From UHGV virus genome UHGV-0077157: 10,542 nucleotides of DNA. One strand, given 5' to 3'. Below the pieces are notes generated by a model. It searched no databases. It saw only the letters and a program-made list of their open reading frames with translations, and was not told the origin of the DNA. The DNA is from a virus. How positions within the stretch are numbered: the stretch's first letter is position 1; every line of letters begins with the position of its first letter. The translations under genes were made by a program, and so were the position numbers. Positions 1 through 10,542 of this stretch are shown here, one piece after another.

Positions 1-88
1 ATTATGAGTCGCTCGCTCTCACCACTGAGCTAAAGGGCCGGGAGCAGAATAATAATGGTGCGTAATTAATTCTGCAATCTCATCCGTT

Positions 89-1138
89 TCAAACGATTAA
101 ATCCTGAACTTCCCTGACTGTCTGTTCAAAACGTCCTGTCTCCAGCTCAACACCAATCGCACAACGCCCCAGTGCCATCGCCGCTTTTACCGTTGAACCT
201 GAACCCATAAAAAAATCTGCAACCAGGTCTCCCGGACGACTGCTCGCGTTGATTATCTGCTGCAGCATTTCTGCCGGTTTTTCGCACGGATGTTTCCCTG
301 GATAGTACTGCACCGGTTTATGCGTCCAGACATCGGTGTACGGAACCTGCGCCGTCACACCGAAATACCGCCGCAAATTTTTATATTCACTCAGCAGTTC
401 CGTATACTGCCGGTTCAGCTCACTGTATGTGCTGACCAGCTGGTGGTGTGGCTTTTCCAGTTCCCCGCGCTGATGTTTTTCTGCCGCAACACGCGCAAAC
501 AACGCCTGCAATTTATTGTAATCACCCTCGTTCGGTAACTGCCACTGACTGGCACCAAACCAGTGCGAAGCCATGTTTTTCTTTCCGGTGGCTTCCGCTA
601 TCTGTTTTGACGTTATTCCCAGTGATTTACGCGCATCACGAAAGTAAGAAATCAGCGGGGCCATGACGTGCTGTTTTAGCTCGCGCCCCTGCTCCACATA
701 GCCATCATCTTTCGGGCGATACGGTCCCTGATAATGTTCTGCAAACAGAATGCGCTCTGTTGCCGGAAAATACGCCCGCAGACTTTCCTTATTGCACCCG
801 TTCCAGCGTCCGGACGGCTTCGCCCAGATAATGTGGTTCAGCACATTAAAGCGCTCACGCATCATGATTTCGGTGTCAGATGCCAGGCGATGACCACAGA
901 ACAGGTAAAGACTTCCGGCAGGCTTCAGTACCCGCCAGAACTGCGCCAGACACTGGTCCAGCCATTTCAGGTAATCATCGTCGCCCTCCCACTGGTTATC
1001 CCAGCCCTCGGGCTTCACTTTAAAGTATGGCGGGTCTGTGACTATCAGATCGACAGAATTTTCCGGTAAGGTCTGGATAAATTCCAGGCAATCAGCGTTG
1101 ATTAACTCACAACTGGATATTTTTACAGTATTGGCCAT
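89..1138 (-). CDS. DNA methyltransferase, beta-class (N6-adenine or N4-cytosine), phage-type orphan MTase
   Basis: 349-aa ORF. Catalytic DPPY motif near the N-terminus (LIVTDPPY) and AdoMet-binding FxGxG-like motif near the C-terminus (DFFMGSGST), i.e. motif IV before motif I as in beta-class amino-MTases. No restriction endonuclease partner visible in the window; only 88 bp remain downstream. Confidence 0.85.
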   Translation of the reverse strand: MANTVKISSCELINADCLEFIQTLPENSVDLIVTDPPYFKVKPEGWDNQWEGDDDYLKWLDQCLAQFWRVLKPAGSLYLFCGHRLASDTEIMMRERFNVLNHIIWAKPSGRWNGCNKESLRAYFPATERILFAEHYQGPYRPKDDGYVEQGRELKQHVMAPLISYFRDARKSLGITSKQIAEATGKKNMASHWFGASQWQLPNEGDYNKLQALFARVAAEKHQRGELEKPHHQLVSTYSELNRQYTELLSEYKNLRRYFGVTAQVPYTDVWTHKPVQYYPGKHPCEKPAEMLQQIINASSRPGDLVADFFMGSGSTVKAAMALGRCAIGVELETGRFEQTVREVQDLIV

Positions 1139-1277
1139 AGATCAATAAGCACTTCTCTGATAGGCTCATACCGCTTTTGCGCAAAGCAGATGGGCCTGAG
1201 GTTTGCTTGTGACCCCAACGCATGAGCAGATGGCTGGCAGGTGCCGCTAACACCCACCAGCCGCCCATTACCACAAA

Positions 1278-1304
1278 TTAAAAAGCCTTCACTGCGGAAG
1301 GCGT
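1278..1304 (-). terminator. Putative intrinsic terminator after the small winged-helix gene
   Basis: Minus-strand RNA forms GCCTTC-CGCAGT-GAAGGC hairpin (plus 1285..1302) followed by TTTTTAATTT. The TGA stop of the upstream ORF lies inside the hairpin. Confidence 0.4.
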
Positions 1305-1486
1305 CTGTAACAACCGAACTGATAATCTGCCAGACCCGCCATAACAAGCTGGGTCAGGATTAACTGGCAGCGTTCGCGTGAAAGGTAAGTATTCTGCGCA
1401 ATTTCCCCGACGGTCGCCGGTTCGGTGACGCTTAATTCATTAAACACCACTCTGGCGGTTTCGGTCATATCCAGCTGTTTTAGCAT
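1289..1486 (-). CDS. Small (65 aa) putative winged-helix DNA-binding protein, function unknown
   Basis: The 106-aa ORF is trimmed to the internal ATG at 1486, which has an AAGGG Shine-Dalgarno about 8 nt upstream; the ATG at 1609 directly abuts the terminator U-tract and has no RBS. Sequence MLKQLDMTETARVVFNELSVTEPATVGEIAQNTYLSRERCQLILTQLVMAGLADY resembles small wHTH regulators (FaeA/PapI-like or MarR-like pattern). Bracketed by terminators on both sides. Confidence 0.45.
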   Translation of the reverse strand: MLKQLDMTETARVVFNELSVTEPATVGEIAQNTYLSRERCQLILTQLVMAGLADYQFGCYRRLPQ

Positions 1487-1607
1487 GCCTTTTTCCCTTT
1501 TCCGGTTAACGTGACATACCAATACCTCTTGTCGAAAAAGCCAGCAAGCTGAAAGACCAGTATTCACAACAACCAGCGCGTTTAATGTTCTGTGCCGTTT
1601 TTCAGGC

Positions 1608-1636
1608 ATAAAAAAACCCGCATAAAGCGGGTTCTT
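1608..1636 (-). terminator. Strong rho-independent terminator downstream of the Q-like gene (tR'-like)
   Basis: Minus-strand RNA: ACCCGC-UUUAU-GCGGGU hairpin followed by a 7-U tract (reverse complement of plus 1610..1633). Lies about 165-190 nt downstream of the Q-like stop codon, matching the PR'-tR' spacing of the lambda late leader. Confidence 0.6.
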
Positions 1637-1798
1637 TCAGGTGTCCATGTCTGCTATTCGCCTCGCGGTACAGCTTTGCGAAGCGTAGCTGGATTGAAAC
1701 AGTTTATGGCTAAAAATACAAGCTTTTTTTCTAAAACTGCACAAACCTTACTACCAGCCAAAAATCCTCTTCGTGCAACAACAAACGCCCTCCAGATT
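1637..1798 (-). promoter_or_regulatory. Inferred late promoter / Q-utilisation (PR'/qut-like) region and short late leader
   Basis: Non-coding 160-bp interval between the Q-like stop and the terminator, assigned by synteny with lambda Q-PR'-tR'. No near-consensus -35/-10 pair could be placed with confidence. Confidence 0.3.
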
Positions 1799-2353
1799 CT
1801 AAGCGTCAGTAAAAGAAAATGCATCTCGCATCAGTGGATACAGAATAAACTCAGCTATTCTCAGCCACATATCTATACGATTGCGGCATGTTGCATAGCA
1901 CCACTCAGGGTGAACCTCATTCAACAATTCAGCCATTTTGCGTTTACTCATCCCCCGCCCTTCGTACCTTTGCCGCAGGATATCAATCAATCCAGGATAA
2001 CGTGCAAGCGCTTTACTTATCACCCCATCAATGCGTAACGCCTCTGCATCAGTACAGTGAGACAACCAGCTCTTCTGTCTGCCAGCGATCATCTCTCGCA
2101 AGAATGCTTCCAGCTCTGGTTTATCAATCCCTGACTCCCTGATTCTACGCAGGGCTTCATTGACCGCGGTTTTTGTCAGTTTTTTGGATGCCAGCAACTG
2201 ATTGAACATATTTCCTGGTTTGCCACCACCTATATACGACCAACGCCCCCACATCCGTAATTTCCCCTGGATCCAGACGGCTTCCAGCGTTTTTAGACGT
2301 AAATGCTCGCCGCTTTTGCCTGTAATTTCCGGGTATATCATATTTACGATCAC
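1799..2353 (-). CDS. Putative late-gene antiterminator (Q-like), assigned mainly by position
   Basis: 184-aa ORF immediately after rusA and immediately before a promoter-proximal terminator, the canonical Q position. GTG start at 2353 overlaps the rusA stop (GTGA); alternative ATG at 2341. No recognisable motif beyond synteny. Confidence 0.5.
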   Translation of the reverse strand: MIVNMIYPEITGKSGEHLRLKTLEAVWIQGKLRMWGRWSYIGGGKPGNMFNQLLASKKLTKTAVNEALRRIRESGIDKPELEAFLREMIAGRQKSWLSHCTDAEALRIDGVISKALARYPGLIDILRQRYEGRGMSKRKMAELLNEVHPEWCYATCRNRIDMWLRIAEFILYPLMRDAFSFTDA

Positions 2354-2709
2354 TCACTCTCAATTTTGTAAATCTTCACGCCCAGCCGCCCCCCAGGAAC
2401 GAGCTGACCGCGCACAATATTAATTTCATCAAACTGCTCGTCGTCTATGAGAAGTCCGGCATGCGTCAGCGCATCCAGTGGTGCTTTCAGGATATTGTCC
2501 AGGTCACGACGACGCTTATCCGGTGGCTCTGCAATAATCTTTATCGCCAGCCGTCCGGACAGGTTTAATTTCAGCCGCTGCTCGCGAACAATTAGCGCCA
2601 CATCCCGGCGATAACGCTCACCGGCTTTTGATACAAAATATGTGTTGTCACGACGTCGCCAGTAGGTGTTCACCGTTGGCGGGTAAGGCAAAACAAACTC
2701 TATACGCAT
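2350..2709 (-). CDS. rusA: Crossover junction endodeoxyribonuclease RusA (Holliday junction resolvase)
   Basis: 119 aa, N-terminus MRIEFVLPYPPTVNTYWRRR and acidic catalytic region PDKRRRDLDNILKAPLDALTHAGLLIDDEQ align with the RusA pattern (LPWPPS.N.YY ... PDRRRRDLDNL.KA.FDALT). AAGAGGT RBS 5 nt before the ATG. Confidence 0.9.
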   Translation of the reverse strand: MRIEFVLPYPPTVNTYWRRRDNTYFVSKAGERYRRDVALIVREQRLKLNLSGRLAIKIIAEPPDKRRRDLDNILKAPLDALTHAGLLIDDEQFDEINIVRGQLVPGGRLGVKIYKIESE

Positions 2710-2721
2710 CAGTAACCTCTT

Positions 2722-3717
2722 TTACCCAAGCACGCCGGTTGCAAAGGCGTGATCAAGAAAATGAAAAATTAAATCAACCTGGGAACCATGCTTTTCTTCG
2801 AATGCCAGCGGATCCGCATGAAGCTCGTTGTGATGCTCCCGACACAGCGGTAGTGTGAAAATATCGTGGGATTTTGTTCCCATTCCACCCTGACCGTGGC
2901 CTATCAGGTGGTGGGCATCATCAGCAGGCTTTCCGCAACATGCGCACGGCTGCGTCTTAACCCAGCGCGTGTACTTTTCATTAACCCAGCGGCGACGTTT
3001 TGGGCGTAACATAAAAGACTCCGGCGACTCCGGATCCACTTTCAGCGCCAGCACCTTTTTCGCCTTATCCTGGATGATGCTGGTGGCAGTAACCGAAGGC
3101 ACAAGGTCACTTTCCCGGGTAACAGACGGCACAACAGGCTTCGGTAATCTCAGTGCCTTACGGGCTGCACTTTCCGATAAGGCATCCGCCAGATCATTAC
3201 GAATCAGCCACCAGCACAGTTCAGGCATTGTCACAACGTGACTGTCGTCAAAACCGAGCTCCCGACGCACAACAGACAACACCCAGCGGGCACAGTTATC
3301 CGTTGCCATTGATTCCAGCCGTTCCGTGAACTGATCACGCAGCTGGTTATCGCAGTGCCAGCACAGACGGATTGCGCCCGGAGCGTGTCGCATTGTGGTC
3401 ATGTTCTCGCTGTGCCAGTTGGAATGAGGCCACTGACAGCCCTTTTCACGAAGTAACCAGCTTTCAAGACATTCCACGCCACCAGCACGACGGATCACTG
3501 CCTCATTGCGGAACACGGCCCGAACGGCAGGATCATCCGCCAGCGGTTGTGATGCCGCCGGAACGGCACCACTGGCGAAAGATGAATAACGTTCCGGCTC
3601 AGGCTCCAGCAGGACACGCCCCTGCATAAACAGGGGCATCAGCTCTGAACCAGGCCTGAACAATACGATCCCCATACGCGGGGCAATTTCAGGGGTCAGT
3701 AGTGCTCTCACGGTCAC
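2722..3717 (-). CDS. Nin-region protein with C-terminal HNH/zinc-finger-like motif (DUF968/YdfU-like, putative nuclease)
   Basis: 331-aa ORF with C-terminal Cys/His cluster CACCGKPADDAHHLIGHGQGGMGTKSHDIFTLPLCREHHNELH (CxxC...HH...C..HH..H). Position between replication genes and rusA matches lambdoid nin-region DUF968 proteins. Start codon uncertain (GTG at 3717). Confidence 0.6.
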   Translation of the reverse strand: MTVRALLTPEIAPRMGIVLFRPGSELMPLFMQGRVLLEPEPERYSSFASGAVPAASQPLADDPAVRAVFRNEAVIRRAGGVECLESWLLREKGCQWPHSNWHSENMTTMRHAPGAIRLCWHCDNQLRDQFTERLESMATDNCARWVLSVVRRELGFDDSHVVTMPELCWWLIRNDLADALSESAARKALRLPKPVVPSVTRESDLVPSVTATSIIQDKAKKVLALKVDPESPESFMLRPKRRRWVNEKYTRWVKTQPCACCGKPADDAHHLIGHGQGGMGTKSHDIFTLPLCREHHNELHADPLAFEEKHGSQVDLIFHFLDHAFATGVLG

Positions 3718-3762
3718 CTCAGCGAACGGTATTGCATGAACGCAGAAGAAAAAATTCAGCCA

Positions 3763-4020
3763 TCACGCAGTAAACTCCTTCACCAGTATTTCAAACTGGC
3801 TTACCTGGCCTTCCAGTTCCGCCACGCAATCCACCAGCTCATCCACCGCCTTTTGTGTGCGGTGTTTTGCCAGCAGCAGATCACGCAGCGCCGGAGTAAG
3901 CTGCTTGCGGAGCGTATCCTTTGCCACGCTCGTTTTTTCCATCTGTTCAGCACAACGAAGCATCTCCTGCGCCTGCCGACGAAGTTGTTCCGGTGAAACA
4001 GTGGTTGTTCTGTTATTCAA
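3763..4020 (-). CDS. Hypothetical small coiled-coil protein (85 aa)
   Basis: ORF with TTG start overlapping the helicase stop (TTGA) and a GGAG 8 nt upstream. Charged, helix-prone sequence (QLRRQAQEMLRCAEQMEKT...ELVDCVAELEGQVSQFEILVKEF). No homolog recognised. Confidence 0.45.
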   Translation of the reverse strand: MNNRTTTVSPEQLRRQAQEMLRCAEQMEKTSVAKDTLRKQLTPALRDLLLAKHRTQKAVDELVDCVAELEGQVSQFEILVKEFTA

Positions 4021-5408
4021 AATAAACGCTCCGTTTTACTGCCCGACATGCGGTTATTGCTGTATCTGCGCGGATTGCCCGGCGTCATGGGTGTGGAAAG
4101 AACCCGGGCACTCTCCTGGTCCACTGGCAGAAAATGTCCGTTATGAAAACGCCGGTAAATGGTCCCGAGCGTGCCATTACGCTGTTTCGTGATGTTGATT
4201 TCTGCTATGCCTCCGGCCTGCGTTTCCGGGTTGTATACCTCATCCCTGTAAAGCATCAGAATGATGTCGGCATCCGCCTCGATTTCCCCGGAGTTTTTCA
4301 GGTCCGAGTTCATGGGGCGTTTATTGGGTCTGGATTCCACGCCGCGGGAGAGCTGGCTCAGAGCAATCAGCGGAAAACCGCCGGATTTTGCCAGGCTTTT
4401 AAGTCCCTTTGAGATTTCCCCCACCGCAAGGTCGTGACGCCCCGTGCTGCGGGTTTTAATCAGGCCGAGGTAATCGACCACCACCAGCGCCGTTTCCGGG
4501 TGTTTGATCCGGTGGTGCTTCGTGGTTGCACATATCTCATCAATGGTCAGGTTTGCCTGGTCCACCATCCAGATATTACGCCCCGTCATTCGTCCCACAC
4601 CCTGTGAGAAGCGTGCCCAGTCTTCGTCTTCAAAACGGGCAACAGACTTAAGACGGGATACCGGCATTCCACCGGCAGCAGACACCATACGTTCACCAAT
4701 CTGGATGTTCGCCATCTCCATGGTGAACAGAAGCACGCCATGCCCCTGCTCAGTCACCTTGTCGATGATGTCCAGCGCCAGTTCGGTTTTCCCCATCGAA
4801 GGACGGGCAGCAATGAATACCAGGTCGCCAGGCTCCATCCCCCCTGTTTTTGCGTCCAGTTCATCAATACCGGTCATCAGCGTTCTGGATTTCTCCAGTC
4901 CCTGATTCCGGCATTCAACACGGTCGACCACTTCCGGAAGTACATCATCAATGTGAACAGGCTGAATGACGCCCTTTTCCATCGACAATGAGGCCATCAT
5001 GTTTTGAGCATCCTTCAGAGCATCTTCAGCTGCTTCACAGGTATGCGCATCACGTAATTTCTGCAGCGCCTCATTCAGTGTTTTTTCTGCATCACGCAAT
5101 GCGGCATTGCGCCGCAGCGCTGCAACATAGTGCTCCAGTGACGACTTCACCCAGGTTTTGCGCCCGGTATCAGTAATCACCGGGGCAAGTTCCGGCATCT
5201 CATTGCACAGCAGCACAGGATCAATCGCACCTGAAACACGGGCCTGTCTGCAGATGCCTGTGTAGATATCCCGATACGCTCGTACAGAAAAAACGTCCGC
5301 CGGTAGTGTGGCCAGAATATCCATCACTTCATGATCTGCCCCTCGCAGAAAAAACGCGCCAATGACAGCGCCTTCCAGGTCATCGTTACGCCAGACAGGA
5401 GAAGTCAT
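4017..5408 (-). CDS. Replicative DNA helicase, DnaB family
   Basis: 463 aa. Walker A ARPSMGKTELALD, Walker B VVVDYLGLI, and DnaB signature stretches ALSQLSRGVESRPNKRP and DLKNSGEIEADADIILMLYRDEVY. AGAGGTG RBS; ATG overlaps the upstream stop (ATGA). Confidence 0.9.
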   Translation of the reverse strand: MTSPVWRNDDLEGAVIGAFFLRGADHEVMDILATLPADVFSVRAYRDIYTGICRQARVSGAIDPVLLCNEMPELAPVITDTGRKTWVKSSLEHYVAALRRNAALRDAEKTLNEALQKLRDAHTCEAAEDALKDAQNMMASLSMEKGVIQPVHIDDVLPEVVDRVECRNQGLEKSRTLMTGIDELDAKTGGMEPGDLVFIAARPSMGKTELALDIIDKVTEQGHGVLLFTMEMANIQIGERMVSAAGGMPVSRLKSVARFEDEDWARFSQGVGRMTGRNIWMVDQANLTIDEICATTKHHRIKHPETALVVVDYLGLIKTRSTGRHDLAVGEISKGLKSLAKSGGFPLIALSQLSRGVESRPNKRPMNSDLKNSGEIEADADIILMLYRDEVYNPETQAGGIAEINITKQRNGTLGTIYRRFHNGHFLPVDQESARVLSTPMTPGNPRRYSNNRMSGSKTERLF

Positions 5409-6283
5409 GCAGCCACACCTCTGATACGAGAACGATAGCTGGGCCAGTTAAACGACAACCAGTTGCGTCCCCCGTCTGTGATCCTGTCGGCAATGCGGGG
5501 GCTGATGAATGCCCACAACTCTTCCGGTGAAAGGTTGCTGATCAGGATGGTGGGCAGGATGCTTTCGTACCGGGCATTGATAATTTCCTGCAAAATAGCC
5601 ATTTCAGCCGCGCTGCCAAACTGAACGCCGACTTCGTCGATGATCAGCAAATCCATTGACGCATAATGCTCAATAACTTCATCCGCTGTTTTTTCGCTGT
5701 CATTTCGCCAGCAGTTTTTCACAGCACGGGTAAGGCGCATCACATCAGTAATCTCCACACTAGCCAGATGGTTACGGATGATGTGTTTTGCCATAGCCAC
5801 AGCCAGATGATTTTTTCCAGTACCACAACTGCCTGTCAGAACAAGACTGGTACCGTTAGCCAGAACATCCTCCCAGCTCTCCGCATAGCGGCGGCAGGCA
5901 GCAAGATTTCTGGCTGCATCAGAGTTAATCTCCTGATAGTTTTCAAACTCACAGTCGCGAAACCTACAGGCAACACCAGCATTCTCAATCAGCACATCAG
6001 CTTTCATTGCAACCAGAGTCCGATGTGTCACATCCATTTCATCCACCAGACACTCCGGACAGCGGGAAATTTTTGAGGCAGCGCCCCCCTGCCGATCATC
6101 CCACACCAGTATATGCGTACGATATTTACCGTGTTTTTCGCAGCATCCAACTCCTTCAGATTCCCGACAGGCACGGTAAGGCCATGGCTTTTCGCCATTC
6201 TGAGCAAATGCAATCTCTGCCCGTAACTCATCCATTCGCGCCTGTAGTCTTGTTTGTTTCTCACGTTGGTCAATCGTCATCAT
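5405..6283 (-). CDS. DnaC/IstB-like AAA+ helicase loader with N-terminal Cys-rich (zinc-ribbon-like) region
   Basis: Walker A LTGSCGTGKNHLAVAMA, Walker B DLLIIDEVG. N-terminal CCEKHGKYRTH...CPEC cysteine cluster. Start placed at ATG 6283 (GAGGTG 6 nt upstream); the ORF track extends to GTG 6292. Confidence 0.85.
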   Translation of the reverse strand: MMTIDQREKQTRLQARMDELRAEIAFAQNGEKPWPYRACRESEGVGCCEKHGKYRTHILVWDDRQGGAASKISRCPECLVDEMDVTHRTLVAMKADVLIENAGVACRFRDCEFENYQEINSDAARNLAACRRYAESWEDVLANGTSLVLTGSCGTGKNHLAVAMAKHIIRNHLASVEITDVMRLTRAVKNCWRNDSEKTADEVIEHYASMDLLIIDEVGVQFGSAAEMAILQEIINARYESILPTILISNLSPEELWAFISPRIADRITDGGRNWLSFNWPSYRSRIRGVAA

Positions 6284-6293
6284 CGCTGTCACC

Positions 6294-7118
6294 TCAGAAT
6301 GTCAATTTGTTACTGGATTTACCGTATTTGTCAGACATGGCTCCCAGGCCAGCCAGGACATCGACCTGTCGCTGTCGCCCACCTCCGTGAGCGGCTGGCT
6401 GTTGCCAGTAATCTTCGAAGTGACGATCGGGTCCAAAGAACGTCGCAGCCTGCTTCACGAACTGTGTGCCGGTATTTCCTGTAGCGCGTACCCAGGCGGC
6501 ATACCGCTTCACGCCATCAAGCATGGTCTCCGGTTTTATTCCCTCCCTGATACGGGCTTTCCAGGCTTTGAAGGCTGCTGACTTGGAATTGCCACCAGCA
6601 CGTTTGGGATATTCCTGCCAGGCCTGTTCAAATTCCGGTGAATATTCCTGTCGGGCGGAACGCGCTGGTGCAGACGCGTCAGCGGATGCGCCAATAGTTG
6701 ATTCATTGACTGGTTCTTTGACTGGTTCAAAAGAGTGACTGGTTCTGGGTGAATCTCCTGCACCACCCCCTGGTGCAACTCCTGCACCACCTGGTGAATT
6801 TGCTGCACTAGGTAGTGAATTATTTGCACTACCACCTGGTGAATCTTTTGCACCATCAAGACGAAGAAGATAAATATTGCTCGAGTTCCCTTTTTCACCT
6901 TTCCGGGAAACTTTTTTTACCAGTCCGGATTCACAAAGAGCCGTAATATGATTCATCACAGAACGTTTGCTAATCTCGCACTGATCAGCAATATGCTGAT
7001 AGCTGGGCCAGCACTCGCCCTGATCGCTGGCATTATCAGCCAGCTTAATCAGAACCAGTTTTCGCAACGGATTTCCTACGCGAATTTTCATCGCTTTCAC
7101 CATCAGCTCCATGCTCAT
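6294..7118 (-). CDS. Replication initiation protein (lambda O-like / YdaU-like) with N-terminal wHTH and a repeat-encoded linker
   Basis: 274 aa. N-terminal winged-helix segment typical of phage initiators (LRKLVLIKLADNASDQGECWPSYQHIADQCEISKRSVMNHITALCESGLVKK). Central low-complexity linker (SPGGSANNSLPSAANSPGGAGVAPGGGAGDSP) encoded by the iteron repeats. Sits directly upstream of the loader and helicase. Confidence 0.75.
   Translation of the reverse strand: MSMELMVKAMKIRVGNPLRKLVLIKLADNASDQGECWPSYQHIADQCEISKRSVMNHITALCESGLVKKVSRKGEKGNSSNIYLLRLDGAKDSPGGSANNSLPSAANSPGGAGVAPGGGAGDSPRTSHSFEPVKEPVNESTIGASADASAPARSARQEYSPEFEQAWQEYPKRAGGNSKSAAFKAWKARIREGIKPETMLDGVKRYAAWVRATGNTGTQFVKQAATFFGPDRHFEDYWQQPAAHGGGRQRQVDVLAGLGAMSDKYGKSSNKLTF
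6745..6858. repeat. Five tandem ~22-23 bp direct repeats (iteron-like; candidate phage replication origin) inside the initiator gene
   Basis: Plus-strand copies at 6745-6767, 6768-6790, 6791-6812, 6813-6836, 6837-6858 with core CTGGTGAAT-n-CTGCACCAC. Preceded by three GACTGGTTC 9-mers (6708-6716, 6720-6728, 6737-6745) and followed by a moderately AT-rich stretch (6859-6885). Analogous to ori-lambda iterons inside the O gene. Confidence 0.5.
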
Positions 7119-7342
7119 AGAACACCTCCCTGGCGTTTAAACATTTTTCCGGACTGAAACGCCACCAGCGGGTAACTCAGGGTATAAGTACGCCCCTGCA
7201 CCTGGCAGACAACCTTCTGACTTTCTGCATTGACCAGACAAACCCGCAGAACGTGACCGTTGCTGGTGGCAAACCACTGCCCCACGCGGGGGGGGCAACA
7301 GTTGTATCGGTGATACAGGGAATTAACGACGCGGCGAATCAT
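7115..7342 (-). CDS. Hypothetical small Cys-containing protein (75 aa)
   Basis: Start at ATG 7342 with GGAGGTG RBS; ATGA overlap with the upstream gene and ATGA overlap with the initiator start, so embedded in the coupled operon. No homolog recognised. Confidence 0.5.
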   Translation of the reverse strand: MIRRVVNSLYHRYNCCPPRVGQWFATSNGHVLRVCLVNAESQKVVCQVQGRTYTLSYPLVAFQSGKMFKRQGGVL

Positions 7343-7701
7343 GGGCGCACCTCCCATTGATTACGGCAGAAAGCGGTAAGATTCAGGCTGTTCTCTGCCT
7401 CATGGAATGCTTCAATGCAGCTCTCGTAGTACCGCATTGTGCGCAGACTTAACCCAAGCTGAAGCATCATCAGGCCATCAAGGGTGATGTAATAACCACG
7501 CAGGGAATCGCCATACACGTGGTAAGTACCCGGTATGAAATTACGGGAGAAGAATTCACGCGAGCAGTTCAGATACTCGATTTTGTCGACGATATTCTGA
7601 TGCATGCGCTTGAAGTGGCAGGCAACATGCAGGGAGAAAATAACGGCCTTGCCGTTGACAACTTCAATTTTCAGGTATGGGGAAGTTGGGACTGTAGCCA
7701 T
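7339..7701 (-). CDS. Hypothetical protein (120 aa); the same frame stays open up to 8001 (220 aa)
   Basis: Perfect AAGGAGG 8 nt upstream of ATG 7701 and an ATGA overlap at the 3' end. The in-frame upstream 100 codons have coding-like codon usage in part but the ATG at 8001 has no RBS and overlaps the proposed antisense-RNA promoter. Confidence 0.5.
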   Translation of the reverse strand: MATVPTSPYLKIEVVNGKAVIFSLHVACHFKRMHQNIVDKIEYLNCSREFFSRNFIPGTYHVYGDSLRGYYITLDGLMMLQLGLSLRTMRYYESCIEAFHEAENSLNLTAFCRNQWEVRP

Positions 7702-7988
7702 GATGGCAGCCTCCTTGAGCAGTGAAAAACTTCCACCACCGGAGCTGCGAAACTCATGGGTGGTGAACTGAACAGGGTTCGCAGTACCGGCGCTCAAGGA
7801 AACCGGCGAGCCTTTCGGCTCCCCTGCCCAGCCCACCATAATTCTGGCGTGCGCGAGCATGAACGATAAAAAAGACGCTGGCGCGTCGTATATCGCCTCG
7901 AGCAATTCCGGGCTGCGACCCCCGGCACCCGCTTTATAAGGTGCGGAGACAGTGTAACGTCCCGAAATTGCAGAATCAATATTTGGTC

Positions 7989-8111
7989 TTGAAATGATCA
8001 TATAGCTGCTGATATCTTTAGAACTGTTCTTGGATGTTTCGGAACCGTTTTATGCGAAACAGCTCCCCGTTATTGATGTTGAGTGAGCCGGGTTACTCCC
8101 GGCTTTTTTTT
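7989..8111 (+). ncRNA. Candidate oop-like small antisense RNA (promoter + about 85-nt transcript + terminator)
   Basis: Plus-strand TTGAAA (7989-7994), 18-bp spacer, TATCTT (8013-8018), then the terminator at 8083-8111. Predicted transcript about 85 nt, convergent with the minus-strand early operon, as for lambda oop next to cII. Confidence 0.3.
8083..8111 (+). terminator. Strong plus-strand rho-independent terminator abutting the Rha gene 3' end
   Basis: GAGCCGGG-TTACT-CCCGGC hairpin followed by 8 consecutive T (8104-8111). In the minus orientation the hairpin is followed by TCACTCAAC, so it is unidirectional. Confidence 0.6.
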
Positions 8112-8818
8112 CACCGCTGCCAACCAATAACCTGAAATAACCCCATTTTCGGGTGATACCAGCGAGTCCCTCGCGGTTCTGCTTCCTCCATAACCCGATA
8201 AAAAGCAGCCATAAACGGTTCCACAGCAACAATTGCGCGACGTGACAACAATCCGTCCGGCGTCATGAACTCATGGGTGTCTGTAGGAATCTGATAGGCG
8301 TTCACCAGATTGCGGCATTTATCATCTGACAAACCGGTTTTTGCTTTCAGTTGGCGATATCCGGCATAGCCCTCACGAATAGTGCCCTTTTTAATTTGCT
8401 CGACTGTTTCAGCAACGTGGCTGACTTTTTCTTCCACCTGAGTGATCCGTTTCTGCTGACGAACTGCTTCAAGAGCCATCGCGGCAACCATTTCGATTTC
8501 GCTCATTGGCTTACGGATCTGTTCTTCCAGTTCGCGCCAGCGATCTACCAGGCGAGCAGTGAATTCAGGACAGAGCTGTGCGACGACAATGATGCTGTCG
8601 CGCTTACCTTGTTCTCCTTCAAACAGGTAATGCTCATATTGAACTTTAAAACCTAAGTTATTGATTCTTTCGGAAACCTCAATTTGAGGAGACCGGACAA
8701 CGCCACCTTTGGCTAATGTTTCAATAGTGCGTTTCACATTGTCATGACGTTTACCCACCAGCTCTGCAATTTCAACGCTGGTCATGGATACTTTGCCGTT
8801 AAAAATTGCGATGTTCAT
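8111..8818 (-). CDS. Rha-family phage regulatory protein (antirepressor-like)
   Basis: 235 aa. N-terminal MTSVEIAELVGKRHDNVKRTIETL matches the Rha domain signature (s.eIAeL.GKrH.nVlRdI). Occupies the cII-like position after Cro; ATGA overlap with the Cro-like stop. Confidence 0.8.
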   Translation of the reverse strand: MNIAIFNGKVSMTSVEIAELVGKRHDNVKRTIETLAKGGVVRSPQIEVSERINNLGFKVQYEHYLFEGEQGKRDSIIVVAQLCPEFTARLVDRWRELEEQIRKPMSEIEMVAAMALEAVRQQKRITQVEEKVSHVAETVEQIKKGTIREGYAGYRQLKAKTGLSDDKCRNLVNAYQIPTDTHEFMTPDGLLSRRAIVAVEPFMAAFYRVMEEAEPRGTRWYHPKMGLFQVIGWQR

Positions 8819-9105
8819 TGTTTATCTCCTGCGTGTATTCCATCCGCTCTGTGTGGTGAACTTGGATTTAGGCTTTTGCGTAACAAGTTAGGAATTCCAT
8901 CTTCAGGGTGAGGATAAAGATCTGGCCTTAAGCCATGAGGCGTAACCTTCCATGCAACTACTTCACATACTCGTAAAACGAAACGAGCAGGAATTGTGCT
9001 TTTTGAAAACCACTGATTCACCGCTTGCGGCGTCACACCAAGATTTCGCGCTATGGCATTTTGCGCAATTAATGCACGAAGTTTGTCGTAATCATTTCCT
9101 TCCAT
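8815..9105 (-). CDS. Cro-like (YdaS-type) HTH transcriptional regulator
   Basis: 96-aa ORF transcribed divergently from the CI-like repressor. HTH segment AIARNLGVTPQAVNQW. First gene of the minus-strand operon. Confidence 0.7.
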   Translation of the reverse strand: MEGNDYDKLRALIAQNAIARNLGVTPQAVNQWFSKSTIPARFVLRVCEVVAWKVTPHGLRPDLYPHPEDGIPNLLRKSLNPSSPHRADGIHAGDKQ

Positions 9106-9238
9106 AACAAAGCACCAATATTAACTTTATAAATCAAGAATACATCAAGTTTAAATTAACATGCAAGTTACAAAAGGATCGAATACACTAAAATCAAGTA
9201 AAGATTTATCCTTGTAAAGAAACCCACAGGATTTGGTC
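9106..9238. promoter_or_regulatory. Divergent immunity promoter/operator region (PR/PRM-like) between the Cro-like and cI-like genes
   Basis: 133-bp AT-rich intergenic region between divergent repressor genes. Contains three direct copies of A(A/C)ATCAAG (9131-9138, 9142-9149, 9201-9208) and TAATAT/TATAAA-like hexamers on the minus strand. Individual promoters could not be placed unambiguously. Confidence 0.5.
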
Positions 9239-9928
9239 ATGAAGAACGTCAAAAACACGGAAAATCGAATAGCCGCGATGCTGAAAGCAAAAGGATGGAC
9301 TCAGGCTCAACTGGCCCGCAAGTTAGGTGTGAGTGCGCAATCAGTGCAGTACTGGACAACAGGAAAAACATTTCCACGGAGTGATAAGCTCGCGCATTTA
9401 TCAGAGATTAGCGGTTATCCACAATCCTGGTTCTTAGGTGAAGACTCCTCACCAACCTTTTCCTCGCAAGAGAAACACCAGACAAGAACAGATAGCGTCG
9501 TGTTTAATGTCCTTGATGTTGAGTTTAGTTGCGGTGATGGAACTCATGTCCGTGGTGACTTGATAGATGTAGTGCGCTCAATAGAACTTGATCCTGAATA
9601 TGCCCGACGTCTTGTTGGAAATCGGGCATTCAAAAATATAGAAATAGGTAACGCCAGAGGAGACAGTATGGCTCCCACAATCTCACCTGGCGACCTTCTT
9701 TTTCTTGATAAGACAGTAACTTATTTTGATGGCGATGGTATTTATGCATTTTGTTTTGATGGAGAATGCTACGTGAAAAGGCTTCAAAAAATTGGAAGCA
9801 AAATCATGGTGTTATCTGATAACCCCAATTATCAACCATGGAGCATCGAAAAAGAGGGGTTAGCTCTGCTTTATATCCAGTCTAAAGTGATCTCATCAGT
9901 ACCATTCAACATAAACAGATTTGGTTAG
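9239..9928 (+). CDS. CI-like prophage repressor (N-terminal HTH + C-terminal S24 LexA-like peptidase domain)
   Basis: N-terminal HTH (WTQAQLARKLGVSAQSVQYW) and C-terminal autocleavage domain with GDSMAPTISPGDLLFLD (catalytic Ser) and a downstream Lys (CYVKRL). Start taken as ATG 9239 (AGGA 7 nt upstream); the ORF track begins at TTG 9233. Confidence 0.9.
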   Translation: MKNVKNTENRIAAMLKAKGWTQAQLARKLGVSAQSVQYWTTGKTFPRSDKLAHLSEISGYPQSWFLGEDSSPTFSSQEKHQTRTDSVVFNVLDVEFSCGDGTHVRGDLIDVVRSIELDPEYARRLVGNRAFKNIEIGNARGDSMAPTISPGDLLFLDKTVTYFDGDGIYAFCFDGECYVKRLQKIGSKIMVLSDNPNYQPWSIEKEGLALLYIQSKVISSVPFNINRFG

Positions 9929-9937
9929 TCTTTGATT

Positions 9938-9961
9938 TTAACGGGCTTTGCCCGTTTTTTT
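9938..9961 (+). terminator. Rho-independent terminator after the cI-like gene
   Basis: ACGGGC-TTT-GCCCGT hairpin (9941-9955) followed by a T7 run, 12 nt after the cI stop. Confidence 0.6.
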
Positions 9962-9979
9962 CTGCCTGAAATATACGAT

Positions 9980-10046
9980 ATCAATTTTTTCTTGACAGGC
10001 TATTTCCCAAAACATAATATCGCACCATCAATTATAACTTGATTTG
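9980..10046 (+). promoter_or_regulatory. Near-consensus sigma70 promoter flanked by two 17-bp near-palindromic operator-like sites
   Basis: -35 TTGACA (9992-9997), 17-bp spacer, -10 TAATAT (10015-10020). Sites ATCAATTTTTTCTTGAC (9980-9996, overlapping -35) and ATCAATTATAACTTGAT (10027-10043, over the predicted +1) share ATCAATT-n4-CTTGAy. Drives the ORF at 10074. Confidence 0.6.
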
Positions 10047-10073
10047 ATTCAATTTAAAATTGTTGGTGGATAT

Positions 10074-10493
10074 ATGAAGACACTAAAAGCAACTCCAGAA
10101 ACAACTAATTTTATCAACTGCGGCTGTGTTACGCTTAAGGGCTTAGAACTTGATTCCTTTGCATTAAATATTGCAAATTTGCTAAGTGCTGTACGCACAT
10201 TCCATCTTCTGGATTGTGCTCGCTCAAAGGAACTGGGCATTGAGGTAATGGAATTTATCCATGAATATGCTCTATCTGCTGCTTCTCCTGCGCAACAAAA
10301 ACAATCCTTCCCTGAAAGCTGGCTGGTTAACCTTCGCACCCAACGCGAAGCCTGCGGCTTAACAACCGCCGAACTCGCCAGGCTGCTCGATCTCGATGAA
10401 GAAATTATCATCCAGTGGGAGAGCGGAGAGTATGAACCAACTATCAGTATGCTTATCCCACTGGCAAATATTCTTGGCTGCGATGCGAGGTGA
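10074..10493 (+). CDS. Protein with uncharacterised N-terminal domain and C-terminal XRE-type HTH (140 aa)
   Basis: Start at ATG 10074 with GGTGGA RBS. C-terminal HTH LRTQREACGLTTAELARLLDLDEEIIIQWESGEYEPTISMLIPLANILG. N-terminal 85 aa has no recognised motif. First gene downstream of the operator-flanked promoter, in the position lambda gives to N. Confidence 0.6.
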   Translation: MKTLKATPETTNFINCGCVTLKGLELDSFALNIANLLSAVRTFHLLDCARSKELGIEVMEFIHEYALSAASPAQQKQSFPESWLVNLRTQREACGLTTAELARLLDLDEEIIIQWESGEYEPTISMLIPLANILGCDAR

Positions 10494-10542
10494 TGCTGCC
10501 AACTTACTGATTTAGTGTATGATGGTGTTTTTGAGGTGCTCC

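Follow-up and report, generated by a model that had tools for sequence, protein, structure and literature searches.

The left end of the window, as we call the whole 10,542-nucleotide stretch of viral DNA analyzed here, is best explained as the head of a lambdoid prophage late operon (positions 1-2353, minus strand, with P27-type head genes) that carries a silent DNA methyltransferase (MTase) of the M.EcoGII type as cargo. According to this explanation, which we consider likely as a whole, the MTase gene is placed behind terminators and a structured leader RNA, is expressed late, and is accompanied by an optional gene for a small winged-helix protein (wH). Along the minus strand, the gene order is Q-like antiterminator, tR', wH gene, second terminator (T2), leader and MTase. 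The MTase, the small open reading frame, the two terminators and the Q-like gene listed in the initial annotation are all present on this strand. The unreported parts of the locus are the small wH gene, which often stands beside the MTase, and the strongly conserved structured leader RNA.

Table 1. Features identified at the left end of the window.
Feature	Position	Strand	Basis or remark
tRNA-Ile gene, 5' part	1..39	-	First of tRNA-Ile/Arg/Arg 3' of the MTase; the window edge cuts the gene
349-aa beta-class N6-adenine DNA methyltransferase, M.EcoGII family	89..1138	-	PF01555; identity to M.EcoGII
Conserved structured MTase leader RNA	1139..1270	-	Alignments, pair covariation, fold
Second intrinsic terminator, T2	1280..1302	-	GCCUUC/GAAGGC stem, 6-nt loop, U5
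65-aa stand-alone winged-helix protein (wH)	1289..1486	-	phrog_331; WP_000917691.1
Conserved two-box element 5' of wH	1511..1548	-	Candidate weak promoter and/or operator
Strong intrinsic terminator, tR'-like	1610..1637	-	Downstream of Q-like gene; fold and U7
Q-to-tR' spacer	1638..1798	-	Expected site of late promoter and short terminated leader RNA
Q-like late antiterminator, DUF1133 family	1799..2353	-	PF06576, E=2e-101; phrog_753

As in other lambdoid late operons, a Q-family antiterminator gene lies immediately 5' on the same strand, an intrinsic terminator follows it at a short distance, and lysis genes stand downstream on the same strand. The phrog_753 match of the Q-like protein ('anti-termination protein Q-like') has E=4e-78, and a further match to Phage_antitermQ (PF06530) is at threshold level, with 27.8 bits against a cut-off of 26. 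The lysis genes, two holins and an M15 endolysin, were located about 1.7-3 kb downstream in the ETEC6 chromosome, which contains a locus 100% identical to the window. In this chromosome, the 9-kb flank left of the MTase comprises tRNA-Ile/Arg/Arg, TerB, DUF3927, holins, endolysin, HNH and terminase. RefSeq places the tRNA-Ile gene at positions 8964-9039 of the ETEC6 sequence L001; positions 1-39 of the window yield a partial Rfam tRNA match with the 3' end missing, and ARAGORN gave no match there because the gene is truncated.

The same flank bears on the proposal, made in the initial annotation, that a cognate endonuclease could lie beyond the left edge, so that the MTase would be half of a restriction-modification system. 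Apart from the closeness of the window edge (88 bp), nothing favors this reading, and we regard it as refuted at this locus and extremely improbable. The tRNAs, TerB, DUF3927 and lysis genes occupy the space where the endonuclease was expected, no restriction endonuclease was found within the 9-kb left flank of the identical ETEC6 locus, in phiP27 and Stx2 phages, too, tRNAs come next after the module, and M.EcoGII has been described as an orphan (PMC5778455; O111 paper). The MTase is thus a true orphan, as the initial annotation had it, and is borne by a prophage.

The suggestion that this slot is the one in which lambdoid phages carry cargo such as stx is supported by the distribution of the module. 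The wH gene, the MTase and the tRNAs are found together upstream of stx in phiP27 and in many Stx2 phages; phiP27 contains the identical module of wH, MTase and tRNA-Ile with 90.8% nucleotide identity, upstream of tRNAs and stx. E2348/69 has the module at 99.4% identity. The prophage in the window differs from phiP27 and the Stx2a phages in that TerB and DUF3927, not stx, lie 3' of the tRNAs.

Both intrinsic terminators that were said to bracket the wH gene were recovered. The tR' stem (AACCCGC/GCGGGUU) is followed by U7 and has a folding energy of -20.6 kcal/mol (z=-5.6); it escaped the pattern scan, since part of the U-run can be drawn into the stem. The block of homology to other phages stops within tR', at position 1621, which identifies tR' as a module junction. 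T2 was found by the terminator scan at 1285-1302 and is weaker (-8.9 kcal/mol; z=-0.8 when taken alone), but its hairpin is preserved by compensatory changes across loci of several genera. The 3' arm of T2 extends over the wH stop codon, and the leader follows directly. In loci that lack wH, a GC hairpin with a U-run likewise directly precedes the leader.

Between the Q-like gene and tR' (1638-1798), the promoter scan detected no consensus promoter; the best candidate, TTGTGC-17-TTGTAT at 1716-1744, is weak and was picked by eye. Sub-threshold Rfam matches within 1608-1713 to isrK (21.6 bits), AgrB (27.1 bits) and the Trp leader were judged to be chance matches driven by the terminator. Since the late promoter was not pinned down, the Q-dependent late expression proposed initially rests on gene order. 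It agrees with published observations on M.EcoGI and M.EcoGII: lysogens keep both enzymes silent, and constitutive expression is deleterious (PMC5778455).

The predicted 349-aa enzyme matches the Pfam family N6_N4_Mtase (PF01555) with E=2e-44 over residues 29-340, and its motifs DPPY (residues 35-38) and FMGSGST (residues 310-316) stand in the order characteristic of the beta class, in agreement with the initial assignment. Compared with the M.EcoGII sequence given in supplement 5 of the SUPREM paper (PMC11551740), an OCR-noisy reference, 317 of 350 positions are identical (~91% over the full length). [quoted passage not shown] The two enzymes have the same length and motif order and are both prophage-borne orphans, while differing by ~9% in sequence. 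Among solved structures, the nearest are only distant beta-class MTases. Judged by these comparisons, the enzyme is not new but one more ordinary representative of the M.EcoGII family, which has been characterized before.

M.EcoGII is a non-specific adenine MTase of 349 aa encoded by a prophage of E. coli O104:H4 C227-11, the strain that also encodes M.EcoGI; it acts on both DNA and RNA, and phage 1720a-02 has been named as a carrier of a very similar enzyme (Murray et al. 2018, PMC5778455). This phage matches the window at 88.8% nucleotide identity over positions 1-1621. According to published ancestral reconstructions, members of the family, down to the reconstructed ancestors, stay largely non-specific, and in the O111 paper homologues with 92-93% amino acid similarity were assigned a predicted 'nonspecific' specificity. 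By homology, adenine methylation regardless of sequence context is the most likely activity of the enzyme in the window. When metagenome and viral contigs were searched with the MTase alignment, all relatives recovered had at least 90% identity; more divergent loci were obtained using the SUPREM ancestral sequence as a query and by DNA patterns. The literature found on M.EcoGII-type enzymes does not describe the genomic neighbors, namely the wH gene, the leader and the terminators, and a literature search on the surroundings of the methylase and wH genes of Stx phages retrieved nothing relevant.

The small open reading frame between the terminators is a real gene, as initially called. Of its possible versions, only that of 65 aa, with ATG 1486 as start codon, is conserved in 19 loci spanning several genera; it matches the RefSeq/PGAP call and has dN/dS values of 0.02-0.18. 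A longer 106-aa reading frame (1289-1609) was rejected: the additional N-terminal part runs into tR' and shows no conservation. The AlphaFold2 model (pLDDT 90.4) has the topology H1-b-H2-H3-b-hairpin of a generic winged helix, and phrog_331 is a family of 'unknown function'. RefSeq names the protein 'hypothetical' or 'TrmB family'; the TrmB profile PF01978 gave 18.5 bits against a cut-off of 25.6 (E=0.0018), no NCBIfam family matched, and we rejected this name. The FaeA/PapI-like pattern noted in the initial annotation was not borne out: wH shares with PapI and FaeA its small size (~65-77 aa) and winged-helix fold, but has neither sequence similarity nor closest-fold similarity to them. Membership in the MarR family was rejected as well, and a PDB sequence search with the wH profile returned nothing below E=0.1. 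The module therefore pairs an enzyme corresponding to a characterized orphan, M.EcoGII, with a conserved uncharacterized neighbor, phrog_331, which is essentially the outcome that the initial annotation had itself set against its interpretation.

The partnership of wH and the MTase holds for close relatives only. The wH gene is present at all 163 close MTase loci, at a fixed spacing, but is missing from 27 of the 72 divergent loci (about a third), which nevertheless keep the leader. MTase and leader can thus work without wH, and we consider wH an optional accessory cassette inserted between two tandem late terminators, not an obligate partner of the MTase. The wH family is narrow (513 clusters, all from Enterobacterales), and every locus examined lies beside an M.EcoGII-type MTase, except the degraded locus L015. 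Together with the constant co-occurrence in close relatives and the high conservation of the surface residues R39, C40, Q41, T45 and Q46 of helix 3, this association would fit a dedicated controller of the MTase, acting like a C-protein or as an RNA-binding factor that flips the leader and thereby sets the timing or level of the toxic enzyme. We nonetheless find this reading doubtful. The wing and the H1-H2 region diverge strongly, unlike the leader; in L019-L021, wH falls to 45% identity while the leader remains E. coli-like. Beyond adjacency nothing ties the two mechanistically, and a third of the divergent loci dispense with wH. C-proteins are Xre-type helix-turn-helix proteins that act on C-boxes and delay the endonuclease. 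They resemble wH as small proteins of DNA-binding type encoded just 5' of a modification enzyme and, in concept, as timing devices, but wH is a winged helix and not of the Xre type, has no endonuclease to delay and is dispensable in many loci. In addition, purified M.EcoGII is active alone (PMC5778455).

A different account, to which we give the same low weight, is that wH is an independent moron with its own promoter, gene and terminator, expressed from the prophage, parked between the terminators and with a role unrelated to methylation, such as the regulation of phage or host genes. Its optional status relative to the MTase, the terminators on both sides and a plausible ribosome-binding site of its own (AAGGG/AAAGG, 5' of the ATG) are in line with this account, as is a conserved two-box element ~25 nt 5' of ATG 1486, whose boxes are separated by a variable spacer of near-constant length and which travels with wH. 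Alignment of 117 unique upstream regions gave CTTGCTG, ~12-13 variable nucleotides and AGAGTTAnnTGTrTGTCAC for relatives; positions 1511-1530 of the window read AAGAGGTATTGGTATGTCAC. A strict regular expression for the box matched 74 of 97 wH contexts and 2 of 73 contexts without wH. As a promoter, however, the element is a poor sigma-70 match (TTGCTG-17-TAYNTG, without the -7 T) that the promoter scan did not pick up, and wH was found away from the MTase and leader only in the degraded locus L015. Most likely, wH is a nucleic-acid-binding regulator linked to the module.

The region between T2 and the MTase start contains a conserved structured leader of ~130 nt that the initial annotation had missed. 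The distance from the wH stop to the MTase start is nearly constant (142-154 nt) in the 18 of 20 genome loci (about 10 genera) whose MTase is complete, and leader identity is 0.58-0.90 as compared with 0.22-0.48 at four-fold sites of the MTase. A profile of the leader gave 243 matches in addition to the window itself, all 243 directly 5' of MTase genes. Of 5426 complete E. coli genomes, 2142 contain the stretch comprising wH and the leader, and a single genome can have as many as 7 copies. No Rfam 15 family matched 1139-1270 at E<=1, and no tRNA or tmRNA was found in the leader. A coding function was also rejected: a small upstream reading frame (AUG-GGC-GGC-UGG-UGG-GUG-UUG-UAG, MGGWWVL) is variable in length and has no ribosome-binding site, and single-nucleotide indels break every frame; the window reading frames 1107-1274 and 1123-1347 are not conserved.

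The 5' domain of the leader can form the stem-loop SL-I (1222-1268), composed of an AUGGGC/GCUCAU lower stem and the 12-bp hairpin P2. It is followed by the hairpin P4 (1173-1187) and two long-range helices, HB (1204-1214 with 1140-1151) and HC (1190-1197 with 1162-1169). Alternative helices are P1 (1263-1267 with 1191-1195) and P3 (1222-1229 with 1203-1210). An invariant UGAUC (1140-1144) adjoins the AUG of the MTase. The minimum free energy is -62.7 kcal/mol (z=-3.6). Two pair counts based on the structure-blind MAFFT alignments (A1 and A3) gave 88.8% and 83.5% of cells as paired, against 28-45% in slid controls. Pairs changed on both sides numbered 16 and 15, and the observed values were reached by none of 500 shuffles; part of this covariation is clade-specific, and shared ancestry could inflate the counts. 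Double-sided changes affect 9 of the 12 pairs of P2, whose arms are fully replaced with complementarity kept in loci of the L018, L189, L192 and L284 types. The column pair 59-85 holds UA 23, CG 24 and AU 13 times, and the pair 93-128 GC 57, AU 8 and GU 3 times. A third pairing proposed by RNAalifold in a wider alignment (UGGGC with GCCUA) was set aside, as a double change in L021 fits UGGGC/GCCCA. Conservation above the neutral level and compensatory changes on the coding strand characterize the leader as a structured cis-regulatory RNA in the generic sense.

The spacer might instead be conserved as DNA, for example because it contains an operator, Dam/SeqA sites, or a site of recombination or module joining. 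An invariant GATC occupies positions -5 to -2 of the start codon, and the region is a mosaic junction common to the late leaders of lambda, HK022 and HK620. Conservation of DNA sequence is at odds with the wholesale replacement of both P2 arms, the abundance of G.U pairs (180 cells in model 1), covariation above shuffled and slid controls, and thermodynamic z-scores of -3.6 to -5.1, so that we consider it quite improbable.

The sense strand is favored for SL-I and HB by the 180 G.U cells, with canonical pairs in 99.3% against 83.6% of cells (SL-I) and 88.2% against 79.7% (HB) for sense and antisense, respectively. For P3 the order is reversed: 99.4% of cells are canonical on the antisense strand and 71.1% on the sense strand, all sense mismatches being C.A or A.C and occurring at five or more positions in several clades, including holin-type variants. 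This asymmetry could point to a cis-antisense RNA, transcribed from the plus strand across the leader, that blocks the MTase mRNA in the lysogen in the manner of type-I toxin-antitoxin or hok/sok systems, in which case the conserved leader would partly reflect an antisense gene. The protected gene is toxic (PMC5778455), and 50 of 68 leaders contain a weak promoter-like match with its -10 over MTase codons 2-4. These matches reach only 8 of 12 positions and fall where the conserved N-terminus MxNTVK constrains the bases; an antisense terminator is not evident, and the strand preference of SL-I and HB speaks for the sense RNA. The P3 mismatches are also explicable by the same bases serving two sense-strand helices. 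We rate an antisense gene as unlikely.

For the sense-strand leader, the two predicted folds are mutually exclusive, and each accounts for one or more strongly covarying pairs that are left unexplained by the other. Partition-function folding gave the start-occluding fold as dominant in ~55 of 68 leaders and the alternative in ~9 (per-sequence table, by inspection); the predicted dominant fold flips between close relatives. Long structured leaders with exclusive folds, one of which buries the translation start of a host-damaging gene, are also found in hok-type mRNAs and in the RNase III-activated lambda N leader. The likeness is one of mechanism only: there is no sequence relationship to the MTase leader, and for the latter an antisense RNA or processing would be hypothetical.

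The 5' domain of the leader has a wider distribution than the M.EcoGII-type genes. Among other phages, it lies in front of either an MTase gene (C5 or ParB-type) or the holin gene; as it occurs upstream of holins without an MTase, at least this half of the leader is not MTase-specific. Segments at ~45004-45100 of lambda and 37075-37172 of HK022 align with it. The MTase leader shares with them GUGAAA-[A/G][U/C]GGG-, a 12-bp hairpin, an internal loop, GCCCGU/GCUCAU and GGUCAC[G/A]A[A/G]C, and the lambda and HK022 segments form the same long interrupted hairpin (z=-5.1 and -4.1). A double change from U-A to C-G preserves the lower stem. In HK620, an annotated late terminator lies upstream of the element. 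All three phages (lambda, HK022 and HK620) have the holin gene S, and no MTase, 3' of the element, and their records leave the region unannotated. The 3' half of the MTase leader (GGCCCA, P4, HC and HB) differs from these phages. As judged from the alignments, the 5' domain is homologous to the late leader upstream of S in lambda, HK022 and HK620. Hyman and Honigman (J Mol Biol, 1986) reportedly described additional terminators, as well as sites of RNase III processing, for the p'R late leader of lambda; a match of the leader element to these would be a lead. A literature search by leader sequence strings found nothing.

Under the overall explanation, the MTase would serve as an orphan anti-restriction enzyme, and, because methylation in any context harms the host, three layers would keep it silent in the lysogen. 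First, two intrinsic terminators precede the MTase and would be passed only by Q-modified RNA polymerase. Second, the MTase has no canonical Shine-Dalgarno sequence; a pairing of UGAUC with 16S rRNA (1530-1534) is proposed. Third, UGAUC and the preceding bases would pair with the upstream G(G/A)UCAC...AAGC in the predicted dominant fold, GGUCA (1210-1214) facing UGAUC, while the alternative fold, a three-way junction of P1, P2 and P3, would free the start region. The two terminators and the predicted occluded start thus suggest silence in the lysogen, where the leader probably keeps the toxic MTase switched off. After induction, the enzyme would be made late and could methylate progeny DNA before packaging. 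The analysis itself shows the gene identities, the terminators, the linkage statistics, the covariation and conservation within the leader, and the homology of its 5' domain to the lambda late leader, while we infer Q-dependence, translational occlusion, switching, the non-specificity of the enzyme in the window and any role of wH.

More tentatively, and with slightly less than even confidence, we propose that the leader is a bistable regulatory RNA. Its 5' domain, as SL-I or P1/P2/P3, would be a conserved element of late leaders in the lambda family and would mark the exact insertion point of at least three unrelated MTase families (M.EcoGII-type, C5 and ParB-N6/N4), and in the M.EcoGII cassette the 3' extension would pair back with the 5' domain and gate translation of the toxic enzyme. 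Possible triggers of the switch are RNase III processing, the wH protein, a SAM or SAH ligand, m6A self-modification by the MTase, and a cis-antisense RNA.

Biochemically, the enzyme is well understood and already serves as a laboratory reagent, while we found no literature that addresses how a phage silences and then deploys a promiscuous, host-toxic methylase. Since many Shiga-toxin phages have wH and the leader directly 5' of stx, the leader is part of the stx-carrying transcript, and control of read-through, processing or stability at the leader could affect expression of the toxin. Without a switching function of the leader, the locus is simply one more copy of a known cargo gene. A genuine switch would yield a model of anti-restriction control that can be tested, provide a first function for a conserved part of the classical late leader of lambda, and account for different methylases landing at the same spot.

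The window is part of a lambdoid prophage of E. coli; positions 1-2400 show 100% identity to the ETEC6 chromosome and 99.4% to E2348/69. Most genes are on the minus strand, in the order cro-like, Rha, replication genes, DnaB, DUF968, RusA and Q-like, then the methyltransferase region, and a cI-like repressor is on the plus strand. To the left of the window, the identical ETEC6 locus continues with tRNA-Ile, two tRNA-Arg, TerB, DUF3927, two holins and an M15 endolysin, and further on with HNH, a P27-family terminase and head genes. Given this gene order, the module of the small winged-helix gene (wH) and the DNA methyltransferase (MTase) gene lies at the start of the late operon, after Q and before the lysis genes. 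All elements listed in the initial annotation (the MTase, the small gene, two terminators and the Q-like gene) are present. The TerB-family and DUF3927 proteins between the tRNAs and the holins occupy the slot that stx fills in Stx phages. A replication-initiator-like HTH gene is labeled in RefSeq as an incomplete pseudogene with its C-terminus missing, and an intact 274-aa ORF in the window overlaps it; given these conflicting gene calls, the prophage could be replication-competent or not.

The MTase matches the Pfam N6_N4_Mtase family (E=2e-44) and has the beta-class motif order, with DPPY close to the N-terminus and FxGxG close to the C-terminus; METHYLTRANSFERASE is M.EcoGII-like. M.EcoGII, a beta-class enzyme of 349 aa from a prophage of E. 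coli O104:H4, is silent in the lysogen and deleterious if constitutive, and it methylates adenines of DNA and RNA whatever the sequence context; phage 1720a-02 carries a very similar enzyme (Murray et al., PMC5778455). The latter phage is among the best phage matches to the window (88.8% nucleotide identity over 1-1621). The M.EcoGII reference was machine-read, with a few OCR errors, from supplementary material of the SUPREM paper (PMC11551740); against this noisy reference the window MTase is identical at 317 of 350 positions, and the TRD is about 85% identical. Reconstructed ancestors of the family, considerably more divergent, are still largely non-specific (SUPREM paper), and homologues of 92-93% amino-acid similarity have the predicted specificity 'nonspecific' (O111 STEC paper). 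On this basis, membership in the M.EcoGII family is well supported, and the window allele itself would presumably be non-specific. The initial annotation had suggested a restriction-modification partner beyond the left window edge; this idea found no support in the ETEC6 locus, where the MTase is a genuine orphan. It had also conceded that a characterised orphan enzyme would speak against its reading, and the MTase half of the pair does match such a family, M.EcoGII.

The Q-like gene upstream of the first terminator, tR', encodes a DUF1133 protein (PF06576) with a threshold-level match to Phage_antitermQ (PF06530) and a match to phrog_753, 'anti-termination protein Q-like'. A promoter scan and direct reading of the sequence gave no confident candidate for the late promoter. 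The short RNA presumed to end at tR' has sub-threshold Rfam matches to isrK (21.6 bits), AgrB (27.1 bits) and Trp leader, which are probably terminator-driven. The hairpin of the second terminator, T2, is maintained through compensatory substitutions. A GC hairpin of terminator type lies directly 5' of the leader (the spacer RNA between T2 and the MTase) even in loci without wH, and the HK620 annotation places a late terminator further upstream of the leader segment. Thus, wH and its upstream box lie between two tandem late terminators, which explains the 'terminator-insulated' look of this gene.

Coordinates of the features in the window and in comparison loci (window positions unless a locus is named)
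Feature	Coordinates	Strand	Remarks
tRNA-Ile, first 39 nt	1-39		from ETEC6 comparison
MTase ORF	89-1138	minus	349 aa
Leader	1139-1270	minus	alignments A1 and A3; ~130 nt, nearly constant length
UGAUC	1140-1144	minus	invariant; one base before MTase AUG
Helix P3	1203-1210 with 1222-1229	minus	A3 columns 58-65 with 79-86
G(G/A)UCAC	1209-1214	minus	UGAUC partner in model 1
T2	stem-loop 1285-1302 plus U5	minus	weaker than tR', canonical form
Two-box element	1511-1548	minus	upstream of wH, end about 25 nt from ATG 1486
Presumed short RNA	1608-1713	minus	ends at tR'
tR'	1610-1637	minus	strong: -20.6 kcal/mol, z=-5.6, U7
Replication-initiator-like HTH gene	6294-7118	minus	L001 (ETEC6) 15372-16118
TerB-family and DUF3927 genes	L001 (ETEC6) 8040-8614		just left of window
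Degraded wH/leader remnant	L015 6001-6285		Enterobacteriaceae MAG
Lambda segment	NC_001416 about 45004-45100 (L404 1205-1300)		about 90-180 nt upstream of holin S
HK022 segment	37075-37172 (L402 1201-1298)		
HK620 segment	16352-16449 (L403)		

The mechanical ORF of wH has 106 aa. Its conserved part starts exactly at ATG 1486 (MLKQxDMT..., in 19 loci from about 10 genera), and the RefSeq product is the same 65 aa; the N-terminal extension was rejected, as it is not conserved among the 19 loci. Purifying selection on the gene is strong (dN/dS 0.02-0.18; synonymous sites are nearly saturated), and the predicted structure is a canonical winged helix (pLDDT 90.4). Sequence searches retrieved 288 to 513 clusters, all from Enterobacterales, named 'hypothetical', 'TrmB family' or 'DprA-like winged helix'; in PHROGs the protein falls into phrog_331, of unknown function. 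Pfam yielded only sub-threshold TrmB and MarR_2 matches and nothing for FaeA, which leaves the FaeA/PapI-like character first proposed for wH unsupported. NCBIfam gave no match, and the wH profile found nothing significant in PDB. Conservation is highest in the N-terminal MLKQxDMT and in helix 3 (RCQLILTQLVMAGL); the residues exposed on the latter would provide a nucleic-acid-binding face.

wH is present in 163 of the 163 close-relative MTase loci with sufficient upstream sequence, and a full-length MTase lies 142-154 nt downstream in 18 of 20 genome loci found with wH. The two exceptions are L002, where only 120 aa of the MTase precede the cut, and L015, a degraded remnant without MTase, which retains a partial wH and the first ~109 nt of the leader. 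Among the 72 MTase loci of a more divergent set, 27 lack wH. These counts define wH as a frequent yet optional accessory, and we consider it about equally probable that it is a regulator tied to the MTase module or an independent moron. The two-box element co-occurs with wH and in relatives follows the pattern CTTGCTG, about 12-13 variable nt, AGAGTTAnnTGTrTGTCAC; it is a poor match to the sigma-70 consensus and could be a weak promoter and/or operator, or something else.

The leader is conserved to roughly the same degree as the MTase protein. Its identity between genera is 0.75-0.90 where four-fold sites of the adjacent MTase have 0.35-0.48, and for the most distant pair, the window and Providencia, the values are 0.58 and 0.22. 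The leader profile matches solely immediately 5' of MTase genes (243/243, plus the window and one degraded locus); searches of the leader gave no Rfam match at E<=1 and none with ARAGORN.

For 68 non-redundant leaders, aligned structure-blind with MAFFT, two secondary-structure models that exclude each other each have scores far beyond those of the controls. In model 1, AUGGGC/GCUCAU extends the 12-bp hairpin P2 into SL-I, and SL-II consists of the long-range helix HB (GGUCA.AAGC with GCUU..UGAUC), which ends one base before AUG and encloses HC (AGGC.CAC with GUG.GCCU) and hairpin P4; 88.8% of cells are paired and 16 pairs have double-sided changes (0/500 shuffles; slid controls 28-45% paired). 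Model 2 is a three-way junction of P1 (UGGGC/GCCCA), P2 and P3 (UCGCUCAU/ACAAGCGA), plus P4; here 83.5% of cells are paired and 15 pairs change on both sides (0/500 shuffles). Both models contain P2, in which 9 of 12 pairs show such double-sided changes, and each fold has its own covarying pair left unpaired by the other. Columns 59-85 in P3 hold U-A 23, C-G 24, A-U 13 and U.G 2, and columns 93-128 in HC hold G-C 57, A-U 8 and G.U 3, with A-U in at least two separate lineages. The double change UGAGC/GCUCA in L021 keeps P1, and a U-A to C-G double change in lambda and HK022 keeps the lower stem of SL-I; in SL-I and HB, the G.U pairs point to the sense strand. By partition-function folding, model 1 is dominant in roughly 55 of the 68 leaders (table inspection) and model 2 in about 9, the predicted dominant fold sometimes flipping between close relatives. 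A shorter leader variant of about 95 nt in several viral contigs (L195, L196, L198-L202, L207, L216, L223) retains a P2-like hairpin, differs in the 3' part and is paired with a divergent wH type (...ESRDDDTLFKRC).

The MTase start is without a canonical Shine-Dalgarno sequence. The UGAUC next to it includes a GATC Dam site; it is also the complement of GAUCA (1530-1534), which lies just 5' of the anti-SD at the 3' end of E. coli 16S rRNA (...GGAUCACCUCCUUA); its partner G(G/A)UCAC mimics this 16S segment. We infer from the modeled folds that the leader is probably a structured cis-regulatory RNA, in which the default fold would occlude the start of the toxic MTase gene and the alternative fold could expose it. 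In P3, all sense-strand mismatches are C.A or A.C, a pattern also seen by eye in holin-type variants. These mismatches could reflect bases obliged to serve two sense-strand helices. They could otherwise be a sign of a cis-antisense RNA, P3 being 99.4% canonical on the antisense strand; however, the antisense promoter-like matches are weak and located over MTase codons 2-4, where they are confounded by coding constraint. SL-I, with about 18 bp and an internal loop, resembles an RNase III substrate, which is a lead only. The lambda p'R late leader reportedly contains additional terminators and RNase III sites.

In viral contigs, pattern scans yielded 26 stretches with a variant form of the 5' domain (...GUGAAAAUGGGCGACCG, hairpin, GCCAU..., GGCCCA, hairpin); two of them (L392 and L398) look like chance matches. 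The hairpins are retained although their sequences are entirely different. In most contigs a GC-rich terminator-like hairpin precedes the motif, and the antiterminator gene, where recognisable, is a few hundred nt upstream; in a Pfam search of three upstream ORFs, two were Q proteins of two families (lambda-Q PF03589 and PF06323). A C5-cytosine MTase (PF00145) begins 43 nt after GGCCCA in four loci (L264, L380, L382, L396), and a ParB_N / N6_N4 MTase begins 41-42 nt after it in another four (L379, L384, L390, L400). A lysis-cassette holin without MTase directly follows the motif in L284, L300, L381, L383, L385, L387-L389, L391, L393-L395, L397, L399 and L401. Methylases of different families thus appear to share this insertion point.

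Over its first ~97 nt, the L284 variant matches HK022, HK620, HK544, HK633, HK542 and Sf101, where the matching DNA is unannotated and situated between the late terminator and S. The late leaders of lambda, HK022 and HK620 contain an unannotated segment with strong structure that is homologous to the 5' domain of the MTase leader and lies about 90-180 nt upstream of holin S; the SL-I homologue folds with z=-5.1 in lambda and z=-4.1 in HK022. Lambdoid late leaders therefore have this 5' domain in common, and three unrelated MTase families appear to have been inserted directly after it. HC and HB, which make up the 3' half, are peculiar to the M.EcoGII cassette, and this half folds back to pair with the shared domain.

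The initial finding is real; at its centre, however, is a known enzyme family at its customary site. What merits pursuit is the context of this enzyme: the tandem terminators, the optional winged-helix cassette and the leader RNA. The covariation-supported leader, with a 5' domain shared with the lambda late leader, is apparently undescribed; the stretch of wH and leader occurs in 39% of complete E. coli genomes and, in many Stx phages, on the late transcript that carries stx.

Follow-up and report, generated by a model that had tools for sequence, protein, structure and literature searches.

The gene at positions 2722 to 3711 on the minus strand of the window (the whole 10,542-nucleotide stretch of UHGV virus genome UHGV-0077157 analysed here) codes for a member of the DUF968/YdfU family. 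Its C-terminal domain is apparently an intact zinc-stabilised His-Me (HNH) nuclease with predicted activity. We consider it fairly probable that the protein is an HNH nuclease that depends on a metal ion, probably nicks DNA, and works during lytic development on intermediates of recombination or replication. The gene is an unremarkable one of lambdoid prophages that has been catalogued before, and the finding itself is already known because the exact protein is present in RefSeq and a nuclease prediction for the family has been published. Specifically, Jablonska et al. (2017) placed DUF968 together with DUF1364/YbcO in group 7 of the His-Me finger proteins, named YdfU, listed RusA and Q as DUF968 neighbors, and proposed a role in recombination (PMC5714182). 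The original prediction stated that the function of the family was not established, and our literature search likewise found no experiments on the DUF968/YdfU family. The additions made here are the definition of an N-terminal zinc module, the exclusion of an Orf-like N-terminal domain, the mapping of residues onto the 2026 mutagenesis of Gp16, and a synteny census.

The reading frame is real, although its start differs from the one originally given. The list of open reading frames counts 331 amino acids from the first GTG (positions 2722..3717, minus strand), whereas the RefSeq CDS on a 100% identical sequence from E. coli ATCC 43886 (WP_001436039.1, "DUF968 domain-containing protein") starts at the second GTG, giving 2722..3711 and 329 amino acids. 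We prefer the RefSeq start because a GAGG Shine-Dalgarno sequence precedes it and because the first residue aligned to the full-length PHROG profile is residue 3 of the 331-residue frame. All residue numbers refer to the 329-residue protein, and the features discussed are collected in the table. Family membership is clear: the protein matches phrog_96 over its full length (E=6.9e-173) and Pfam PF06147 (DUF968) at E=1.5e-77, with 259.9 bits against a gathering threshold of 27.8 and model positions 2-171 of 171 aligned to residues 160-326. The same model is matched by all 25 aligned homologues, and E. coli YdfU is 53% identical over 329/349 residues (E 4e-137).

Table. Features of the DUF968 gene, its protein and its neighbors (window coordinates)
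Feature	Coordinates	Strand	Remarks
106-aa ORF	1289-1609	-	Between the Q-like gene and a DNA methyltransferase gene; weak TrmB-type HTH match, E 1.8e-3
DUF1133/Q-like antiterminator gene	1799..2353	-	Pfam DUF1133 E=1.8e-101; Phage_antitermQ 27.8 bits against a cut-off of 26
RusA Holliday-junction resolvase gene	2350..2709	-	12 nt downstream of the DUF968 stop; Pfam RusA E=5.4e-15
Complete CDS, YdfU/DUF968 family	2722..3711	-	329 aa plus stop at 2722-2724; the second GTG is the start
C-terminal helices, residues 301-329	2725..2811	-	Pack on the HNH core; AF2 helices 301-308 and 311-324, pLDDT about 90
His-Me/HNH finger core, residues 256-300	2812..2946	-	Predicted zinc ligands C256, C259, C290, H293; predicted catalytic/metal residues H268, H294, H298
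Basic segment PKRRRWVNEKYTRWVKTQP, residues 237-255	2947..3003	-	7 K/R, 1 acidic; directly before the HNH core
Middle region, residues 159-236	3004..3237	-	Two helices, low-confidence linker, conserved DPExPxSFM motif; matches the first half of the PF06147 model
N-terminal module, residues 1-158	3238..3711	-	Helical domain specific to the family, enclosing a zinc β-hairpin-helix; unmatched in Pfam
Putative structural zinc site and ββα core, residues 92-124	3340..3438	-	C92, H100, C117, C120; β104-109, β112-117, α118-124
Shine-Dalgarno GAGG	3717..3720	-	5-nt spacing to the GTG at 3711; read from the sequence
85-aa ORF	3763-4020	-	Overlaps the dnaB stop by 4 nt; directly upstream of the DUF968 gene

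The Cys/His motif that drew attention to the C-terminus is present as C256xxC259...H267H268...C290xxH293H294...H298, and no position of this cluster is kept in fewer than 23 of the 25 homologues, which extend to 30% identity. C256 is found in all 25, C259 and C290 in 24 each, and H268, H294 and H298 in 23 each. Position 293 is Cys in 13 and His in 11, an exchange that fits a zinc ligand. Together with the DUF968 match and a dN/dS of 0.04, this conservation indicates that the cluster did not arise by chance. Structure prediction, proposed at the outset as a check, and profile comparison point to Ref and Gp16 as the nearest matches, and the core has the β-hairpin followed by an α-helix that is typical of His-Me finger (HNH, ββα-Me) proteins. 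H268 lies where the catalytic His is expected at the end of β1, H294 and H298 correspond to the metal residues of the helix, and a structural zinc site of the CxxC...CxxH/C type is present. D283 is invariant within the core, and E305 and G309 are conserved in the helices that follow. Thus fold and motifs place the protein, in silico, in the His-Me finger superfamily, with a predicted nuclease activity. The conserved HNH zinc and catalytic residues and the homology to nuclease cores support the earlier suggestion that a nuclease or DNA-processing role is plausible.

The region before this core is less confidently modeled, with pLDDT falling to 55-76 between residues 190 and 240. W168, D226 and P230 are conserved in the middle region, where dN/dS is 0.093, and P237 and K238 are nearly invariant or invariant. 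The basic segment that these last two residues open is a candidate DNA-binding arm. This assignment is made by analogy with P1 Ref, whose N-terminal segment is basic (PMC4330346).

The N-terminal region, roughly 160 residues without a Pfam match, is as uncharacterised as was first described. No Pfam family matches residues 1-158 of the protein itself, and a scan of ten divergent homologues at E values up to 10 gave none for this region either. An exhaustive HMMER search with residues 1-160 against 1.84 billion representative proteins returned 179 matches at E≤1e-3. All intact matches share the same N-middle-C architecture, and the shorter ones look like fragments. One apparent relative, P0182 (E 2.4e-20), is spurious: this 2,334-residue protein consists of about 21 identical repeats of approximately 90 residues and lacks the CWHC motif, so that its score is the sum of weak repeat matches. 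It illustrates the risk of false positives with repeat-rich targets.

Within the module, four positions suggest a structural zinc site. Position 92 is Cys in 45 of 47 homologues, position 100 is His in 37 and Cys in 6, position 117 is Cys in 45 of 47, and position 120 is Cys in 28 and His in 17. All four remain at least 91% Cys/His among divergent homologues, and two of them exchange His for Cys, as structural zinc sites typically do. The arrangement CQWPH...RH...LCWHCDN in close relatives is suggestive of a second HNH domain, but the divergent homologues modify this reading: they keep the zinc positions and not the catalytic His, since the equivalent position 109 is Tyr in 17, His in 15 and otherwise mixed. 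The module appears to be a strongly conserved, putative zinc-binding domain that is unlike any characterised domain.

Among characterised proteins, the nearest relative by sequence profile is Gp16 of Staphylococcus phage ΦNM1 (Pfam HNHc_6), a RecA-dependent nickase (NAR 2026, PMC12817073), and the nearest by structure is P1 Ref (PDB 3PLW; Pfam RecA_dep_nuc). The HNH cores of Gp16 and the DUF968 protein align with an hhalign probability of 92.5% and 36% identity over 67 columns. Every residue mutated in the Gp16 study (PMC12817073) is matched by the same amino acid here: C148, C181 and H184, the zinc ligands, correspond to C259, C290 and H293, and H157, H185 and H189 of the nuclease centre correspond to H268, H294 and H298. 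Likewise, H134 of Ref, part of a nuclease-dead variant (PMC4713147), corresponds to H294. These counterparts, combined with the conservation described above, are the basis on which the domain appears to be intact. Gp16 also resembles the DUF968 gene in being an early phage gene in a replication/recombination neighborhood with RusA nearby, whereas Ref is a P1 gene under the C1 repressor rather than a nin-region gene.

The NinB/Orf-like N-terminal domain that is a trait of HNHc_6 proteins such as Gp16 was not found in the DUF968 protein, whose N module is different, and Ref has only a disordered and basic N-terminus with no folded module. Moreover, the protein reaches 24.7 bits against the threshold of 26.6 for PF16784 (HNHc_6), over model positions 123-174 only, which is the HNH part, and 12.3 bits for PF16786 (RecA_dep_nuc), far below the cut-off of 26.9. 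Its core is homologous to those of HNHc_6 and RecA_dep_nuc, and by these tests the protein belongs to neither family.

A closer comparison is with YdfU of the E. coli K-12 Qin prophage, a full-length homologue in the same Pfam family (PF06147) with the same N-middle-C architecture, whose gene is also located directly upstream of a Q-type antiterminator, ydfT. YdfU differs by a 20-residue insertion in the linker, and Qin carries no rusA beside ydfU. In contrast, YbcO of the DLP12 prophage (PDB 3G27; Pfam PF07102) is a stand-alone 96-residue domain encoded with a separate Orf-like gene, ybcN, in the order ybcN (orf), ninE, ybcO, rusA, quuD. Neither λ Orf (1PC6) nor YbcN showed any resemblance to the protein in sequence or fold. 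Comparison with λ Rap gave a BLASTP E value of 1.6 and an hhalign probability of 3.8% or less, and NinG/Rap (PF05766) was not matched in Pfam. By these tests the protein belongs to neither the Orf/NinB nor the NinG family.

The gene order of the window is O-like, DnaC-like, DnaB, 85-aa ORF, DUF968, RusA, and DUF1133/Q-like, which confirms the predicted location between the replication genes and RusA. Over positions 1-6698 the window matches the ATCC 43886 prophage at 99.5% identity; it diverges over 6699-7336 and is 96.6% identical from 7337. The divergent segment lies in the O-like replication-initiator gene and is a mosaic junction. The 85-aa ORF has no Pfam family and only a weak PADLOC match (PDC-M40C, E 1.3e-3), and it is the upstream neighbor in 5 of 80 related loci. 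In the stretch of a related prophage that matches the 106-aa ORF, RefSeq annotates a 65-aa hypothetical protein.

A synteny census covered 4 kb on either side of the DUF968 gene in these 80 related IMG/VR loci (L007-L086), which are 92-97% identical. A Q antiterminator lies directly downstream in 78 of them, and its types are unrelated: 39 are QuuD-like, 37 YdfT-like, and 2 DUF1133. The DUF1133 protein thus appears to be a third Q-type antiterminator that follows YdfU-type genes, and a less common one. RusA lies within 4 kb in 74 of the 80 loci, usually 0.8-1 kb upstream with a protein of about 270 residues between (of a kind annotated as KilA-domain). Genes for NinG/Rap, NinB/Orf, YbcN and YbcO were found in none of the 80 loci within the same distance. 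It seems that YdfU-type genes and the Orf/YbcO set do not occur together in one nin region.

Three divergent contexts, with homologues of 35-43% identity, extend this picture, and two of the three include RusA. The P0171 locus reads cI, Cro, O-like, Dam, RusA, ANT, DUF968, antitermQ, and then lysis genes; P0263 has RusA, ANT, and DUF968; and P0227 has a λ-P-like gene, Rha/ANT, DUF968, and then lysis genes. In a divergent YdfU-type prophage (L091, 6668-8199), two paired genes, one for a Ser/Thr protein kinase and one for a PP2C phosphatase, are located between Q and the lysis cassette. The census and the divergent loci together indicate a conserved trait, in which the gene is the last of the nin/early-right operon before Q and is linked to RusA, in regions without separate Orf and YbcO genes.

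Our preferred model is that the gene would be expressed from the early-right (nin) operon and that the C-terminal 90 residues would form a catalytically competent zinc-stabilised His-Me nuclease. By analogy with its nearest characterised relatives, this enzyme would probably nick DNA at recombination or replication intermediates in lytic growth, in the functional neighborhood of RusA, with the N-terminal zinc module and the basic arm supplying recognition of a substrate or partner. We infer the activity, the substrate and the nicking from the relatives, beyond the fold, residues, selection and synteny documented for the protein itself. RecA might stimulate the nuclease, and this is a reasonable sub-hypothesis because Ref and Gp16 are both RecA-dependent nucleases. 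However, it is weakened because the N module is unlike that of Gp16, because both termini of Gp16 are needed for RecA binding, and because neither Pfam threshold for the RecA-dependent families is reached. We therefore regard stimulation by or dependence on RecA as tentative, and lean against it.

We also considered four other functions. Overexpression of Gp16 causes growth arrest and nucleoid condensation in S. aureus (PMC12817073), and Ref increases degradation of the host genome in SOS (PMC4713147), so the protein might mainly damage or condense the host chromosome or cut competing incoming DNA to the benefit of the phage; effects on superinfection were suggested in the original prediction. 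We find this improbable: no PADLOC defence family is matched, and the gene has a constant place beside RusA and the replication genes, as the last of the nin operon, rather than at a moron or defence-island site. Mechanistically this proposal overlaps with a nuclease of recombination intermediates, and the target alone differs. A non-catalytic zinc-finger protein that uses the HNH fold for binding only, for example to modulate the early-to-late switch near Q, seems slightly more improbable still. The adjacent Q gene in 78 of 80 loci, the putative zinc site without a catalytic His in the N module, and the label "phage transcriptional regulator" given to one homologue in a literature listing are in its favor. 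In addition, two divergent members (P0200 and P0214) retain the N module and the architecture and have lost the HH motif and the equivalents of H294 and H298, which hints that a non-catalytic role is enough in some lineages. Nonetheless, binding alone would not need H268, H294 and H298, which are kept under strong purifying selection in nearly all of the diverse homologues, and the closest relatives by structure and sequence are all active nucleases.

Phage HNH genes are often mobile, which is a general reason for caution (PMC12315714), and this region is mosaic, with three Q types downstream and variable genes upstream. Even so, there is little chance that this is a selfish homing endonuclease that persists by cutting alleles without the gene. 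Its position and the synteny with RusA, ANT and Q persist in homologues from 93% to about 40% identity, the N-middle-C architecture does not change, dN/dS is very low along the whole length of the gene, and none of the nearest relatives (Ref, Gp16 and YbcO) is a homing enzyme. The HNH protein gp74 of phage HK97 assists terminase at cos. HNH proteins often serve as cofactors of terminase (cited in PMC12817073), but we consider a similar packaging function here to be extremely unlikely, given that the gene is in an early operon far from terminase. Furthermore, a separate small HNH gene is located beside the terminase small subunit gene both in the ATCC 43886 prophage (L001 1069-1422, P27-type) and in the divergent L090 (9455-9814), and so another gene already occupies the packaging role. 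The two HNH genes of these phages are unrelated and presumably have different roles.

The predicted nuclease is, as first claimed, widespread. Of 5,426 complete E. coli genomes, 3,322 (~61%) carry related DNA, with a median of 2 and up to 10 copies per positive genome. Many Stx-converting, Shigella and Salmonella phages carry it too, under the label "ydfU", "hypothetical protein" or "HNH endonuclease". The link to the Gp16 nickase and P1 Ref yields a concrete hypothesis with named residues (H268, H294 and H298; C259, C290 and H293), and the N-terminal zinc module stands out as a defined domain under strong constraint, without a characterised relative. A more speculative and rather unlikely extension is that YdfU-type proteins are the lambdoid counterparts of Ref and Gp16, nickases directed to RecA filaments or D-loops in which a catalytically dead zinc ββα "pseudo-HNH" N module replaces the NinB-like targeting or partner-binding domain. 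One polypeptide, with RusA, would then substitute for Orf and YbcO (or Orf and Rap). If so, RecA-dependent HNH nicking would be a general strategy of temperate phages that is present in most E. coli genomes. Should the link to RecA be true, it could bear on prophage induction, on the replication of Stx phages, and on phage-antibiotic synergy, which has been shown for Ref.

Follow-up and report, generated by a model that had tools for sequence, protein, structure and literature searches.

The initiator gene and its surroundings

The window, by which we mean the whole 10,542-nt stretch of viral DNA analysed here (UHGV virus genome UHGV-0077157), matches, with 100% identity, a prophage in the E. 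coli E30 chromosome; 80% or more of it is present in 40 complete genomes. The prophage is an E. coli lambdoid, and its genes stand in the order of a lambdoid early region (Table 1), with the initiator gene upstream of genes for a DnaC-like helicase loader and a DnaB-like replicative helicase. The loader also matched the NCBIfam DnaC model (E=8e-41, under the model's cut-off).

Table 1. Genes and sequence features of the window, in gene order; iteron and block sequences are given on the coding strand
Feature	Position	Strand	Description or basis
cI-like repressor gene	9233-9928	+	
Cro/YdaS-like gene	8815-9105	-	
Two Rha/Ash-type genes			Between the Cro/YdaS-like gene and the initiator gene
Small ORF	7115-7357		After the Cro/YdaS-like gene, before the initiator gene
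Initiator gene, 274 aa	6294-7118	-	N-terminal winged helix, disordered linker, helical C-terminal domain (ORF list and translation, Pfam, PHROG, AlphaFold2)
Codons 1-88, winged helix-turn-helix DNA-binding domain	6855-7118	-	AlphaFold2 pLDDT 77-89 over residues 1-85
Iteron 1	6838-6854		GGTGCAAAAGATTCACC
Iteron 2	6814-6830		AGTGCAAATAATTCACT
Iteron 3	6793-6809		AGTGCAGCAAATTCACC
Iteron 4	6772-6788		GGTGCAGGAGTTGCACC; perfect 6-bp dyad
Iteron 5	6748-6764		GGTGCAGGAGATTCACC; directly abuts the 36-nt block
Family-conserved 36-nt block	6712-6747		CAGAACCAGTCACTCTTTTGAACCAGTCAAAGAACC; encodes the peptide RTSHSFEPVKEP
9-mers, exact copies	6737-6745, 6720-6728, 6708-6716	+	GACTGGTTC
Codons 143-274, C-terminal domain	6297-6692	-	tblastn coverage and locus L092
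DnaC/IstB-like AAA+ helicase loader gene	5405-6292	-	Pfam IstB_IS21, E=4.4e-16; PHROG 50
DnaB-like replicative helicase gene	4017-5408	-	Pfam DnaB_C, E=2.6e-73; TIGR00665, E=2.2e-92

An earlier note, made from the sequence alone, had called the initiator O-like. We searched the protein against Pfam and found HTH_36 at residues 17-67 (E=2.5e-11; 43.6 bits against a cut-off of 25) and a weak DnaD_N match (E=3.5e-5; 24.3 bits, under the cut-off of 27), with no match to Phage_rep_O, the lambda O family, at E<=0.01. It belongs to PHROG 270, 'replication initiation protein' (E=7.6e-91). Judged from these matches, the initiator is not a homologue of lambda O, and the resemblance is one of layout, not of ancestry.

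The AlphaFold2 model has two folded domains, at aa 1-85 and at ~160-227, the latter helical, with residues 93-156 predicted to be disordered (pLDDT ~31). The predicted recognition helix occupies ~aa 51-64 and the wing ~aa 67-85; the helix assignment comes from a model with a pTM of only 0.35, though the N-domain has a pLDDT of 77-89. Foldseek returned generic winged-helix matches only, including the DnaD N-domain 2v79 (E=0.013) and a plasmid Rep-DNA complex, all with non-significant E-values, and a sequence search of solved structures gave nothing relevant.

Proteins of this type are common: at least 5,519 protein clusters match, and the type is present in Stx2c- and Stx2a-converting phages, SfV, cdtI and many other prophages, where RefSeq usually labels it only as 'helix-turn-helix domain-containing protein'. 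On plasmids the family is rare (29 of 72,556 plasmid records, many of them phage-sized at ~40 kb). Across the family, residues 1-47 are nearly invariant.

Iteron-like repeats in the linker-coding segment

Between the segments coding for the N-domain and the C-domain lie five 17-bp imperfect dyads of the + strand pattern GGTG(A/C)A-N5-T(G/T)CAC(C/T), with a coding-strand consensus RGTGCA-N5-T(T/G)CACY, located by sequence reading, repeat finders and pattern search. The tandem repeats that the earlier note reported inside the initiator gene are therefore real, with units beginning at 6748, 6772, 6793, 6814 and 6838; start-to-start spacings, from 6748 upward, are 24, 21, 21 and 24 bp, or about two helical turns. 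Allowing one mismatch, we counted 15 strand-matches to the pattern across the window, of which 10 fall at the five sites; shuffled sequence averaged 0.49 matches, and none of 200 shuffles reached 15. The iterons occupy codons 89-124 and the conserved block codons 124-143, so that the whole array (codons 89-143) falls in the linker that AlphaFold2 predicts to be disordered, where the earlier note had placed it. No Rfam family was found at the repeats, the sole matches being C4 and isrK, ~1 kb off.

The three 9-mers beside the iterons were likewise confirmed as exact copies of GACTGGTTC (starting at 6708, 6720 and 6737), at spacings of 12 and 17 bp. Since 17 does not divide by three, the 6737 copy falls in another frame and is read AGA ACC AGT C, where the other two are read GAA CCA GTC; the 9-mer is therefore a DNA repeat and not a peptide repeat. 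The copy at 6708-6716 is clade-specific, and among close relatives there are two to four copies.

To measure constraint on the coding sequence we sampled 80 viral-contig loci, made a codon alignment of 60 distinct genes and compared the window with clade B, at ~84% amino-acid identity (Table 2). Over codons 89-147 synonymous divergence was about 10-fold below that of the flanks, while amino-acid changes went on; the deficit was significant against both flanks (Fisher, p = 8e-9) and against the upstream flank alone (1.6e-4). Substitutions in the iterons were confined to the R/Y ends and the central spacer, with none on the GTGCA...TTCAC core. The linker thus tolerates amino-acid change whilst its silent positions are frozen.

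Table 2. Divergence between the window and clade B along the initiator gene
Segment	Codons	Synonymous divergence	Nonsynonymous divergence
N-domain	1-62	0.27	0.007
Wing, AT-richer	63-88	0.43	0.034
Iterons	89-124	0.03	0.091
9-mer region	125-147	0.00	0.072
Downstream	148-200	0.42	0.124
Downstream	201-255	0.72	0.174

The number of repeats is variable, a point that the earlier note had proposed checking in homologous prophages. Five units are present in 69 of the 74 distinct genes that belong to the window's type, seven in one gene and four in the other four genes (a count that we take to reflect a point change in one unit). Otherwise near-identical database proteins have eight or nine (P0023, P0035, P0022 and P0054), so that counts of 5, 7, 8 and 9 occur among near-identical proteins, a range of 5 to 9. 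Absence of the repeats from otherwise identical homologues, which the earlier note regarded as evidence against an origin, was seen in 0 of the 74 genes: all carry at least four units, and 70 at least five.

More distant relatives allow the repeat sequence to be compared with the protein. Phages of E. coli, Salmonella, Klebsiella, Stenotrophomonas, Vibrio and Aggregatibacter with an N-module 46-66% identical in protein sequence each have their own 2-6 dyad repeats of ~21-24 bp at the same position, and the half-sites differ with the predicted helix (Table 3). A second set comprised 80 genomic loci found only via N-terminal peptide patterns, one genome per species. Here the window's helix occurred in 20 loci, including Pseudomonas, and the window's half-site was present in the four that were printed; SKRSVMRHI was again found with GTGAC, and -TTAINHI with TGTAA. 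In two independently collected sets the half-site thus appears to change together with the predicted recognition helix, a tabulated association made without phylogenetic correction.

Table 3. Predicted recognition helices and repeat half-sites
Helix	Half-site
ISKRSVMNHI	GTGCA / TGCAC
-TAMR- / -SVMRHI type	GTGAC / GTCAC
-TAIGHI (-TAI(N/G)HI)	GTGTAA / TTACAC (shorter form TGTAA / TTACA)
-STVK-	GGGGCAG / CTGCCCC (shorter form GGGCAG / CTGCCC)
-STVRKHI	TAGGC / GCCTA
CSKSAV-	(T/A)TGCC...GCA

Inheritance of the gene is modular. In tblastn searches of phage genomes, matches spanned either aa 1 to ~138 or aa 126-274. One locus (L092) has an unrelated N-module together with a C-module 91.5% identical to that of the window and DnaC-like and DnaB-like proteins that are 80% and 97% identical; other relatives of the N-module carry different helicase systems. 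The N-domain, repeats and 9-mers thus move as one module and the C-domain moves with the helicase genes; it is by this co-inheritance that the C-domain would be tied functionally to the helicase-loading genes.

The repeats might instead be a by-product of a Pro/Gly/Ala/Ser low-complexity linker that grew by slippage and has no function as DNA, since the region does encode a predicted disordered linker, copy number changes readily, and the repeat spacings are all multiples of three, as in-frame duplication needs. A neutral linker, however, is expected to match the synonymous divergence of its flanks, and what we saw was about ten times slower. The units are also dyads at the level of DNA, with a half-site that tracks the recognition helix across genera; the peptide repeats vary freely among relatives whilst the DNA architecture is constant; and one copy of the 9-mer lies in another frame. 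We consider an origin by slippage alone to be highly improbable.

A 36-nt block conserved as DNA

The 9-mers are not peculiar to this sequence. They are part of a 36-nt block that is nucleotide-conserved across many gammaproteobacterial genera and holds two GAACCAGTC 9-mers (+ strand 6737-6745 and 6720-6728). In all nine phage relatives (46-66% protein identity, tblastn) the last iteron is followed immediately by nearly the same 36 nt, CAGAACCAGTCACTCTTTTGAACCAGTCAAnGAACC, and the codons around it are saturated with synonymous change. Among the 80 genomic loci, a set chosen by N-terminal peptide and not by the block, ~70 have it with at most seven mismatches, and several further loci have a version one codon shorter. 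The hosts include Enterobacter, Pseudomonas, Aeromonas, Shewanella, Marinomonas and Xenorhabdus, as well as Proteus, Providencia, Marinobacter, Microbulbifer and a Cardiobacteriaceae genome; overall, prophages of Enterobacteriaceae, Pseudomonas, Aeromonas, Shewanella, Vibrio, Marinomonas, Pasteurellaceae and others have retained its nucleotide sequence. Codon changes within it, in 28 distinct in-frame variants, were synonymous in 4 cases and nonsynonymous in 54, and third positions vary least. This is the reverse of selection on protein, and the conserved thing is therefore the DNA.

Conservation of this kind could have arisen for reasons other than replication, if the block were a recombination junction for module exchange, or if the peptide RTSHSFEPV were essential and its codons had been homogenised by exchange. 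The block does lie exactly at the module breakpoint (aa 126-143), and the peptide is also fairly conserved. However, the 54 nonsynonymous changes against 4 synonymous ones, with the third positions the most conserved, are the opposite of what selection on a peptide produces, and the neighbouring conserved residues of the N-domain use near-random synonymous codons. Homogenisation of 36 bp across phages of Vibrio, Pseudomonas, Shewanella and Enterobacteriaceae with the adjacent codons left untouched seems unlikely, and a role as a junction would explain the site of exchange, not the retention of a sequence. We regard both of these explanations as unlikely.

In a scan of viral contigs for the exact pattern, which yielded 85 distinct N-modules, every examined block lay in an ORF with the MSM N-terminus of this family, wherever the N-module was complete. 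Distant N-domains keep a degenerate form (AACCAGTCATATATAACCAGT in mEp010 and CCTAACAGTATTCCTAACAC in Vibrio K249). The window's C-module and its DnaC-like and DnaB-like genes are joined, in E. coli phage Stx1_499, to an unrelated N-module with its own repeats, and the block is missing there. Similarly, the Vibrio phages D62 and K249 have a C-module in common, and the canonical block is found only in D62. The block thus follows the N-module and not the host or the helicase system, which argues against a host-factor or helicase-specific site; a host-factor site in particular is disfavoured by Stx1_499 and K249, neither of which has the canonical block. It is from where the block occurs that we infer its role, and these occurrences favour an element coupled to the N-domain of the initiator.

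We also looked for an unwinding tract. The AT-richer segment that the earlier note placed beyond the iterons does exist at 6855-6935 (GC 0.38-0.42 against 0.51 for the gene), but it is modest: its 40-bp helix stability falls at the 80th-96th percentile of the window, not among the least stable regions. Nor is it the neighbour that relatives share; what they have in common beside the iterons is the block with the 9-mers, which lies on the opposite side, in the downstream direction of the gene. GC in the block is 44%, and its helix instability ranks at only the ~76th-90th percentile of the window. GC and stability profiles show no strongly AT-rich unwinding tract on either side of the iterons, and in 40-bp helix instability the two flanks get no higher than the ~76th-96th percentile; the window is least stable elsewhere, in intergenic DNA (e.g. 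9088-9235 and 7963-8039). In 20 representatives GC, taken relative to the gene mean, is nonetheless lowest in the block, which in the transcribed direction comes after the relatively GC-rich iterons, at the position of the AT-rich tract in lambda.

Other readings of the block were examined. A fold-back with long-range inverted copies of the 9-mer at 6913-6925 and 7050-7059 was rejected: the first has a substitution in clade B, and the second lies in KLVL codons, for which relatives use near-random synonymous codons. By eye, the TTGACT and TTGAAC hexamers within the 36 nt have no conserved -10 partner, and CAC UCU UUU GAA contains no canonical heptamer for a frameshift or slippery site. No paper with the sequence or the peptide of the block was found in the open-access literature searched, a scope that leaves most subscription journals and the older lambdoid origin literature outside; a literature search with the 9-mer alone gave unrelated primer sequences only.

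A candidate origin and its relation to known systems

The earlier note had proposed that the repeats are iterons bound by the initiator in its own coding sequence, forming a lambda-like candidate origin. Four independent comparative results support this reading: the suppression of synonymous change, the tracking of the helix by the half-site, the variable copy number and the co-inheritance of the repeats with the N-domain. On this comparative evidence, 6708-6854 is probably the initiator-binding core of the prophage replication origin, inside the initiator's own gene. Dimers of the N-terminal winged-helix domain would bind the five 17-bp dyad iterons, set about two helical turns apart. The 36-nt block with its GAACCAGTC 9-mers would be a second origin element, tied to the N-domain family, and most likely the point of DNA opening or engagement by the iteron-bound complex. 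The C-terminal domain of the initiator would recruit the DnaC-like loader and the DnaB-like helicase, whose genes lie just downstream. Initiator binding, unwinding of the DNA, loading of the helicase and firing of the origin are all steps that we infer.

Sites for the initiator could alternatively serve autoregulation or copy-number control, through titration, handcuffing or a transcriptional roadblock, with replication starting elsewhere, for example in a less stable intergenic region. No marked AT-rich tract adjoins the repeats, the least stable DNA of the window being elsewhere, and plasmid iterons act in both initiation and control (PMC4980987). Against this, a search of 6200-7500 turned up neither a sigma-70-like promoter nor an intrinsic terminator; the N-domain travels jointly with the repeats and block among otherwise unrelated replication modules, as an initiator with its cognate origin would; and the layout is that of origins mapped in lambda and assigned in P22 (PMC8022706). 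We think it quite unlikely that the sites serve control with the start of replication elsewhere.

For the block itself our proposal is more tentative. Possibly, though with less than even confidence on our part, CAGAAYCAGTMACTCTYYTGAAYCAGTMA with two to four GAACCAGTC 9-mers is a core element of the origin, not described before and specific to this family of winged-helix initiators, retained through repeated changes in the specificity of the iterons and the recognition helix. The invariant N-terminal 47 residues of the initiator may recognise the block, perhaps in single-stranded form, so that the block would mark the fixed point of strand opening or helicase entry. If true, this would be a family with a two-part origin code, consisting of a variable address and a constant engine. 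Should the block be the site of opening or loading, it would show a lambdoid-type origin working without the classic AT-rich tract; in any case, it is a coding sequence under constraint as DNA and not as protein, and one that can be cleanly tested. Locating the origin and its specificity code would also provide a natural table linking recognition helix to half-site, which would help to predict which prophages sharing a host, toxin-converting ones included, are incompatible in replication or cross-activate one another.

Iterons within an initiator gene have precedents in lambda O and in gene 18 of P22 and of phage L (PMC8022706; PMC7466680), and their number varies, with 4 repeats in lambda and 6 in 933W and P27 (PMC7466680). 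The earlier note's comparison with ori-lambda is apt for the layout (in-gene dyads at two-turn spacing) but not for the protein family. As at ori-lambda, the candidate origin occupies the middle of the initiator gene and separates the part coding for the DNA-binding N-domain from that coding for the loader-recruiting C-domain; there are at least four dyad repeats about two turns apart (~18-19 bp in the lambda type, 17 bp in the window) in variable number; and the N-half with the origin exchanges apart from the C-half with the loader gene. Unlike lambda, the window's initiator has no detectable sequence relation to O, the DnaC-like AAA+ loader is accompanied by the phage's own DnaB-like helicase where lambda P hijacks host DnaB, and a conserved block of 44% GC with repeated 9-mers replaces the ~40-bp strongly AT-rich tract.

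P22 and phage L are lambdoid phages with an initiator of a different type, a phage-encoded DnaB-type helicase and repeats inside gene 18 (four of ~20 bp in P22, six of 11 bp in phage L) that are taken as the origin (PMC8022706). Their layout too agrees with that of the window, with dyads at about two-turn spacing, a variable number of copies and a specificity half that exchanges apart from the loader-binding half (PMC8022706; PMC7466680). In repeat sequence and initiator family they differ from the window, and no conserved flanking block is described there (PMC8022706). In-gene iteron origins are already known as a kind, and the nucleotide-conserved 9-mer block is the most interesting part of the present candidate.

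Iteron plasmids (RK2 TrfA, R6K pi, pPS10 RepA) provide a further parallel, in that winged-helix initiators bind direct repeats and an adjacent element with short repeated motifs is opened (PMC4980987). Their repeats are intergenic and usually accompanied by DnaA boxes, whereas those of the window are coding and DnaA boxes are not enriched: TTWTNCACA with one mismatch gave 21 matches in the window against 21.3 expected, with no cluster at 6600-7000. Wegrzyn et al. are said to have found in 2014 that the RK2 unwinding element is contacted by the Rep protein as single-stranded DNA. Moore et al., in 1979, reportedly found that lambda, phi80 and 82 share a conserved AT-rich part of the origin but have different iterons; if so, variable iterons with a constant neighbour have a precedent in kind. 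With organisers of the DnaD or SPP1 G38P type, the initiator has only the general winged-helix fold in common, by Pfam and Foldseek matches that fall below significance. SPP1 oriL also lies inside its initiator gene.

In-gene repeat arrays and their replication partners

The initiator of L092, a viral locus in the Stx1a-converting phage Stx1_499, consists of an unrelated N-terminal module fused to the C-module of the window's initiator, and it is accompanied by the same DnaC-like and DnaB-like genes. At codons ~105-170 of the L092 initiator gene, a position equivalent to that of the five dyad iterons in the window, there are repeats of its own, of GGGAAAC-type and ACAGAGAATAC-type. Since these occur together with an unrelated N-module, in-gene repeat arrays recur across initiator families that have a common loader module. 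The window prophage has a gene for a DnaC-like loader and, in addition, one for a DnaB-like helicase of its own. Relatives of its initiator N-module are instead paired, depending on the relative, with a primase-helicase fusion, with a P-like loader or with only a DnaB-like gene.

Few 'plasmids' encode the initiator N-module, and many of these are phage-sized circular records. Examples are NZ_CP148393.1 (44.6 kb), NZ_CP118695.1 (41.5 kb) and NZ_CP098024.1 (43.5 kb), along with some ten from Arsenophonus (mostly 28-48 kb). Such records may represent phage-plasmids, or phage genomes outside the chromosome, with replication starting at this type of origin.

Features of the window in and around the replication genes
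Feature	Position	Strand	Details
DnaB-like helicase	4017-5408		prophage's own
DnaC-like loader	5405-6292		prophage-encoded
Palindrome GCAGACGCGTCAGC	inside 6640-6700		inverted-repeat pair
A-run	6913-6921		seven A on coding strand (+ strand TTTTTTT); coding GTA AAA AAA GTT; codons 67-70
C4 antisense RNA	7756-7843	-	Rfam, 84.4 bits, above gathering score
isrK Hfq-binding sRNA	7868-7944	-	Rfam, 56.4 bits, above gathering score
Tandem repeat ATAAATCAAGA x1.9	9129-9149		cI-cro intergenic region (9106-9232); repeat finder

Stability step and A-run in the initiator gene

Directly beyond the three exact 9-mers, segment 6640-6700 is GC-rich, and no other 40-bp stretch of the window is as stable as the one it holds (0-4th percentile). 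The 36-nt conserved block that follows the last iteron adjoins a sharp stability step formed by this segment.

The seven-A run falls within the wing-coding part of the gene. In the alignment of relatives it is identical in the diverged clade (clade B); the tract may be prone to slippage, or may just code for Lys-Lys.

Putative control elements upstream

The replication genes are preceded by an Ash/Rha-type ORF (7339-8001), and the C4 and isrK matches lie within or adjoining it. These matches suggest P1/P7-style antisense control of an antirepressor in this lambdoid prophage. The short ATAAATCAAGA repeats, in DNA that ranks among the window's least stable, probably belong to the operators or promoters of the immunity switch.

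Follow-up and report, generated by a model that had tools for sequence, protein, structure and literature searches.

Short RNAs transcribed against phage operons have been described in several systems, of which lambda and P22 provide the closest counterparts of the element reported here. In lambda, the 77-nt oop RNA, which opposes the PR operon, runs from position 38675 to 38599 and overlaps 55 nt of cII, whose end lies at 38653, and it lowers its target mRNA in an RNase III-dependent way; transcriptomic data have led to the acceptance of positional equivalents, such as OOP-BTP1, in other lambdoid prophages (PMC7067206). In P22, the sar RNA of the arc-sar-ant unit in immI, whose size (68/69 nt) and function are described in PMC12197685, is complementary to the RBS of the antirepressor gene, and in the P22 sequence X01916 the arc stop lies at 531 and the ant ATG at 600. 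A different kind of RNA control is represented by P1/P7 c4, P4 CI and the IsrK/STnc1160 module of Gifsy-1, RNAs whose base-pairing with the same transcript regulates antirepressor or replication genes (PMC4825925). The Gifsy-1 study presents IsrK as a structural homologue of P4 seqA and the RNA downstream of it as corresponding to P4 CI / P1 c4, the two together controlling an antirepressor via pairing inside one shared transcript. Moreover, EHEC prophages carry short, terminator-ended sRNA cassettes, AgvB, AsxR and HnrS, which converge on a phage operon and combine conserved with variable segments (PMC4104026; PMC13502914).

The DNA analysed here, called the window in its full length of 10,542 nucleotides, is part of a lambdoid E. 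coli prophage, with positions 7700-8250 being 100% identical to strain 100117, 99.5% to O111:H- 11128 and ~91% to several Stx2a-converting phages. Next to the gene of a Rha-family regulator lies a self-contained non-coding unit of ~125 bp (~7985-8111), hereafter the cassette (Table 1), from which a plus-strand RNA of ~85 nt is probably made, judging from its sequence signals. Such an RNA is likely, since only plus-strand transcription reaching this point would account for the conservation of a one-way terminator in non-coding DNA, and since the sole conserved promoter-like element upstream of it is part of that same mobile unit.

By its predicted layout the cassette would resemble P22 sar more closely than lambda oop. 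As with oop, a short RNA (~85 against 77 nt) would be directed against the PR operon and closed by an intrinsic terminator, ending at the 3' end of the gene after cro and starting from a promoter in the 5' end of the next unit. In sequence the two are unlike, as blastn-short of 7980-8120 against lambda 38.5-38.7 kb returned a 7-nt chance match, and the flanking genes differ: the upstream gene is cII in lambda and Rha here, while downstream lies O in lambda and the isrK/C4/antirepressor unit here, so that isrK, C4, a Rha-domain gene and an 80-aa ORF precede the O-like gene. The likeness to oop proposed in an earlier note on this DNA thus holds for position and size and fails for sequence; nor does it extend to an overlap with the coding 3' end of Rha, of which the stop codon alone is shared, against the 55 nt of oop.

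As with sar, the candidate fills the gap from the stop of an upstream regulator to the next unit of an antirepressor operon, its promoter lying inside the downstream unit, its direction being against the operon and its end falling at the upstream stop, all in a neighbourhood of antirepressor control. The differences are that sequence similarity is limited to 7-nt chance matches, that the candidate terminator is far stronger (T8), that the location is the early right operon rather than a separate immI, and that sar is complementary to the antirepressor RBS, whereas the likely start here (ATG 7701) is 325 nt off. In the window's allele the predicted RNA covers no RBS because the next unit is the isrK sRNA gene with its own promoter; cover of both RBS and start codon, as by sar, is found only in an allele of the phiP27 type, by prediction.

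With P1/P7 c4, P4 CI and Gifsy-1 IsrK/STnc1160 the relation is one of adjacency: a homologous module immediately adjoins the candidate, but the candidate is on the opposite strand, matches neither family and has no significant complementarity to them. A term search of the Gifsy-1 paper (PMC4825925) found no divergent RNA beside isrK. AgvB, AsxR and HnrS differ in that they lie in the late region downstream of PR', are 51-66 nt long, have unrelated sequences and show a variable 5' end with a conserved 3' part, whereas the middle is variable in the candidate (PMC4104026; PMC13502914). Identity with the EcOnc, AgvB, AsxR, HnrS or StxS sRNAs was considered and rejected, these being at different loci and the EHEC four in the late region. 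The candidate belongs to neither the oop nor the sar family and is predicted to work like that kind of phage regulator, and the recurrence, with unrelated sequences, of a small RNA opposed to the gene after cro or arc suggests a design principle rather than descent.

Table 1. Features of the cassette and of its surroundings, by position in the window; A, B and C are allele classes of the cassette
Feature	Position	Strand	Remarks
-35 hexamer TTGAAA	7989-7994	+	unchanged in classes A, B, C; TTGGAA at one locus
Extended -10 (TG, A, TATCTT)	TG 8010-8011; TATCTT 8013-8018	+	classes B/C TGgTATTTT, same 18-nt spacing
Predicted small RNA, ~85-86 nt	~8026-8111	+	start predicted
Conserved 5' block GTTCTTGGAT	8026-8035	+	near-invariant over aligned alleles; flanks diverge
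Variable central hairpin GGAAC.GTTTT / GAAAC.GCTCC	8041-8066	+	hairpin in all three classes
Terminator stem arms GAGCCGGG / CCCGGCTT	8085-8092 / 8098-8105	+	loop TTACT; T8 8104-8111
Predicted isrK promoter TTGATT-17-TACACT	7979-7974; 7956-7951	minus	read from sequence
isrK-like sRNA (P4 seqA-like)	7944-7868	minus	Rfam RF01394, 56.4 bits (gathering 50); own terminator 7887-7868
C4 antisense RNA (P1 c4 / P4 CI type)	7843-7756	minus	Rfam RF01695, 84.4 bits (gathering 45)
'ash family protein' ORF (PGAP)	7339-8001	minus	Pfam Phage_ASH (PF10554), residues 16-108
O-like replication gene	6294-7118	minus	
Rha-family regulator, 235 aa	8111-8818	minus	Pfam PF09669 Phage_pRha; PGAP 'Rha family transcriptional regulator'
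cro-like gene	8815-9105	minus	upstream of Rha in early operon
CI-like repressor	9233-9928	+	

Terminator, promoter and predicted RNA

A strong plus-strand terminator had been placed exactly at the Rha stop codon, in surroundings where all neighbouring genes point the other way, and both observations are borne out. Every gene from 4017 to 9105 is on the minus strand, and the hairpin (8085-8105), with a stem of 8 bp including six GC pairs and a loop of 5 nt, has an energy of -14.5 kcal/mol, against -9.6 for the cI terminator and -7.1 for the isrK terminator. The T8 tract runs into the Rha stop, its last base (8111) coinciding with the T of the reverse-complemented codon (TCA, 8111-8113). The segment 8085-8111 has the form of an intrinsic terminator, a GC-rich hairpin followed at once by a U-tract, and is the top-ranked terminator-like match of the whole window; counting both strands, the window has a single hairpin of -12 kcal/mol or lower with at least seven T behind it, and such a site arose in 2 of 200 dinucleotide shuffles. 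Seen from the minus strand, A8 precedes the hairpin and CACUCAACAUC follows it, with no U-tract, so that the terminator is one-way, for the plus strand only. It is kept with T6-T8 in all cassette alleles, in non-coding DNA, and in the variant GAGCTGGG of locus L087 the stem pair is retained as U.G, on the plus strand only.

The promoter-like site noted before as TTGAAA-18-TATCTT is present, with a TG extension in addition (TTGAAA-18-TGaTATCTT, 7989-8018); it scores 9 of 12 matches plus the extended -10, and the hairpin begins 67 nt downstream. Since sites of this class are not enriched in the window (10 found, 11.3 in shuffles), the candidate promoter is weak evidence on its own. Transcription is predicted to start at about G8026, and the resulting RNA of ~85-86 nt would be near the 77 nt of lambda oop, as had been estimated. 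It would have a long U-tail and a U-rich stretch ahead of the terminator, and it overlaps no neighbouring coding sequence except the Rha stop codon. Its 5' block differs by one base in one class B variant, L064, which has GTTCTTGGCT.

The candidate RNA is annotated in no record, and its sequence occurs in no searchable paper. A cmscan of the whole window against Rfam 15 (E<=1) gave no plus-strand match at 7985-8115, and no small protein was found in the cassette on either strand, the open frames not being conserved between alleles. The complement of the 5' block is absent elsewhere in the window, its sole copy being the antisense site; long-duplex scans for targets within the window returned nothing distinctive, and pairing of the predicted RNA with isrK, C4 and the antirepressor leader stayed within shuffle noise. 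No LexA box was seen by eye in the cassette region.

Some short matches link the cassette to cI: 7981-7993 (ATTTGGTCTTGAA) in the -35 region shares 12 of 13 bases with 9231-9243 (ATTTGGTCATGAA) at the cI start, and the 12-mer TTGATGTTGAGT of the candidate RNA (8073-8084) is repeated exactly and on the same strand within cI (9513-9524). Both are probably due to chance, and operators or repeats common to the cassette and the cI-cro region were rejected, since only short matches, probably fortuitous, were found. A GATC (Dam) site at 7996-7999 lies in the promoter spacer within the palindrome ATGATCAT, in class A only; classes B and C have ACATTCAT.

The isrK/C4 module and the operon

In the direction of the minus strand, the order is cro-like gene, Rha, a gap of 110 nt, the 'ash' ORF, an 80-aa ORF and the O-like, DnaC-like and DnaB-like genes. 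The unit downstream of Rha is, by its Rfam matches and the Gifsy-1 parallel, an isrK/C4 (P1 immI / P4 CI-type) RNA-controlled antirepressor module. The earlier note had made the RNA antisense to the junction between Rha and replication and to the 5' region of the downstream ORF. What follows Rha is instead isrK (7944-7868), C4 (7843-7756) and then a Rha-domain antirepressor-like gene, and the predicted start at ~8026 is 25 nt beyond the annotated ATG 8001, which is itself doubtful, so neither description can be kept.

The Rfam isrK model begins at 7944, the seventh base past the isrK -10, and this is precisely the start predicted from that promoter. The isrK promoter is 97-100% conserved, including in phages without the cassette, and stands back to back with the candidate promoter, their -35 boxes being 9 bp and their starts ~82 bp apart. 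The pair of isrK and C4 is present in every related locus examined, isrK also in loci L003-L007.

Both RNA genes lie inside the 5' third of the 'ash' ORF, and residues 16-108, to which the Phage_ASH match extends, are the translation of the isrK/C4 RNA genes. The annotated ATG 8001 falls within the plus-strand promoter spacer and lacks a Shine-Dalgarno sequence; by eye, all four codon differences between class A and class B alter the amino acid. A strong Shine-Dalgarno sequence, AAGGAGG (7716-7710), precedes an in-frame ATG at 7701, the 120-aa product of which retains the pRha domain, and the C4 loop UCCUUGAGC is complementary to 7720-7712, overlapping that Shine-Dalgarno sequence. The annotated start is doubtful and ATG 7701 is likely the real one, as these sequence features suggest. 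The 'ash' ORF is made largely of two RNA genes, by which the local annotation is corrected, and the long ORF may be no more than conserved RNA genes read as protein, which perhaps applies to much of the Pfam family as well.

Within 4017-9928 the prophage joins a CI/Cro protein switch with an isrK-C4 RNA module placed in its early right operon. The module is located here upstream of antirepressor-like and replication genes, while that of Gifsy-1 is in the late region (PMC4825925). Early transcripts must cross the isrK terminator (7887-7868) before they reach the replication genes.

Alleles and distribution of the cassette

Alleles recovered via the Rha protein and a DNA pattern comprise ~25 distinct cassette sequences in three classes, the window belonging to class A. 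Class A cassettes are 98.4-100% identical, even where the 5' half of Rha or C4 is only 82-90% identical, a near-identity that may reflect recent spread and not selection. Between classes B/C and class A, identity is 100% at the Rha 3' end and the isrK promoter, 60-68% at 8000-8050 and 36-48% at 8050-8075. Against this divergence, the 14 promoter positions contain one difference, compared with a background of 14/44 (32%; P=0.035), with the -35 box, the TG, five of six -10 bases and the 18-nt spacing all kept.

A discriminator of 7 nt followed by G is common to the three classes; in class B the start G opens a 6-nt insertion, which lengthens the RNA by 6 nt at its 5' end. All classes likewise keep GTTGAG(T/C) ahead of the terminator, and the ~50 bases between the 5' block and the terminator are 36-68% identical between classes. 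Within this stretch the central hairpin is formed from different sequences, GGC..ACTTC/GAAGT.GCC in class B and GGC-CTGC/GCAG..GCC in class C. RNAalifold on a MAFFT alignment misplaces the variable hairpin, and its covariation score was not used; it points to a possible helix between the 5' end and the stretch ahead of the terminator.

Of 5426 complete E. coli genomes, 204 contain the segment 7983-8116 with 95-100% identity (class A), as do 9 phage records; classes B and C occur in 33 further genomes of the same set. Every copy is flanked by Rha on one side and by the isrK/'ash' unit on the other, and none bears an annotation. Stx2a phages are among the carriers, as are E. coli O111:H- 11128 (NC_013364) and O103:H2 12009 (NC_013353) with class A and SE11 (NC_011415) with class B. 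In O157:H7 genomes of the E. coli set it is rare, and O157:H7 Sakai is for that reason probably without it. Among Rha homologues in other genera, 0 of 14 loci had the cassette alongside (genome contig scan), and a metagenome scan with the loose pattern GTTCTTGG..GTTGAGYGAGC returned nearly all chance matches and one true class B copy.

Homology to other phages breaks exactly at the isrK -35, a mosaic junction that bounds the cassette. In Stx1-type phages a minus-strand DUF4222 gene replaces it, and no plus-strand terminator is found at the Rha stop; the terminator therefore travels with its own promoter. In phiP27-type phages a BRO-N gene takes the place of the cassette and a different plus-strand terminator is present at the Rha stop (GGCCGG..CCGGCC followed by TTTCTTATTT, -13.1 kcal/mol), together with TTGATT-18-TGaTATTGT inside BRO-N, which has 8 of 12 matches and is below the scanner threshold. 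In the phage types compared, then, a plus-strand terminator occurs only where a plus-strand promoter-like site accompanies it. The proposal that the locus is a self-contained plus-strand promoter-terminator unit convergent with Rha is sustained by its alleles and by its swapping as a unit. The phiP27-type arrangement (L007 1080-1200, and L009) has a predicted RNA of ~58 nt that starts beside the GTG and is antisense to the BRO-N SD and GTG; as far as prediction goes, it would come nearer to P22 sar than the window's allele does.

Possible function and alternative explanations

We tentatively regard ~7985-8111 as an unannotated plus-strand sRNA gene that may act as antisense on early-operon read-through RNA. 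According to this proposal, a sigma-70 promoter of the extended -10 kind would fire, transcription starting near G8026 and stopping at the U-tract on the Rha stop codon, and the RNA would be transcribed back to back with the isrK promoter, converging on the cro-Rha early operon. It would pair with the 85-nt spacer in transcripts that read from Rha into the isrK-C4-antirepressor-replication genes, much as oop pairs with cII mRNA and sar with the arc-ant spacer, leading to cleavage of the duplex or loss of transcript stability (RNase III type), with convergent transcription adding interference. The antirepressor and replication genes could thus be kept out of reach of leaky early transcription as long as this does not exceed the level of the RNA, which would set a threshold.

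Antisense action is what we infer from the arrangement, being the best-supported mechanism because lambda oop and P22 sar share this layout. Against it stand the modest 9/12 match of the candidate promoter and its suboptimal 18-nt spacer. The effect of pairing is also hard to see, because the predicted RNA covers neither an RBS nor a coding sequence. The conserved blocks, moreover, could be protein-binding sites that regulate the isrK promoter.

The near-invariant 5' block favours another explanation, since a purely cis-acting RNA needs no conserved 5' end. The RNA would then be real and act in trans, as a moron-type, probably Hfq-dependent sRNA with its 5' end GUUCUUGGAU serving as the seed for host or phage mRNAs, and its place opposite the early operon would be incidental. 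A first block of 10 nt that is near-invariant and a following 50 nt with 36-68% identity form the usual pattern of seed plus scaffold; the long U-tail and the U-rich stretch ahead of the terminator, the exchange of the cassette with protein morons at the same site, and the EHEC prophage cassettes with their conserved and variable parts (PMC4104026; HnrS, PMC13502914) are consistent with it. However, no target is found within the window, where the seed complement is not repeated and no significant pairing occurs with isrK, C4 or the leader, and the 5' block may be kept by pre-terminator pairing or as the initial transcribed sequence. Action in trans, though the main rival, is rather unlikely.

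An RNA made without a function of its own is also unlikely, and somewhat more so. The promoter would in that case be a partner of the isrK promoter (supercoiling coupling, polymerase competition) or spurious, and the terminator would insulate Rha, cro and cI, to which the close spacing of the two promoters (-35 boxes 9 bp apart, starts ~82 bp apart), the position of the terminator exactly on the gene border and the freedom of the transcript's middle to diverge are well suited. Such a reading does not fit a central hairpin kept via three different sequences or a near-invariant 5' block; the isrK promoter does without this partner in DUF4222-type phages, and an insulator leaves discrete, internally uniform alleles unexplained.

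It is improbable that the functional molecule is the minus-strand early mRNA, in which two hairpins after Rha would be a 3' stabiliser, a processing site or a put-like element, the cis element serving transcripts that enter the isrK terminator and the plus-strand signals being incidental. The window's allele does form a perfect 10-bp minus-strand hairpin (with two G.U pairs), its fold having a z-score of -3.79 on the minus against -2.18 on the plus strand, and both class A polymorphisms, G>A at 8041 and 8044, preserve pairing on the minus strand only. In classes B and C, by contrast, the minus folds are weaker in all alleles, the plus fold being more stable by 3-14 kcal/mol in every one (at the extreme, -29.6 against -15.9 kcal/mol). 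Four wobble changes are tolerated on the plus strand only and two, those of class A, on the minus strand only; the former are ACTTC/GAGGT (L064, L065, L087), the terminator variant GAGCTGGG (L087) and two differences between A and B/C in the possible helix of the 5' end with the pre-terminator stretch. The changes in L064, L065 and L087 break minus-strand pairs, the minus strand offers no role for the T6-T8 tract conserved in non-coding DNA, and there is no minus-strand Rfam match at the cassette. The T-tract and the promoter argue for the plus strand, with which the predicted thermodynamics agree for B/C and on which they are neutral for A; the central hairpin is not regarded as informative on strand.

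That a hairpin, a T-run and a promoter-like string have come together by chance in intergenic DNA rich in A and T is very improbable, for although promoter-like sites are as frequent in shuffles, the terminator was reached in 2/200 of them and both promoter and terminator are kept across diverged alleles.

If the antisense proposal is carried further, the RNA might be the third member of an isrK/C4/antisense switch that gates read-through into the RNA immunity module, with the alleles as specificity types, a suggestion that is speculative and decidedly unlikely as it stands. If such a three-RNA switch were true, a module gated from the CI-controlled early operon would control the antirepressor and replication genes. 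Specificity types would have a hypervariable middle and invariant flanks, and a resident prophage would silence only phages of the same allele, whether incoming or co-resident, Stx2a phages included.

Expression by itself would place an unannotated regulatory RNA in the region of lysis-lysogeny control of ~4% of complete E. coli genomes, with Stx2a-converting phages and O111, O103 and ST131 strains among the carriers. As it directly adjoins the antirepressor switch, the RNA could influence spontaneous induction and hence the release of Shiga toxin.

Elsewhere in the window, a minus-strand unit of ~100 nt (1608-1713) follows a Q-like antiterminator (1799-2353, DUF1133/Phage_antitermQ) and terminates in AACCCGC-TTTAT-GCGGGTT plus T7. 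It has sub-threshold Rfam matches to AgrB (27 bits) and isrK (22 bits) and is probably a short PR'-tR' transcript (lambda 6S / StxS-like). The 5' half of a tRNA (1-39, minus strand; Rfam tRNA, 25 bits, E=0.12) is cut by the window edge and lies downstream of a DNA methylase gene (89-1138), and the order Q, PR', methylase and tRNA is that of a typical Stx-phage late region.

What the first reader, a model, noticed from the sequence alone, without database searches (positions are those of the whole stretch)
9980..10493. Operator-controlled gene in the N position encodes a non-N, C-terminal-HTH protein with an unknown N-terminal domain
In lambda the first PL gene is the Arg-rich antiterminator N. 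Here a near-consensus promoter (TTGACA-17-TAATAT), bracketed by two 17-bp near-palindromes, drives a 140-aa protein whose XRE-type HTH is at the C-terminus, an arrangement typical of antitoxins such as MqsA/HigA rather than classic repressors. The N-terminal 85 aa is unrecognised. The region just beyond cI is a known hotspot for prophage exclusion and defence cargo, and a partner gene may begin right after 10493. This is the best candidate in the window for an undescribed regulatory, toxin-antitoxin or exclusion module.
Basis: partly seen in the sequence, partly recalled or inferred. Interest (0 to 1): 0.6.

Follow-up and report, generated by a model that had tools for sequence, protein, structure and literature searches.

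The report
IS1-truncated prophage early regulator gene
The ORF is the front part of a widespread but unstudied DNA-binding regulator gene that sits behind an ordinary repressor-controlled early promoter of a lambda-like E. coli prophage, and it ends where it does only because an IS1 insertion sequence has jumped into it; it is not a toxin-antitoxin or defence module.

Summary
The sequence features are real: TTGACA-17-TAATAT (9992-10020), two 17-bp palindromes (9980-9996, 10027-10043) and an ORF (ATG 10074) with an XRE helix-turn-helix (HTH). Uninterrupted alleles continue '...GCDAMWLLTG...' and are 153, 182 or, most often, 230 aa, the last with a second HTH. So '140 aa, C-terminal HTH' is an insertion artefact, and what follows 10493 is IS1, not a partner gene. 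The palindromes share ATCAA-N7-TTGAT with three sites between cI and cro (6 sites against 0.5 expected), so they are ordinary OL operators. The whole protein, N-terminus included, matches phrog_4836 ('CII-like regulator', function untested). This gene follows cI in every related prophage examined, including Stx phages and phiP27. No toxin, MqsA, HigA, CII or defence membership is supported. Two further results: the immunity-region boundary falls inside the gene at about 10320, so the N-terminal 85 aa is immunity-linked. That N-domain is a two-helix hairpin with a free-standing paralog (66 or 121 aa) just downstream in relatives, which suggests, unproven, SinR/SinI-like control. This copy is an ordinary disrupted gene.

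The parts
9239..9928 (+). cI-like repressor gene (229 aa, HTH_3 plus Peptidase_S24). It defines the immunity type.
   Evidence: It is 99.6% identical to the cI next to the intact 230-aa allele in L003.
9114..9209 (.). OR region with three sites matching ATCAA-N7-TTGAT (9114-9130, 9144-9160, 9193-9209), between cro (8815-9105, minus strand) and cI.
9940..9956 (+). Intrinsic-terminator-like hairpin followed by a T-run, ending the cI transcript.
   Evidence: 7-bp stem with 5 G-C pairs, then TTTTTCTGCC.
9980..9996 (.). OL operator a, ATCAATTTTTTCTTGAC, overlapping the -35 hexamer.
9992..10020 (+). PL-like promoter, TTGACA-17-TAATAT.
   Evidence: 10 of 12. Other immunity types have an equivalent 9-10 of 12 promoter at the same position.
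10027..10043 (.). OL operator b, ATCAATTATAACTTGAT, with perfect half-sites, lying 6 nt downstream of the -10 hexamer.
10048..10064 (.). Weaker third operator-like site, TTCAATTTAAAATTGTT (2 mismatches).
10074..10488 (+). Native part of the regulator gene: codons 1-138 plus the first base of codon 139. A Shine-Dalgarno-like GGTGG lies at 10065-10069.
   Evidence: It is 99-100% identical to the intact alleles P0019, P0020 and P0022.
10143..10289 (+). Coding region for the N-domain helical hairpin (residues about 24-72).
   Evidence: The AF2 model of the 97%-identical P0004 has helices 26-45 and 49-69. The domain is paralogous to the downstream 66-aa and 121-aa proteins of relatives.
10319..10330 (.). 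Approximate left boundary of the immunity-specific segment (mosaic junction), lying inside the gene just before the HTH.
   Evidence: DNA identity to three other immunity types jumps from 8-58% to 80-97% in the 60-nt bin starting at 10319.
10332..10484 (+). XRE-type HTH (residues 87-137), cut before its last helix.
   Evidence: Pfam HTH_3 positions 1-51 of 55, E = 3e-10. The AF2 and Foldseek match is to the P22 C2 and 434 cI/Cro fold.
10489..10542 (+). Left end of IS1. The terminal inverted repeat is about 10489-10511. It supplies the last two bases of codon 139 (Arg) and the TGA stop at 10491-10493. insA would start about 2 nt beyond the window on the + strand.
   Evidence: 100% identity to IS1 in P1 and other phages; P1 annotation of the IR, mobile element, insA and insB.

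Best explanation
Window 9980-10493 holds the OL/PL control region of a lambda-like E. coli prophage of the N-less, phiP27 / long-tailed-Stx-phage type. It also holds the first 138 codons of that prophage's first early-left gene, which an IS1 insertion starting at 10489 has interrupted. The IS1 inverted repeat supplies one Arg codon and the stop codon.

Shown: the intact gene belongs to one family (phrog_4836; phiP27 L10; 'transcriptional regulator' of Stx phages). That family lies directly downstream of cI in every relative examined. Its architecture is a roughly 85-aa N-domain (a two-helix hairpin in this type), a highly conserved XRE HTH, and an optional second HTH. The operators around its promoter carry the same motif as the cI-cro operators. 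The immunity-region boundary lies inside the gene, at the start of the HTH.

Inferred: in an intact phage the gene is silent in the lysogen, because CI occupies the OL sites. It is made immediately on induction or infection, as the first PL product. It binds DNA through the HTH at a target that is common to phages of different immunity, not at OL or OR. The reason is that the HTH is 86-98% identical across immunity types whose operators differ. It oligomerises through the hairpin.

Most speculative step (about 25-30%): the free-standing hairpin paralog encoded just downstream modulates the regulator by forming mixed oligomers, as SinI does with SinR.

In this window the product lacks the last HTH helix. 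IS1, which from general knowledge is strongly polar, separates PL from whatever remains of the early-left operon. This copy is therefore most likely a crippled gene in a degrading prophage.
For: IS1: 100% identity of 10488-10542 to annotated IS1 ends, with element geometry and orientation from P1. All non-IS homologs stop matching at about 10492. The same truncated 139-aa product is on 7 contigs from at least two sequencing runs, and the three shown all break off in the IS1. Intact alleles: 153 aa in ETEC6 and 182 aa in PhiR49_2, and 230 aa (P0004) on at least 1000 contigs. Family: phrog_4836 full length, E = 8e-94. Synteny after cI. Operators: with other immunity types carrying their own promoters and repeats. 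Mosaic junction and covariation of the N-domain with cI: cI 28-41% identical and HTH1 86-98% identical between types, and at least 6 N-domain types on one HTH. Hairpin: AF2 models. Paralogy: BLASTP 43-50% identity with E = 1e-8 to 1e-10, hhalign 97.6% probability, PHROG cross-hits. The paralog is present downstream in 10 of 11 distinct contexts. SinR/SinI and AimC/AimX precedents: PMC3163267 and bioRxiv 10.1101/2025.11.23.689978.
Against: No experiment on any family member was found, so the DNA target, oligomeric state and phenotype are all unknown. Against strict SinI-like pairing: the same 66-aa protein (98.5% identical) sits next to regulators with very different N-domains (L003 against L011). 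N-domain types 3-6 show no detectable homology to the small protein. The hairpin fold has no specific structural relative, SinI included (best E = 3). The far side of the IS1 is not in any recovered contig, so simple insertion cannot be told apart from IS1-mediated deletion of the left arm. Whether the truncated product is inactive was not tested; it keeps 51 of 55 HTH profile positions.
Confidence: 0.85

Rival explanations
1. One reading: an antitoxin-like (MqsA/HigA-type) or exclusion/defence regulator, with a toxin or effector partner encoded just downstream.
For: The HTH is near the C-terminus in the 139-aa and 153-aa forms. There are weak sub-threshold hits to MqsA (TIGR03830, 39.6 bits against a cutoff of 61.8) and HipB-type antitoxins (49.4 against 71.65). 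A ParE-like ORF lies about 1-2 kb further down the left operon in some relatives. In relatives a small gene overlaps or abuts the stop codon.
Against: All antitoxin hits are generic HTH matches below the curated cutoffs. PADLOC returns only generic HTH models. The adjacent small gene is a paralog of the regulator's own N-domain, with no toxin family match. The dominant form has two HTHs with HTH1 mid-protein. In this window the 'partner' is IS1. The promoter is CI-repressed, so the gene would be off in the lysogen, where a defence or TA module would be expected to act.
Confidence: 0.05
2. A functional analogue of lambda CII, as the PHROG label and the ASU11 annotation suggest: an early activator that promotes establishment of lysogeny, with the small hairpin protein acting as a CIII-like protector or decoy.
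For: phrog_4836 is labelled 'CII-like regulator' and ASU11 gp50 'putative CII repressor'. No recognisable cII lies between cro and the replication genes in the window, where the ORFs are Rha, ash and an 80-aa ORF. It is an early, CI-repressed HTH protein. From memory of lambda biology, CIII protects CII from FtsH by acting as a competing substrate, and a domain-mimic small protein would fit that logic.
Against: No Pfam Phage_CII hit. The gene is in the PL operon, not the PR operon. The labels are unverified annotations. No target promoter was identified.
Confidence: 0.15
3. The truncated 139-aa product is itself functional, for example as a dominant-negative or altered-specificity regulator retained by selection, rather than a dead gene.
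For: It keeps the promoter, Shine-Dalgarno-like sequence, hairpin and 51 of 55 HTH profile positions. The same allele is seen in at least two independent runs. Natural single-HTH forms of only 136-153 aa exist.
Against: It loses the conserved '(D/x)MWLLTG' end of the domain, which is helix 5 in the model. None of the 5,426 complete E. coli genomes carries this junction, so it is rare. IS insertion into prophage genes is a common route of decay (general knowledge).
Confidence: 0.12
4. A protein substitute for the N antiterminator in these N-less phages.
For: It occupies the same position as lambda N, first after PL. No N homolog is annotated between cI and int in relatives. Its N-terminal part is immunity-linked, as N is in some lambdoid immunity regions (from memory).
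Against: It is an XRE DNA-binding fold with no arginine-rich motif in the sequence, and there is no precedent for this fold acting as an RNA-binding antiterminator.
Confidence: 0.03

Closest known systems
phrog_4836 'CII-like regulator' (phiP27 L10; PhiR49_2 XSB43070; 'transcriptional regulator' of long-tailed Stx1a/Stx2a/Stx2d phages LC5678xx; RefSeq 'helix-turn-helix domain-containing protein', e.g. WP_250392966)
   Same: The same protein family over its full length (E = 8e-94 for the 230-aa form and 3.6e-33 for the window's N-terminal 85 aa alone). It has the same position directly after cI and the same promoter/operator layout.
   Different: The window copy is cut at residue 138 by IS1. 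The family itself has no experimentally known function, and its name is an annotation only.
SinR/SinI of Bacillus subtilis, and AimC/AimX of arbitrium phages
   Same: An XRE (434-like) HTH fused to a two-helix oligomerisation module, plus a neighbouring small protein that is a sequence paralog of just that module. In SinR/SinI the two hook together into a four-helix bundle and DNA binding is lost (PMC3163267; bioRxiv 2025.11.23.689978).
   Different: The domain order is reversed, with the hairpin N-terminal. There is often a second HTH, and the small gene is downstream. There is no sequence or specific fold similarity of the hairpin to SinI. The small protein does not co-vary with the regulator's N-domain type. 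No interaction has been shown.
Lambda N (first PL gene)
   Same: Map position, and control by OL/PL.
   Different: There is no homology. This is an XRE DNA-binding fold, not an arginine-rich RNA-binding antiterminator.
Lambda CII
   Same: An early, CI-repressed HTH regulator, and the source of the PHROG label.
   Different: No detectable similarity, no Phage_CII Pfam hit, and it lies in the PL rather than the PR operon.
MqsA / HigA / HipB-type antitoxins
   Same: An XRE HTH preceded by another domain.
   Different: Scores fall below all curated cutoffs. There is no Zn-ribbon and no adjacent toxin. The apparent C-terminal placement of the HTH is partly an IS1 artefact.
DNA-binding domains of P22 C2, 434 cI and 434 Cro
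   Same: These are the best structural and sequence matches for both HTH domains.
   Different: Those repressors have the HTH at the N-terminus and recognise immunity-specific operators. Here the HTH is conserved across immunity types.

Membership tests
IS1 insertion sequence (for window 10489-10542) | Terminal inverted repeat GGTGATGCTGCCAACTTACTGAT..., followed by the insA leader | tested here: met
   54-55 nt are 100% identical to IS1 in P1, SfIV and others. The P1 annotation gives the 'terminal IR of IS1', the mobile element and insA 56 nt from the element's start.
IS1 insertion sequence (for window 10489-10542) | Complete element with insA/insB, a second IR and an 8-9 bp target duplication | not testable with these tools
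   The window and all three contigs shown end inside the IS1.
phrog_4836 / phiP27 L10 family | Full-length profile match that includes the N-terminal domain | tested here: met
   P0008 E = 8e-94 (profile 1-194 of 194), P0019 E = 9.5e-77, and the window's N-terminal 85 aa E = 3.6e-33.
phrog_4836 / phiP27 L10 family | Position directly downstream of an S24 cI repressor, on the same strand, as first gene of the leftward operon | tested here: met
   true of every locus examined.
XRE / Cro-CI HTH superfamily | Pfam HTH_3 above the gathering score, and the five-helix 434-like fold | tested here: met
   HTH_3 at 40.4 bits against a cutoff of 23. Foldseek TM-score 0.8-0.9 (target-normalised) to P22 C2 and 434. 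In the window copy the last helix is missing.
Lambda CII (Pfam Phage_CII) | Sequence homology to CII | tested here: not met
   No Phage_CII hit. BLASTP E = 1.4.
Lambda CII (Pfam Phage_CII) | Located in the PR operon after cro; activates PRE/PI | tested here: not met
   The location is the PL operon. Promoter activation is not testable here.
MqsA / HigA / HipB antitoxins (type II TA) | Family model above the curated cutoff | tested here: not met
   TIGR03830 39.6 against 61.8; TIGR03070 49.4 against 71.65; Pfam MqsA_antitoxin 18.5 against 30.
MqsA / HigA / HipB antitoxins (type II TA) | Adjacent, co-transcribed toxin gene | tested here: not met
   The adjacent gene is IS1 in the window. In relatives it is a hairpin paralog with no toxin family match.
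Known anti-phage defence systems (PADLOC) | Specific match to a defence-system protein model, with its partner genes nearby | tested here: not met
   Only HTH-region matches to RmrA, HTH_VI and CapH models, with no partner genes.
SinR/SinI-type repressor-antirepressor pair (functional class) | HTH protein whose oligomerisation module has a neighbouring free-standing paralog | tested here: met
   for paralogy; showing both are two-helix hairpins; for adjacency in 10 of 11 contexts. This holds in relatives only; the partner is not in this window.
SinR/SinI-type repressor-antirepressor pair (functional class) | Physical heteromer that abolishes DNA binding | not testable with these tools
   No multimer prediction or experiment was available. 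The lack of covariation between small-protein type and N-domain type argues for caution.
SinR/SinI-type repressor-antirepressor pair (functional class) | Homology to SinR C-terminal domain or SinI | tested here: not met
   No PDB sequence hit for the N-domain. Foldseek with the hairpin model gives a best E of 3, with generic hairpins only.
Lambda N antiterminator | Arginine-rich RNA-binding motif and homology to N | tested here: not met
   There is no such motif in the translation, and the family hits are HTH only.

The most novel reading that the evidence does not exclude
In N-less lambdoid phages, including long-tailed Stx phages and phiP27, the first PL gene and the small gene after it form a SinR/SinI-like (or AimC/AimX-like) regulator and anti-regulator pair. 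The regulator's hairpin domain is part of the exchangeable immunity module, while its DNA-binding domain and the free hairpin protein belong to the shared backbone. This pair would then be a so-far unrecognised layer of the lysis-lysogeny or induction circuit. It might contribute to the CI-type-dependent differences in Stx2 phage inducibility reported when a 2.9-kb segment carrying cI and three other genes is swapped (bioRxiv 10.1101/2024.03.06.583675). The copy in this window would be a natural knock-out of it.
Probability: 0.22. Interest if true: 0.55.

Novelty: new member of a known kind. Interest (0 to 1): 0.3.

Why it matters
The window copy matters little in itself. It is an insertion-disrupted gene in a gut E. 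coli prophage, and the features that made it look unusual (short length, terminal HTH, an unknown neighbour) come from IS1. The practical lesson is to check ORF ends against IS termini before interpreting architecture. The intact family is more interesting. It holds the N position in a large group of E. coli prophages, including Stx-converting phages. It is silent under CI and first to be expressed on induction. It has never been studied. Its gene straddles the immunity boundary, and it travels with a free-standing copy of its own N-domain. If the pair works like SinR/SinI, it would add a regulatory layer to induction of medically relevant phages, and it is easy to test genetically in PhiR49_2 or L-Stx2a phages.

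Tried and rejected
(1) PsrA/PsrB as the source of the 'regulator' label: they are AraC-type proteins, so unrelated. (2) RgdR (Flockhart 2012): it is a DUF4222 protein. A DUF4222 gene does lie further down the same left operon in relatives, but it is not this gene. (3) Lambda CII homology: none. (4) Defence systems: PADLOC gave only generic HTH hits. (5) NCBIfam naming models: nothing above cutoff. (6) PDB by sequence: the N-domain has no hit, and the HTHs match only generic XRE domains. (7) Foldseek with the full model returned HTH domains only, and with the hairpin model nothing significant. (8) Exhaustive phmmer of the N-terminal 85 aa against 1.84 billion representatives found only two clusters, both already known. 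(9) Looking up the source contig with the TTG-start product found nothing. The ATG-start product found 7 contigs, but the three shown stop in the IS1, so the far side could not be read. I did not scan the JGI metagenome or GTDB collections for the right-hand junction, because the source sample is an ENA assembly that those collections do not hold. (10) Rfam found nothing in 9930-10542, so there is no evidence for a put- or nut-like RNA. (11) Helix amphipathicity of the hairpin was uninformative (z = 0.4-0.9 for three of four helices). (12) Literature searches for phiP27 L10/L08 and for Stx-phage early regions found no functional study.
Full report
THE OBSERVATION. The window is the early region of a lambda-like prophage. 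On the minus strand lie a DNA methylase, a Q-type antiterminator, RusA, DnaB- and DnaC-like replication genes, an O-like gene, an ash/Rha pair and a Cro-like gene (8815-9105). On the plus strand lies a cI-like repressor with HTH and S24 peptidase domains (9239-9928). Its best DNA matches are E. coli chromosomes at up to 99.8% identity, and the temperate phage PhiR49_2.

Downstream of cI is a terminator-like hairpin (9940-9956). TTGACA (9992-9997), a 17-nt spacer and TAATAT (10015-10020) form the promoter. It is bracketed by ATCAATTTTTTCTTGAC (9980-9996) and ATCAATTATAACTTGAT (10027-10043), with a weaker third site at 10048-10064. An ORF starts at ATG 10074, preceded by GGTGG at 10065-10069, and runs to 10493. 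It encodes 139 aa with Pfam HTH_3 at residues 87-137.

The last 54 bases of the window (10489-10542) are the end of IS1. They are 100% identical to IS1 copies in P1, SfIV and other phages. In the annotated P1 record the match covers the 'terminal IR of IS1' and the insA leader. The element starts at window 10489, and insA would begin about 2 nt past the window's edge on the same strand.

Every non-IS homolog stops matching at about 10492. An alignment shows that intact alleles read on as ...GCGATGCGA|TGTGGCTGTTAACTGG..., whereas the window has ...GCGATGCGA|GGTGATGCTGCC.... Codon 139 (AGG) is therefore half IS1, and the TGA stop (10491-10493) lies wholly inside the IS1 inverted repeat.

Uninterrupted alleles are 153 aa (strain ETEC6), 182 aa (PhiR49_2) or 215 aa. 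The commonest form is 230 aa (P0004, seen on at least 1000 contigs).

The exact 139-aa product is encoded on seven contigs from at least two sequencing runs. One of them is the human-gut metagenome contig that matches the window. The three contigs shown all break off in the IS1, as short-read assemblies do at repeats. The insertion is therefore real, but its far side could not be recovered. None of the 5,426 complete E. coli genomes has this junction.

THE OPERATORS ARE ORDINARY. The motif ATCAA-N7-TTGAT (up to 2 mismatches) occurs three times between cI and the ORF and three times between cro and cI (9114, 9144, 9193). That is six sites in 278 bp, against 0.50 expected from dinucleotide shuffles of those same AT-rich spacers, and 0 of 5000 shuffles reach six. 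One motif shared by OR and OL is the standard signature of CI/Cro operators.

Prophages of other immunity types carry the same gene behind their own 9-10 of 12 promoter and their own, different repeats. They essentially lack this motif (0, 0 and 1 weak match) although their HTH is nearly identical. I infer that the palindromes are bound by this phage's CI and Cro, not by the product of the gene they control.

THE PROTEIN FAMILY. Pfam, NCBIfam, PADLOC and the PDB recognise only the XRE HTH. MqsA, HipB-type and DicA models are all below their curated cutoffs, there is no Phage_CII hit, and BLASTP against lambda CII gives E = 1.4.

PHROGs has a full-length family, phrog_4836, labelled 'CII-like regulator'. 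It gives E = 8e-94 for the 230-aa form and 3.6e-33 for the window's N-terminal 85 aa alone. In deposited phages the gene is called 'transcriptional regulator' (long-tailed Stx1a, Stx2a and Stx2d phages), 'putative CII repressor' (ASU11), 'DicA' (phi467) or hypothetical L10 (phiP27). I found no paper that studies it. The EHEC prophage regulators PsrA/B (AraC type) and RgdR (DUF4222) are different proteins.

In every locus examined the gene lies directly after an S24 cI repressor on the same strand. It heads an operon that runs through small ORFs to xis and int, and no N homolog is annotated there.

ARCHITECTURE. The 230-aa form has a disordered N-terminus, a two-helix hairpin (26-45, 49-69), HTH1 (82-141), a linker and HTH2 (163-223). 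The AF2 model has mean pLDDT 66.8, with the domains at 70-89. Its HTHs superpose on P22 C2 and 434 cI/Cro.

Single-HTH forms end '...LGCDxMWLLTG', which is HTH1 joined to the tail of HTH2. P0107 (136 aa) is P0067 (216 aa) minus exactly that interval. Each of the three large N-domain types has both one-HTH and two-HTH members. Unequal exchange between the two HTH repeats has therefore happened repeatedly. The window allele is closest (99-100%) to single-HTH forms, and its HTH profile is cut at position 51 of 55.

THE IMMUNITY BOUNDARY LIES INSIDE THE GENE. Against three prophages of other immunity types, DNA identity is 8-58% through cI, the operators and codons 1 to about 82. It then jumps to 80-97% from window 10319 onward. 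Between types, cI proteins are 28-41% identical and HTH1 is 86-98% identical. At least six unrelated or barely related N-terminal segments are found on the same HTH. The 'unknown N-terminal domain' is thus the immunity-linked end of a mosaic gene.

The Stx-phage literature notes that a 2.9-kb segment with cI and three more genes is swapped between CI-4 and CI-5 L-Stx2a phages that differ in inducibility. Whether that segment includes this N-domain is not stated there.

A FREE-STANDING COPY OF THE N-DOMAIN. In relatives the next gene encodes a 66-aa (phrog_4587) or 121-aa (phrog_5451, phiP27 'L08') protein, sometimes overlapping the regulator's stop codon. Both PHROG profiles, and the proteins themselves, match residues about 24-72 of the window protein. 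BLASTP gives 43-50% identity over 44-48 residues with E = 1e-8 to 1e-10, and hhalign gives 97.6% probability.

The small protein is confidently predicted as the same two-helix hairpin (pLDDT 86.5, pTM 0.70). It lies downstream in 10 of 11 distinct contexts. A profile search finds it only as short 'hypothetical' proteins in Escherichia, Salmonella, Citrobacter and Pantoea.

The arrangement is an XRE HTH fused to a helical hairpin, beside a small protein that mimics only the hairpin. That is the logic of SinR/SinI, where the two hairpins hook into a four-helix bundle and DNA binding is lost (PMC3163267). It is also the logic of AimC/AimX in arbitrium phages.

The resemblance is one of design, not of descent. 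The hairpin has no specific structural relative (best E = 3). The same 66-aa protein accompanies regulators with very different N-domains, and N-domain types 3-6 are not detectably related to it. I therefore give the hetero-oligomer step only about 25-30%.

HOW IT MOST LIKELY WORKS. Shown: the gene is the first gene behind an OL/PL-type control region, it encodes an XRE DNA-binding protein, and in this window it is interrupted by IS1. Inferred: in intact phages it is off in the lysogen and first on after CI inactivation. Its HTH recognises a site common to many immunity types, and its hairpin mediates oligomerisation, possibly modulated by the downstream paralog.

For this copy, the product lacks the last helix of the HTH. 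From general knowledge IS1 is strongly polar and should uncouple PL from any remaining downstream genes, including xis and int. This is probably one step in the decay of a prophage.

RIVALS. I put the antitoxin or defence reading at about 0.05, a true CII analogue at about 0.15, a functional truncated product at about 0.12, and an N substitute at about 0.03.

VERDICT. The feature in this window is an ordinary IS-disrupted member of a catalogued but uncharacterised phage regulator family. The family's mosaic structure and its hairpin paralog are worth a modest follow-up in an intact phage.

Noticed in passing
window 7756-7843 (-) and 7868-7944 (-): Rfam finds a C4 antisense RNA (RF01695, 84 bits) and an isrK Hfq-binding RNA (RF01394, 56 bits). 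Both lie inside the 5' part of the mechanically called 'ash family' ORF (7339-8001), just downstream of Rha. This looks like a P1/P7- or Gifsy-type RNA-controlled antirepressor module in the PR operon. The first ~80 codons of that ORF may not be coding.
   Followed up: partly
window 10496-10523 (+): There is a promoter-like site, CTGCCA-16-TATGAT, inside the IS1 inverted repeat. It probably corresponds to IS1's own insA promoter in the left IR (from memory). IS1 is oriented with insA on the same strand as PL.
   Followed up: no
window 10489-10505 compared with L001 6560-6580 (alignment A1): The native sequence just 3' of the insertion point (TGTGGCTGTTAACTGG) resembles the IS1 end (GGTGATGCTGCCAACTTAC) well enough that BLAST extends some homolog matches about 13 nt into the IS1 (H20-H22). 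This may be chance, or a target preference for IR-like sequence.
   Followed up: no
P0067 vs P0107, P0001/P0004 vs P0019 (relatives): One-HTH and two-HTH forms of the regulator occur within each major N-domain type. The short forms look like precise deletions between the two HTH repeats at '...CD(P)|MWLLTG', so the domain number appears to flip recurrently.
   Followed up: partly
L001 8289-8507 and 10414-10656; L003 6645-6863 and 8273-8515: The early-left operon of relatives carries a ParE-like toxin-family ORF with no obvious adjacent antitoxin. It also carries an SPFH/Band_7 gene and a DUF4222 gene, the family of the EHEC LEE regulator RgdR. These are not in the window.
   Followed up: no
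L001 6115-6606 (RefSeq WP_250392966) vs window 10044/10074: RefSeq starts this gene at an upstream TTG (window-equivalent 10044, +10 aa). GenBank phage records and most database proteins start at the ATG (10074), which has the Shine-Dalgarno-like GGTGG. The TTG-start product of the window is not on record, whereas the ATG-start product is.
   Followed up: yes
(database search with hairpin profile A3): The profile search returned short hairpin proteins and two regulator fragments (P0026, P0058). It did not return the full-length 230-aa regulators, although their N-domains were in the query alignment. The absence of other fusion architectures in that list should therefore not be over-read.
   Followed up: no
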